From Alphaproteobacteria bacterium (GTDB lineage Bacteria; Pseudomonadota; Alphaproteobacteria; RF32; CAG-239): DNA of 64,000 nt. A model generated the notes under the pieces. The model did not search any database, was not told the origin of the DNA, and saw nothing but the letters and a program-made list of their open reading frames with translations. Below are positions 1 through 64,000 of this stretch, piece after piece. How positions within the stretch are numbered: position 1 is the first letter of the stretch; each line of letters opens with the position of its first letter. The position numbers were made by a program, and so were the translations under genes. The stretch covers positions 77,421-141,420 of the forward strand of contig JBGUWS010000019.1 in the NCBI GenBank assembly GCA_045221335.1. The letters run 5' to 3'.

Positions 1-1
1 T

Positions 2-157
2 TTTTTTACCTAAATTATATGTTTCTTCGACATAAATAGGGCTGTTTCCACCGCGAGAACCTCCCGCAACAAAAACACGAATACCATCTTTTTTGTTTTC
101 TTTAATAAACTCTGATAGGAGTTTTCTTTCATCAACACAAACAGATTTTTCTACCAT
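2..157 (-). CDS. LOG family (TIGR00730-like) Rossmann-fold protein, 5' part only (runs off the window edge)
   Basis: Manual translation from ATG at 157: MVEKSVCVDERKLLSEFIKENKKDGIRVFVAGGSRGGNSPIYVEETYNLGKK, matching the LOG N-terminal pattern (V-F-x-G-S-R-x-G-x-x-P-x-Y...LG). Starts right after the tgt stop. Confidence 0.65.
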   Translation of the reverse strand, partial: MVEKSVCVDERKLLSEFIKENKKDGIRVFVAGGSRGGNSPIYVEETYNLGKK

Positions 158-158
158 A

Positions 159-2420
<2,262 letters not shown>

Positions 2421-2440
<20 letters not shown>

Positions 2441-3254
2441 TCTTGCTCTCCAAATCAAGTTTCTGAGCTATGTGATGGATGTCAATAGCTGCTTCAGAAG
2501 CAGGGTAACGGATTAAAAGCAATTCCTTATTTTTTACGGTGTCCCGTATTCTGGTATCAAAGCGCACAATTCCTAACAGTTTTGGCTCTTCAATGCCACT
2601 TCTTTCAATTGCTTTGCATAGCTCTTTGTATATTTTATACCCATCCTCGAAAGAATTTACTCTATTAATTATTAAATTGCAAGCAGCAGAAAGCCCACTT
2701 TTGTAAATAAATTGTACAAGCTCAAATGTTTTTACAAGATCCGAACTTTTATCTGAACAAACAATATTAATATTATCAGCCATTTGGCAAAAAATAAAAT
2801 TGTTTCTAGAAAGATCTGTCCCTATATCAATAATGGTGTGGTCATAATCTTTTGCTAATACTTTTAAGTCGTTAGAAAAAACGTGAACACGCCCTATAGG
2901 TTGTTCAGAAATGTAATTGTTACCAGGAAGGGCGGTTAATATATTGAAATTCTTATTCTTATAAGCTGTAACAAGCTGATTAAGTGTTTTTTTACCTGCA
3001 ATATATTCTTCAAGATACAAGGGATTATTCAAATAAATATAAGAACCAATATTTGAAAAACCACCATTACCATCAACTAAAAGTACTTTTCTCTTTTTTA
3101 AATTTAAAGCATGAGCTATACTCAAAGTACACCATGATGTACCAATACGCTCCGTTCCAGAAACAAAAACAGAAAGATGATGGTTTGGTTCTGTTTTGAT
3201 AAATAATTGTTCGTAAATATTGTTTAAATCTTTATTCAATTTTCCTCCAAACAT
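2421..3254 (-). CDS. MinD/FlhG/ParA-family protein with degenerate nucleotide-binding motifs
   Basis: Family-like blocks SIAHAL, KVLLVD, IINRVNSFEDG, LGIVRFD and YPASEAA. Walker A reads SGTERIGTS. Likely start is ATG 3254 (the ORF track extends further upstream). Confidence 0.8.
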
Positions 3255-3354
3255 AATATAACAAATTGAAGATAACACCAAAAAAGTAATAGATAAATCA
3301 TTTTTTAACATAATAACACTATATTTAAAGAGTGAAAGTTTTTTAGAGGTCCAG

Positions 3355-4296
3355 ATGAAGTTTTTAATAATAATGTTACTAAGTCTTACCAATGTGGCAG
3401 ATGTTTTGGCCGATGGTATGATAAAAATGATTAATTCAGAGATGTATGGCTTTAGTCAACCAGTGTATACAAAAGATGAGTATAAGGGAATCTCTTTTAA
3501 TATTAATGCAATCGCAAAGGAAGATGATTTTCCTTTGTCCTCTAGCGAACAAGGGTCAATATATGATAAGATTTTCAACGATCTGGCACAGAGATATGGA
3601 ATTTTAATCTCACTTAAATATTATCCCAAAAACTATATGCAAGCAGTGCAAAGTTTTGAAAGAGGCGAAAATGACGAAGCAATGGCTTTGTTTGGGGTTT
3701 ATTATAAAGAAGTCCCGTATTCAAACAACCAATATGTTTATCCGGCTTTCTTTAATAATGATATACACGTAATTTTTACTTCGAAAAGCAATATTCGCGT
3801 AGAAAATAAATCAGACTTAAAAAATTACAGGGGAATACATGTAACAAAAGATGAATTGCCAAATAATGTTAATCAAGAGTTATCCGTATTAGGAGTGAAG
3901 GAAGTTGAAGATTTCCCAGAAGCATACGAAGAGCTTTTAACAGGTAAGGCAGATTATCTGGTGGCAAGTTATTACAGAAGCATAATAGAGGCTTATAAGT
4001 TAGGAGTAAGAAATTATATTATATACAGTATTAATCCTATATGGAAGATTCCAATGTTTATTCGTGTTACACCTAGAATGGCAAAACACCCGAAAATGGA
4101 AATATTGCGCAAATATTTAAGAAGTAGCCAATATCAAAAGATCAGAGATGATGCTTTTGAAGAATTGATTGAAATCTATAAAGAAAGTACAAAAGGTGTT
4201 ATCCCTCCGACATACATAAATGAAGAAGAACCAACGGAAAATATTAATGAAGATTCCGTAAATAATAACAACGAGATAGAAAAACTTGAAAAATAA
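3355..4296 (+). CDS. Periplasmic substrate-binding protein (family 3-like, amino acid/polar ligand)
   Basis: Signal-like N-terminus; PBP2-type segments (YPAFF, DLKNYRG, LLTGKADYLV). No cognate ABC permease is adjacent. Confidence 0.6.
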   Translation: MKFLIIMLLSLTNVADVLADGMIKMINSEMYGFSQPVYTKDEYKGISFNINAIAKEDDFPLSSSEQGSIYDKIFNDLAQRYGILISLKYYPKNYMQAVQSFERGENDEAMALFGVYYKEVPYSNNQYVYPAFFNNDIHVIFTSKSNIRVENKSDLKNYRGIHVTKDELPNNVNQELSVLGVKEVEDFPEAYEELLTGKADYLVASYYRSIIEAYKLGVRNYIIYSINPIWKIPMFIRVTPRMAKHPKMEILRKYLRSSQYQKIRDDAFEELIEIYKESTKGVIPPTYINEEEPTENINEDSVNNNNEIEKLEK

Positions 4297-4338
4297 AAAA
4301 TACAGTATAGCATACCAGAACGTATAGGAGAGGTAAAA

Positions 4339-5007
4339 ATGGTTTTATTGGTTCATCATAGTGTATCTCCTCAGTCGCGCAAAATAAGATTAATAATGGC
4401 TGAGAAGAAGATGCTATTTGTCTTAAAAGAAGAGGAGCCTTGGAATATTTCTCCAGAAATAAGGAAAATTAACCCTTCTGGTGAGCTACCTGTTCTTGTT
4501 TTTGATGGTAATGTTATCTCGGGAAATTACGCAATCACTGAATATCTAGAGGAAAGCAATCCACAATACAAGCTTTTGCCTATAGAAGATCCAAAAGAGC
4601 GGGCAGAGGTTAGAAGAATTGTAGAGTGGTTTGATGTGAAATTTTATAATGAAGTATACAAATATATTGTTTTCGAAAAAATAATAAAGAGATTTCAGTT
4701 AAAAATGGCTCCAAATTCTAAAATTTTGAAAGCAGGACTGAATAATCTCAAATTTCATATGGAATATATAGACTATTTAGCAGATAAAAATAATTATATG
4801 GCAGGAAAAACTTTAAGCTTGGCGGACTTGACGGTCGCTGCACACCTATCGATTATTGATTATCTGGGAGATATACCTTGGTCGGAATATAAAAATGCAA
4901 AGCTATGGTACGCCAAAATTAAATCCAGACCGAGCTTTAAAGATATTCTAAAGGATAATATTCGAGGGATATATCCTTCGGCAAATTATGCAAATTTGGA
5001 TTTTTGA
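4339..5007 (+). CDS. fzlA: Glutathione S-transferase-fold protein, FtsZ-binding FzlA-like
   Basis: GST fold (SRKIRL..AEK, NPSGELPVL, SLADL); alphaproteobacterial FzlA signatures RAEVRRIVEWFD, DYLGDIPW, WYAKIKSRPSF and C-terminal YANLDF. Confidence 0.75.
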   Translation: MVLLVHHSVSPQSRKIRLIMAEKKMLFVLKEEEPWNISPEIRKINPSGELPVLVFDGNVISGNYAITEYLEESNPQYKLLPIEDPKERAEVRRIVEWFDVKFYNEVYKYIVFEKIIKRFQLKMAPNSKILKAGLNNLKFHMEYIDYLADKNNYMAGKTLSLADLTVAAHLSIIDYLGDIPWSEYKNAKLWYAKIKSRPSFKDILKDNIRGIYPSANYANLDF

Positions 5008-5009
5008 CC

Positions 5010-5462
5010 ATGAAAAAGATTTTAATCGCAATAACAATGTTTTTAGCCTCTTGTCACAGCGGTCCAAAGGGGCAGCTGGTTTTTCATTGGGATCGATATA
5101 ATACAGGAGGGATAAAATTTGCAAGAGACCATTCTGAATGCATGAGAAAAGCAGAAGCTTTTAAGTTTATACCAAGTTTCAGAAGTTGGTTTTATACAGA
5201 AGAACAGCGCTACAATACTGTTGTAAAGTGGCATAAAGAACATGGAATATGGGCAAGCTTTGTTCCTTATCCTGGTGCCATGCCAATAATGGTTAATTCT
5301 GTTCGAGATGATACAGATGTGAGCCCTAAAAAATACCAAAGGTGTATGTTGAAAAAGGGCTACGTTAATCGTACAATAAATGTGCCTGAAGCAAGTAATT
5401 TATTCATTTATAAACCACAAAGTGTGAATCAGGACGTTCCTCTGGATAGTACATATCCGTAA
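5010..5462 (+). CDS. Hypothetical lipoprotein
   Basis: MKKILIAITMFLASC lipobox; ATG at 5010 directly after the fzlA stop. Confidence 0.6.
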   Translation: MKKILIAITMFLASCHSGPKGQLVFHWDRYNTGGIKFARDHSECMRKAEAFKFIPSFRSWFYTEEQRYNTVVKWHKEHGIWASFVPYPGAMPIMVNSVRDDTDVSPKKYQRCMLKKGYVNRTINVPEASNLFIYKPQSVNQDVPLDSTYP

Positions 5463-5464
5463 AT

Positions 5465-8400
5465 TTAATTAAAAAAGTTATATCCGCCACCCGTGGCTTT
5501 ATAAAAAGCGACAATATTCTGCAAGATCTCAGAATTACTTTCAATAAGCTGATTTTGTGATGCTAGTAGGTTTTGTTCTGCTTGAGATACGTCTGTGAAA
5601 TCAACCAGTCCATTTTTGTATTTTTCATAGGTTAGTTTCATAATATTTTGCATTTTTACAAAAGAGTTTTTTTGATAGTAATTTTTTTTATATGCTTGTT
5701 CTACGAAAAATATTGTGTTTTTTACATCTGTTAAGGCCGTCAACAAAGCTTCGTTATAGTTGAGAATATACTCATCTTTCAGGTGCTTTTGCATTTCCAC
5801 ATTATTAGTTAATTGTTCCCAATGCCATATAGGTGTCATAATACCGGGGGTATAACCATATAACTGATTTTTTGTGTCAAAAAGACCTTGCCCTTTTGGC
5901 GCTAGATAACCAAAAGCAGCACTTAGACTAAGTGATGGATAAAGATTTGTGATAGCTTGATTTAATGAAGCATTTTGAGAAAGAACCATAGCTTCTGCGA
6001 TTTTAACATCTGGCCTTGATTGAATGACAGAAAGGGGGAGGTTATGCAAAGATTTAACGCTGTATTTAAACGTTGAAGATGTTATATTTTTGCGAGGATT
6101 ATCTAAATTAATAGGTAAAGAAGATGGCGTTGTTCCTAAAAGAGTGGCTATTGCATTTTTATATTTTTCTATTTGAGTTAAAATTATTGGTACAGATGTC
6201 TTTGTTGTTTCAATAGTATATTCTGCTTGATTAAGGGATAAATCATCCGCTATACCCGCCAAATTTTTATCTTTAATTGTTTGAAAAATTTTTTGTTGTA
6301 ATTGGATGTTTTTTTGAGCAATAAATAGTTTTTGCTGAGCCTCTCTTAATAAAATGTAATCCTTGATAATTTCAGCAGTAAACGAATTTTTTAAATCAGA
6401 AAGAGAATAAACAGCCTCATCCATAAGAGCTCTATATTGGTTGCGGACATACTTTTCTCTTCCCCATATATCTATTTCCCAAGAAGCATCAAATCCAAGT
6501 TTAAACACATTTGTGTTTTCATAGATATTTGAAGCATTATTTGATTTATTGTAATTATATTGGCCGGATAAATCAAACATTGGCAAAAAAGTAACTGAAT
6601 TTATATTTAGATTGTATCTGGACTGTAGCAAACGTTCATTTGCCTGTTTTATGGATAAATTGTCTTTTAATCCGTGCTGTAATAGTGTATTTAAATCATT
6701 ATCTTGAAAAACGGTGTACCAATCTGGCATTATTTTTGTGTCAGATTGCTTTAGTAGTAGGTTCTTTTGTATTTCTGTGTCTTCCAATTTTGGCAAAATA
6801 ACTTCATCACTACCAACATGACAAGAAGCTAAAAAAATAACCAAAAAAACAATAATACCTCTATGATAAAGCCTACGATTACTTTTTTTGGTATACGGTG
6901 TTTTTAAAGTGGAAAAACGCTCTTTAATTGTTTCGAACAGTGCAAAAAAAGCAGGAACAAAAATAACACCAACAAAGGTGGCGCATATCATTCCAAAAAA
7001 CACGGTTACCCCAATGGAAATTTGGGAATTTGCTCCGGGACCGGAAGCTACGACCATTGGAAAAACGCCCAGAATAAAAGTCATTGCTGTCATCAAAACA
7101 GCGCGAAACCTTTCTTCAGCTCCTTTTTTTGAAGATTCAAGAATGCTAAAGCCTTGTTCTCTATAATTTTTTGTGAACTCAACAATTAAAATAGCATTTT
7201 TAGCCGCTAATCCGATAAGGAGCACAATTCCCAATTGTGCGTAAATACTTAATGGAAGTTTATACAAATGTAACCCCAAAAATGCGCCTAATATAGCAAA
7301 AACAGTCGAGAACATTACAGAAAAAGCCAGCATCCAACTTTCATATTGTGCGACCAAAAACAAATAACAAAACACAACAGCAAGAGAAATTAAAAAACCC
7401 ACCAATCCACGGGTTTCCGCCTCTTGCAAAGACAGTCCTGTCCAAACAATATCAAACCCATGTGGTAAAGTTTGTTTTGCCAGTTGTTCAACAGAATCCA
7501 TGGCTTGTCCACTACTGGCACTTTCTGGAATTTGAAGTGTAATGGGGGCTGCTGTATATAAATTATACCGGTAAATGATGGTCGGTGAAATCTGGGTAGA
7601 AATATCTGTAAAACTATCAATTTTTATTAAATTATTTGAAACTGATTTTACATACAAATTTTTTATATTTTCTAAGCTTTTTCTATAATCAAAATCGGCC
7701 TGTAATATAACACGATTAATTTGACCATTTAGGGTAATATTATTAATATATGTGGCACCAAAATTATTTTGCAGTGTTGAAAATATATCTGCAATAGAAA
7801 CACCAGAAGATAACAGTTTTTCTCTGTTTATATCAAGATAAACATGCGGAGTATCAGAAGTAAAAGTGCTAAACGCAAAAGAAACATCATGAAGACCATT
7901 AAGATTTTGCAGATATTGTTTCAAAACTGAATATAAATATTGAGGGCTATAAGCTGTGTTTTGAGCAAATAACTCAAGAGACAGCCCATTACTTTGCCCG
8001 ATTCCTGGTATAGCAGGGGGTGCAAAAAAATTAAGTTGCACATTTTTTAAATTAGAGAAATTTTGTATGAGATCCTCGGTGATGTTATTAATTGATAATG
8101 AAGGTAGCTGCCTTTCTTTCCAATCTTTTAACCCGATAACACCCAAAGCAACGTTTTCACCACCGCCGCCTAATAAACTATATCCGGCAACACTTATAAA
8201 ATATTGAACACCAGGTAACTCGAGTATTTTGCTATTTATTTTGTTTAAAATATTATTTGTTTGATTTATGCTTGAGGTACTATCAAGCTGAACATTAGCA
8301 AATATGATGCCCTGATCTTCCTCTGGCAAAAATGATGTGGCTGTGAATTTAAAATAAAGACCGATGATAGTAATGGCAACTAAAAAAGCAAACACTGTAT

Positions 8401-10012
8401 AAAGCAAATTTTTAGCAAAAAAACCGACGATTCTAATGTAAAATTTTTTAATAAGATCCAATCCATTGTTAAACCAGACAAAAAGTTTAAAGGACGTTTG
8501 AAGAGAAGATCCTTTATTGAGAAAAACAGAGCACAGTGCAGGGCTGAGTGTAAGAGCATTAAAAGCAGAAAAAACAACAGCAGAAGCGATAGCAACAGCA
8601 AATTGTTGATATATACGCCCAGTAATTCCAGCCATCAAACCAACAGGAACAAAAATCGCCAATAAAACGCATGTTGTTGCGACAATTGCACTGCTTATTT
8701 GCTGCATAGCCTCAACGGAAGCGTTATAAGAATCAAGATTTTCGTGTACCATCAGATATTGTGCGCGTTCAACCACAACAATGGCATCATCAACAACCAG
8801 ACCAATAACTAAAATCATAGCAAAGAGTGTTAAAATATTAATATCAAAATCGAGAAGATATATAACAACAAATGTTGCAATCAAAGAAACAGGTATTGTA
8901 ATTAAAGGAATGAGAGTTGTTTTTATTTTCTGCAAAAATAAAAAAGTGACAAGAATAACTAAACCAAAAGTTATAAATAAGGTATCTATAATTGCCTTTA
9001 TAGATGCGCGAACAAAATTTGTTGAATCGTATGCGATATCAATTTGCATATCATCTGGAAAAGATTTTGAAAGTTGTAAAATTTTTTGTTTGACATCATC
9101 CATTGTTTGTAAAGCATTTGTGTTTGGTGTTTGATTAAGTGCAATAATAACTGCCGGAGAATCATTATATTTGGAGCTTATATTATAAGAATCTCTCCCC
9201 AACTCAATATGAGCAACATCTTTTAGATAAACAATGCCTCCATTATCATCGGAAGATATAATAATATTTGAAAAATCTTCGACACTATTTAACAATCCCT
9301 TTGCGGTTAAATGTAAGACGAGGTTAGTGTCAGAACTACTTGGAGAGGAACCGATGCTTCCTAAGGCGGCTTGAATATTTTGTGATTTTACAGCGGAGAC
9401 AATATCCTCGCTATTTAATCCCAAAGATGATATTTTTTCTGCATCCAGCCATATGCGCATGCTATATTGAGGACCAAAAATTTGAACATCTCCCACGCCA
9501 TATAATCGGGATAAAGGATTTTTAATATTTGTATAGGCAAAATTACTCAAATATAGGTCATTATAGGTGTTTTTGGGAGATCTTAGGGCAATTAAAGCGA
9601 GAATATCAGCATTTTCGCTAGAAACATCTATACCGTTTTGAACAACTTCTTCTGGTAGTTCGCTATTAACCTGTTGTAAGCGATTTTGAATTTTTACTTG
9701 GGCAATATCCGGATCAGTACCGATGTTGAAGGTAACTGTCAGAACATAAGAACCATTATCGTCGGATGTTGATGACATATAGAGCATATTTTCTATACCA
9801 TTCATTTGATTTTCAATAGGAACCGCAACCGTTTCTGTTAAAACGTTTGCATTTGCACCCAAATAACTTGTTTTAACATTAACTTGCGGTGGAGTAATGT
9901 TTGGAAATTGTGAAACAGGAAGAGACTTTATGGCCAACAACCCTAAAATGACCATAATAACCGAAATAACTACGGCAAAGCGTGGTCTGTCAATAAAAAA
10001 CTTAGAAAACAT
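5465..10012 (-). CDS. HAE1-type RND efflux permease fused to a NodT/OprM-type outer-membrane factor
   Basis: About the first 1030 aa are AcrB-like ([47 protein letters not shown]). An internal lipobox FLASC (Cys1064) follows, then OEP repeats ([25 protein letters not shown]). Confidence 0.9.
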
Positions 10013-11148
10013 TATTTGCCTCTACTTTTTACATTAAAGCTGATATTTGTTGTTTTGTTTAAAGAAGATGTGTCGTCCAAAATAAGCATATCACCAGACA
10101 AGAACGTATTTTTAATGATGTATTGATTTCCTTTTTCTGCTAAAATTTTAATTGGAACGTTTAGAACATGATTTTTTCTTGCAATATTCAGAAAATAACC
10201 GGAGGATTCCATGTTTATGTAATTTTTATCAATAAGAACAGCGTTTTTAAAAGTATGATAGGCTTCAATAGTCACAAAGGCATTAGGTAGAAGTTCTTTG
10301 TTATGGTTTTGGAAATAAGCGTAAACAGCTAAGGAATTTGTATTTTTATTTACCTTATTATCGGTATATTCTATTTTACCTGGGTATTTAAAAGTTTTTC
10401 CATTTGCCAGTACAAGTTTTATAACACTGTCCTTAAACGTCGGTTCTTCATTAAAATTCAAATATTCAACATCTGAAATAGAAAAAACAACACGGACAGG
10501 ATCTATTTGCACAAGATCAAGTAAAAAAGGTGAGCTTGGAGAAACATAATCACCGGGGCTGAGGTCAAAATTTCCAATCAGCCCAGAGAAAGAGGCTTTG
10601 ATTTTGGTATAATCATAATTAATTTTAGCAAAGTCCCTGTTTGCTTCTGCACTTTTTAATGCTGCCTGTGCTTGTAGATAATCACTCTTAGCATTAGCTT
10701 GTTCAATTTCTGAAAAAGCTTTGTTTCCAGATTTTATAACACGATTATAGTAATTTTCACTATAATTAAGAGCAGCCTTAGCCTTATCAACAAGCGCTTC
10801 TTCTGTTTTTAACTTTGTCTCATATTCTTTAGGGTCTATAGTAATCAACAAATCCCCTTCATCAACCATCTCTCCGGGTTTAACAACAACATCTTTAATA
10901 TAACCGCTAACATAAGGAACAATTTGGACATGATTAATTGCTTCAACATGACCGATATATTTGTTTTTTGTTGTGACATCTTCTGCCACAATTGGAGAGG
11001 TATTAAGGGTTATTGTATCAATTAAATTTTTTGTTTTAGAGTTTCTTTTCTGCATATAATAAAACAAAGAACACCCTAGAACAAAACAAAAAAAACAGAA
11101 ATAAAACATATATAACAGATAAGATTTATGTTTACTTGCTTTAGCCAT
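10012..11148 (-). CDS. RND periplasmic adaptor (membrane fusion protein)
   Basis: N-terminal TM anchor, lipoyl-like segment ([20 protein letters not shown]), coiled-coil hairpin, [20 protein letters not shown]. Its stop overlaps the permease start. Confidence 0.92.
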
Positions 11149-11212
11149 TATCAACCCTTTGCTTACAATTAATACAAAGAATAGATAATAAGGAAATAAA
11201 CCAATTCAACCC

Positions 11213-12091
11213 TCACTGCATAAGTTCTATAGCTTTACTGATTTTTTTTATAGAATTAAGTTCTATCTGTCGCACGCGCTCCTTTGATATATTATACGTT
11301 TTGCTTAGTTCATCTAAAGTAATATTTTTTTCATAAAGTCGTCGTTTAAATAAAATATCTTTTTCTCTTGTATTTAAGACATAAAGAGCTTGATTAAATA
11401 ATTTTTTTCTAAATCGTATAGTTTCGGCATGGGCCAAACTTTCTTCCTGATTAGGTTTATTATCAGATATAAAGTCCATCCATTCACTGGAGCCATCGTT
11501 GCCATCATCAATAACGGCATTCAGAGATCCGTCATGCGATTTTAAGCGCATATTCATATCAGCAACTTCTTGAACACTGACATCAAGAGATTTTGCGATA
11601 TCAGAAAGTATATGTTGGGACAACTCTCTATCATCAATAAGATTAAGTTTATTTTTTATTTTTCGTAGATTGAAAAATAATTTTTTTTGTGCTGCTGTCG
11701 TTCCCAACTTAACTAAAGACCAAGAGTTTAAAATATATTTCTGAACAGAAGCCTTAATCCACCAAAGAGCATAAGTAGAAAAACGAAACCCTTTTTCTGG
11801 TACAAATTTATCAATAGCGTACATCAAACCGATATTTCCTTCGGATATCATTTCACTAATGGGTAATCCATACCCTTTATATTTAGAAACAACCTTTACC
11901 ACAAGCCTGAGGTGAGAAGTTATGAGCTTATATGCCAAAACTCTGTCCTTAGTTTGTTGGTACTGTAGAGCCATATCGTATTCTTCATCAGAAGTTAGAA
12001 TTGGAAATTTTTTTATAGATTGCAAATAACGAGAAAGGTTTTCTTCGGGTGAAAAATTTAGTCCATTTAGAGTAGTAAGTTGATCTTTCAT
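11213..12091 (-). CDS. rpoH: RNA polymerase sigma-32 factor
   Basis: Sigma70-family regions 2-4, RpoH box QKKLFFNLR, region 4 SKERVRQIE; next to rluD as in alphaproteobacteria. Confidence 0.93.
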   Translation of the reverse strand: MKDQLTTLNGLNFSPEENLSRYLQSIKKFPILTSDEEYDMALQYQQTKDRVLAYKLITSHLRLVVKVVSKYKGYGLPISEMISEGNIGLMYAIDKFVPEKGFRFSTYALWWIKASVQKYILNSWSLVKLGTTAAQKKLFFNLRKIKNKLNLIDDRELSQHILSDIAKSLDVSVQEVADMNMRLKSHDGSLNAVIDDGNDGSSEWMDFISDNKPNQEESLAHAETIRFRKKLFNQALYVLNTREKDILFKRRLYEKNITLDELSKTYNISKERVRQIELNSIKKISKAIELMQ

Positions 12092-12190
12092 ACTTTTTCT
12101 CCTAAAAATTGACTAAAGGAGATATTATAGTATAAAAACTTTTCCACAACCTAGACAATGGTTTTATAAATTAAAGACAAAAGTTTATAT

Positions 12191-13162
12191 TTAAGATCTT
12201 AATAACAATAAAAGATCCTTCATATCACCGGGAAAATCTGCCTCAAATTTCATAAATTTTTTTGTCTTAGGGTGCACAAAGCCCAAAGAATAAGCATGGA
12301 GAGCTTGTCTTGGAAAATCGTTAATTACTGATTTCAATGGTTGAGGTAGCTGAAGTTGGCTTTTTTTTGCCTTCACGTAAACATCATCACCGACAAGGTT
12401 GTGTCCTTTGCTTGAAAGATGCACACGTATTTGGTGAGTACGTCCTGTCTCGAGATTACATTTCAGAAGAGAGATAGAATTATGAAAGATTTCCATTGTT
12501 TCATAATGAGTAACCGCCGGCTTACCGCCACTTGAAACGATAGCCATTTTCTTTCTATCAAAATTACTACGCGCAATGTTTCCCTCGATGGTTCCCTTAA
12601 CAGGAGACAAAATACCATACACGATGGCATAATAGGTACGTTCAATAGAGTGTTCTAGAAATTGTTCGGATAAAAAACGGTGAGCCATATCATTTTTAGC
12701 AACAACCAAAACACCGCTCGTATTTTTATCAATACGATGAACTATGCCCGGACGAATAACCCCGCCGATTCCTGAAAGAGAATCTCGGCAATGATAAAGC
12801 AAGGCATTAACTAATGTTCCGTTGTACACACCAGCTGCGGGGTGTACTGTCATACCTGCTGGTTTGTTAACAACAATAACATCATCATCTTCAAACAAGA
12901 TATCTAAAGGAATGTCTTCTGCAACAGGAAGGCCTTCTGTTGGTTCAGGTAAAATAATCTGATAAACGTCGCCTTCGTGAACCTTAAAATTTTTATCTGT
13001 AACGACCTCCTCGTCAACAAACACACATCCATCATCAATAAGTCTTTGGATCTGATTTCTTGAAAAACAAGAAAATTCATCAGCTATAAACTTATCGATT
13101 CTCTGTTTAGTGTGAGAGATATCAACAGGTTTTGTATAAAGAAAATTTTTTTCATCAGACAT
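12191..13162 (-). CDS. rluD: RluA-family 23S rRNA pseudouridine synthase with S4 domain
   Basis: S4 domain, NKPAGMTVHP, catalytic HRIDKNTSG, ETGRTHQIRVH, QALHA. Confidence 0.9.
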   Translation of the reverse strand: MSDEKNFLYTKPVDISHTKQRIDKFIADEFSCFSRNQIQRLIDDGCVFVDEEVVTDKNFKVHEGDVYQIILPEPTEGLPVAEDIPLDILFEDDDVIVVNKPAGMTVHPAAGVYNGTLVNALLYHCRDSLSGIGGVIRPGIVHRIDKNTSGVLVVAKNDMAHRFLSEQFLEHSIERTYYAIVYGILSPVKGTIEGNIARSNFDRKKMAIVSSGGKPAVTHYETMEIFHNSISLLKCNLETGRTHQIRVHLSSKGHNLVGDDVYVKAKKSQLQLPQPLKSVINDFPRQALHAYSLGFVHPKTKKFMKFEADFPGDMKDLLLLLRS

Positions 13163-13265
13163 GGATTTTGTATTAAGTATATTTTCACAAATTTAGAGTA
13201 AGATAACGCAAAGACAATAATAAATCAAGAGCATATTTTGACTCATAACAAAGCGGAGAAAGCAA

Positions 13266-14414
13266 ATGGCTGAGGAAGATTTAGATGCATTTTTAGCGCC
13301 AGATAATGAAACATCTTCCAGAAAAGATGTTAAACAAAACGATGATATTGATTTGGAAGACGAATTTTCTAAATTACTGGATTCTTTTGTTAATCAAGAA
13401 AACAAAGAACCCCATCAACAAGAAGAATCACCAAAAACAGAGAGTTTAGACGATTTTGGTAGCACAGGTACATCCGTAGTTGAAAATGAATTGAGCCTGG
13501 ATAATTTTGAAACCAAACCACAATCAAATAGCTCTGAAAAAACAGGTCTGGATAGCTTTGAAACCGAAAATGGATCAGAAAATTTTGATACCGGAGTTAA
13601 TTTAGATAGTTTTGCAACCCAAACAGATTTAGATGGTTTTATTGGAAACACAGATCAACAAGAGGATAATGGAGAAACACTGGATTCCTTTACAACCAGC
13701 ACAAACAAAGAAGAGCAAGAAGAAGGATATCTTAAATCTGAAGAAAAAGAATTGGCTAGAGCTGTAGCAAACTTTCAAGATGCGGTTAAAGTTATGGCAA
13801 ATAATAAAAACTTAAAACTTCCTAAGACAGACTATGTCGAAAGTATGCTTTCTCCAAACTACAAACCAAGTGTAGGTAAAAAAATTGCAGAATATCTGCT
13901 AAATTGTTGGGATATGATAAAAAAATACGATCCGGAGAACATGAAAAGACTTTCTCCTGATGCCGGAGATGAGGAATACTTATCTTTTGCCGAAAGCCTA
14001 AACGATACGAGTATGCAATTGGCGATAATTTCGTATGTCGAAATTTTAATAAATATAGAGATTTGCGAGGTGAGCTATGAGCAAAAGAAAGACCTTGCTC
14101 AAAAGAGCAAAATCAAAAGGGAGCTATATGAGGAATATATGGAATTACAAGAGAGAAAGAAAATGTTTATTCAAAAACTAAAAGAAAAGAAATTCCCGAT
14201 AGATGAAGATAAATTGATAAACAATTACTTCCATATAGCTCAAAAAGATCCGGATGGAGCTTTTGAGGCGTTAACAAAGAATCCCGCGATGTTTTCGCCC
14301 ATACAATTTGAAAAAATGCATTCTAAATTTTTCGGGTTAATTAAAGTTTCTCCGGAGGACGGAATCAAGGCCAATCAAAAAATTGGCGCATTCATCAAAA
14401 AGCTTAAAGTATAA
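13266..14414 (+). CDS. Hypothetical protein: acidic low-complexity N-terminus with LDxF repeats plus a helical C-terminal domain
   Basis: 382 aa ORF with a GCGGAG RBS; no family recognised. Confidence 0.75.
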   Translation: MAEEDLDAFLAPDNETSSRKDVKQNDDIDLEDEFSKLLDSFVNQENKEPHQQEESPKTESLDDFGSTGTSVVENELSLDNFETKPQSNSSEKTGLDSFETENGSENFDTGVNLDSFATQTDLDGFIGNTDQQEDNGETLDSFTTSTNKEEQEEGYLKSEEKELARAVANFQDAVKVMANNKNLKLPKTDYVESMLSPNYKPSVGKKIAEYLLNCWDMIKKYDPENMKRLSPDAGDEEYLSFAESLNDTSMQLAIISYVEILINIEICEVSYEQKKDLAQKSKIKRELYEEYMELQERKKMFIQKLKEKKFPIDEDKLINNYFHIAQKDPDGAFEALTKNPAMFSPIQFEKMHSKFFGLIKVSPEDGIKANQKIGAFIKKLKV

Positions 14415-14440
14415 AATTTCTATATTCGGTATGTTTAAAG

Positions 14441-14469
14441 TAGACAAATAAAGGTTTTCGTGTTAAAAT
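14441..14469 (+). promoter_or_regulatory. Putative sigma70 promoter for the downstream virD4-containing genes
   Basis: TAGACA-17 nt-TAAAAT with an extended TG motif, 30 nt before ATG 14500. Confidence 0.5.
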
Positions 14470-14499
14470 AACACCGAACAGTCATTGAGGAGAAAAAAT

Positions 14500-15900
14500 A
14501 TGGATGATATGGATGATATAGAAGATTTTCAAAGAGAATTAAATGCAGATGCAGAAAGCCTAAATGAAACTGAAAAAACACCACCAGAAGATCCTACTAA
14601 TGAAGACACCAATTCTGAAGAGGAAAATAGTAATGATGATGATAATGGCGATAATGGAGAAACCCCTGTACCGGACGAAGATGATGAAGTAGTAGACAGT
14701 CCAGGTGAATCACATGCATATGGCCCTTCCGGAAAAGGGAAAGCAAAGGATCAAAAACCATCTAAGGATGGAAAACCCGGACGAACTTCTCCGGAAGTTA
14801 AAAAAATCAAAAAAGATGACAAAGAAACAGATATAATGAAAGCCATTTGGGCGGAGATAGTTTCTTTTTATGAGTCATGTTTGGATGAGACTATGAATTT
14901 CAGTCTTGGTTTTTTAGGCTGGGTTTTGGTTGAACGAGATGAAAAATCTCCAAAACCAAAAGAGCCAAAAGATGAAGAAATAGAGAAAACACCAGCTGAT
15001 TATGGCCGTGAGATATATGCAAAATATCAGGATTACAGTGAAAAGTTTTTAAGCACCTTTACTAAGGCTCATCAAGAACTAAAAGACAACGTAGAAAAAG
15101 AAGAAGCAGGAATTCCTCCGAAATGGGATACGTGGGAAGGAAAACCGGTTTTCTATGAAAATTTTAAGAATATCGTTGCCAGAGCCAGAGCTGATGCGAA
15201 TTCGCCGGAAGCAAAAATTATGAAAAGATTTAATAGAGCTCCGGCAATAGAGGAAGAGCTACAGAATAAAAAATTGGATGTACTAAGCATAGCAATAGGT
15301 GTTGCTGTTGCTGATGAAGTAAGGAATCCCACAAAGATTAAGCTTCCATCAGAAGTTTCAAAAGCCGTTAAAGATATAGAAATGTGGTTAAGTGATACGA
15401 AAATGACCAATGAGGCCCTAAAAGAAAGGGTACATGAAAGGTTAACAAGAATTCCTCCTTTAGAAGGTGATAGCGAACTAATTACAGGGTTAAACAGGAA
15501 ATTAAGAGAGCTAGACTTGATTACCCGAAGAAATGAGCCTGTAAATGCGCTTCTTAAAGAAAAAATAAGAGAAACCAAAGAGTTAGCATCTCCTCTAGCT
15601 AAGATGGAAAGGGCCTCAGTGGAATACTATGAGAAAATTCTCAAAAATATAGGGAAAATTCGAGTTGCCTACAGTTCAGATCCAGAGAAACGCGCAACAA
15701 TGGTAAGTGAGTATGGAGAACATTGTAAAGCAATATTTGAAAAAAACAAGAAAAACAATTCCATAGATAACTTCATGTTGGACGGTCAGCCAATAGGAGA
15801 TCTTCCGGAACCGGAAATAAAAATACGCCGTCCACTTGAAACACCGGCCAAGCCAGACATTTTCAAATTAGTAGCGCAGCGACTACAAAGAAGGGCATAA
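14500..15900 (+). CDS. Hypothetical protein (acidic disordered N-terminus, helical body, basic C-terminus)
   Basis: ATG at 14500 after a GAGGAG RBS; 466 aa; ends KLVAQRLQRRA. Confidence 0.75.
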   Translation: MDDMDDIEDFQRELNADAESLNETEKTPPEDPTNEDTNSEEENSNDDDNGDNGETPVPDEDDEVVDSPGESHAYGPSGKGKAKDQKPSKDGKPGRTSPEVKKIKKDDKETDIMKAIWAEIVSFYESCLDETMNFSLGFLGWVLVERDEKSPKPKEPKDEEIEKTPADYGREIYAKYQDYSEKFLSTFTKAHQELKDNVEKEEAGIPPKWDTWEGKPVFYENFKNIVARARADANSPEAKIMKRFNRAPAIEEELQNKKLDVLSIAIGVAVADEVRNPTKIKLPSEVSKAVKDIEMWLSDTKMTNEALKERVHERLTRIPPLEGDSELITGLNRKLRELDLITRRNEPVNALLKEKIRETKELASPLAKMERASVEYYEKILKNIGKIRVAYSSDPEKRATMVSEYGEHCKAIFEKNKKNNSIDNFMLDGQPIGDLPEPEIKIRRPLETPAKPDIFKLVAQRLQRRA

Positions 15901-15901
15901 G

Positions 15902-16384
15902 ATGAAAAAAATCAAAAAAATGCTAAGGTTTTTGATTATCAGCATCATTTGTCTGATAGCTTTCTTGGCTGTTTTCAGAAGCTTATTTATTGTTATTTGG
16001 CATTTTGATATTTTAAGCAGCAAGTCATATAGGCTGATTGCGGAATATTGGGAGCGCGGTGGAGTTTTCAATACCGCGCGTGACTATAGTTTAGGAGCTG
16101 CTCTGATTATTTTACCGATAGCTTGGTTAATAAGTAGCTACAAATTATACAAATTTGGTCTCGTTAAATTCTTACTCCTCCCAATCGTAAAAACTTACAA
16201 AAAAATCACACGGCCCAAAAATATGGAAGTTGAGCATGTAAAAATAAAAAATTTGAGAGCCAAAAGCAAAACGATAGATGAAATTATATCAGAACGCATA
16301 AAGGAGAAAGGAGAAGCCCATACTTCCAATAAAGTATCACGCAATTTACGCGAACAAATTTCTGCAAAAATAGAGGAAAACTAA
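15902..16384 (+). CDS. Hypothetical two-TM membrane protein (WHFDI motif), paralogue of the next gene
   Basis: Two hydrophobic segments flanking WHFDILSSKSYRLIAEYWERGG; begins 1 nt after the upstream stop. Confidence 0.75.
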   Translation: MKKIKKMLRFLIISIICLIAFLAVFRSLFIVIWHFDILSSKSYRLIAEYWERGGVFNTARDYSLGAALIILPIAWLISSYKLYKFGLVKFLLLPIVKTYKKITRPKNMEVEHVKIKNLRAKSKTIDEIISERIKEKGEAHTSNKVSRNLREQISAKIEEN

Positions 16385-16446
16385 AAAAATAATCACTTAT
16401 TAACTAATGGATTCTATAATAAGAAAATAAAAAATCGGAGAGAATT

Positions 16447-17700
16447 TTGAAACCGCTGCTAATTATATTAAAAACCCTGTTTATAGGCTGTCTGTGGAGC
16501 ATAATCTTTATAGACGGATTGAGGGTTGTCTTATTAATAAATTGGCATTTTGATATATGTCTAAGAGAACATTGGCGGTTGTTGGGGCAAAAATGGAATA
16601 GCGGTGCTCCTATCAGCAAATCCGAATTAGCGTTTTTTCTGATAATTGTTTGTTCCATACCGATGTGGACGGCCGGATGGATAGGCTTATGCGCAGTAAA
16701 GTGGGGCAAATTCTTCAAGAAGATGTTTATGTGGCCGGTATATCTTTATAGAAAGCTGACCTTAAAGAAAAAGGTTCCTGTTGTTGTTAAAAAGAAATCA
16801 ATAACAGAAGAGATAAAGACGGTAAAAAAAGATCCGGTAATCAAAAAAATCCCGGTAAAAAAAGCCCCGTTACCATCGGCAACATTAATGCAATCTAATG
16901 TAAATAATAATCTTTCAAATGCAATGTCATCATACACACCGGCAAATAAGAAGAATCCGGAAATGCCATCTGATCACGCATTATTTAATTTTGATGATGA
17001 GGACTTTGATTTAGATTTTGAATTTGATAAAAAAGACAAAAGCATGGATGAGGACAGCATTCCATCAGCATTGGTTGTAGATGTGGATGCTCAAGAAGAT
17101 AAAATGAATAAGAGACTTGAAGCAGATATAGATAATAGTTTCAAAGAAAAACAGCCAAAATCTAAAGCACCAATAAAAGATCAGTCGCCCAATAAGGAGT
17201 CGCATACGCCGGTGCTTGATGTCTTGAAACAAAAGGGATATGAGATAATCCCATCTGCAGTTATAAAAAACACCACAATCGATTATATAGCTGTATCCAA
17301 GAAGCAATTGATACTCTGTCTTATTGATAAAGAAACAGGGGATTGGCTTGCAGATGAAGAAAAATTTAACGATGAAGAGCCGTTATGGTTCTCTGAGAGT
17401 AGTCACAGGATTTCTCCTGTACGCCAAATAGATATTGCTCGTGATGTATTGAAAACAAAACTAACAATAGCTGAATTAAACTTTAAGATAATACCATATG
17501 TCGTTGTACAATCAGGAAACATAATTAATGCAGAAGATATGTTCGATATATGGAATGAAATGGATATCCAGGTAACTAGAATAAATAGAGGCAGTCCTAA
17601 GGAGATTAAACTATTTTCTAAAGCTTTAGATAATTGCGAAGATAAAGTGGATAAGGGTACGTTTGAAAAACTTAAAAAACTTATACGCAGTATGACATAA
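16447..17700 (+). CDS. Membrane-anchored protein: WHFDI N-terminal module plus C-terminal NERD-like (PD-(D/E)xK fold) domain
   Basis: TTG start after a GGAGAG RBS. N-terminus aligns by eye with the 15902 ORF. C-terminus has IDYIAV-x4-LILCLIDK-ETGDW...SPVRQ...IIPYVVV. Confidence 0.7.
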   Translation: MKPLLIILKTLFIGCLWSIIFIDGLRVVLLINWHFDICLREHWRLLGQKWNSGAPISKSELAFFLIIVCSIPMWTAGWIGLCAVKWGKFFKKMFMWPVYLYRKLTLKKKVPVVVKKKSITEEIKTVKKDPVIKKIPVKKAPLPSATLMQSNVNNNLSNAMSSYTPANKKNPEMPSDHALFNFDDEDFDLDFEFDKKDKSMDEDSIPSALVVDVDAQEDKMNKRLEADIDNSFKEKQPKSKAPIKDQSPNKESHTPVLDVLKQKGYEIIPSAVIKNTTIDYIAVSKKQLILCLIDKETGDWLADEEKFNDEEPLWFSESSHRISPVRQIDIARDVLKTKLTIAELNFKIIPYVVVQSGNIINAEDMFDIWNEMDIQVTRINRGSPKEIKLFSKALDNCEDKVDKGTFEKLKKLIRSMT

Positions 17701-17717
17701 ATTTTTAGGGGTGAAAA

Positions 17718-19940
17718 ATGGTAAAAGAAAGAGGAAAAGAGTGGGAAGAATACGATAACGCTGTCAAATGGATGGCGATAACTTTCTTTATTGCATTGAT
17801 TTTAACCATCATTTTGGCTTATATTGCACAGCCACTGGCTTTTCTTGTTCAAAAGGGCGTTTCAAAGGAAAACGTAGACATAGCCTGGAAATTTGTTAGA
17901 AAATCTCTTATGGATCCTGGTTTCTTATACGATAGGTATGTGCGGTGGTTTAAACAATTATATCATTACAGCGGTGATTTTAAACCAAGTTTGTGGATAC
18001 CGATTCTTCCAATCATTTCTTTTCCACTTATATTGATAATTGGTGGAATTAAATGTCCTTATAAATTTCAATCCAATGTACATGGATCGGCACATATTGC
18101 AACACTTCGTGATATTGAAAAAATGGAATTATTGGGCTTTGATGGCTTCTGCATGGTTGTTGGCAGATTTCAAGGCAAATTGTTGAAATTAAAAGAGACA
18201 CTATCAACTCTATGTTGTGCGCCTCCAGGAACAGGTAAAACTGTAGGTGTAGTTATTCCAACGATTTTTAACTCTGAAGGGATGAGCATTATTGTTAACG
18301 ACCCTAAGCCCGAACTATGTTACAAAACAACAGGAGCAAGAAACAAAGTCGGACCGGTTTTTGTTATCAACTGGGGTAAAGAAGACAATCCTGCAACCGG
18401 TGAGTATTATCCAAGTTGGAATCCGCTTTCTCCTGGTACCTTACCAGCACCTGGGCCAGCAAGAGATCTATACGTGGATTCCATGTGTAATACATTGGTG
18501 GAAGACCCGAAAGGCAATGCTGACCCACACTGGTCAAAAACAGGACGTAGTGCGCTCTGTGGTTTTATCCACTTTATTGCTTCAAAGTGTGAGAGGGCTC
18601 TAGCTAACGAGAGATTTATCCAAAAAATCTATGAGGGGTCACTAACAGCAGAAGACAAGGCAGAACTAACGAGGTTCTACGAGGAAATGAGTACTGGTGG
18701 GCTGCGTGTAAATGCTGCCAGAGCAATTGCAGATTTGCAAAACGATAATTTAACAATAGAAAATTATCTTCCTATCGGTACATGGAATTTGTTACCTGAA
18801 AAGTGGATTAACCATGAACCATGTATGGCAATGATTCTTGAATGGATAACTAGTTCGCAAATAGAACAAGCAAGGGACGTTAAACGTCGGTTAGAAGAAG
18901 GAGACCAAATGGCAGCCATGGCAGATACTATGCGTGATATGTTGGATGCTGCCGTGGAGGAAGCTACCAATTACGGATATACAAGACGTTGCGTCACAGA
19001 GCTTAGTGCACTGAGTGCCATGCCGGATAAGGAACGTGGCTCTGTTTTATCAACAGGTTTGACCGGTATCGGCATATTCAAAAACTCTGCTGTTGTTGCC
19101 AGAACAAGCTTTTCAGATATTAAATTCAAAGATTTAAGAGGAATGAAAGACCCTGTTACGGGAGAGTGGAAACCAATTTCCGTGTATCTTTCTGTTAACC
19201 AAACAGATGCTCAGGCATTAAACCCAATCAGTGCAACATTCGTGGATTTAATGAGTGCTTATTTGATTTCTAATCCACCGAATTCTGTAAACAAATCAGA
19301 TGGCAAAATGGGGCCGTATCCGGTTTTGTTTGTTCTTGACGAGTTCCCTCAAATGCCGAAGTTAAAGTCGGTTATTGATGGTCCGGCGGTTGGTCGTGGT
19401 CAAAAAGTATCGTATCTATTAATTGGACAAGATTTAGGCCAAATTTCTGGTAAATATGGTAAAGATGATCTTGAAACAGTTATATCTACGACAGCTTGTA
19501 AAGTTATTTTATCCCAAAACAATGAGCAAACAGCCCAGCGTTTTTCTAAGATGATTGGTAACAAGACAGTTCAAACCACATCATATTCCAGAAACGAAGG
19601 TGGTATTGCAAACAAAGACTTTAATCCGTTTTCTAAAAATGTAAGTTATCAATTACAAGGTGTATCTGCTATTAGCACTAACGATTTGTTGAGCTTGCCT
19701 ATGCTGAAACAAGTTGTGTTGATGCAAGGTAATATTGAAACACCAATAATGGCAGATTCTCCACGTTGGTACCTTGATAAGAAAATGAAAGCTCAAGCCG
19801 CTATTCCTGCCGCACCGAATGTTCCGGATTGGATTGTAGCACAAAGAACCGATGAAAATGAGGATATATTGTCTAAATTGGGCATAGATTATGATCCAAA
19901 CGCAGAAGAAGAGAGTGATTTTGAAGAAGACGAAGTCTAA
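17718..19940 (+). CDS. virD4: Type IV secretion coupling protein, VirD4/TraG family
   Basis: Two N-terminal TM segments, HGSAHIAT, Walker A APPGTGKT, NDPKPEL, Walker B LFVLDEFPQM, GRGQKV...IGQDLGQI...YG, and an acidic C-terminal tail. Confidence 0.92.
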   Translation: MVKERGKEWEEYDNAVKWMAITFFIALILTIILAYIAQPLAFLVQKGVSKENVDIAWKFVRKSLMDPGFLYDRYVRWFKQLYHYSGDFKPSLWIPILPIISFPLILIIGGIKCPYKFQSNVHGSAHIATLRDIEKMELLGFDGFCMVVGRFQGKLLKLKETLSTLCCAPPGTGKTVGVVIPTIFNSEGMSIIVNDPKPELCYKTTGARNKVGPVFVINWGKEDNPATGEYYPSWNPLSPGTLPAPGPARDLYVDSMCNTLVEDPKGNADPHWSKTGRSALCGFIHFIASKCERALANERFIQKIYEGSLTAEDKAELTRFYEEMSTGGLRVNAARAIADLQNDNLTIENYLPIGTWNLLPEKWINHEPCMAMILEWITSSQIEQARDVKRRLEEGDQMAAMADTMRDMLDAAVEEATNYGYTRRCVTELSALSAMPDKERGSVLSTGLTGIGIFKNSAVVARTSFSDIKFKDLRGMKDPVTGEWKPISVYLSVNQTDAQALNPISATFVDLMSAYLISNPPNSVNKSDGKMGPYPVLFVLDEFPQMPKLKSVIDGPAVGRGQKVSYLLIGQDLGQISGKYGKDDLETVISTTACKVILSQNNEQTAQRFSKMIGNKTVQTTSYSRNEGGIANKDFNPFSKNVSYQLQGVSAISTNDLLSLPMLKQVVLMQGNIETPIMADSPRWYLDKKMKAQAAIPAAPNVPDWIVAQRTDENEDILSKLGIDYDPNAEEESDFEEDEV

Positions 19941-19974
19941 AACAAAATTAATAGAAGAAAAAGACTTTTCTTTG

Positions 19975-22804
<2,830 letters not shown>

Positions 22805-23012
22805 TTACCATAAAAAAGTTATAATACTTGCAACTTTTTAAGAGTATATAGGTTTACAGGCAAGATTATCAGAATAAGAGGTAAAAGAATTTTTTGTTCA
22901 GACTTGGCCGTAAGCTATTTAAAATAATTTAATTCGTTAAAGATTTTTGTTGCAAGTTGAATAAACTTTATTATCATTATAAAACAATTTTAATATTTAT
23001 TTGGAGGTAACT

Positions 23013-23552
23013 ATAGGTACAGAAAATAATAATGCGCCAGTACGCGAAGCAGACGGACCACGCATAAACCAAGATATAAAAGCAAAAGAAGTTCGTTTAA
23101 TTAATTATAATGGAGAAAATTTAGGCATTGTTTCAATAAAAGAGGCCTTGCAGATTGCTGATGAGGTTGGTCTGGATTTGATAGAAATTTCTCCGCAAGT
23201 TAATCCGCCGGTTTGTAAAGTTTTAGACTATGGTAAGTATAAATACGAACAACAGAAAAAGAAGAACGAAGCAAAGAAAAATCAAAAAGTTATAAGTATT
23301 AAAGAATTAAAGCTTCGTCCGATGATTGAAACACATGATTATGAAGTTAAGCTTAAGCAAGCAAAAAAATTTTTAGCCCAAGGGGATAAAGTCAAATTCA
23401 CAATGCGTTATAAAGGGCGTGAGCTTAGTGCTAATGATATGGGAAAGGAAATCCTAAATAAGTTTCTTGAAGATTTAGAAGGGCTGTGTAAGGTAGATTC
23501 TGAGCCAAAATTAGAGGGCAAACAGATGTCCATGATGGTTTCTCCTGCATAA
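23013..23552 (+). CDS. infC: Translation initiation factor IF-3, probable ATA start
   Basis: PRINQDI, EVRLI, PPVCKVLDYGKYKY, KELKLRP, GDKVK. GGAGG at 23003-23007 lies 5 nt before an in-frame ATA at 23013. Confidence 0.95.
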   Translation: MGTENNNAPVREADGPRINQDIKAKEVRLINYNGENLGIVSIKEALQIADEVGLDLIEISPQVNPPVCKVLDYGKYKYEQQKKKNEAKKNQKVISIKELKLRPMIETHDYEVKLKQAKKFLAQGDKVKFTMRYKGRELSANDMGKEILNKFLEDLEGLCKVDSEPKLEGKQMSMMVSPA

Positions 23553-23575
23553 ATCATCTGTAAAAAAGTACCAAT

Positions 23576-23608
23576 AAAACAGCTTTCTCTACATAAGAAA
23601 GCTGTTTT
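23576..23608 (+). terminator. Rho-independent terminator after infC (symmetrical, possibly bidirectional)
   Basis: AAAACAGCTTTCT-ctacata-AGAAAGCTGTTTT, a perfect 13-bp inverted repeat. Confidence 0.8.
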
Positions 23609-23614
23609 ATAGTT

Positions 23615-23643
23615 AAAAAATCCGCCGATGTTTAATCGGCGGA
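23615..23643 (-). terminator. Rho-independent terminator after fba
   Basis: TCCGCCGAT-5 nt-ATCGGCGGA stem followed by T6 on the minus strand. Confidence 0.8.
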
Positions 23644-23666
23644 CTCTTTTGTAGGACTAAAGCCAA

Positions 23667-24707
23667 TTAACCAGCATACCTTTTTGCCATGACAGACAAA
23701 GGAATAGGCCTAATTTTATCCGCATAGCCGGCAGCACCAAAGGCGATATAACGAGCAGTACAAACCTTTTTCATTTCTTCAATGGCCGGTTTTAAGTATT
23801 TACGTGGATCAAATTCCTTTGGATTCTCCATAAACAATCTGCGAATAGCACCGGTAATAGCCATACGGCAATCTGTATCAACATTAACTTTGCGCACACC
23901 GGCCTTAATTCCGCGTACAATGTCTTCTACCGGAACACCAAATGTCTGTGGAATAGCCCCACCATAAGCATTAATCAAATCCTGTAATTCTTGCGGAACA
24001 GAAGATGATCCATGCATAACCATATGTGTGTTAGGTAATTTTGCGTGAATTTTTTCAATAACATCAATAGCTAATATATCTCCAGTCGGCTTGCGTGTAA
24101 ATTTATAGGCGCCATGAGATGTGCCAACAGCAACAGCCAAAGCATCAATACTTGTCTCTGCAACAAAGCGCTGTGCCTCGTCAGGGTCTGTAACTAGACG
24201 TTTTTTATCAATAGTTCCCTCTGCGCCATGACCATCTTCTTTGTCGCCTTTACCTGTCTCTAAAGAGCCGATAACACCAAGTTCTGCCTCAACCGAAGCA
24301 CCAACAGCATGTGCGCGAGCAACAACTTCTTTGGTAACACGAACATTATACTCGTAAGAAGATGGAGTCTTTCCATCAGCTTCTAAGGATCCGTCCATCA
24401 TAACGGAAGAATATCCGTTAACAAGAGCAGATTGGCAAACATCAACGGTTGCGCCGTGATCTTGGTGTAAACAAATAGGTAATTCTGGAAACATTTCAAT
24501 TGCCGCGGCAATCATATGACGAATCATCGGATCGCCGGCAAACTTACGTGCACCTGTGGATGTTTGAATAATGACCGGTGCATTAACTTCCTTTGCTGCT
24601 TCACAAACAGCAATAACCTGTTCCATATCATTAATATTAAAAGCCGGAACACCATAGTTGTTTTCGGCGGCGTGATCCAAAATCTGACGCATAGAAACTA
24701 AAGGCAT
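23667..24707 (-). CDS. fba: Fructose-bisphosphate aldolase class II (type B)
   Basis: MPLVSMRQILDHAAE, HQDHG, SSVMMDGS, GTSHGAYKF, MHGSSSVP, KVNVDTD; AGGAG RBS before ATG 24707. Confidence 0.97.
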   Translation of the reverse strand: MPLVSMRQILDHAAENNYGVPAFNINDMEQVIAVCEAAKEVNAPVIIQTSTGARKFAGDPMIRHMIAAAIEMFPELPICLHQDHGATVDVCQSALVNGYSSVMMDGSLEADGKTPSSYEYNVRVTKEVVARAHAVGASVEAELGVIGSLETGKGDKEDGHGAEGTIDKKRLVTDPDEAQRFVAETSIDALAVAVGTSHGAYKFTRKPTGDILAIDVIEKIHAKLPNTHMVMHGSSSVPQELQDLINAYGGAIPQTFGVPVEDIVRGIKAGVRKVNVDTDCRMAITGAIRRLFMENPKEFDPRKYLKPAIEEMKKVCTARYIAFGAAGYADKIRPIPLSVMAKRYAG

Positions 24708-24804
24708 ATTATTCTCCTTATAAAATTTACCAAATCTCAAGGTGAATATATAAAATCAGGATATATTTGCAAGAAAATTTTACGAAAGTGGCACGTTTTG
24801 TGCT

Positions 24805-24834
24805 AAAAAAAGACTCGCTATTGTGCGAGTCTTT
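24805..24834 (-). terminator. Rho-independent terminator after the small 72 aa ORF
   Basis: AAAGACTCGC-6 nt-GCGAGTCTTT, with a T run on the minus strand. Confidence 0.7.
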
Positions 24835-24842
24835 AATAAAAA

Positions 24843-25061
24843 TTAAGCAACTTCTTTTTGTTTTTGTTGGTTAGCAAAGAGAGTAATGTTATTTAAGGGG
24901 CCGATCTTCTGATAAGAACACTTTCCGCTCGCAATCAATTTATAGCTATCTAAAACCAGTCCACCGCGGACAACAGTTCCTAAAGAACACTTGCTACGAG
25001 CGATACGTTTACTTCCAGCTTCTGCAAAAGCCTCTCTTTTATTAATTTGTTTCTTAATCAT
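24843..25061 (-). CDS. Small basic hypothetical protein (about 72 aa)
   Basis: ATG at 25061 after an AAGGA RBS; has its own terminator immediately downstream. Confidence 0.55.
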   Translation of the reverse strand: MIKKQINKREAFAEAGSKRIARSKCSLGTVVRGGLVLDSYKLIASGKCSYQKIGPLNNITLFANQQKQKEVA

Positions 25062-25312
25062 ACTTTGTTCCTTTCTTATTATTGACATAATAAATGACAT
25101 GCATTTTTGTTTTTGTCAATAATTATTTTGAAGTTACTACAAAAATATTTTCATCACTATATATATCAGTAAAAGATTAAATTAAAGTAAAGAAAAAACA
25201 TAATTTTGTCCAGATAAATCTGATATTCCATCAAAACTTAACCGCTTACGCCACAAATTAATTGGGTGAATCTTTTTTCTTTCGGTATATAAGCAATAAT
25301 TTATTAGGATTG

Positions 25313-25765
25313 CTACGCAATTTGTTCGCTTTGTTCTGCCGTAAATTCTGTCGACTCAGCACCGACATAATCTCTCATAGCCTCAATTTGTTTTTTTGCT
25401 ATTTCCGAGCCATTGTTTGCCCTCTGACGTAGGTTATCCTCAAATCCGTGCATACCCTCGTGAAGTGCCGTGGACACATCAGCGTTCTCGGTAAATCCTA
25501 TCTCTTTGGTTGTCGGGTCATAGTAACCTTTGACCTCGCCAGTATCACGAGAATAACGTCTAGCTCCATTAATAACATTTTTCTTGAAATTTGGAAAAAT
25601 ATCATATATAATATCATTGAGATTAGTTCCCAAGAAAGTGAGGTGTTTAGTACCGCTTGGGCTAATCTCATTTTTTATCCAATTATCAATGCTACCCTCT
25701 TTATCAATAAAAGCCGTTGTTATAATAGGATTCTTATTTTCAAATAATTCTAAAGCAACACCATA
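25313..25765 (-). pseudogene. Fragment of a phage/MGE large polyvalent protein (metallopeptidase HExxH region)
   Basis: The frame is open from about 25768 to the TAG at 25313 with no ATG start. It reads ...GVALELFENKNPIITTAF...VKGYYDPTTKEIGFTENADVSTALHEGMHGF...EQSEQIA*. Local GC is high (31 of 60 nt at 25441-25500). Confidence 0.55.
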
Positions 25766-26548
25766 TGTCTACGCCACGCCTTACAAAACCATTTCTCTGG
25801 TATTTGGAATAAAAGGACACTGCGATTACATTATCCATCCCATTATTGATGAAAAGGGTAATTGTACCATAATTGAAATGTCCCCTAATGCATTAGCAAA
25901 TTACTACAGAAATAAAAGTGCTTACATATACCAAGTAAACAAAGATGAATTTGATGTGCAAACACAATGGCGCGGAGAAATATGCTCCACACATTCCATT
26001 AAGCCATTAAGTGTTGAATATATCCCAGATCTAGAAAAAGCAATTCTGCAAGAACAAGAAAAAGGGCATATCCAAGTTATATCCTATGATGAGAGGAATA
26101 ATCAAGGCATCAATATGGATGAAGAGTTTGCTAGTAGAGAGTTGGGAAGAATTCTAAGAGATACTAATGGTGTCTACACAGAAAAACGTGTTAATTACCT
26201 GAAAATCTGGATAACAAAGAAATTTTTAACCATGTGCAAAAAGCTTTAAACGATTTTCTTAGTGGTTTTAAGAACAAAGGCTGTAACCCGCTTCAAAAAG
26301 AGCACACAGTCATTCCCTCAAAATATTTAGAAAAATATAAAAAAGATTGCAGTGATGAAACAATTTGTGAAATACTTTTAAACCTATCTTATTGTAATCG
26401 CCAAAAAATGCCACAGACAATAGATGAAATAAAATCAACAGGAAACAGGGAACTGTTAAAAAAGATAATTTTTCGTCTCACAAAAATAAAGGATGTCATA
26501 AAAAAAGCTAATTCACCTCAAATTGGAAAGAAGCACACAAGAGAATGA
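25755..26548 (+). pseudogene. 5'-truncated, frameshifted hypothetical gene (possible Arr/ART-like VYAT domain plus helical tail)
   Basis: Protein-like sequence begins at ATPYVYATP. Adding one C at about 26198 (TACCT to TACCCT) joins ORFs 25584-26249 and 26234-26548 as ...RVNYPENLDNKEIFNHVQKAL.... Confidence 0.55.
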
Positions 26549-26576
26549 CAAATTTTTCAAGAGTGTGAGTGGATCA

Positions 26577-26598
26577 AAAGCGTCGATTTCGACGCTTT
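26577..26598. terminator. Hairpin or possible terminator downstream of the pseudogene
   Basis: AAAGCGTCGA-TT-TCGACGCTTT perfect inverted repeat. Confidence 0.45.
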
Positions 26599-26759
26599 AT
26601 GAATTTTGGCGGAGCGTAGAGTCTGAAGTTAGAGCCAATTTCATCACTTTTTAGCTTGATTTTTGGATCCGTCCCACTTTATTCCCGAAGGAATTAAGTC
26701 AAAAGAATTATAAGAAGAAAACCTTCTCAGTTGTTTAGGAAATATGATGGTTATAACCT

Positions 26760-28175
26760 CTAAAAATGGAAATCTCTTTCACCTGTCTCTATTTTTGACA
26801 AGTTCTGGATGGTCATTTCCTTTACCTTTTCGTTTGTAATCTCCTGTAACTGTTCTTGTATTACCTTTTCCCCAACTGCACGGGTTTCAGGGCTAGCATA
26901 GTCCATCAAGAATTCTTTTAATGTCATCAAAGCGTTTGGATGACAACAATTCAAGATTTGTCTGCTTTTACACAAAGCCATAAAACGGTCACCAGTTCGT
27001 CCAGCACGGTAACAGGCTGTGCAGAAACTGGGGATGTACCCTGATTGTAATAACCATCTCACAACTTCATCTAGTGTTCGTTGGTCGGACACATCAAATT
27101 GTTCTGAATCGTGAGGTCTTTCTGCTTCAGTATAGCCTCCCACAGAAGTACGGGATGCCCCTGAAATTTGAGAAATACCATAACGAATAATCCGTTCACG
27201 ACAGGTTTGACTTTCCCGAGTTGATACAATCATGCCAGTATAAGGTGTAGAAACTCGGACACAGGCAATGATTTTTGAAAAAATATCATCATCAATTCCA
27301 TTGTCAAAGGCAGTGGGGTCTATATCATCTGCCTTTTTAATACGAGGGAATGAAATGGTATGCGGACCAACACCAAAGGTTGCTTCCAAATGTTCAGCAT
27401 GCATCAAAAGTGCCGCAAATTCATAACGATAGGATTCCAATCCAAATAAAACACCCAATCCGACATCATCTATTCCACCTTGCATGGCTCTGTCCATGGC
27501 TTCGGTATGCCATGCATAGTCATGTTTCGGACCCGTTGGATGCAGTTTTTCATAGGATTCACGATTATAGGTTTCTTGAAATAAAATATAAGTTCCGATA
27601 CCTGCATCCTTTAATTTCTTATAATTTTCAACAGTTGTAGCAGCAATATTCACATTGACACGCCGAATAGCACCGTTTTTATGCTTGATAGAATAAATGG
27701 TTTTAATACTGTCCAACACATATTCAATAGGGTTATTCACAGGGTCTTCACCTGTTTCAATCGCCAAGCGTTTATGCCCCATATCCTGTAAAGCAATCAC
27801 TTCCTGACGAATTTGTTCTTGTGTCAGTTTAATACGAGGCATGTGTTTGTTTTTCAAATGATAGGGGCAATAAACACATCCATTGACACAATAATTGGAT
27901 AAGTAAAGTGGAGCAAATAAAACGATTCTGTTTCCGTAAAAATCCTTTTTGATTTGTTCAGCCAAGCAAAAAATCTCGGCATTTGCTTCAGGGATTTCAC
28001 AGGCAAGCAGAACAGATGCTTCACGATGGGTTAATCCTTTCAATTGTTTTGCTTTATCTAAAATATGCTGAATAAGTTCTTTGTTTGTCTTGTTTTTTTC
28101 GGCGTAATCAAGTGTATCTAAAACTTCTTGATTATCAATAAAATCAGTCGCCCTCGGCGATTTAAAGTTATACAT
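26760..28175 (-). CDS. hydG: [FeFe]-hydrogenase H-cluster radical SAM maturase HydG
   Basis: FAPLYLSNYCVNGCVYC (CX3CX2C), GHKRLAIETGED, GAIRRVNVNI, C-terminal CTACYR...NCC auxiliary-cluster motif; ATG 28175 after AAGGA. Confidence 0.96.
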   Translation of the reverse strand: MYNFKSPRATDFIDNQEVLDTLDYAEKNKTNKELIQHILDKAKQLKGLTHREASVLLACEIPEANAEIFCLAEQIKKDFYGNRIVLFAPLYLSNYCVNGCVYCPYHLKNKHMPRIKLTQEQIRQEVIALQDMGHKRLAIETGEDPVNNPIEYVLDSIKTIYSIKHKNGAIRRVNVNIAATTVENYKKLKDAGIGTYILFQETYNRESYEKLHPTGPKHDYAWHTEAMDRAMQGGIDDVGLGVLFGLESYRYEFAALLMHAEHLEATFGVGPHTISFPRIKKADDIDPTAFDNGIDDDIFSKIIACVRVSTPYTGMIVSTRESQTCRERIIRYGISQISGASRTSVGGYTEAERPHDSEQFDVSDQRTLDEVVRWLLQSGYIPSFCTACYRAGRTGDRFMALCKSRQILNCCHPNALMTLKEFLMDYASPETRAVGEKVIQEQLQEITNEKVKEMTIQNLSKIETGERDFHF

Positions 28176-28227
28176 ATTATATCCTTTCTTTTGGGTCAGA
28201 TAACTCTTCCCCATCAGTTGTTACAAT

Positions 28228-28473
28228 TTAAGCATCAGCGTATGCCGTTTTGACACTAATCCCAGATAATGCCCCAATCTTACCAGAAAGGGCAGAAATA
28301 ACATCTTGTGGAGCATCAACAGCCACACTCATAATGCTGACTTTCTTTGGTGAATAAGGAAGTCCCATACGACCGATAACATAGTCGGCATATTCATGTA
28401 AAATCTCGTTCAACTGACTGGCAGTTTCACGGTCTTTAATCACAATGGCTATAACGGCAACTCGTGTTTCCAT
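28228..28473 (-). CDS. TM1266-family iron-only hydrogenase system putative regulator (ACT-like)
   Basis: METRVAVIAI...LNEILHEY..YVIGRMGLPY...DAPQDVISALSGKIG; the typical partner gene upstream of hydG. Confidence 0.9.
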   Translation of the reverse strand: METRVAVIAIVIKDRETASQLNEILHEYADYVIGRMGLPYSPKKVSIMSVAVDAPQDVISALSGKIGALSGISVKTAYADA

Positions 28474-28498
28474 ATTCTTTCCTTATTCAGACAGGTAA

Positions 28499-28527
28499 AT
28501 AATACTAAAAAAATGAACTTTTGTCAA
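28499..28527 (-). promoter_or_regulatory. Sigma70 promoter of the TM1266-hydG pair
   Basis: TTGACA-17 nt-TATTAT on the minus strand. Confidence 0.65.
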
Positions 28528-28570
28528 GATTCTACTATAATATCTAAAACATGTATTTCTGAGAAAAGTA

Positions 28571-28600
28571 TTGGGAAGGGTAGAGGATTTGAACTCCTAC
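28571..28600 (-). other. tRNA 3'-end-like fragment (degenerate T-arm)
   Basis: Minus strand GTAGGAGTTCAAATCCTCTACCCTTCCCAA contains a GTTCAAATCC T-loop, but no D-arm or anticodon arm lies upstream. Confidence 0.35.
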
Positions 28601-28742
28601 AAGTGCTTAGAAAATAAAGCTTTTTCTTTTTGGTGGTTCGAGCCGATTGGTTTTTGATGTGTTTTTTGAATTTTAAGTTCGAACTCGTATAAATTATTGA
28701 TTTTAAAAGAAAAAAGAGCCAAAAAAGGCCCTTCGTATTCTA

Positions 28743-28830
28743 TGGCGGAGTGTACAGGACTCGAACCTGTGCATCCCTATTCAGGATGACGGATTAGCAA
28801 TCCGCTGCATTACCGCTCTGCCAACACTCC
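28743..28830 (-). tRNA. tRNA-Ser (anticodon GCT)
   Basis: GGAGTGT acceptor stem, GCGGA-TTGCTAA-TCCGT anticodon arm, long variable arm, GTTCGAGTC T-loop, encoded CCA; 88 nt. Confidence 0.97.
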
Positions 28831-28985
28831 AAACGGTAAACCCCTATTTACAGTATGTTTTTTGTTCCGTCAATATTTTTTTTATGTTAGGAACGAATTT
28901 GTTGTTTATTGCTGAATTTTTTATTTACCACATTTTAAATAAATCATTATATAATCCGTAAAGAAGTATTAACTGGAGAAAAAAA

Positions 28986-29420
28986 ATGGATCGTGAGTAT
29001 GATTACATTACAACATTAAGTCCTGAAGAAAAGAGAATATTTGTAGAAAGTTTCTGCTGTATGGTTTATGCAGATGGCAATGTTGCCAAGGAGGAAATTG
29101 ATTTCTTAAAGAAAATCGGAAAGCTTTATGGAATCAACGAACAGGAAATTGTTTCAATATTAAAAAATATGAATCGTGACGAAGTAATGAATAATGTTGA
29201 AAAAATTTCCGAGAGAAGCAAGGCGCTGCAATTAGTCAAAGAACTTTGTTATCTTGCCAATTCTGATACAGGTTTGGATGATAGAGAAATTGACTTTATT
29301 ATTGATGTTGCAGAAAAAGTTGATGTTGATAGCGAGAAGTTAAAACAGATTAATAAATGGGTATTGGATAAGATTGTTCTCCAAAAAACCGGAGAAATTA
29401 TCCTAGAAACAGAAAAATAG
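28986..29420 (+). CDS. TerB/co-chaperone DjlA N-terminal-like protein
   Basis: MVYADGNVAKEEIDFL...LANSDTGLDDREIDFIIDVA, a duplicated ADG..E pattern typical of the TerB fold. Confidence 0.75.
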   Translation: MDREYDYITTLSPEEKRIFVESFCCMVYADGNVAKEEIDFLKKIGKLYGINEQEIVSILKNMNRDEVMNNVEKISERSKALQLVKELCYLANSDTGLDDREIDFIIDVAEKVDVDSEKLKQINKWVLDKIVLQKTGEIILETEK

Positions 29421-29450
29421 GCAAAGAACACCAGTTTAAATTATTTTTGC

Positions 29451-29479
29451 TTTACAAAAGCTTACTTTTTTGCTACACT
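29451..29479 (+). promoter_or_regulatory. Putative sigma70 promoter
   Basis: TTTACA-17 nt-TACACT with an extended TG motif, 16 nt before the ATG. Confidence 0.45.
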
Positions 29480-29495
29480 CTAAGAGAGGTGCAAT

Positions 29496-30338
29496 ATGGA
29501 AGTTGTAAGTCACGAGGAACTATACAGAATTATAAACCGTGCAATATCGACGTATGGTGATGGTTCTGATGTGACTAGAGAAATCAAGATTTTTCAAAAT
29601 AAATATCACACACGCAAACAACAAAATCCACAAATAAATATTTTTGAAGAAAAACCTCCTTTAACGCAAGATGTTGAGAATGCCGTAGCTTTTTGTAGAA
29701 GCTTGAATCGATATGGTGAAATCACAGAGATTGATGCTAAACAAGAAGATGAAACGGAAGAATTTTATCGCAAGTTTTATAGTCAAATACAGCAGTACAA
29801 AGACCATTTAACACCGAAAAATAAAAGAATTTATGATATCATAATTGAGGAAATCAAGAAGCATCTTCCAGAATATGGAGACGAAGTATTGCTTAAAAAC
29901 CTAAATGGAGAAATACAAGCAACAATTCAACGCAAAAGAGCGAAAGACAAATTAGGTTATGAGATAAGAGCACAAGATTTCTTTAACCATTTTTTGCACA
30001 ATGACAGGGTCAAGGGAATAAGAAATAGTAGGGAAAAAATGGAATTATACCAGGGATGCCTGAAAATAGTTGATTGTTTACCTAAAGAGAATTTTAGTCG
30101 AACAGCCAAATACGAAATTAAAAGAGATTTAAATCAAACACTGATGGAAATAGCTCAAGATATGGGTATTGAATATAAAGAAATAGCCCAAAAGGCACAA
30201 GTGGAAGTAACAAGATATCAACGCGCAATAGATAACATAAGAGAACATTTAGTAACTGGAAAACCTTTTCCTAGCCAAAGAAAACTGTCCCCTCAACAGT
30301 TAGCACGACGAAAACAAGAGGAATACCTCCATAAATAA
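29496..30338 (+). CDS. Hypothetical charged helical protein
   Basis: 280 aa ORF with a GAGAGG RBS, own promoter and terminator; no family recognised. Confidence 0.7.
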   Translation: MEVVSHEELYRIINRAISTYGDGSDVTREIKIFQNKYHTRKQQNPQINIFEEKPPLTQDVENAVAFCRSLNRYGEITEIDAKQEDETEEFYRKFYSQIQQYKDHLTPKNKRIYDIIIEEIKKHLPEYGDEVLLKNLNGEIQATIQRKRAKDKLGYEIRAQDFFNHFLHNDRVKGIRNSREKMELYQGCLKIVDCLPKENFSRTAKYEIKRDLNQTLMEIAQDMGIEYKEIAQKAQVEVTRYQRAIDNIREHLVTGKPFPSQRKLSPQQLARRKQEEYLHK

Positions 30339-30366
30339 AGCCCTCAATATTCAAATTGAGGGCTTT
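30337..30366. terminator. Bidirectional terminator between convergent genes
   Basis: AAAGCCCTCAAT-6 nt-ATTGAGGGCTTT perfect 12-bp stem. Confidence 0.8.
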
Positions 30367-30376
30367 AAAAATATTA

Positions 30377-32887
30377 TTAAGCTGTCTTTTTCGTTTCTTG
30401 AATTTCCGAATCGTCAAGAGAACCGACAAAAGCATGGACATGCCAAATCTTTTTAGCATATTCCAAAACGGCTCTATCACTTGAGAAATAACCAATCTTA
30501 GCAACATTGTAGATGGCTTTTTGAGCCCATTTGTTTTGATCTAAATAAGCTTTTTCTGTGCGCTTAATTGTCTGGTCAAAGGACTCAAGATCAGCTAAAA
30601 CGAAATAGTAATCTCTGTTTAACAGCTCATCAAAAATCGGTTTAAATAAAATAGGGTTTTCACCTTCACAAAACAGATTGGAATTAACAGCATTTAATAT
30701 GCGCCTTACATATTCAGATTCGTCATAAATTTTGTGAGGATTATAAATTGGCCGCATAACCTTAATTTCTTCTTCCTTTAATCCGAATAGGAAGAAGTTA
30801 TCCTTTCCAACGGCTTCACGAATTTCAATATTTGCACCATCATAGGTTCCTACTGTCAAAGCACCATTAAGTGCGAACTTCATGTTGCCGGTACCGGAAG
30901 CTTCAAATCCGGCGGTTGAAATTTGTAAACTGACATCAGCCGCAGGAATTAACATCTCTGCAACGGAAACTTTGTAATCCGGGATAAATACGACCTTTAA
31001 GGCATCACCAACTCTAGGATCGTTATTTACAACACGCGCAACGTTGTTAATAAGCTTGATAACAAGTTTTGCAAAGGTATATGAGGGAGCAGTTTTTCCG
31101 GCAAAGATATAAGTCTTTGGACAGATTGGCCGCGCGTGATCACGAACAATAGCCAAATAATCTCCGATAACCTGAAGAATTGTCATTAATTGACGCTTGT
31201 ATTCATGAATGCGTTTGGCATGAACAATAAACATACTTTTTGTCGCAACAGCGATATTACACCTTTTGAAAATTTCTTGCCGCAAGATTTCTTTGTTAAT
31301 CTTTTTAATTTTGATGAATTTATGCACAAAATCAGGATCATCAGCAAAATCTGTAAGCTTTTCTAAAAGCTCCAAATGCCCTATCCAATCCTTACCTATC
31401 TTGTCTGATATAATAGAAGCCAAATAGGTGTTTGCATGTAAAAGCCAACGGCGCGGAGTAATACCATTAGTTATGTTTGTGAATTTTTCCGGCCAGAGCT
31501 CATAAAATTCCGGAACAAGTGATGTTTTTATCAGTTCCGAATGGATTTTGGCAACACCATTGACTGAAAAAGATCCGACAATTGAAAGATTTGCCATCCG
31601 AATAACTTGATTATCATCCTCTCCGGAAACAATGGAAACTTTAGATAGCTTTTCTTCATTATTTCCGAACTTCTCACGCGCAAAAATCATAAAGCGACGA
31701 TTAATTTCATAGATAATTTGCAAGTGTCTAGGCAATAGTTTAGCAAAATATTTCGCCGGCCAGGTCTCAAGTGCCTCAGGTAATAAAGTATGGTTTGTGT
31801 AGGCAAAAACCTTTGTGACAATATTCCACGCATCATCCCATTCTTGAGCATAAACATCCAAAAGCAAACGCATCATTTCAACAATAGCTAAAGCAGGGTG
31901 AGTGTCATTAAGTTGAATACACGTTTCTTTTGGTAGTTTATTAAAATCACTATGCTTTTCTAAAAATCGGCGCATAATGTCTTGTATAGCGCACGAAATA
32001 AAGAAATATTGCTGCGAAAGTCTTAATGTTTTACCAGCTTCAATAGCATCAGAAGGATAAAGAACCTTAGAAATAGATTCGGTCTTTATTTTATCTTCTA
32101 CTGCTTCAATATACCCACCATTGTTAAAAATATCTATATCAAAATTGTCATCGCTTTTTGCTGAGAACAAGCGCAAATAATTGACAGCTTTCCCATTATA
32201 ACCAACAATCGGAAAATCGTAAGGAACGCCATATAAAGTGTGGGTGTTTGTCCAAACATAAGTGTCTTTACCACTGGCATCCTTAAATGTTTCAACATGA
32301 CCGAATAAAGGAATAGTTACTTGTCTGTCAGGACGTGCTAATTCCCAAGGAGAAAAATCAGAAGACCAGTCATCAGCTTGTTCAATCTGCCACCCATTTT
32401 CAAACTTCTGTTTAAATAAACCAAACTGATAATTAATGCCATATCCAAAACCCGGCATCCCCAAAGAAGCCATTGAGTCTAAATAACAAGCAGCTAACCG
32501 TCCCAGGCCACCATTTCCTAGAGCGGGATCATATTCTGTATCAAAAATTTCTTCTAAAGAAAAATCAGGAAAGTTGTCCAGTTTGATATCTTTGATAATC
32601 TCGTACAAACCGAGATTGTGCAGATTGTTTTCTAACGATCTACCGATAAGATATTCAATAGATAGATAATAAACCCTTTTGGCCGATTTTTTATTATAAC
32701 GTGCCATGGTGTTATACATTTCATCCATAGCAAACTCTCGAACGGCCAAAGAAATCGCGTATAAAGCCTCTTCCTTAGTTAACTCACAAGTTCTCTTTCC
32801 GATAAAATATTTTATATAATGCTCTATAGAAAGCTTTAGACGCGCTTTTTTCATTTCATCGCCAAGTTCCAATTTTTCTTTTTTCAA
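30377..32887 (-). CDS. glgP: Glycogen/starch/alpha-glucan phosphorylase
   Basis: LGNGGLGRLAAC, QLNDTHP, YTNHTLLPEALE, KRIHEYKRQ, PLP site EASGTGNMKF. TTG start at 32887 lies 6 nt after GGAGG. Confidence 0.97.
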   Translation of the reverse strand: MKKEKLELGDEMKKARLKLSIEHYIKYFIGKRTCELTKEEALYAISLAVREFAMDEMYNTMARYNKKSAKRVYYLSIEYLIGRSLENNLHNLGLYEIIKDIKLDNFPDFSLEEIFDTEYDPALGNGGLGRLAACYLDSMASLGMPGFGYGINYQFGLFKQKFENGWQIEQADDWSSDFSPWELARPDRQVTIPLFGHVETFKDASGKDTYVWTNTHTLYGVPYDFPIVGYNGKAVNYLRLFSAKSDDNFDIDIFNNGGYIEAVEDKIKTESISKVLYPSDAIEAGKTLRLSQQYFFISCAIQDIMRRFLEKHSDFNKLPKETCIQLNDTHPALAIVEMMRLLLDVYAQEWDDAWNIVTKVFAYTNHTLLPEALETWPAKYFAKLLPRHLQIIYEINRRFMIFAREKFGNNEEKLSKVSIVSGEDDNQVIRMANLSIVGSFSVNGVAKIHSELIKTSLVPEFYELWPEKFTNITNGITPRRWLLHANTYLASIISDKIGKDWIGHLELLEKLTDFADDPDFVHKFIKIKKINKEILRQEIFKRCNIAVATKSMFIVHAKRIHEYKRQLMTILQVIGDYLAIVRDHARPICPKTYIFAGKTAPSYTFAKLVIKLINNVARVVNNDPRVGDALKVVFIPDYKVSVAEMLIPAADVSLQISTAGFEASGTGNMKFALNGALTVGTYDGANIEIREAVGKDNFFLFGLKEEEIKVMRPIYNPHKIYDESEYVRRILNAVNSNLFCEGENPILFKPIFDELLNRDYYFVLADLESFDQTIKRTEKAYLDQNKWAQKAIYNVAKIGYFSSDRAVLEYAKKIWHVHAFVGSLDDSEIQETKKTA

Positions 32888-33063
32888 AGCCAACCTCCCA
32901 AATTAACATACCTTACTATTCACAAAATTAATGCGAAATAGCTTGAATTTTGGTTAATAATATAAGATATTTTCATAAAATAAAAATAATGTTTGGCATT
33001 TTTTTTGAAAATGTTATATCAAAAAGTAGTCGAGATATTTATAGATAGAGGAATAAGTAATAG

Positions 33064-34431
33064 ATGATAAGGCAAAGTTTGGCAATAATGCTATCTGTAA
33101 CGCTTTTAACAACTTTTTCTGCACAAGCCGAGACATTGGAAAAAGCTATGGAGAGAGCCTATGAGTATAGTCCGACACTAAAAGCATCGCGTGCAGGATC
33201 TCAGGCTGTAAACGAAAATGTGGCTTTGGCAAAATCTGGATATCGTCCGACACTATCAGTGGATGGAGGTTATTCTGATACAAAGATTAACACAAACTCA
33301 CATTTACCTATAAAACCGGTAGACGGATATAATCGCGCATTAGCAGCAACAGTATCCCAGCCTGTGTTTAGAGGATTTAAAACCCTTAACTCTGTGAAAT
33401 CGGCAAAAAATTACGCCAAAGCATCTGAGGCAGCTTTAATGGCGACAGAGCAAAATGTCTTGCTTCAAGCAGCTATTGCTTATCTGGATGTTCTGCAAGA
33501 TGAAGCAATTCTCAAATTGCAAAAGAACAATGAAAAGCTATTGAAAAAAGAATTAGATGAAACAAAAGAGCGTTTTGATGTAGGTGAGGTCACCACGACT
33601 GATTTATCGCAGGCTAGAGCAAGTTATGCTTCTGCACAATCTCAAAGGATATCAGCAGAAGGAAACCTTGAGGCCTCTAGAGCTGTTTATAAACAAGTTA
33701 TCGGTGTGGAACCAAAGAATGTGTCAGACCCAAGTAACATAGAAAAAATGTTTCCCAAAAGTCTGCAAGAAGCAATAGATTACGCTAGACAGCATAGTTA
33801 CATACTCGAGGCGGCACGATACAATTTAAAAGCAAAAAAATATGACGTCAGTACAAATAAAGGGGACTTACTACCATCTGTTAATGCATACGCTCAAGCA
33901 GGGCGCATTAAAACACAAAATTACATGTATGATAAGAACCCGACAAGTGATGAAGTGGAATTAGGTGTTAATTTCAATATGCCGATATATAATGCAGGTG
34001 CTAGCCGTGCTAAGATTCGCCAAAGCAAATACTATAGATGGCAAGCTCAAGAAGATTTGCTTAACGTTGAAGATGCTCTTAAAGCAGATATTACCAGTGC
34101 TTGGGAATATTTAAATGCCAATAAAGCTCGAATAACATCAGTTAAAGCACAAATTAAGGCTTATCAGGTTGCTCTAAATGGTGTAAGGGAAGAAGAATCT
34201 CTTGGCAACAGAACTGTTCTTGACGTGCTTAATCAATATCAATATCTTTTGAATTCAGAGGTAGAAGAGGTGACAGTTCATCATGATTACTACGTATCTG
34301 GATTATCATTACTACAGGCAATGGGAAAGCTAACAGCTAAAGATCTGAATTTAAATGTTGATTTATATAATACAAGTGCTAAATATGAGAAGACAAGTGG
34401 AAAATGGCTTTCCACTACAATAGATAAATAG
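33064..34431 (+). CDS. tolC: TolC-family outer membrane channel
   Basis: Signal peptide, two OEP repeats (AKSGYRPT; RFDVGEVTTTD; LGNRTVLDVLN). Confidence 0.9.
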   Translation: MIRQSLAIMLSVTLLTTFSAQAETLEKAMERAYEYSPTLKASRAGSQAVNENVALAKSGYRPTLSVDGGYSDTKINTNSHLPIKPVDGYNRALAATVSQPVFRGFKTLNSVKSAKNYAKASEAALMATEQNVLLQAAIAYLDVLQDEAILKLQKNNEKLLKKELDETKERFDVGEVTTTDLSQARASYASAQSQRISAEGNLEASRAVYKQVIGVEPKNVSDPSNIEKMFPKSLQEAIDYARQHSYILEAARYNLKAKKYDVSTNKGDLLPSVNAYAQAGRIKTQNYMYDKNPTSDEVELGVNFNMPIYNAGASRAKIRQSKYYRWQAQEDLLNVEDALKADITSAWEYLNANKARITSVKAQIKAYQVALNGVREEESLGNRTVLDVLNQYQYLLNSEVEEVTVHHDYYVSGLSLLQAMGKLTAKDLNLNVDLYNTSAKYEKTSGKWLSTTIDK

Positions 34432-34441
34432 AAAGAAAAAG

Positions 34442-34666
34442 ATGTTTAAAGAAGAATACGAAGAACCAACAGAGCTTATAAGACAGAGCATAATTGCAAA
34501 TAGAGGTGCCAGACATTACACAAAAGATTTTAGTGGAGATGTCTTTGAGCTCACTATGGATATGCTTGTGCCCAATAGATGTTCAGATAAGAGTAAAATA
34601 AATAAGAAATCTGGTGTGGCAGAACACATATTGCAAAAGTATGAAAAACTACTTTCTGTTTCCTAA
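34442..34666 (+). CDS. Small protein, possible minimal PopZ-like remnant
   Basis: Sits immediately after tolC, the usual popZ position; EEPTELIRQSII and GDVFELT resemble PopZ motifs. Confidence 0.4.
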   Translation: MFKEEYEEPTELIRQSIIANRGARHYTKDFSGDVFELTMDMLVPNRCSDKSKINKKSGVAEHILQKYEKLLSVS

Positions 34667-34670
34667 GTGA

Positions 34671-35390
34671 CTAGGAACAAACCCTGGCAACGGTCAGCAA
34701 GTCCACAGATTTTGCTCCGGATTTTTTTAAAACCGCAGTGCATTCCTTTAGAGTGGAACCCGTGGTATAAACATCATCAATTATAACGATTCTCTTTCCT
34801 TTAATCTGAGTATTATCCGTAATAGAAAAAGCGTCTTTAATATTTTTTTTGCGTTGTTGTCCGTTGCAATGTACTTGCGGCAGAGTGTATCTGATTTTTT
34901 TTAATACTTTATAATTAACAGGTACATCAATAAGCTTTGATAGTTCTGCTGCCAACATGGCTGATTGATTATATTTTCGCTTAAGCAAACGTGTATAGTG
35001 CAAAGGAACAGGGATAATTAAATCAACACCCGCATCAAAAATGTCTTTGCCGGCAATGTACAGCCATTTAGAAAGTAATTTTCTATTTTCAATATGATCC
35101 GCAAATTTAAAATCCAAGAGTAATTTTTTTGATAAATCGTCATAATAAATAGCAGATCGGCAAAGACGAAAGGATCTTTTTTTCTTTAAGCAGCTCGCAC
35201 AATAAAAATCGTGTACCTTTTCTTCCATCATGAGAGGTTTGCCGCATCGTGAACAATAAGGTGTTGTTATAAAAGAAATCTTATCAAAACAATCAAGACA
35301 TAGGCTGTCAGGAGAACTAATCACCTTCCCGCACAACAAACACCTTTGTGGTAAAATAAAATCGATTAATTTTTTCAGCTGACGGATCAT
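34671..35390 (-). CDS. comF: ComF-family double-zinc-ribbon phosphoribosyltransferase-like protein
   Basis: CLLC..CLDC..CSRC..CASC, PVPLHYTRL..RKYNQ, IIDDVYTTGST. Confidence 0.9.
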   Translation of the reverse strand: MIRQLKKLIDFILPQRCLLCGKVISSPDSLCLDCFDKISFITTPYCSRCGKPLMMEEKVHDFYCASCLKKKRSFRLCRSAIYYDDLSKKLLLDFKFADHIENRKLLSKWLYIAGKDIFDAGVDLIIPVPLHYTRLLKRKYNQSAMLAAELSKLIDVPVNYKVLKKIRYTLPQVHCNGQQRKKNIKDAFSITDNTQIKGKRIVIIDDVYTTGSTLKECTAVLKKSGAKSVDLLTVARVCS

Positions 35391-36253
35391 AACTTAGACA
35401 ATTCTGCGGTTAAAGAGGTCAAATTATCAACAACGATAATACCCGATTCTTCCATCAACAATTTTTTCTCTTCCATCGTTGTTATCCCGCGACAAATAAT
35501 ATCTGAGGCCAAGTCTTGATCTTGTGATAACAATATAGAATCCTCAAGCATTAGTGCAATAACTGGTTTTCTCTTTGACATACGAGAATACATGCGTGCT
35601 GTTTCAATCTCGTAATTACCACCGGTTCCTCCAACCATCACAATTGCTTTTGTCTGGTCATCATCATTAAATTTCTTAATATAATCAATAAAATCAGAAC
35701 CGACAATAAAGTCATCTCCCAAACCAATAACAGTAGACTGCCCAAATCCAGCACGGTTCATCTCTAATACAACCTCATATGTCAATGTTGAGGAACGCGA
35801 AATAATACCAATATCTCCTTGTTTATGAATGTTATCCGGAAAAGTACCTAAATAAGCAACTTTTGGTGCAATAATACCCGGAGTATTAGGGCCGATAAGT
35901 AGCGTTTTAGATTTGGATAATTCATGTCTGATTTCCATCATATCATTAACAGGGATTCCTGAAGTAATCACTGCAACCAATTCAAGGTTGGCGTGAATAG
36001 CCTCAAGTATGGCTGATTTTGCAAATTTTGCTGGAACAAAAATAACAGAAGCTGTTGCACCCGTCGCTTTCTTCGCTTCTTTGACCGTTTGAAATAACGG
36101 GATGCCCAGATGGGTAGCATCTTTTTTATTAGGAACAACACCGGCAACAACATTTGTTCCATACTTAATGGCACGCGGTGTATGGAAAGATGCCTGAGTA
36201 CCGGTTAATCCTTGTACAATAACTTTCGTATTTTTATCAATTAGAATAGACAT
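35387..36253 (-). CDS. sucD: Succinyl-CoA ligase alpha-subunit homologue lacking the catalytic His and Glu
   Basis: MSILIDKNTKVIVQG, IGPNTPG, SRSSTLTYE; the canonical GEIGG reads GGTGG and GHAGA is absent. Confidence 0.8.
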   Translation of the reverse strand: MSILIDKNTKVIVQGLTGTQASFHTPRAIKYGTNVVAGVVPNKKDATHLGIPLFQTVKEAKKATGATASVIFVPAKFAKSAILEAIHANLELVAVITSGIPVNDMMEIRHELSKSKTLLIGPNTPGIIAPKVAYLGTFPDNIHKQGDIGIISRSSTLTYEVVLEMNRAGFGQSTVIGLGDDFIVGSDFIDYIKKFNDDDQTKAIVMVGGTGGNYEIETARMYSRMSKRKPVIALMLEDSILLSQDQDLASDIICRGITTMEEKKLLMEESGIIVVDNLTSLTAELSKL

Positions 36254-37462
36254 TTACAAATCCTCCTCGATTGCATCTCGCAACATATCCAGCCCCTCAG
36301 CCGTACTGTTGGCAATTTTAAGAGGAAGCCCGGAAGATTGAAGAATATCAATGGCTTCATTTTTATTTGTACCTTCAAATCTTGCCACAAGAGGAATGTT
36401 TAATCCTAAATCGTTTGCTATACTAATAATTCCGTCGGCGATAAGATTACAACGTGAAAAACCACCAATGATATTAATAAAGATGCCGTCAACCGTTGGA
36501 TTTGTCATAATAAGCCTGATACTTGCCGCAATATTATCTCTATCAACACCTCCTTTGAGGTCTAAAAAGCAAGCAGTAGATAGTCCATGTTTTTGTGCCT
36601 CATTAATAATGTTAATCGCCATACCGCTACCATTCGTGATAATACCCATGCCCGTCATCAATTCTTGATAATGAAAGCCGAGTTTAGCAGCTGTTGTCTC
36701 TCTTCCCTCTGTTTCAGCATCATTTGCAAAACTGGGTAAATCTTTATGACGATACAAAGCATTTTTATCAAAAAGGATATTCGCATCCAATGCCCATATA
36801 ACATTATCTTTATCTAAGCCAATCGGGTTAATTTCCAGCATGACTGCATCGTAATGATAAAATATCTTCAAAACATTATTTAAAAAAGACTTCAGATTTT
36901 TGATATTTCCCTTGTAACGCATAAACTTACGAACAATTTCGATTTGTTCAGGCGTAATTTCTTTTTGCAGGCCAAGATCTAGTTTTAGCATTTTTTCTGG
37001 ATTCTTTATGACCAAATCAAGAACAGTCTCACTGGATAACAAATCCATTGGTGCCAACAACAACATGACAGAAGCTGAAATACGATCAACAATCAACCCG
37101 AAATAATATTGCTTTACGGTCTTTATATATTCTTCAATATAAACACGGCTAACCAGTCTTCCTTTGGCATCCGTTTGGTTTGTAATAAGCATGTTTTGCA
37201 ACATCTTACTGGCATTTGTATAAACGGTATTTAAATTTTTTGATAAACGGATACCACCCTTTTTTCCGGCTCTTTTATCGGAGAACCTTCCCATATCTCT
37301 TGAACCGGCTTGTATTTGTGCTTTAACAATCCAAGGTCCTGAAGGAGAAATTTTAAGAGCCGCCGATTTTGCCTCATTCGGAGTATAGGCAATCAAACCG
37401 TCAGGTATAGTCAATCCAAAGGTCTTGAATATTTTTTTTGCCTGATATTCATAAATATCCAT
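36254..37462 (-). CDS. sucC: Succinyl-CoA ligase beta-subunit homologue, divergent
   Basis: MDIYEYQAK, VKAQIQAGSR, EINPIG, NALYRH, FEGTN; ATP-grasp glycine motifs are altered. Confidence 0.8.
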   Translation of the reverse strand: MDIYEYQAKKIFKTFGLTIPDGLIAYTPNEAKSAALKISPSGPWIVKAQIQAGSRDMGRFSDKRAGKKGGIRLSKNLNTVYTNASKMLQNMLITNQTDAKGRLVSRVYIEEYIKTVKQYYFGLIVDRISASVMLLLAPMDLLSSETVLDLVIKNPEKMLKLDLGLQKEITPEQIEIVRKFMRYKGNIKNLKSFLNNVLKIFYHYDAVMLEINPIGLDKDNVIWALDANILFDKNALYRHKDLPSFANDAETEGRETTAAKLGFHYQELMTGMGIITNGSGMAINIINEAQKHGLSTACFLDLKGGVDRDNIAASIRLIMTNPTVDGIFINIIGGFSRCNLIADGIISIANDLGLNIPLVARFEGTNKNEAIDILQSSGLPLKIANSTAEGLDMLRDAIEEDL

Positions 37463-37463
37463 A

Positions 37464-37871
37464 TTACTTTCCTAAAGTCTGGGCGGTATAATATTTTATC
37501 TTGTCAACCATCGAAAGCATACCGCTCCGACGATTTTGAGTTATATGCTCCCGCAAACCCATTCTATCAAAAATTTCTTCAACATCAATATCTAAAATTT
37601 CTTGTGCAGATTTATCTTTAAAAATTTCCAAAACAACAGCAATAATTCCGCGTACAATAATGGCATCACTGTCTCCGGAAAAAGAAATTTTTTGATTATC
37701 AAAATGAGGAATAATCCAAACTTGAGATTGGCAACCCGGAACTTTCCATTGCTCCTGCTTTTGGTCTTCAGGTAAATGAGGCAATTGATTGCCGAGTTCT
37801 ATCAAGTACCTGTACTTGTCTTCCCAGTTCTCTAAAAAAAGAAAGTTATCAATTAATTCCTCAACAGACAT
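37464..37871 (-). CDS. sufE: Fe-S assembly sulfur acceptor SufE
   Basis: WEDKYRYLIELG, VPGCQSQVW, DSDAIIVRG, RRSGM. Confidence 0.93.
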   Translation of the reverse strand: MSVEELIDNFLFLENWEDKYRYLIELGNQLPHLPEDQKQEQWKVPGCQSQVWIIPHFDNQKISFSGDSDAIIVRGIIAVVLEIFKDKSAQEILDIDVEEIFDRMGLREHITQNRRSGMLSMVDKIKYYTAQTLGK

Positions 37872-37882
37872 AATGCCATCCC

Positions 37883-38323
37883 TTACATCATTTCCAGTAT
37901 CATTCGCGCCTCATCGCTTAAACGATCTATTGTCCACGCAGGTTCCCACACAACTTCAACTTCCACATTTCCGACACCATCGATTGCCCCAACAGCATCA
38001 GCCACTTGCTGAGGTAATATTTCTGCTACAGGACATCCGGGTGCTGTCAGAGACATATCAATATGAACATCACCATTATCTTTTTGATTGATATCATAAA
38101 TAAGCCCCAAATCATAAATATTAATTGGGATTTCGGGGTCATATACTGTCTTGGTAGCTTCTATAATATCTTCATTCTTAGCGATGGTGATACCGGATTC
38201 TAAGGTCTTTCCGGCATATGCCTTATAAACAGGTAAATCCGCTACATCATCAACACTCATGGCAGCAAGCAACTGCATTTCATTATCATCAATAATCTTT
38301 TGTTCTGCTGTATCAGTCATCAT
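37883..38323 (-). CDS. sufT: SUF system Fe-S assembly protein SufT (DUF59)
   Basis: VYDPEIPINIYDLGLIY, MSLTAPGCPVA, VWEPAWT. Confidence 0.88.
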   Translation of the reverse strand: MMTDTAEQKIIDDNEMQLLAAMSVDDVADLPVYKAYAGKTLESGITIAKNEDIIEATKTVYDPEIPINIYDLGLIYDINQKDNGDVHIDMSLTAPGCPVAEILPQQVADAVGAIDGVGNVEVEVVWEPAWTIDRLSDEARMILEMM

Positions 38324-38330
38324 TTTTCTT

Positions 38331-39548
38331 CTATTTAAAAAAGTCTATTGCTTTATAAAGCGCTTTTATGAATATATCAATATCTTCTTTAATGGTATAG
38401 ATACCAAGTGAGGCGCGCGCTAAAGAATTATATCCGAGCCTATTAACCAAAGGTTGAGCGCAAAAATGGCCGGTACGAATAGAAACACCCTCTTTACTAA
38501 GTACAAAAGCCAAATCCTGCGGATGAATATTTTCAATAGCAAAAGAAAACACGCCACCTTTTTCTTTGGCACAACCAAGTATTTTCAATCTGGGAACTTC
38601 TTGCAAATTTTTTGTTGTATATGAGATAAGATTTTGCTCATAAGCTTCTATTTCATCAAAATTATATTGTGCCAGATAGCGAATAGCCTGCCCGAGACCA
38701 ATTGCCTGAACAATTGCCGGCGTTCCCGCTTCAAAACGAGCCGGAGATGAGGTAAAAGTTGTTTTGTCATAGGCAACATGCTCAATCATATCTCCGCCAA
38801 ATTGATATGGCTGCATTTGGTTAAGCAAATCCTTTTTGCCGTACAAAACGCCGATTCCTGTCGGTCCATACAGTTTATGACCGGAAAAAGCCAAAAAATC
38901 ACAATCAAAGTCCGCAACATCAATAGCCTTATGGACAGCAAATTGGCAAGCATCAACCAAAACTTTGGCCCCTATGCGATGCGCTTCTTGGCATATCTTT
39001 TTAATTGGAAAAATCGTACCCAAAACATTAGACATTGCCGTTACAGCTACAATTTTCGTCTTATCGGTAAGGGCTTCTTGAAAATTTTCCCACACAAAAC
39101 TACCATCTTCTGCTAAATCAAAATATTTTAGCGTAGCACCGGTTTTAAGGCACCACTGTTGCCATGTGACCAAATTAGCATGATGCTCCGCTCTCGAGAG
39201 CAAAACTTCATCACCTTTTTTTAAGTTTTGAGCACCATATGTCGCAGCAACCAAGTTGATTCCTTCTGTCGCACCACGTGTAAATATGACCTCATCTTTG
39301 CTTTTTGCTTTAATAAAATGAGCGATAACCTGTCGTGCGTTTTCATAATTTTCAGTCGCTTTTTCAGAAAGCCAATAGCTACCGCGATGAACATTAGCAT
39401 ATTCGTGGCGATAAATCTTTTGAATCTCTTCAAGCACAACACCAGGCTTTTGCGCTGAAGCTGCTGTATCTAAATATGTATTACGTTTTCCTTCAATTAA
39501 ATCTTCCAAAATAGGAAAATCTTTTCTGACATTATATGCATCAAACAT
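38331..39548 (-). CDS. sufS: Cysteine desulfurase SufS
   Basis: YLDTAASAQKP, ANVHRG, SGHKLYGP (PLP Lys), RTGHFCAQP (catalytic Cys). Confidence 0.96.
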   Translation of the reverse strand: MFDAYNVRKDFPILEDLIEGKRNTYLDTAASAQKPGVVLEEIQKIYRHEYANVHRGSYWLSEKATENYENARQVIAHFIKAKSKDEVIFTRGATEGINLVAATYGAQNLKKGDEVLLSRAEHHANLVTWQQWCLKTGATLKYFDLAEDGSFVWENFQEALTDKTKIVAVTAMSNVLGTIFPIKKICQEAHRIGAKVLVDACQFAVHKAIDVADFDCDFLAFSGHKLYGPTGIGVLYGKKDLLNQMQPYQFGGDMIEHVAYDKTTFTSSPARFEAGTPAIVQAIGLGQAIRYLAQYNFDEIEAYEQNLISYTTKNLQEVPRLKILGCAKEKGGVFSFAIENIHPQDLAFVLSKEGVSIRTGHFCAQPLVNRLGYNSLARASLGIYTIKEDIDIFIKALYKAIDFFK

Positions 39549-39605
39549 TTTTTATACCTCAAAGTTAGGGATAACATAAAACTTATCTCAGATTTTTTCA
39601 ACCAT

Positions 39606-39639
39606 AAAAAAAGAACCCGCCGTCAAAATCGGCGGATCC
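39606..39639 (-). terminator. Terminator after the ankyrin gene
   Basis: CCGCCG-7 nt-CGGCGG stem followed by a T-rich run on the minus strand. Confidence 0.6.
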
Positions 39640-39647
39640 ATATATTA

Positions 39648-41578
39648 TTACTTACTCTTTGGTTTTCGGCGTGAGGTGATCTTTAAGTGTTTCTTTTTAG
39701 ATCGTTGCTTTCGATAATCTTTCTTTTGAGCTTCGAGCTGTGCTTTTTTTTGTTTTATCCAAGCTTCATTTAATATATCTGTTATTTCCGAACAGTGCGA
39801 ATAATAGGCCGAATTCTTATATTGTGACCTGATAAGATCCAAAGCACTCTCGCCAGCTTTGTTTTTAAGAGTAACATCAGCGCCCTTTGCTAGCAAGGCT
39901 TTAATGGCTTCCACTGCTCTTTCATGTTCAATTTTTTCTGCTTCAGAATCATCCTCATATTCGTCTGTATGAAATCCCCTTTGTACATATTCTTCTAGCG
40001 AAAGCCCAAAAGATCCACCATTTCCGACATGATCCATCAAAATCATAAGGGCAGTATTTCCATCTTCATCTTGTAAATTAACATCAGCATCATAATCCAG
40101 CAGAAGCTTGATTAACCCTAAATCATTTCCATTAGAACAAGCATTCATCAAAGCAGTTCCACCACAGGCATTTTGCACATTAACATTAGCCCCGTTTTCT
40201 AACAGAGTCTCCGCAATTTCTTTACACCCTCTGGCGCAAATATGCATCAATGCTGTCCAACCAAATTCATCTACTGCATTAACATCGGCTCCATTTTTGA
40301 TCAGATATTTTACCATCTTATTAAAGCCATTAACCCAGTTTAAGTCTTTTAATTCATCTAGAGTTAGCTGTTTCCCTCTTTCTTTTAAGTGAACTATCAC
40401 ATTAAGAGAACAACAACCACCACAAAATTTCATTAAATGTGTTTGCCCTGTCTCATCCCGGCGGTTAATATCTTCTCCCTTTTGGAGCATCCGATTAATA
40501 AAATCATATTCAAGAAAAAAGCAAGCCTCATCAAAAACATCATAGGAACAATCTTTGGTATGAAAAGCGACATTAGCACCCTTATCAAGTAAAATTGAAA
40601 ACATCGCATAATGAGAAGCACAAAGAGCTTCACGCAAAGCTGATCGTTTTTCAGTTTCAATTTTTGCACCTTGTTCAATTAAAAAATCAGCGATTCTATA
40701 ATCATATTGCGAACAGCAAGCATGAGTCAGAGCCGTATTTCCGGCTTTATCTTCAAGGTTAACATCGGTGACATATTTATAAATTCTCTTGATGTTTTCC
40801 AGATTTTCAGCCCTACAAAAGTACATGAAAAAAGTCATTCCAGCGTCATCTTGCAGATTAATATCTGCACCTTTTTCTAAAAAAAGTCAATAAGTTCAGA
40901 ATTTGTATCATAGTAAGAACCCTCCTTAGAACGAGAAATAAAACAAAGCGCTGTACGTCCACACTCATCTTGCATGTTGACATCAATACCGGCACCAAGC
41001 AAAATCTTTGCTGTTTCAAGGTCATTAAATTTACAAGCAATATGCAAAGCATATGCTGCGTTAGTAAGATCAGTACCTTGATTTTTTAAGAATCTTAAAA
41101 AATCAAAGCCCTCCTCACTTTGTTTTACAATTGAATAATCTAAAGCGGTAATACCATATACTCCTGGTTCTCTTATAATTTTAGCCCCTTTTAAAACCAA
41201 ATATTTTGCAATCTCAAAATTACTATACTGACAGGCATATGCTAAAGCTGAATAATACTCTCCTACACGTTCGTTATTATCACGTACTAAATCAACGTAT
41301 GGTGTATAGTATGACGCTATTTCACCATAGACCTCTTCTCCGAAAGCCACAAATCCTTGAAAGCTTAATGTCTGCTTTCCTTTATATTTTTGAGGATTAA
41401 CATCAGCACCGTGCTCAACCAAAAATTTGACAGTATCAAAATGTCCTTCTGCAGCAGCCAGCATCAAAAGTGTTCGTCCAAGCGCATCTTGAGCATTAAT
41501 ATCAAGACCATCCGCAAGCATTACCTTAATGCCTTCAATTTCTCCAAACTCATAGTATATCTTTGCTACATCATACAT
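39648..41578 (-). pseudogene. Ankyrin-repeat protein gene split by a 1-nt frameshift (ORFs 40877-41578 and 39648-40838)
   Basis: More than ten G-[AI]-D-[VI]-N...G.T.L ankyrin units. Reading T8 instead of T7 at 40879-40885 gives the continuous DFFLEKGADINLQDDAGMT and a 643 aa protein. Confidence 0.85.
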
Positions 41579-41620
41579 TCTTTTTCCTGAACAAAGCTTT
41601 TAAGAAACACAGTTTTGGAA

Positions 41621-41649
41621 ATAATATCCTTATTTTGTATATTTGTCAA
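41621..41649 (-). promoter_or_regulatory. Sigma70 promoter of the ankyrin gene
   Basis: TTGACA-17 nt-TATTAT on the minus strand. Confidence 0.6.
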
Positions 41650-41665
41650 ACAAAATATTTACAAT

Positions 41666-41696
41666 AAAAAAAACAGCTACCGAACGTCGGTAGCTG
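41666..41696 (-). terminator. Terminator of the pyrH...fabZ operon
   Basis: CAGCTACCGA-3 nt-TCGGTAGCTG stem followed by T8 on the minus strand. Confidence 0.85.
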
Positions 41697-41716
41697 GGTA
41701 TTTAGCCAAAATTTTA

Positions 41717-42166
41717 TTACACAATCATCGCCGTAAATTCAGCTTCAGATACCACGTGGTCATCAACCATAGCAGTTCCTTTGAAAACGTATATATTGCG
41801 ACGCGCTTTAATTCTTTCCACATGCATACGGAGTTGATCTCCGGGTTTTACTTGCTTTCTAAATTTAACGCCATCGATTCCCATAAATAAAACACTACGT
41901 TTGTTGTTGGCATAGTCTTCATTTTGAGCAACAACCACCGCTCCGGCCGTTTGAGCCATAGCTTCAATCTGCAAAACACCCGGCATAATCGGATTATTAG
42001 GAAAATGCCCCTGAAAAAATTCTTCATTCATCGTCACATTTTTTATGCCCATTCCTTTTTCACCGGGAATTTCAACCTCTAAACGGTCAATCAGCAAGAA
42101 AGGATAACGATGTGGTAACATCTTCATAATCTCTTCAATCGGATATACTTTGATACCTTCTGGCAT
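41717..42166 (-). CDS. fabZ: 3-hydroxyacyl-ACP dehydratase
   Basis: LPHRYPFLLIDR, FFQGHFP..PIMPGVLQIEAMAQ; ATG 42166 after GGAGG. Confidence 0.97.
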   Translation of the reverse strand: MPEGIKVYPIEEIMKMLPHRYPFLLIDRLEVEIPGEKGMGIKNVTMNEEFFQGHFPNNPIMPGVLQIEAMAQTAGAVVVAQNEDYANNKRSVLFMGIDGVKFRKQVKPGDQLRMHVERIKARRNIYVFKGTAMVDDHVVSEAEFTAMIV

Positions 42167-42181
42167 AATCAACCTCCTTAA

Positions 42182-43195
42182 CTACTTTTTACTATTTTTT
42201 TGTAAAAACGCAACCTGACGCATAAAGTCCTTAAAAGGTACTGTTGGCGAACCCATAACAATGGCACCTGGCTCAATATCTCTCATAACACCGGATTGTG
42301 CACCGATTTGAACCCCGCTACCGATATTTAAGTGATCAGCCAAACCAACCTGACCGCCACATACAACATAATCTCCTAACGTGCAACTACCGGCAATGCC
42401 TGTTTGTGATACGAGAATGCAACATTTACCGATTTTATCATTATGTGCAATCTGCACTAGATTATCAACGCGTGTTCCGTCACCAATAATAGTATCATCA
42501 ATGGCTCCTCTGTCAATACAAGCGTTAGATCCAACTTCTACGTCATTGCCGATAATAACGCGCCCAATTTGCGGAATACGTTTATGTCTTCCCTCAACAA
42601 CAGAAAAACCAAAACCATCCTGACCGATACGTGCACCGGTGTAGATATAACAATCATTACCCATTAAGCAATAAGCAATGCTGGCATTATTTGCAATTCG
42701 GCAATTGTTACCGATTTTGCATCCGCGAGAAATAACAACATTTGCTTCAATAATGCAATTATCACCTATAACAACATCATCTTCAATCAGCACATTGTGC
42801 CCGATATAACAATTAGCTCCAATCTTTGCTGTTTTTGAAATATGTGCATCAGATTCGATCTTTGCAGATGGCATATACTCCTGATAAAAAGCTGATACCA
42901 ATTTTATAAAAGATAATTTCGGATTCTCTGAGATAAGTACAACAACTCCCTCAGGAACAAGAGAAGCAAGCTCCTTAATTGTAATACAAGCTTTAGATTT
43001 TATCTGCTGCGCGAGAGCCTTGTTTTTTTTATCATAAAAAAAACAAACGTCATTCGCCCCGGCAGATTGGATAGAGCAGACATTTTCTATCTGCTCTTCT
43101 TCGTGACCGGCTGTTATAATTTCTGCATCAGCTATTTGTGCAATTTCTTTAATGCTCTTAGCTTTGCTATGTTTATAAAAAACTTTATCAGCCAT
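42182..43195 (-). CDS. lpxD: UDP-3-O-(3-hydroxymyristoyl)glucosamine N-acyltransferase
   Basis: Hexapeptide repeats, IGQDGFGF, IDRGAIDDT, DNLVQIAHN. Confidence 0.96.
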   Translation of the reverse strand: MADKVFYKHSKAKSIKEIAQIADAEIITAGHEEEQIENVCSIQSAGANDVCFFYDKKNKALAQQIKSKACITIKELASLVPEGVVVLISENPKLSFIKLVSAFYQEYMPSAKIESDAHISKTAKIGANCYIGHNVLIEDDVVIGDNCIIEANVVISRGCKIGNNCRIANNASIAYCLMGNDCYIYTGARIGQDGFGFSVVEGRHKRIPQIGRVIIGNDVEVGSNACIDRGAIDDTIIGDGTRVDNLVQIAHNDKIGKCCILVSQTGIAGSCTLGDYVVCGGQVGLADHLNIGSGVQIGAQSGVMRDIEPGAIVMGSPTVPFKDFMRQVAFLQKNSKK

Positions 43196-43212
43196 TTCTT
43201 TTATCCTCTTTA

Positions 43213-45465
43213 TTATAAGCTTGTACCAAAGTTCAAACGAAATACCTCTGTTTCATCATACTTTTGCTTAACAACAGGGAAGCCGAAGTCAATGTCGATT
43301 TTACCCATCGGAGATGTCCATTCAAAACCAAAACCGACAGCAACACGAGGACTAGAGCTATAGTTCACATCATTATCGTCAATGTTATCCGGTTTTCCGG
43401 TTGTACCAACATCAACAAATGTGCGACCCCTGATTCCCAGCTCATCTAGACCAAGAGGAAATGCCAATTCAGCACCACCCCAGACCATCCAGTTACCACC
43501 GAGGGCATCTTTGGTGTATTTATCACGTGCACTAATACCACCGGACTCAAATCCACGCATAGTGTTACCGCCCAAGAAATATCTTTGCGATAATCTAACA
43601 TCTTCCCCACCGTATCCGGTGACATAACCACCATTGATGAAGAATTTGAAAGTATAGTAATCTGCTAAAGTATAGAATTTGTAAGCCTTGGTATCAAATT
43701 TCAAATACTTATCATCACCACCCAAACCGGATACATCGTTTCCAAAGGACAGGTAGTAACCTTCACGTGGTTTCATCATATCATCACGCTTATCATAGAC
43801 CAAGGTCTGTCCGATAACGGAGTCAACAGACTTACCTTGTTCACGCTGAATATATTTTGATGCAGAGTTAACATTCTTAATTTTATCTTCTTTTAATGTA
43901 TAGCGAAGTTGTTGGCTCAAATCATCAGTATAGTTCCAACCAAAACGAACGCGGCCACCGTATGTATCCATATCATAGTTACTTTCGTCTTGATAATCTT
44001 CTGTTTGGTAGAAGAGATCAAAACCGGCGCTCAAACGTCTACCTAAGAAGTAAGGCTCTGTGAAGCTAAAGCCATAATCTGTCGTACGCTGAGATTTTCC
44101 GGCATTTAAGCTAATCTGCTGGCCTTTACCTAAGAAGTTGTTCTCAGTGATTCCGGCACGAACCAATGCGCCGTTAACTGTTGAATATCCCACACCAATA
44201 TTGAAATATCCGGTTGATTTTTCTTCAACATTAACATTGATATCAGCCTTATCATATTCAACACGCTCAGAATCAATATCGACCTTACTGAAATAATTTA
44301 ATCTTTCAATGTTTCTTCTCGATTCTCTAATCTTAGAAGCGTTGAATACGCTACCTTCCGAAACGCGGAATTCTCTTCTGATAACCTCATCAAGTGTTCT
44401 TGTGTTTCCGGTAATGTTTATTCTGTTAACAAAAACTTTGGCATTTTCGTTAATATCAAACACAACACTCAATTCACCTGTTTCCCTGTTCTTGTTAATG
44501 TTTGGAACAACCTCAACAAAAACAAACCCCTTCTTTGACAGTTCCTCAGTCAAATCATTAACGGTTTTCTCCACCTCATCGGAGTTGTACCAATCTCCTT
44601 TATCAAAAGTAACATATTTATACCACTGATTAACATCAACGTCTGGTACGGAAGATTGGATTTGAATGTCATTAACCTTGTATCTGCGGCCTTCATCAAC
44701 AGTAAATGTCAAAACAAAAGATGTCTTGTCACGAGAGAGCTCTGCAATAGCGGAAACAACAGCAAAATCAGCATAACCATGTCTGTTATAAAAACGTCTC
44801 AAAAGCTCTTGATCATAGTTCATTCTTTCACGGTCAAAATTTTCTGCACTGGAAAATAGTCTATACCAACGACTTTCCTTGCTCATGATTTCTCCCTGTA
44901 AATCGCTACTGGTATAGTGTTTATTTCCAATAAAGTTAATGCTGTCAATTTTTGCTTCCGGACCTTCTTTAATTTCAAAAATCAGGTCAACACGATTCTC
45001 TGACTTCTTAATAATCTTTGGATCAACAGAAACACCATATCTTCCGGCTCTTTTATAAACATTAAGGATTCGTTGAACGTCTTGTTGGACTTTAGCTTTG
45101 CTGAATACGGAACGTGGAGCAGATTGAACCTCTGCCTCTAATATCTTATCATCTATCTTATCATTACCATCAAAGGCACGTACCCCAATAACCGGATTCT
45201 CTGTTACATTGATAATTAATTCAGAACCCCTTGTATCAAAATTAATATCGCTAAACAAACCCGTGTCATATAGTCTCTTTAGAGCATTATTTAACTCATC
45301 AGAAGATACAGGCTTACTTGTATCGATTCCCGCATAAGAAAGAGCAGTCTCTCTCTCAACACGTTGGAGTCCCTGAATATTGATACTTTTAATATTTTCT
45401 TGAGCTAAGGCTTGGGTACATATACCCAATGCCAATAAAGAAATACTTGCTAATTTCCAATTCAT
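43213..45465 (-). CDS. bamA: Outer membrane protein assembly factor BamA
   Basis: POTRA domains (GLQRVE, LYDTGLF, GNTRTLDEVIRRE), MRGF lid motif, C-terminal FNFGT-like signal. Confidence 0.97.
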   Translation of the reverse strand: MNWKLASISLLALGICTQALAQENIKSINIQGLQRVERETALSYAGIDTSKPVSSDELNNALKRLYDTGLFSDINFDTRGSELIINVTENPVIGVRAFDGNDKIDDKILEAEVQSAPRSVFSKAKVQQDVQRILNVYKRAGRYGVSVDPKIIKKSENRVDLIFEIKEGPEAKIDSINFIGNKHYTSSDLQGEIMSKESRWYRLFSSAENFDRERMNYDQELLRRFYNRHGYADFAVVSAIAELSRDKTSFVLTFTVDEGRRYKVNDIQIQSSVPDVDVNQWYKYVTFDKGDWYNSDEVEKTVNDLTEELSKKGFVFVEVVPNINKNRETGELSVVFDINENAKVFVNRINITGNTRTLDEVIRREFRVSEGSVFNASKIRESRRNIERLNYFSKVDIDSERVEYDKADINVNVEEKSTGYFNIGVGYSTVNGALVRAGITENNFLGKGQQISLNAGKSQRTTDYGFSFTEPYFLGRRLSAGFDLFYQTEDYQDESNYDMDTYGGRVRFGWNYTDDLSQQLRYTLKEDKIKNVNSASKYIQREQGKSVDSVIGQTLVYDKRDDMMKPREGYYLSFGNDVSGLGGDDKYLKFDTKAYKFYTLADYYTFKFFINGGYVTGYGGEDVRLSQRYFLGGNTMRGFESGGISARDKYTKDALGGNWMVWGGAELAFPLGLDELGIRGRTFVDVGTTGKPDNIDDNDVNYSSSPRVAVGFGFEWTSPMGKIDIDFGFPVVKQKYDETEVFRLNFGTSL

Positions 45466-45482
45466 GTTCAAATCCTTATAAA

Positions 45483-46619
45483 CTATTCAAACCATCTTGT
45501 TATAAGGTGTTTAATATCGTTCCAAGTTGCAAACACCATTAAAAACAAGATGAAACCAAGACCAACCTTAAACAAATAGTCTTTGACTTTTGCATTCAGT
45601 TCTCGTCTTGTGATTATTTCTAACAGATAAATTATTACATGTCCACCATCTAATAGGGGGATTGGGAATAAGTTTATTAAACCCAGATTTATAGACAATA
45701 AAGCCATAAAAGCAAGAAAATCCCAGAAACTCCTCGAACGAGAAATATCTCCGGACATCTCGGCAATTCGGATGATGCCGCCGACATCATCACCAGAGCG
45801 TTTACCTGTAAGTATTTGTCCAACACCGCGGAGAGTTAAGTCAGTAACGCCATAAAGTTCTTTTGCAGATTTAATAAGCGATTCTATAAAATTAAAATTA
45901 TCCTTTGTAATATGAAACTTTTTTGCTTCGCCCTTTATACCAATCATTTTGCGTTTTATGGGCTTTTCTGTTTCATCAAAAGCATAATACATTTCTTTTA
46001 AAGGAAGCGTTAACTCTATGATATTGTTGTCTCTCTGAATTTTCAAATGTACATCGGTAATAGAAACACTGACCTCTTTACTGATATCTCCCCACGTTTC
46101 TATGGTATTTCCGTTAATTTCCAATATTTTATCATTTGCAATTATACCGGCTTTTTGCGCAGGGCTATCATCAATAACATCAGAAACAATTGGCGGAATA
46201 TCATAGCTTCCGATAAAGAAAAACAGTCCAAAATAAACAATAAAAGCAAAAAGATAATTAAATAAAGGTCCGGCGAGCGCAATAGCAAGTTTCCTTGAGG
46301 GCTTTTGTGTTGCAAAAAGATGTTTTTGTTCCTCTTCGGTATACTTTTTTAAGTCTATGTCAGAGGTTGATGAAGATTCGTCTGCATCTCCTAAAAACTG
46401 ACAATATCCCCCTAAAGGTATAGCTGAAATTTTCCAAACAGTTCCTCTTGAGTCAATCTTACTCCAAAGCTCCTTTCCAAAACCAATAGAAAAGGCACTA
46501 ACACTTACACCAAGCTTTCGAGCAACAATGAAGTGTCCGAATTCATGAACAAAAACCAAAACACCCAACAAAATAAGAAAGGGGATGATATAATAAATAA
46601 TATTTGCTAACCACTCCAT
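45483..46619 (-). CDS. rseP: RIP metalloprotease RseP
   Basis: VHEFGH, PLGGYC, AGPLFN, PDZ domain, NLFPIPLLDGG; likely start ATG 46619. Confidence 0.95.
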   Translation of the reverse strand: MEWLANIIYYIIPFLILLGVLVFVHEFGHFIVARKLGVSVSAFSIGFGKELWSKIDSRGTVWKISAIPLGGYCQFLGDADESSSTSDIDLKKYTEEEQKHLFATQKPSRKLAIALAGPLFNYLFAFIVYFGLFFFIGSYDIPPIVSDVIDDSPAQKAGIIANDKILEINGNTIETWGDISKEVSVSITDVHLKIQRDNNIIELTLPLKEMYYAFDETEKPIKRKMIGIKGEAKKFHITKDNFNFIESLIKSAKELYGVTDLTLRGVGQILTGKRSGDDVGGIIRIAEMSGDISRSRSFWDFLAFMALLSINLGLINLFPIPLLDGGHVIIYLLEIITRRELNAKVKDYLFKVGLGFILFLMVFATWNDIKHLITRWFE

Positions 46620-46635
46620 AATTTTTTCCTCTGAA

Positions 46636-47460
46636 TTATTCAAATGAAACCAAAGTAAAATAACAATAGACAATAGGTGCGGCAAAAATTAAACCGTCAA
46701 TTCTATCAAATATACCACCGTGTCCGGGGATAAGTGAACTGCTGTCTTTAATTTTTAAATGTCTTTTTATAGCAGATTCGACCAAGTCGCCAATTTGTGC
46801 TATAAAGGCAATAAAAGCACCCAATTGAGCAAATCTCAACAAGTCGCGTGAAGACATGGCTACAGTTGCAGACATATATATATAGCTAACAGCCACGGCC
46901 AGTATAACACCACCAATAAGACCAGACCACGTCTTATTGGGGCTGATGTGTGGTGCAAGTTTAGGACCGCGTAAGGATTTTCCAATAACATATCCGCCAA
47001 TATCGACGCTCCACACCATTAAGATAAACCACAGTGTCATAATAAAGCTGCCTTTTTCACCGGGAATACTTCCAAAAGCATCAAATAGATAATACATCCA
47101 GTATAGGGCTCCAACACCGATGGCAATATAAGGAACACCTAAAACAATTAAAAAACGCTCCTCTTCGTCTTTTGATTTCAGATAAACAAAGCAAGTTATT
47201 GCTGCTAGCAATAAAAATAGAACAATGCGATTAAATACAATCAAAGAGCAACCTAAAGCAAAAGCATAGCACACAGCATAAACATTAGGCCTCTTACTTG
47301 GTATCATTGTACTCCACTCCCAAGAAAGTACAATACCAACAAAATAGACAAGTATATCGACAAAGGGATGACCGGATCTTAAAGCTCCAATAACCAAAGG
47401 AATCATAATAAGAGAGGTCAAAACTCTCTTTTTCAAAGATGTTAATTTAACTTTTTCCAT
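46636..47460 (-). CDS. cdsA: Phosphatidate cytidylyltransferase
   Basis: ISPNKTWSG, GDLVESAIKR..KIKDS..LIPGHGGIFDRID. Confidence 0.96.
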   Translation of the reverse strand: MEKVKLTSLKKRVLTSLIMIPLVIGALRSGHPFVDILVYFVGIVLSWEWSTMIPSKRPNVYAVCYAFALGCSLIVFNRIVLFLLLAAITCFVYLKSKDEEERFLIVLGVPYIAIGVGALYWMYYLFDAFGSIPGEKGSFIMTLWFILMVWSVDIGGYVIGKSLRGPKLAPHISPNKTWSGLIGGVILAVAVSYIYMSATVAMSSRDLLRFAQLGAFIAFIAQIGDLVESAIKRHLKIKDSSSLIPGHGGIFDRIDGLIFAAPIVYCYFTLVSFE

Positions 47461-48151
47461 ATCGTCTCTCCCTAGTTTTAAAATGATCAATGATATCCAT
47501 CAATTCTTCTTTACCAAAATCAGGCCACAAAGTGTCTGTGAAAAATAATTCTGTATATGCAAGCTGCCACAACAAATAGTTGCTGATACGTTGCTCTCCG
47601 CTGGTTCTTATTAGAATATCCGGATCAGGAATATCTGCTGTATAAAGCAAAGATGAGAATTTTTCTTGTGTAATATCTTCTATATCCATCTTTTTATCTA
47701 AAACCAATTGAGTAGCCTTTTTTGCAGCAGACAATATTTCTTGTCTTGAACCATAAGATAAAGCAACACATAAGGTCAAATCTGTATTGTGTGAGGACTG
47801 CTCTTCAATATATTGCATTTTCTCCAAAATATCGGGAGAAAGCATATTCCTTTCACCAATGAAAATAATTCGAACATTATTTTCCATAATTTCCTTAAAT
47901 TCTTTTTCAAGATATTCACGCAACAAACTCATCAAGGCATCAACTTCTTCAGGGCTGCGTTGCCAGTTTTCTGTAGAAAAAGCATAAAGTGTTAAATATT
48001 TAATGCCGGATTCTTTCATGGCTCGCGTAATCTTGACGACATTTTCCGCTCCTTTTTTGTGCCCAAAATTTTTGGGCATCCCATGTTTTTGCGCCCAGCG
48101 CCTGTTTCCATCCATGATAATGGCAATATGATGACAATCAGTATTATTCAT
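47447..48151 (-). CDS. uppS: Undecaprenyl diphosphate synthase
   Basis: HIAIIMDGNRRWA, YAFSTENW, PDILIRTSGEQRISNYLLWQ. Confidence 0.97.
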   Translation of the reverse strand: MNNTDCHHIAIIMDGNRRWAQKHGMPKNFGHKKGAENVVKITRAMKESGIKYLTLYAFSTENWQRSPEEVDALMSLLREYLEKEFKEIMENNVRIIFIGERNMLSPDILEKMQYIEEQSSHNTDLTLCVALSYGSRQEILSAAKKATQLVLDKKMDIEDITQEKFSSLLYTADIPDPDILIRTSGEQRISNYLLWQLAYTELFFTDTLWPDFGKEELMDIIDHFKTRERRYGKS

Positions 48152-48155
48152 TTTT

Positions 48156-48719
48156 TTATACTTGTAAAATGTCCTTTTCTTTTTGGGTAAGCAATTCATC
48201 AATTTTCTTGATTGAATCATCTGTCATCTTCTGAATATCGTTATTAAAACGTTTCTCATCATCCTCAGAGATTAAATTATCTTTTTTGAGTTTTTTGATC
48301 TCATCCAAAGCATCCCTACGAATGTTACGAATGGCAATTTTATTTTGTTCAGCATACTTTCCGGCAACTTTCACCAGTTCTTTTCTGCGTTCTTCTGAAA
48401 GTGGTGGAATAGGAATACGTATAAGTTGACCATCTGAAACAGGATTTAAACCGAGATCCGATTCGCGCAACGCTTTTTCAACTGATTTTGCAATGTCTCT
48501 ATCCCAGACACTAATAGATAACGTTCTGGCATCTGGAACGCTTATAGTACCAACCTGAGAGATAGGTGATAAATTACCATAGGCCTCAACCATTATATTA
48601 TCCAAAAGGCTGGCATGTGCCCGACCGGCTCTTAATCCACCAAAATCTCCACGCAAAGTTTCCAGAGTTTTCTCCATGCGTGTTGTTGTATCTTTTTTTA
48701 TATCATCATAATCAGTCAT
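48156..48719 (-). CDS. frr: Ribosome recycling factor
   Basis: LRAGRAH, LGLNPVSDG, PPLSEERRKEL, IRNIRRD. Confidence 0.97.
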   Translation of the reverse strand: MTDYDDIKKDTTTRMEKTLETLRGDFGGLRAGRAHASLLDNIMVEAYGNLSPISQVGTISVPDARTLSISVWDRDIAKSVEKALRESDLGLNPVSDGQLIRIPIPPLSEERRKELVKVAGKYAEQNKIAIRNIRRDALDEIKKLKKDNLISEDDEKRFNNDIQKMTDDSIKKIDELLTQKEKDILQV

Positions 48720-48725
48720 AGCTCC

Positions 48726-49436
48726 TCACTTTATTGTCGTGTAATTACCTTTTCCATTTAGTGCATTTAAAAGAGAATTGATGTTTTCTTGCTTAAAAAC
48801 GATTATAGGCAAATTATTATCTCTTGCCATCGTAATTGCAGTCATATCCATAACTTTTAATTGTTTTAGGATAACCTCATCATAAGAAATCTCTTTATAA
48901 CGTTTCGCTTTTGGATTCTTTAGCGGGTCGGCATCATAAACACCGTCAACCTGGGTTGCCTTAAATAAAGCATCACAATCATTTTCCAGAGCGCGCAAAG
49001 TAGCTCCAGTATCTGTGGTAAAATAAGGATTTCCTGTACCACCGGCAAAAATAACAACATTTTTCTCTTTAAGCAGTTTTTGAGCTTTTCGATAGGAATA
49101 AGTTTCGGCAACTTGAGGTGCAGACAAACCGGACAATACCTCAGAAGGAATGCCTTTTTTATTTAAGGTACTTTTCAAAAACAGAGCATTTATAATTGTC
49201 GCTAACATACCGGCTTGATCAGCAATTGGTCGGCTGATGGCCTCGTTAGTGTTGCGCACCCCCCGATAAAAGTTGCCACCACCAATAACAATGCATAAAG
49301 AAACACCGGTATTATAAACTTTTTTGATACTTTCAGAAATGGTATCAAGTATGTTTTCATCAATACCACAAGGCTTGCTCCCCATCAATCCCTCTCCGGA
49401 AAGCTTCAATAATATTCTCTTATAAATCTTTTTCAT
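48726..49436 (-). CDS. pyrH: UMP kinase
   Basis: RILLKLSGE, IGGGNF, GTGNPYFTTD, VDGVYDADP. Confidence 0.97.
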   Translation of the reverse strand: MKKIYKRILLKLSGEGLMGSKPCGIDENILDTISESIKKVYNTGVSLCIVIGGGNFYRGVRNTNEAISRPIADQAGMLATIINALFLKSTLNKKGIPSEVLSGLSAPQVAETYSYRKAQKLLKEKNVVIFAGGTGNPYFTTDTGATLRALENDCDALFKATQVDGVYDADPLKNPKAKRYKEISYDEVILKQLKVMDMTAITMARDNNLPIIVFKQENINSLLNALNGKGNYTTIK

Positions 49437-49576
49437 CAGATCTCCTCTGCTGATATATTTGATAGCATATTAAATAAATAAATCGTTAATGCAAGATAAA
49501 ATACACAATAACGGAAAATAAGTTGAAATTTTTATAGATTAATTTAACATGAAGAAAACCTAACAGGAGAAAATTA

Positions 49577-50191
49577 ATGTCAGCAGGATGTATATATGGT
49601 TTAAGCGCTCTACTGGGTTACCTTATTGGTTCTATTCCCTTTGGTCTCATTTTAACCAAAATGGCCGGTTATGGGGATATCCGAAAGATCGGATCAGGCA
49701 ATATCGGTGCGACAAACGTTCTACGCACGGGAAATAAAAAGTTAGCCCTATTGACAGTTTTGTGTGATGCATCAAAAGCAGGTATTGCAGCGATAATTGC
49801 AAAAAGCATTTTTTCTGGAAATTACGCTGTTATGGCTTCTTTGATTGCTGGTGCTTTTGGTGTCATAGGTCATAATTTTCCAGTATGGTTGAATTTTAAA
49901 GGAGGCAAAGGAGTCGCTTCAGCATTTGGTTTTATTCTAGCGACATGTTGGCCAATTGCTTTGGTGGCGTTATGTATCTGGTTGACGATGGCTTTTATCT
50001 TTAAGTATTCTTCTCTGTCTGCTCTAACAGCAGCCGCCTTCGTTCCTATCCTATCATATTTTTTAGCGCCGTCGACAGAATATATATGGATATATACGGC
50101 AATTACTTTGTTGGTTGTTGCAAGACACCATGCAAATATCAGGAGATTGCTTAAAGGTGAAGAAAGTAAAATAAAATTGAAAAAACAATAA
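49577..50191 (+). CDS. plsY: Glycerol-3-phosphate 1-O-acyltransferase
   Basis: GYLIGSIPFG, GSGNIGATNV.R, GHNFPVW..FKGGKGVA, HHANIRRL. Confidence 0.97.
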   Translation: MSAGCIYGLSALLGYLIGSIPFGLILTKMAGYGDIRKIGSGNIGATNVLRTGNKKLALLTVLCDASKAGIAAIIAKSIFSGNYAVMASLIAGAFGVIGHNFPVWLNFKGGKGVASAFGFILATCWPIALVALCIWLTMAFIFKYSSLSALTAAAFVPILSYFLAPSTEYIWIYTAITLLVVARHHANIRRLLKGEESKIKLKKQ

Positions 50192-50205
50192 GAAATGTAA
50201 AAAAA

Positions 50206-51315
50206 TTGAACAGGCAAAAATTAGTATCATATATTCAATTAATCAATACTTCTGGAATAGGGCCCATTAATTTCAGAAAAGCTTTAGCACGTTTTGGTAG
50301 TGCTGATAAAGCATTGGATTGGTTATCATCAAAACAAAAAATATATCCAAAAACAAAAGCAGAAGAAGAGGTAATGACAGCAGAACTAAAAAAGGTCGAA
50401 ATCATTACCTTTGAAGATGAAGCTTATCCTTATAATTTAAAACAAATTGAAGATTTTCCGCCGATTCTCTACGCATTAGGTAACGTAGATTTACTTAAAA
50501 ATACGAATGCGTTAGCCATCGTGGGCTCACGTAATGCATCAATAAGTGCCCAACGTCACGCTAGCAAATTGGCAGAAGAGCTAGCAGAAAATAATATTGT
50601 TATTGTTTCTGGTTTGGCAAAAGGAATAGATGCCGCAGCACATGAGGGAGCAAAAGACAGAAAAGGAGGAACAATTGCTGTTTTAGGGACAGGCATAGAC
50701 ATCATATATCCAAAAGAAAATGAAAAACTGTACCATGCTCTTGTTGATAAAGGGCTTATAATATCTGAATATCCGTTTCATACAAAGCCTCTGGCAACTA
50801 ATTTCCCTCGCAGAAACAGGATTGTTTCGGGTTTAACGAAGGGAACATTGGTCATAGAGGCAGGAACTAAATCCGGGTCATTAATAACAGCTCATCAGGC
50901 TCTAGAACAAGGAAGAGATGTATACGCAGTTCCGGGTGCGCCTTATGATAGCAGAAATTCCGGTTGCAACCAATTATTAAAAGAAGGGGCGATTCTGGTT
51001 GAAACTGCAAAAGATATTTTAGAAAATTTCACTTTTACACAAGTAGAGTTTATATCTGGCAATATAAAACCGATAAAAACGCCGGATCTGTTCGAATATT
51101 CGCTTGACAACAGCGAAAATAATTCTGATATTTCAGGCAGCAAAAACGATGATTATGCAAAACTATTGTCGCTGATTTCTGCAACTGGGGAGGATATTGA
51201 CGATCTGATACGTGTCAGTAAATTACCGGCAGAAAGAGTTTTGATGATGATTGTTGAAATGGAATTAGATGACAGAGTGGTTAGACTTCCGGGTAATAAA
51301 ATTGCCAGGATTTGA
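50206..51315 (+). CDS. dprA: DNA-processing protein DprA
   Basis: AIVGSR, SGLAKGIDAAAH, FPRRNRIVSG, SGSLITA, C-terminal winged helix; TTG start. Confidence 0.96.
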   Translation: MNRQKLVSYIQLINTSGIGPINFRKALARFGSADKALDWLSSKQKIYPKTKAEEEVMTAELKKVEIITFEDEAYPYNLKQIEDFPPILYALGNVDLLKNTNALAIVGSRNASISAQRHASKLAEELAENNIVIVSGLAKGIDAAAHEGAKDRKGGTIAVLGTGIDIIYPKENEKLYHALVDKGLIISEYPFHTKPLATNFPRRNRIVSGLTKGTLVIEAGTKSGSLITAHQALEQGRDVYAVPGAPYDSRNSGCNQLLKEGAILVETAKDILENFTFTQVEFISGNIKPIKTPDLFEYSLDNSENNSDISGSKNDDYAKLLSLISATGEDIDDLIRVSKLPAERVLMMIVEMELDDRVVRLPGNKIARI

Positions 51316-51327
51316 TGAGGTTGGATT

Positions 51328-53781
51328 ATGAAATTAGTTGTTGTTGAATCTCCTGCAAAAGCAAAAACAATCAATAAATATTTAGGAAAAGACTATAAAG
51401 TTTTGGCGAGTTATGGCCATATTCGTGATTTACCAAGTAAAGATGGTTCAGTTGATCCGAATGAAGATTTTAAGATGGTATGGGAACTAAGTTCCGGTGG
51501 AAAAAAGCGCCTCAATGACATCATAACAGCGCTAAAAGATTGTGACACGTTAGTCTTAGCCTCTGACCCGGATAGAGAAGGAGAAGCCATCGCATGGCAT
51601 ATATTGGAAGAATTATCTTCAAAAAAGAAATTGGCCGGTAAAAAAATTGAACGTGTTGTTTTTCACGAAATAACCAAAAGAGCCGTTACGGAAGCTATTC
51701 AAAATCCACGCCAGATAGATGATAATTTAGTATCAGCTTATATGGCACGCCGTGCATTAGACTACCTTGTTGGTTTTACGTTGTCACCTGTATTATGGCG
51801 CAAACTTCCCGGTTCAAAATCAGCTGGACGCGTTCAATCAGTAGCCCTGCGTTTAATTTGTGAACGCGAAATGGAAATAGAGAAATTTAAGCCGGAAGAA
51901 TATTGGACAATAGATGTTGATTTAGCCACAAAAGAAGACGCGCTTATCCCATCGCATTTGATAAACCTAGATGGCAAGAAATTAGAAAAATTTGATATCA
52001 ATACCAAAGAAAAAGCAGAAGCAGCTAAGGCAAAAATAGAAGCACAGGATTTCAAGATTGCAAAAATAGAGCGCAAAAAAGCAAATCGATTCCCTGCACC
52101 GCCTTTCACAACTTCAACCCTTCAACAAGAAGCCGCACGTAAGCTTCGATTCCCTGCCAAAAAAACGATGCAGGTGGCACAAAAACTCTATGAAGCTGGT
52201 TACATTACCTATATGAGAACGGATGCAGTTAATCTCTCTGCTGAAGCCATTGAAGCATGCCGTGAAGCTATCTTAAAATATTTTGGTGAAAAATATTTAC
52301 CTAAGACAGCCAAAGAATATAAAACAAAATCCAAAAACGCTCAAGAAGCACATGAGGCAATTCGTCCGGCTGATGTGATGAATACGCCTAAAAAGATGGA
52401 AGAAAAACTTGATGCGGATTCGCACAAATTATATGAGCTTATCTGGAAACGTACCGTTGCTTGTCAGATGGAGCCGGCTGTTTTGGATCGAGTTGTGATA
52501 GATTCTATTTCCAATGATAAGCAAATTTTATTGCGTGCCAATGGACAGGTTATTGCCTTTGACGGATTCTTAAAATTATATCAAGAAGGCAAAGATGATA
52601 ATGATGACGATGATGAAAATCGTCTGTTGCCAAATGTAGAGGCAAACGATGCTGTTTCTAAAAAAGCAATCAAACCGGAACAACATATGACAACTCCGCC
52701 ACCGAGGTTTACCGAAGCAAGTCTGGTTAAAAAACTTGAAGAGCTTGGCATCGGGCGTCCGTCAACGTATGCCTCAATTATCGCGGTTTTGCAAGAACGT
52801 AAATACGTTAAAGTTGAAAAAATGCGCTTTATCCCTGAAGATAGGGGACGCATTGTAACTATATTTTTAGAGAACTTTTTCAAAAAATACGTTGAATATG
52901 ACTTTACTGCGCAAATGGAAGAATTTTTAGATGATGTTTCTGCAGGTCAGATGGAATGGAAAAAGCTATTAACCGGTTTTTGGACCAAGTTTTATAACAC
53001 TATACAGTCCGTGCAGCCATTACAAGTAAGCGAAGTTATCAATAAAATCGATGAAGTTTTGGCTTATCACCTCTTTCCACCAAAAGCAGATGGTTCAGAT
53101 CCGAGAGAATGTCCGGAATGTCACAAAGGTCATCTAAGCATCAAGCTTGGAAAATTTGGCGCGTTTTTAGGTTGTTCTAATTATCCGGAATGTAAGTATA
53201 CTAAGCCATTAGTGGACACCAAGGATGAGGAAGATCAGGCCACAGAAAAATCACCGGCACCGGAAGATAGGGTTTTAGGTGTTCATGAGGGTCTAAATGT
53301 GTACCTTAAAAAAGGTCCTTATGGTTTTTATATCCAATTGGGAGAAGATGCCACCGCCACCACAGAAAAGCCAAAGCGCATTGCTTTACCAAAGTTCTTA
53401 AATCCTGAAGAGGTAACGTTTGAACAAGCAGAAACGTTGGTCAGTTTGCCCAAAGATATTGGTGATGGAATAACGGTAAATATCGGCAAATTTGGACAAT
53501 ACATTAAGCAAGGCAATAAATCATGTTCCTTAACTGGCGGTGATAATGTGTTTAACATAACCAAGGAGCGTGCTGAAGAATTGCTCAAAGGGGCAAAACC
53601 AAAAGCAGAAGCAAAAGTTTTAGGAACACATCCTAAGCTAAAAGAAGAAGTACAATTGGCGGTGGGGCGCTATGGTCAATACATTAAATGCGGCAAAAAC
53701 AATTACCGCATACCAAGTGCCTTACATGGAAAAGATATTAGCCTAGAAGATGCCATTAAAGTGATTGATAATGAGAAATAA
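51328..53781 (+). CDS. topA: DNA topoisomerase I
   Basis: VVESPAKA, DPDREGE, SAGRVQS, ITYMRTD (catalytic Tyr), GIGRPSTY. Confidence 0.98.
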   Translation: MKLVVVESPAKAKTINKYLGKDYKVLASYGHIRDLPSKDGSVDPNEDFKMVWELSSGGKKRLNDIITALKDCDTLVLASDPDREGEAIAWHILEELSSKKKLAGKKIERVVFHEITKRAVTEAIQNPRQIDDNLVSAYMARRALDYLVGFTLSPVLWRKLPGSKSAGRVQSVALRLICEREMEIEKFKPEEYWTIDVDLATKEDALIPSHLINLDGKKLEKFDINTKEKAEAAKAKIEAQDFKIAKIERKKANRFPAPPFTTSTLQQEAARKLRFPAKKTMQVAQKLYEAGYITYMRTDAVNLSAEAIEACREAILKYFGEKYLPKTAKEYKTKSKNAQEAHEAIRPADVMNTPKKMEEKLDADSHKLYELIWKRTVACQMEPAVLDRVVIDSISNDKQILLRANGQVIAFDGFLKLYQEGKDDNDDDDENRLLPNVEANDAVSKKAIKPEQHMTTPPPRFTEASLVKKLEELGIGRPSTYASIIAVLQERKYVKVEKMRFIPEDRGRIVTIFLENFFKKYVEYDFTAQMEEFLDDVSAGQMEWKKLLTGFWTKFYNTIQSVQPLQVSEVINKIDEVLAYHLFPPKADGSDPRECPECHKGHLSIKLGKFGAFLGCSNYPECKYTKPLVDTKDEEDQATEKSPAPEDRVLGVHEGLNVYLKKGPYGFYIQLGEDATATTEKPKRIALPKFLNPEEVTFEQAETLVSLPKDIGDGITVNIGKFGQYIKQGNKSCSLTGGDNVFNITKERAEELLKGAKPKAEAKVLGTHPKLKEEVQLAVGRYGQYIKCGKNNYRIPSALHGKDISLEDAIKVIDNEK

Positions 53782-53808
53782 AAAACCCGCGAAGCTGTGC
53801 CCCGCGGA
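53781..53808 (-). terminator. Terminator between topA and the convergent ORFan
   Basis: Minus-strand CCGCGGGG-cacag-CTTCGCGG stem with G-U pairs, followed by GTTTTT. Confidence 0.5.
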
Positions 53809-53839
53809 TTAAAAGAGTTGTTAGTAAAAGTTTTTGACG

Positions 53840-64000: not shown

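Follow-up and report, generated by a model that had tools for sequence, protein, structure and literature searches.

We present here a gene from a small gut alphaproteobacterium in which an efflux pump and its exit channel are encoded as one, with the lipoprotein signal of the channel lying inside the chain. The gene lies in the window, by which we mean the whole 64,000-nucleotide stretch of DNA that was analyzed (contig JBGUWS010000019.1); positions are counted from its first letter. The fused frame, an RND permease joined to an outer-membrane factor (OMF), was identified from the list of open reading frames (ORFs) and from domain matches. It occupies positions 5465 to 10012 of the minus strand, encodes 1515 amino acids plus a stop, and is present in the assembly uninterrupted by stop codons over its 1515 residues. 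The fused product is probably a precursor that would be cut by the signal peptidase LspA at Cys1064.

Fused gene and its domains

Residues 1 to 1031 (6920 to 10012, minus strand) form an HAE1-type RND permease. Pfam ACR_tran matches residues 2 to 1026 (E = 1e-291) over model positions 1 to 1020 of 1021, and NCBIfam TIGR00915 (HAE1 RND) matches residues 2 to 1034 with 1033 bits against a curated cut-off of 940, a full-length match that places this half in the family. Its hydropathy profile contains the 12 canonical membrane segments between residues 6 and 1030, with gaps at 24 to 335 and 546 to 866 that correspond to the two large periplasmic loops. The proton-relay residues D408, D409, K938, R968, and T975 are retained (the last two within RFRAVLMT) and occupy invariant or nearly invariant columns in alignments A1 and A2. 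Matching them by motif, we take them to be the counterparts of E. coli AcrB D407, D408, K940, R971, and T978.

The last 452 residues, C1064 to N1515 (5468 to 6823, minus strand), form the mature part of a NodT-type outer-membrane factor with two OEP repeats. Pfam OEP matches this half twice, up to residue 1508, and TIGR01845 (NodT OMF) matches residues 1096 to 1510 with 241 bits against a cut-off of 210. No hydrophobic segments are found in it by hydropathy. It aligns end to end with the solved channels OprN (E = 1e-34), CusC (E = 6e-33), and OprM (E = 2e-31), and likewise with MtrE; residues 11 to 449 of the 452 are covered, the counterpart in CusC being residues 13 to 442. Because the alignment is end to end, Cys1064 takes the position of the lipidated N-terminal Cys (Cys1) of solved OprM, CusC, and OprN. 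By family model and by likeness to solved channels this half belongs with the NodT factors, but it has neither a start codon of its own nor an N-terminal signal; it is, on these matches, a NodT homologue in a non-standard gene form.

The linker runs from F1026 to C1064 and is followed by HVGSDE, with His at position +2. On the minus strand it comprises a cytoplasmic basic tail, R1032 to R1051 (6860 to 6919), recognized from the junction sequence and a comparison of tail charges; a hydrophobic h-region of 12 residues, G1052 to S1063 (6824 to 6859), recognized by hydropathy and equal in length to that of the unfused orthologues' signal peptides; and the lipobox L1061-A-S-C1064 (6821 to 6832). 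In the hydropathy profile of the whole chain a 13th hydrophobic segment appears at residues 1048 to 1064. The predicted LspA cut falls between S1063 and C1064 (codon TGT at 6821 to 6823). The box fits a PROSITE-type core, and the signal has the form expected for SPase II, [LVI][ASTVI][GAS]C after an uncharged core preceded by basic residues. The neighboring gene at 5004 to 5462 carries the same box (MFLASCHSG) in an ordinary N-terminal signal.

Compared with the unfused relatives, the basic tail is the pump's former C-terminal tail and now the putative n-region of the internal signal. The net charge of its last 14 residues is +5; the tails of 117 unfused orthologues average +0.9 (SD 2.1). Adaptation after the fusion was considered for this tail and rejected: when the Arg that belongs to the channel is left out of the count, about 15% of unfused tails are just as basic, and the charge is not relied on as a sign of adaptation because it is high but no significant outlier. 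No Met lies between residues 1027 and 1064, and the linker holds no ATG or GTG; its sole TTG would yield M-VIFLASC. The channel is thus predicted to be without a usable independent start. In all of these points the anatomy agrees with the preliminary description, which had reported a complete permease, a basic tail, the hydrophobic segment, LAS-C1064, a full channel of 452 residues from that Cys onward, and no ATG before it.

A periplasmic adaptor (membrane fusion protein) of 380 residues is encoded immediately upstream, at 10012 to 11154 on the minus strand (Pfam HlyD_D23, E = 1.4e-11; HlyD_3), and the two genes share a single base, which ends the adaptor gene and opens the fused one. The same order, adaptor then fusion, is found at loci L021, L024, L025, and L026. 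The genome encodes, in open frames, Lgt (PF01790, 256 bits), LspA (PF01252, 137 bits), Lnt (TIGR00546, 298 bits), and LolA (PF03548, 91 bits), and 89 of its ORFs have an N-terminal lipobox. Judged by these matches, the lipoprotein machinery is present and in use.

Origin of the junction

Junctions were compared base by base at 11 same-genus loci, and the comparison was extended to the 119 nearest orthologue clusters. Pump and channel are two genes at all 11 loci and in all 119 clusters, so that the fused form, a singleton among 24 same-genus genomes and these clusters, would stem from one missing base. The preliminary description had looked for support to orthologues keeping both the fusion and the lipobox; those in this lineage all proved to be two-gene. 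It had also held that separate genes in relatives, together with raw reads showing a stop or frameshift in the linker, would tell against the fusion, and half of this, the separate genes, is what the relatives display.

At each of the 11 loci the ATG of the channel overlaps the TAA of the pump by 8 nucleotides (ATGnnTAA). The fusion point in the window is CAT|AGA (H1050-R1051; 6860 to 6865, minus strand), where the relatives have CATGCGTAA. The window reads ATCAT-AGAGGT, one base fewer than the relatives (CATG to CAT), with neither ATG nor TAA, and its His occupies the place of Met in the relatives' signal peptides. A one-base deletion at the ATG or adjacent to it would have removed the start codon and continued the pump frame into the channel. 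The exact site of this loss was placed by means of lengths and of the ATCAT motif, which is short but conserved; elsewhere the tail is too diverged for alignment. An A7 run at about 6885 to 6891 was also considered as the fusion point and rejected: A8 gives TAA right after KKK, A6 and A8 both leave the channel without a start, and the pump tail is in the pump frame up to LYH.

The Shine-Dalgarno site of the channel gene, GAGGAG or AAGGAG in the relatives, is degraded to CGTAGG in the window (6872 to 6877, minus strand); GGAG stands 6 to 9 nucleotides before the ATG in nine of the 10 relatives with a visible junction. The fusion in this lineage looks like a one-base accident. The join is not brand new, since the TAA and the Shine-Dalgarno site have also decayed; even so, 452 codons are still open in a genome of 37% GC. 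The fusion was seen in one assembly only, and no second sample of the same species was found in the protein collection or the contig collections. Among 5.8 billion protein clusters the nearest RND is 75% identical, and an exact-pattern scan for the junction, with and without the extra base, gave no match among either the metagenome or the genome contigs.

Identity to the genus is 70 to 74% for the RND half and 53 to 59% for the channel half (measured against unfused same-genus channels), compared with 70 to 74% and 47 to 54% in L020, an unfused relative of equal depth. At otherwise invariant sites the window has changed at 3.9% in the RND half and 7.4% in the OMF half, a ratio of 1.9, against a ratio of 2.7 in L020. 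The channel half keeps every family-invariant residue. By these measures constraint on it does not appear relaxed, nor are changes at conserved sites in excess, signs of purifying selection that cover the whole branch, pre-fusion time included. Because all orthologues are unfused, conservation of the fused state cannot be shown in this lineage.

Fused proteins in other bacteria

The preliminary description had stated that RND-OMF fusions exist elsewhere, and they do. The same layout occurs in at least 110 full-length proteins from Kiritimatiellota and Desulfobacter, cultured isolates included, and a search with P0003 as the query returned 302 fused relatives. Carriers include Tichowtungia aerotolerans (complete genome, CP047593.1), Desulfobacter postgatei, D. 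curvatus, and D. latus. RefSeq names the family members only "efflux RND transporter permease subunit." Because annotation pipelines name the fusion "RND permease," carrier genomes appear to be without a channel gene.

In 124 aligned fused proteins the Cys of the C1064 column is invariant, the -1 position is Gly in 120 and Ser in 4, and the lipobox core fits 119. Their uncharged run is 12 to 23 residues long, and the preceding stretch has a net charge of +1 to +5. No conserved Met or other start position is found in the linker of these 124 proteins. The channel halves of family members are down to 45% identical to each other. Identity in this old fused family averages 52% in the 13th segment, compared with 59% in the channel domain; for the unfused genus the figures are 30% in ordinary signal peptides and 64% in the channel. 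When a library clustered at 50% identity was searched, an HMM-based pick showed 58 of the top 150 matches to cross the junction (a motif-based pick caught 15), and 44 of the 58 carry a lipobox.

Mapped onto the tree, the fused and unfused states require a minimum of 16 changes; strong branches force at least 7 of these, and by this reconstruction the fusion arose at least seven times. The window groups with 12 unfused sequences of its genus in a clade that has 100% support, and its channel half is about 30% identical to the Kiritimatiellota/Desulfobacter fused family. By this placement the window fusion is of independent origin, its fused state not being shared with that family by common descent. 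Its architecture is nonetheless that of the family: RND, basic tail, hydrophobic run, invariant Cys, NodT domain, and upstream adaptor. Conservation of this layout in hundreds of other bacteria implies that such chains are cut at the buried signal; it shows workability in those phyla, not here. A full-text literature search turned up no published account either of RND-OMF fusions in nature or of processing at an internal lipobox.

Proposed processing and alternatives

In the reading that we favor, a gene pair of the mexB-oprM type would have become one gene in this lineage. The precursor would have 13 hydrophobic segments, of which 1 to 12 would be the RND permease with its C terminus in the cytoplasm and the 13th would be the lipoprotein signal of the channel, now internal. 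This segment would enter the membrane N-in/C-out via Sec, and the 452-residue channel part would be translocated. Lgt would then add diacylglycerol to Cys1064, LspA would cleave between S1063 and C1064, and the resulting mature lipoprotein, a normal channel, would be passed to the outer membrane by Lnt, Lol, and BAM. The pump would retain the signal peptide, which would add one helix at the pump's C terminus. With the adaptor encoded upstream, the outcome would be an ordinary tripartite pump with pump and channel fixed at 1:1.

These steps of membrane insertion, lipidation, cleavage, and sorting are ones that we infer from the sequences compared. Cleavage by way of Lgt and LspA, as put forward in the preliminary description, stands as the best-supported mechanism on account of the invariant Cys in the fused family and the enzymes encoded here; the orthologues in this lineage, being unfused, do not bear it out. 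A wider reading, which we hold to be evenly balanced, makes SPase II a polyprotein processor for polytopic precursors that would accept an internal signal without prior adaptation, one lost base then giving a working one-gene pump. Within that reading, because the enzymes would take an internal lipoprotein signal unadapted, one base lost in the start/stop overlap would suffice, and the window would be a recent instance of a path followed on at least seven occasions. A bolder extension of this reading is that the retained signal may serve the pump as a functional 13th helix, to which the 52% identity of that segment in the old fused family, set beside 30% in ordinary signal peptides of the unfused genus, would be relevant.

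The fusion might be a real but dead-end mutation, which we regard as unlikely though deserving weight: the channel would be inactivated, either untranslocated or stuck to the pump, in a young pseudogene-like fusion not yet decayed, and the pump would use another channel or not work. The singleton status of the fusion is in keeping with this, as are the other channels in the genome (a TolC type at 33064 to 34431, plus two on contigs 22 and 5), the presence of a second RND paralogue (contig 8), and a small host-associated genome in which gene decay is plausible. The orthologous channel of relative G015 is split into two ORFs, an example of the loss of this channel within the genus. A dead end accords poorly, however, with a TAA and Shine-Dalgarno site already lost while 1356 nucleotides of AT-rich channel stayed open, with retention of all family-invariant channel residues at a normal rate relative to the pump half, and with the many other lineages that tolerate and keep this exact layout; one would also expect a stop codon to have quickly eliminated a 450-residue appendage stuck to the pump. 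It is improbable that the assembly or the sequencing is in error and that the true sequence has a G (C ATG AGA), hence two ordinary overlapping genes. The whole frame difference is one missing base, and artefactual fusions exist in public collections, for example out-of-frame high-GC fragments. But the TCAT|AGAG site is no homopolymer, and the assembly looks clean, with ORFs of at least 100 residues covering 89.8%, a completeness of 100%, and homopolymers of up to 13 present in a smooth length distribution. Restoring the G brings back the ATG but not the TAA of all 11 relatives, and it leaves the pump running 18 codons into the channel gene with the Shine-Dalgarno site still missing. A length error in the nearby A7 run would provide no channel start codon in any frame.

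Precursor cleavage would be unneeded if the channel were translated separately from an internal non-ATG start, which we judge very improbable. AGAGG at 6858 to 6862 is followed by in-frame ATT and TTG codons, but the ATT codons lie only 1 and 4 nucleotides past it, and the TTG, 13 nucleotides past it, would leave M-VIFLASC with no n-region and a 5-residue core. The absence of a conserved start position from the 124 fused proteins speaks against such a start too, and ribosomes translating the pump would still read through into the fused chain. It is scarcely credible that pump and channel function as an uncut chain, covalently tethered to each other; the open frame alone counts for this, and the invariant Cys and small -1 residue would not be needed. 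In solved channels (OprM), the residue equivalent to Cys1064 is anchored in the outer membrane. Since the Cys directly follows the 13th segment, an uncut chain would lack any linker with which to cross the periplasm and reach the outer membrane, and presumably it cannot work.

Relation to known systems

With ordinary lipoprotein maturation (Lgt, LspA, Lnt, and Lol) the window shares L-A-S-C, the small -1 residue, the 12-residue core, and the preceding basic stretch. Known lipoprotein substrates have an N-terminal signal, whereas that of the window follows about 1050 residues and 12 helices and would stay on the pump. Should cleavage occur at the buried lipobox, the maturation of lipoproteins would not be confined to N-terminal signals, and an outer-membrane protein could be supplied as the C-terminal part of a protein of the inner membrane. 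Such cleavage would also fix the pump:channel ratio and could gather three channel chains on the pump trimer. It would be a bacterial counterpart of signal-peptidase processing in viral polyproteins and in the cytochrome b-c1 precursor.

The latter is FbcH of Bradyrhizobium japonicum, reportedly described by Thony-Meyer and co-workers in 1989-1991 as a precursor of cytochrome b and c1 that is split at an internal signal peptide. The likeness lies in a polytopic inner-membrane protein, an internal signal peptide, and an exported domain split off after translation, also in an alphaproteobacterium. FbcH differs in that the cut is made by SPase I, both products stay in one inner-membrane complex, and there is no lipidation; the window's signal is of type II, and one of the two products has to travel on to the outer membrane.

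MexAB-OprM and AcrAB-type pumps have the same three parts in the same order (adaptor, RND, OMF), with a NodT-family lipoprotein channel, and the unfused orthologues of the window locus are ordinary operons of the MexAB-OprM type. Relative to these, the window has RND and channel in one frame, no start codon for the channel, and the lipoprotein signal behind 12 membrane segments. The layout is directly testable because it is common, with hundreds of sequences and with cultured Desulfobacter and Tichowtungia. What the window contributes is the origin of such a fusion, in which two overlapping genes appear to have been joined by one lost base and the channel is still under normal constraint. The Kiritimatiellota/Desulfobacter family is old and conserved, whereas the window fusion is a singleton of separate origin. 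Both have the adaptor directly upstream; in Tichowtungia a TetR gene precedes the adaptor.

The open frame at 5465..10012 (minus strand) runs unbroken for 1515 codons and encodes an RND permease (the pump half) joined to an outer-membrane factor (the channel half). The AcrB family model matches residues 2 to 1026 over its full length (E 1e-291), and two OEP repeats lie in the last 450 residues. The pump half scores 1033 bits against NCBIfam HAE1 RND permeases (curated cut-off, 940) and the channel half 241 bits against NCBIfam NodT outer-membrane factors (curated cut-off, 210). The linker extends from F1026 to C1064 (Cys codon 6821-6823), contains no Met, and is followed by HVGSDE. In a hydropathy scan of the ORF, the 12 canonical RND segments are followed by one more at 1048-1064, the 13th and last. 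The sequence beyond the Cys shows end-to-end alignment with the solved channels OprN, CusC, OprM, and MtrE, which places Cys1064 at the position of their lipidated first residue. The preliminary description of the ORF, its two halves, the linker, and the Cys codon was right in every detail. A periplasmic adaptor gene (10012..11154) lies directly upstream; the locus is thus an adaptor-pump-channel operon with its last two genes joined.

The C terminus of RND permeases is cytoplasmic, as established for AcrB, so the 13th segment, with basic residues before it, should insert N-in/C-out like a signal peptide and would bring the Cys to the periplasmic face. Lgt would then lipidate the Cys, LspA would cut before it, and Lnt, Lol, and BAM would handle the channel in the usual way. 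The genome (1.61 Mb, 23 contigs, 37% GC, completeness 100%) encodes intact Lgt, LspA, Lnt, and LolA and has 89 ORFs with an N-terminal lipobox.

The same layout was found in other bacteria. A first search with the channel half returned four further fused proteins, all of which carry a linker lipobox, and a search with one fused protein, P0003, returned 302 fused relatives. Named sources are Kiritimatiellota (among them the isolate Tichowtungia aerotolerans, with a complete genome) and Desulfobacter postgatei, D. curvatus, and D. latus; RefSeq labels these proteins only "efflux RND transporter permease subunit." The adaptor-fusion operon is present in all four loci fetched, preceded in Tichowtungia by a TetR gene. 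Across 124 aligned fused proteins, the linker Cys never varies, G (120 proteins) or S (4) occupies position -1, and 119 match the lipobox core pattern. The Cys follows an uncharged run of 12 to 23 residues, the net charge of the 12 residues before that run is always positive, between +1 and +5, and no Met position is conserved. The P0003 family contributes 110 full-length members, with channel-half identity down to 45%. A kept lipobox would be trivial in a fresh fusion, because the signal sits right behind the join; its invariance in an old, diverged family is not. A junction profile was also searched against 1.84 billion cluster representatives; among the best 150 matches, 58 span the junction, 25 of these are at least 1,350 aa long, and 44 have a lipobox. 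A few have an internal signal that is Cys-free or TolC-like and resembles a signal peptidase I site. Some fused proteins lack a linker Cys: the signal of P0284 is TolC-like and ends ..ALSAPAFS/EETEE, with the putative cut before EETEE, and P0252, P0256, and P0260 have A-x-A-like sites ahead of xxGPDY, which suggests that these internal signals are cut by signal peptidase I. Several high-GC junction-spanning fragments (P0376, P0344, P0300, and P0276) have Arg/Pro/Ala-rich linkers that resemble read-through in the wrong frame; public collections thus contain some artifactual "fusions." When fused and unfused states were mapped on a tree built from channel N-halves, at least 16 changes were required, and well-supported branches force at least 7 of these; both counts are lower bounds for a sample enriched for fused proteins, not rates. 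The window's channel falls in a clade with 100% support together with 12 unfused members of its genus.

Within the window's own lineage, the fusion is a singleton resting on one assembly. The orthologous locus is two frames in 24/24 genomes of the genus, and the 119 nearest RND clusters (61 to 75% identity) are all 1,034 to 1,085 aa long and hence unfused. A protein cluster search found no second sample of the species (nearest RND, 75% identical), and exact-pattern scans of metagenome and genome contigs gave no match to the junction. In the 11 same-genus loci read base by base, the channel ATG overlaps the pump stop by 8 nt, with the sequence ATGCGTAA, ATGTATAA, ATGTTTAA, or ATGCATAA. In 9 of 10 visible junctions, a GGAG lies 6 to 9 nt upstream of the ATG, within the codons for the pump's acidic C terminus (..EENNHA*). 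The window's junction, ..CGTAGGCTTTATCAT-AGAGGTATT.., is shorter by one base. It keeps the pump's His codon CAT (..NH end), the G completing ATG is missing, and the next codon, AGA, matches the Arg that follows Met in the relatives' signal peptides (MRKSILFF.. against H-RGIIVF.. in the window, equal in length). A single-base deletion in the channel ATG or immediately beside it would explain why start and stop are both absent and why the two halves share a frame; this placement is the simplest reading and not proof, because it is based on lengths and on ATCAT, a short conserved stretch, the rest of the tail being too diverged to align. The TAA and the Shine-Dalgarno sequence (GAGGAG to CGTAGG) are also lost. 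An A7 run at 6885-6891 lies in the pump's tail; with one extra A, the pump would terminate at ..TKKK* and the channel would go untranslated. The run is a possible slippage site able to switch the channel off.

Judged on the conserved fused family, lipidation by Lgt and cleavage by LspA would be the only reading that makes it functional. Given that these enzymes occur universally and that the signal in the window is native and unaltered, the same outcome would be expected by default, provided that the sequence is right, and the product is probably a precursor that is lipidated and then cut by LspA before Cys1064. It is highly improbable that the uncut chain serves as a pump-channel, as its Cys directly follows a membrane segment, whereas in assembled channels the Cys is anchored in the outer membrane. 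Separate initiation of the channel from an internal start can be given hardly any weight, as the linker offers no usable independent initiation.

An error in which a base is missing from the assembly only is unlikely. The junction is not a homopolymer, and the assembly is clean, with ORFs of at least 100 aa covering 89.8% and long homopolymers present in smooth proportions. With the G restored, the pump would still lack the TAA of 11/11 relatives and the channel its Shine-Dalgarno sequence; a wrong length of the nearby A7 run would give the channel no start. The more serious rival, although still doubtful, is a dead-end mutation that inactivates a now decaying gene, because fresh inactivating mutations look like one-off fusions. 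In its favor, the relative G015 has the orthologous channel gene in two ORFs of 328 and 216 aa (contig 11, 307398-311162), which could be a frameshift or pseudogene; the pump tail there is longer (53 aa), with repeated S-E-E-N-like units. Against decay, the TAA and Shine-Dalgarno sequence had time to vanish, yet 1,356 AT-rich bases remained open, and the window's channel half retains every residue invariant in the 124 fused proteins. Nor has the channel diverged more, relative to the pump half, than in L020, an equally deep unfused relative: pump/channel identities are 70-74/53-59% in the window and 70-74/47-54% in L020, and changes at sites where all other genus members agree are 3.9% (pump) and 7.4% (channel) against 5.1% and 13.7%. 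These measures span the whole branch, including time before the fusion, and argue against long-standing decay; a very recent event would be compatible with them.

The components are ordinary, a pump of the MexAB-OprM type and the standard lipoprotein pathway; the window differs from such pumps in having pump and channel in one chain. What departs from the standard is that a type II signal lies internally, after a protein of 12 helices, and would let one chain yield two proteins for two membranes. The nearest described principle concerns Bradyrhizobium, whose cytochrome b-c1 precursor is reportedly split at an internal signal by signal peptidase I. The accessible text of full-text literature searches and of a 2021 tripartite-pump review held no description of natural RND-OMF fusions. 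The window adds a young fusion within a genus that is unfused elsewhere. In the old P0003-type family, the internal hydrophobic segment (14 columns before the Cys) has a mean identity of 52% versus 59% for the channel domain, compared with 30% versus 64% for the signal peptides and channels of unfused genus members, which makes it far better conserved than these ordinary signal peptides. The internal signal may have been retained there as a functional 13th pump helix, which is only a lead because the comparison spans different clades and short low-complexity segments.

Downstream of the fused gene, on the plus strand, is a small lipoprotein gene (5004..5462) whose ordinary N-terminal signal ends MFLASCHSG, with the same box as the internal lipobox. 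Neither this ORF nor 3355..4296 (+) has a Pfam match; the adjacency of the lipoprotein gene to the pump locus is conserved in the relative G024. The genome has three more channel genes, including a TolC-type factor of 455 aa (33064..34431, plus strand) whose signal is of the signal peptidase I type (..TTFSAQA/ETLEK, predicted cut before ETLEK), a possible alternative channel for its RND pumps. Outside the window, contig 9 carries a tandem array (approximately 39.5 to 63.3 kb) of some 22 paralogous genes for lipoproteins about 360 aa long, every member beginning MKK[WF]L[LA]SLCMVLALVACK[ED]EK.

Follow-up and report, generated by a model that had tools for sequence, protein, structure and literature searches.

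The window, meaning the whole 64,000-nucleotide stretch of DNA analysed here, carries a chain of genes on the minus strand in the order sufS-sufT-sufE-sucC'-sucD'-comF, assigned from open reading frames and profile matches. Two of them, sucC' and sucD', encode proteins related to the beta and alpha chains of succinyl-CoA synthetase (SCS, SucCD). The features, listed in the direction of the genes, are as follows.

39639-39613: terminator-like hairpin just upstream of sufS
39601-39573: promoter-like site just upstream of sufS
38331..39548 (minus strand): sufS, with which the apparent transcription unit opens, encoding a group II cysteine desulfurase (TIGR01979, 550 bits, above the cut-off)
37883..38323 (minus strand): sufT (DUF59 / FeS_assembly_P; PF01883 and TIGR02945)
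37464..37871 (minus strand): sufE, encoding the SufS sulfur acceptor (PF02657, E = 8.5e-45)
36254..37462 (minus strand): sucC', 402 residues, SCS beta-like, with ATP-grasp and CoA-ligase domains
37268..37297 (minus strand): 10-residue insert DMGRFSDKRA in the ATP-grasp domain, following Arg54 of its glycine-rich phosphate loop
36261..36268 (minus strand): GAGGAGGA, Shine-Dalgarno-like sequence for sucD', within the codons for the conserved EEDL at the C-terminal end of SucC'
35387..36253 (minus strand): sucD', 288 residues, SCS alpha-like, with the CoA-binding domain retained and the phosphohistidine absent
35618..35632 (minus strand): GGTGG in place of GEIGG, with Gly209 at the Glu208-alpha site
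35495..35518 (minus strand): former phosphohistidine loop QDLASDII, with Leu248 at the His246 site and Asp251 at the Ala249 site
34671..35390 (minus strand): comF, ComFC/GntX-type (PF18912 and PF00156, TIGR00201)

The sufE product retains its VPGCQSQVW cysteine motif, and ComF consists of a double zinc ribbon and a phosphoribosyltransferase fold. As read from the sequence, the sufE TAA is followed after 1 base by the sucC' ATG, a spacing that suggests coupled translation; the sucC' TAA (36256-36254) directly abuts the sucD' ATG (36253), and the sucD' TGA overlaps the comF ATG as ATGA. The gene coordinates and junctions bear out an earlier note on this DNA, which described sucC' and sucD' as full-length, coupled reading frames. 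A search for RNA runs containing the stretch returned none, the matching runs being gut and bovine-gut DNA only.

Lost catalytic residues and a remodelled pocket

SucD' is built from the Pfam domains CoA_binding and Ligase_CoA, and SucC' from ATP-grasp_2 and Ligase_CoA, with PDB sequence matches at E = 1e-78 and 1e-59, respectively. Both score just under the NCBIfam equivalog cut-offs (SucD' 325.2 bits against 336, SucC' 311 against 370). In SCS, Glu208-alpha and Glu197-beta both assist phosphorylation of His246-alpha, at two sites (PMC10342173). A HMMER alignment places QDQDLASDII of SucD' opposite KRMGHAGAII of E. coli SCS, so that His246 becomes Leu248 (codon 35512-35510); no alternative histidine aligns with this position, there being none beyond residue 143. 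The two alpha motif losses reported earlier, QDLASDII and GGTGG, are thus real, and their positions were correct to within one codon. Elsewhere SucD' keeps 35 of 49 canonical invariant columns (including Q13, G14, T16, G17, P40, V72, P73, and N122), and its CoA-binding motif is conserved.

The His246-equivalent residue is never histidine in 121 sequences of the study genus (88 Leu, 13 Ile, 9 Val, 5 Phe, 2 Met, 1 Tyr), whereas all 23 sequences from other genera have tyrosine. In those genera the loop reads MG-Y-AG-D and is near-invariant, while the study genus has Leu, Ile, or Val at the Tyr position. The Glu208-alpha site is occupied by Gly in 121/121 genus sequences and by Gln, Lys, Thr, or Arg in other genera. 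The ancestral change of the family is His to Tyr plus Ala249 to Asp, and leucine is a second, genus-specific step. The near-invariance of the loop elsewhere hints at a loop function that the study genus has abandoned; here no part of the alpha subunit is less constrained than the loop (dN/dS 0.36). A histidine three residues before Tyr246 in some genera (GHKMGY) was considered as a substitute and rejected because it is not conserved.

In SucC', QAGSRDMGRFSDKRAGKKGG aligns by HMMER with HAGGRGKAGG of E. coli SCS beta, NGAGLAM becomes NGSGMAI, and FLDVGGG becomes FLDLKGG. These beta substitutions had been pointed out before, to which we add that the change in the glycine loop is also a 10-residue insertion. 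The insert is highly conserved in the genus (mean top-residue frequency 0.85) and is found in every genus of the family as well as in a genome, G027, that still bears the histidine. The nucleotide-site residues K46, R54, E99, E197, N199, and D213 are retained, the ATP-grasp residues that bind nucleotide and Mg are conserved, and the C-terminal domain is the best conserved portion of the beta subunit.

Other pocket residues have been switched: G154S, G179D, and A249D/E in alpha, and A266D, N285C, D288N, G290K, I322F, and D326N in beta (47-48 of 48 sequences). In the annotation of SucC' the switches are A266D/S, N285C, G290K, I322F, and D326N. About ten pocket residues were switched and then fixed family-wide, and alpha G154S and beta A266D put new capping residues at the N-termini of both phosphate-holding helices. 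AlphaFold2 models of the separately folded subunits (pLDDT 88.7 for SucD' and 83 for SucC') predict that the fold of both is intact; SucD' superimposes on E. coli SCS alpha with a TM-score of 0.90, and only its residues 239-255 are modelled with low confidence. A pocket that is remodelled and then fixed argues for a new function and against mere loss.

Two readings would keep SucC'D' catalytic. It could still be an NDP-forming acyl-CoA synthetase with another phosphate carrier, Tyr246 in other genera or a different residue here, as the invariance of Tyr246 outside the study genus and the retention of the ATP-grasp residues and Glu197-beta might suggest. This is very improbable given that position 246 is Leu, Ile, Val, Phe, or Met in 117/121 genus sequences with no histidine past residue 143, that Glu208-alpha is lost or variable everywhere, that both phosphate-helix N-termini are capped, and that succinate and succinyl-CoA metabolism is absent (see below). 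Alternatively, the remodelled site I may have acquired new CoA or acyl-CoA chemistry without a phospho-enzyme, either with the swinging-loop residue 249, acidic throughout the family, as an acyl-anhydride nucleophile in a CoA-transferase-like or thioesterase-like reaction, or with Cys285-beta and the CoA thiol carrying a SufE-derived persulfide. Pocket residues that are switched and fixed rather than merely relaxed, the near-invariant MG-Y-AG-D loop, the retained CoA motif, the well-conserved beta C-terminal domain, and a genome in which CoA is possibly a major thiol are all in keeping with such an enzyme. Nevertheless, we consider it rather unlikely, since the loop is weakly constrained and modelled with low confidence in the very genus under study, the retained ATP-grasp residues would go unexplained, and we know of no precedent for such chemistry in the SCS fold.

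Conservation, selection, and metabolic setting

The same His-less state extends throughout a bacterial order. We sampled 151 genomes from 20 genera of the order, whose members are small-genome Alphaproteobacteria of the gut and rumen; 150 of them have an intact, single-copy pair, in no case with the histidine. The His-less clade is monophyletic (support 100/100), and the pair branches inside proteobacterial SucD. Lengths are constant across 120 alpha and 120 beta clusters (90% identity). The alpha gene has a median dN/dS of 0.17 and the beta gene one of 0.145, compared with 0.13 for the neighbouring sufS and 0.21 for comF; in the three closest species pairs the alpha values are 0.044-0.108 and the beta values 0.010-0.046. 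These unsaturated-pair values, about 0.01-0.11, are as low as for glgP and like those of housekeeping neighbours. Selection across relatives is thus strongly purifying, as a retained pseudoenzyme would have it.

A functionless relic in slow decay would account for the lost catalytic residues, for an in-frame TAA within sucC' of one species (G147, RGIG5112), and for the one genome that lacks the pair. That genome, G057, also lacks sufS, sufE, and comF, so that the absence may be an assembly gap, and we do not count it as evidence. With dN/dS this low in unsaturated pairs, constant-length intact frames in 150/151 genomes and some 240 protein clusters, and switched residues that are fixed, ordinary decay of the orthologues is contradicted and the relic reading is hardly credible.

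A second, canonical sucCD was sought and found neither in the genome itself nor in 150 relatives. The genome also has no homologues of gltA, sdhABCD, sucAB, aceEF, lpd, acnB, icd, scpA, scpC, or dapD, and hence no detectable citrate synthase, 2-oxoglutarate dehydrogenase, succinate dehydrogenase, methylmalonyl-CoA mutase, succinyl-CoA transferase, or DapD. Citrate synthase is found in 0/26 genomes of the genus and sister family and 0/71 across the family, compared with 14/15 other Alphaproteobacteria; the 2-oxoglutarate dehydrogenase E1 component is found in 0/26 of the former set, and SdhA/FrdA in 0/71 genomes of the family. Among the enzymes searched (sucAB, sdh/frd, gltA, scpA, scpC, and dapD), nothing was found that would provide or consume succinyl-CoA or succinate. 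Taken with the loss of His246 and Glu208 and the rebuilt pocket, the absence of these enzymes means that, judged from sequence, SucC'D' almost certainly cannot run the SCS reaction. No gshA or gshB homologues were found in the genome, so CoA may be a major thiol; these anaerobic gut bacteria appear to lack both glutathione synthesis and A-type carriers.

Linkage to sufE and a proposed function

Adjacency within the genus is weak evidence of a functional link because the whole region is syntenic there. Across genera, 15 of the 16 examined have sufE immediately before sucC', and so do the sister family and contigs from metagenomes. The sufE-sucC'-sucD' block stays intact where sufS and sufBCD are inverted or displaced in other genera, and on metagenome contigs whose downstream synteny differs. 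In several genera sufT and sufE are parted by unrelated genes; those inserted genes (an M20 deacylase far under the DapE cut-offs, a D-Ala-D-Ala dipeptidase-like gene, and glutamine-amidotransferase-like genes) were considered as functional partners and set aside, as they show no coherent link. The exception among the genera, g34, has a flavodiiron protein gene rather than sufE before sucC'. Downstream, comF follows sucD' in all genera examined and is replaced only on metagenome contig L062. The earlier note had proposed one transcription unit, sufS-sufT-sufE-sucC-sucD-comF; that gene chain exists here, but what stays invariant is sufE-sucC'-sucD', as a rule together with comF, and not the full string.

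The position behind sufE could nonetheless be an accident of genome reduction, with the pair exapted for a role unrelated to Suf. With mdh and sucAB-lpd gone from the flanks of an ancient sucCD, the remaining pair would then serve some other process, for instance in sensing CoA or energy state, or work alongside ComF. Canonical alphaproteobacterial loci have the order sucC-sucD-sucA, and hence deletions could have made the junction; comF stands behind sucD' almost everywhere; and neither the g34 pair nor the His-less pairs of other phyla (see below) are found with sufE. We judge this explanation unlikely, as the sufE-sucC' junction has outlasted inversion and displacement of sufS/sufBCD and insertions between sufT and sufE, is kept on L062 where comF was replaced, and has the 1-base stop-start spacing described above.

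The account that we favour, with moderate confidence, is that SucC'D' is an exapted former SCS that would bind CoA and nucleotide and act as a partner of SufE/SufS in sulfur mobilisation. SucC' and SucD' would go back to a succinyl-CoA synthetase of Alphaproteobacteria, which lost its activity a single time, in the order's ancestor, and has presumably been under purifying selection ever since. As its conserved motifs suggest, the heterodimer may still bind CoA (or acyl-CoA) together with ATP/ADP; with no phosphotransfer, it would serve as an accessory or regulatory partner in SufS-SufE sulfur mobilisation and Fe-S cluster assembly. It might, for instance, make the release of sulfur depend on CoA or energy status, or handle sulfur at a site provided by the CoA thiol and by Cys285-beta, which is new and invariant. 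The view that this is a pseudoenzyme kept for another job, already put forward in the earlier note, gains support from the selection, the retention, the lack of a paralogue, the missing TCA cycle, and the sufE linkage; a role in CoA or acyl-CoA sensing or scaffolding is one that we infer. A more specific version is doubtful: SucC'D' would be a SUF accessory subunit whose CoA thiol and Cys285-beta accept or buffer the SufE persulfide or ligate a nascent cluster, gated by the ATP-grasp domain. The pair does show the lasting operon association with core suf genes to be expected of a SUF accessory.

Literature on SCS pseudoenzymes, moonlighting SCS, phosphohistidine loss, and RF32/CAG-239 metabolism did not describe SucC'D'. 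NCBI and JGI annotate the two proteins as succinate--CoA ligase subunits, so that reconstructions assign to the family, a large and widespread group of Alphaproteobacteria from gut and rumen, one TCA step and one substrate-level phosphorylation of which SucC'D' is almost certainly incapable. Here an enzyme of central metabolism appears to have outlived its whole pathway with both predicted ligand pockets kept, its active site rebuilt from His to Tyr and then from Tyr to Leu. For Fe-S biology, the rearrangement-resistant link to SufE makes the pair a candidate new player in sulfur mobilisation and points to a candidate role for CoA.

Comparison with known systems

Our reference was E. coli SucCD (EC 6.2.1.5; PDB 1SCU/2SCU/1JKJ/2NU8; NCBIfam NF004230 and NF001913). 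SucC'D' resembles it in having two adjacent genes in the same order, the same domain architecture, and, as modelled for alpha, the same fold; it also keeps the CoA-binding motif, Glu197-beta, and the nucleotide residues of the ATP-grasp domain. It differs in lacking His246-alpha and Glu208-alpha, in its rebuilt phosphate pocket and the insert in the beta glycine loop, in the sub-cut-off equivalog scores of both subunits, and in its setting, behind sufE with no TCA partner genes rather than beside sucAB. SucC' is 31-35% identical to canonical alphaproteobacterial SucC, which is itself about 55% identical to E. coli SucC.

The wider superfamily of NDP-forming acyl-CoA synthetases shares the CoA-binding, CoA-ligase, and ATP-grasp modules with SucC'D'. 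The members compared (ATP-citrate lyase, citryl-CoA synthetase, malate-CoA ligase, ADP-forming acetyl-CoA synthetase, and FdrA) gave weaker matches, SucC'D' being much nearer to SucCD in sequence. To our knowledge, all characterised members carry a phosphohistidine on a swinging loop, whereas SucC'D' has none.

His-less SucCD-like pairs with both genes retained also occur in other lineages, on contigs L065, L066, and L067/L068. These are independent events and far more degenerate: Lys46 of the ATP-grasp domain or the CoA motif has gone as well, Pfam gives no match for one beta partner, and, unlike SucC'D', none has suf neighbours. Such recurrence in unrelated phyla suggests a second function of the SCS scaffold, perhaps in canonical enzymes too. 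In Caulobacter, FtsZ is regulated by KidO, an oxidoreductase homologue that binds NAD(H) but lacks catalytic residues. Its fold and process are unrelated to those of SucC'D', but the mode that we infer for SucC'D' is the same: an old enzyme fold maintained by selection, with the cofactor pocket kept and catalysis lost.

Gene string and candidate transcription unit

Six tightly packed genes occupy the minus strand of the window, with a SucC-like and a SucD-like gene (sucC' and sucD') placed directly behind sufE:

39639-39613, terminator-like hairpin just upstream of sufS
39601-39573, promoter-like site just upstream of sufS
38331-39548, minus strand, sufS
37883-38323, minus strand, sufT (DUF59)
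37464-37871, minus strand, sufE
36254-37462, minus strand, sucC', SucC-like gene (402 aa)
35387-36253, minus strand, sucD', SucD-like gene (288 aa)
34671-35390, minus strand, comF

As read from the sequence, one base separates the sufE TAA from the sucC' ATG, the sucC' TAA directly abuts the sucD' ATG, and the sucD' TGA overlaps the comF ATG, in agreement with the coupling of the pair described in an earlier note. A ribosome-binding sequence for sucD', GAGGAGGA, lies within the final sucC' codons (..EEDL). The same note had described one apparent transcription unit. The tight junctions, the promoter-like site and hairpin upstream of sufS, and the failure to find a comparable terminator inside the sufS-to-comF string make a single unit sufS-sufT-sufE-sucC'-sucD'-comF plausible, and we retain it as a candidate.

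Two ankyrin-repeat ORFs (396 and 233 aa; window 39648-41578) lie between fabZ and sufS. The spacing of fabZ and sufS is ~90 bases in most congeners, and the ~2-kb gap occurs only in the genome studied here (G000) and its nearest relative (G007), so the insertion is recent. Just after tolC, a 74-aa ORF (34442-34666, plus strand) that belongs to no assigned family converges with comF and shows 41-57% identity across the genus.

Catalytic residues, ligand pockets and the absent pathway

Phosphotransfer in succinyl-CoA synthetase (SCS) depends on His246-alpha, Glu208-alpha and Glu197-beta (PMC10342173; E. coli numbering). HMMER alignments to the solved E. coli SCS chains bear out the motif losses previously claimed for both subunits. 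In SucD', His246-alpha, the phosphate carrier, is Leu248 and Glu208-alpha is Gly209, with SRSST for SRSGT and GLGDDF for GIGGDP; in SucC', the glycine loop HAGGRGKAGG carries a 10-residue insert (QAGSR-DMGRFSDKRA-GKKGG), with NGSGMAI for NGAGLAM and FLDLKGG for FLDVGGG. SucD' contains no histidine at all past residue 143, so its C-terminal domain offers no substitute. Both proteins score just below the NCBIfam equivalog cut-offs (325 versus 336 bits for SucD', 311 versus 370 bits for SucC').

The AlphaFold2 model of SucD' (pLDDT 88.7, pTM 0.86) matches E. coli SCS alpha with a TM-score of 0.90 and is of low confidence only at residues 239-255, in agreement with a loosened ex-phosphohistidine loop; the SucC' model has a pLDDT of 83. 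When 49 alpha columns conserved at ≥90% in 38 canonical sequences were compared, 35 proved to be kept, including the CoA-binding Q13, G14, T16, G17, P40, V72, P73, and N122. Nine are relaxed, seven of them in loop 235-249, and G20A, G154S, G179D and, in the genus, E208G have switched to a new residue. A249D/E was tallied as relaxed, yet 47 of 48 clade sequences have an acidic residue there. In the beta subunit the nucleotide/Mg site is kept (K46, R54, E99, E197, N199, D213), and the whole family has fixed the switches A266D, N285C, D288N, G290K, A293V, I322F, D326N, and D308N.

From the E. coli and pig structures, we take alpha 153-155 and beta 265-267 to be the N-terminal ends of the helix pair holding the phosphate on the phosphohistidine, and the GGI turn (beta 320-322) to contact succinate. 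Matched to these positions, the switched residues suggest that both helices gained capping residues (Ser and Asp) and that the succinate turn is altered. The active site was apparently remodeled and thereafter held constant, next to two ligand pockets that seem never to have been given up; judged from these residues, binding of CoA and a nucleotide by the SucC'D' complex has very probably persisted.

The window sits in a 1.61-Mb assembly (completeness score 100%) of an uncultured alphaproteobacterium; congener records are labeled 'MAG: Alphaproteobacteria bacterium' and come from rumen and gut, and the window DNA is present in gut and bovine-gut metagenomes; a search for RNA runs containing it gave none. 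G000 encodes two acetate-kinase homologues. It contains exactly one sucC-like and one sucD-like gene, and a check for a second, canonical sucCD found none. A tblastn search with E. coli proteins, which readily detects sufB, sufC, sufD, sufS, and sufE, found no gltA, sdhCDAB, sucA, sucB, aceE, aceF, lpd, acnB, icd, methylmalonyl-CoA mutase, succinyl-CoA transferase (scpC), or dapD in G000. Profile searches detected citrate synthase in none of the 26 genomes from the genus plus sister family, in none of the family's 71 (23 genera), and in 14 of 15 other Alphaproteobacteria; 2-oxoglutarate dehydrogenase E1 was found in none of the 26, and a real SdhA/FrdA in none of 71. With a single pair present and the remaining genes not found, sucC'/sucD' is all that is left of the TCA cycle. 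E. coli GshA, GshB, and SufA queries (phmmer against all six-frame ORFs of G000) returned nothing, and the organism looks like a fermenter that would lack glutathione synthesis and an A-type Fe-S carrier. Because the phosphate carrier is gone, the phosphate pocket capped and the pathway absent, the SCS reaction is excluded for SucC'D'.

Selection, distribution and history of the pair

Both genes are intact in all 24 congeneric species first sampled (60-77% identity), and among 151 genomes sampled across 20 genera of the order, 150 have a single SucD-like gene, intact and stop-free, and none has a canonical second copy. Public protein data include, from the genus alone, at least 120 clusters per subunit at 90% identity, of nearly constant length and, where named, nearly always called 'succinate--CoA ligase subunit alpha' or 'beta'. 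Pairwise dN/dS (Nei-Gojobori; pairs with dS < 2) has a median of 0.17 for sucD', 0.145 for sucC', 0.13 for sufS and sufE, 0.12 for sufT, 0.21 for comF, and 0.05 for glgP. In the three closest, unsaturated species pairs it falls to 0.044, 0.046, and 0.108 (sucD') and 0.010, 0.019, and 0.046 (sucC'), as low as glgP. This purifying selection excludes decay of the pair, in line with the retained pseudoenzyme proposed in the earlier note. By part, SucD' gives 0.36 for the ex-phosphohistidine loop and C-terminus, 0.16 for the CoA-binding domain, and 0.20 for the C-terminal-domain core, inverting the canonical alpha pattern, in which the phosphohistidine loop is the most conserved part.

Position 246 is never His in SucD' (121 genus sequences and 23 others). 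Within the genus it is L88, I13, V9, F5, M2, Y1; outside it (other genera, sister family, metagenome contigs), all 23 sequences have Tyr, set in a nearly invariant MG-Y-AG-D-IIT loop. Residual synthetase activity via this Tyr ranks lower among the readings and is impossible in the genus. In a maximum-likelihood tree, all His-less sequences form one clade (100/100, stem 0.44) among proteobacterial SucD, and a second clade on a long stem (100/100, length 0.54) comprises the genus. The residue distribution and nested clades thus give a two-step history, a single ancient change (His to Tyr, Ala249 to Asp, loss of Glu208) and a later burst in the genus (Tyr to Leu/Ile/Val, loop loosened). G027, from a different TCA-less alphaproteobacterial family, already has the beta-loop insert yet keeps His246 and Glu208, so the insert predates the His loss.

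In that family (L105, C120:4000-12000) there is no citrate synthase, 2-oxoglutarate dehydrogenase or SdhA. The L105 SucD has an eroded CoA motif (TEAQG for TGxQG, SGRGG for PGKGG, GPNCYG for GPNCPG), and its SucC shares the ~10-residue ATP-grasp loop insert of SucC'; the pair may mark an intermediate step or have followed a parallel route.

In G147 (RGIG5112, a roe-deer rumen MAG; L033:4792-6000, L069), codon 267 of sucC', a GAA in the conserved YKEL motif, has become an in-frame TAA. The gene is otherwise conserved, and the stop reflects either an assembly error or a nonsense mutation that arose recently in this one species. G057 (genus g24; completeness score 100%), the only one of the 151 genomes without a SucD-like gene, has no match to SufE, ComF or SufS either; an assembly gap is as likely as true loss, with the region unassembled or the lineage using another Fe-S system. 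G167 carries two complete sufE-sucC'-sucD'-comF modules (L106, L107, two contigs) resembling two different genera, probably because the bin is mixed (contamination 2%) and not because the module was duplicated.

Linkage to suf genes and probable role

The block fabZ-sufS-sufT-sufE-sucC'-sucD'-comF-tolC-glgP is wholly syntenic in the genus, which by itself is little evidence; the family-wide layout is more telling. The ancestral order appears to be sufBCDS-sufT-...-sufE-sucC'-sucD'-comF, with sufS-sufDCB inverted after comF in genus g25, the module inverted relative to sufBCDS-sufT in g33, and 1-5 kb of unrelated genes between sufT and sufE in g18, g22, g31, and others. The trio sufE-sucC'-sucD' remains unbroken in 15 of 16 genera; it is likewise intact in the sister family (L051) and on metagenome contigs, one of which has an ADP-dependent kinase gene on the opposite strand after sucD' in place of comF. 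The canonical alphaproteobacterial order is sucC-sucD-sucA, so the sufE junction is derived. Among the 16 genera, the exception to the sufE linkage is g34 (G117, L098:6099-7364), with a flavodiiron protein gene instead of sufE upstream of sucC'. L098 also has a divergent rubrerythrin gene, placing the pair beside oxidative-stress genes. Within the genus the suf genes are scattered, sufB (54611-56011, minus strand) sharing the strand of sufS at a distance of ~15 kb, and sufC-sufD (G000:C19:9162-11135) lying ~100 kb away, outside the window; sufB-sufC-sufD-sufS are contiguous in most other genera of the family.

The lost catalytic residues, purifying selection and absent TCA pathway uphold the earlier proposal of a pseudoenzyme kept for another job. 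SucC'D' is most likely a non-phosphotransfer partner of SufE/SufS, a reading weakly supported by the absence of any gshA, gshB, or sufA/A-type-carrier homologue from G000. As a regulator or scaffold, it would couple sulfur mobilization to CoA or energy status; alternatively, Cys285-beta, which is new and invariant, could make up a sulfur-handling site together with the CoA thiol. New catalysis at the rebuilt site and a role unrelated to Suf both rank below the partner role.

Full-text literature searches turned up no account of an SCS pseudoenzyme, an SCS that lacks the histidine or a sucCD linked to suf. SucCD-like pairs without the histidine are also present in unrelated lineages, where they are more degenerate and are not linked to suf. 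These independent SucD-like proteins (L065, L066:6875-8861, L067:668-2538, L068) have very degenerate beta partners, one having lost Lys46 and another giving no Pfam match, and their genes lie in unrelated surroundings (one in a Bat/VWA operon that includes DUF503, another near M50 peptidase, HtrA, and PreP). Given their independent origins, SCS has repeatedly lost catalysis with both genes being kept.
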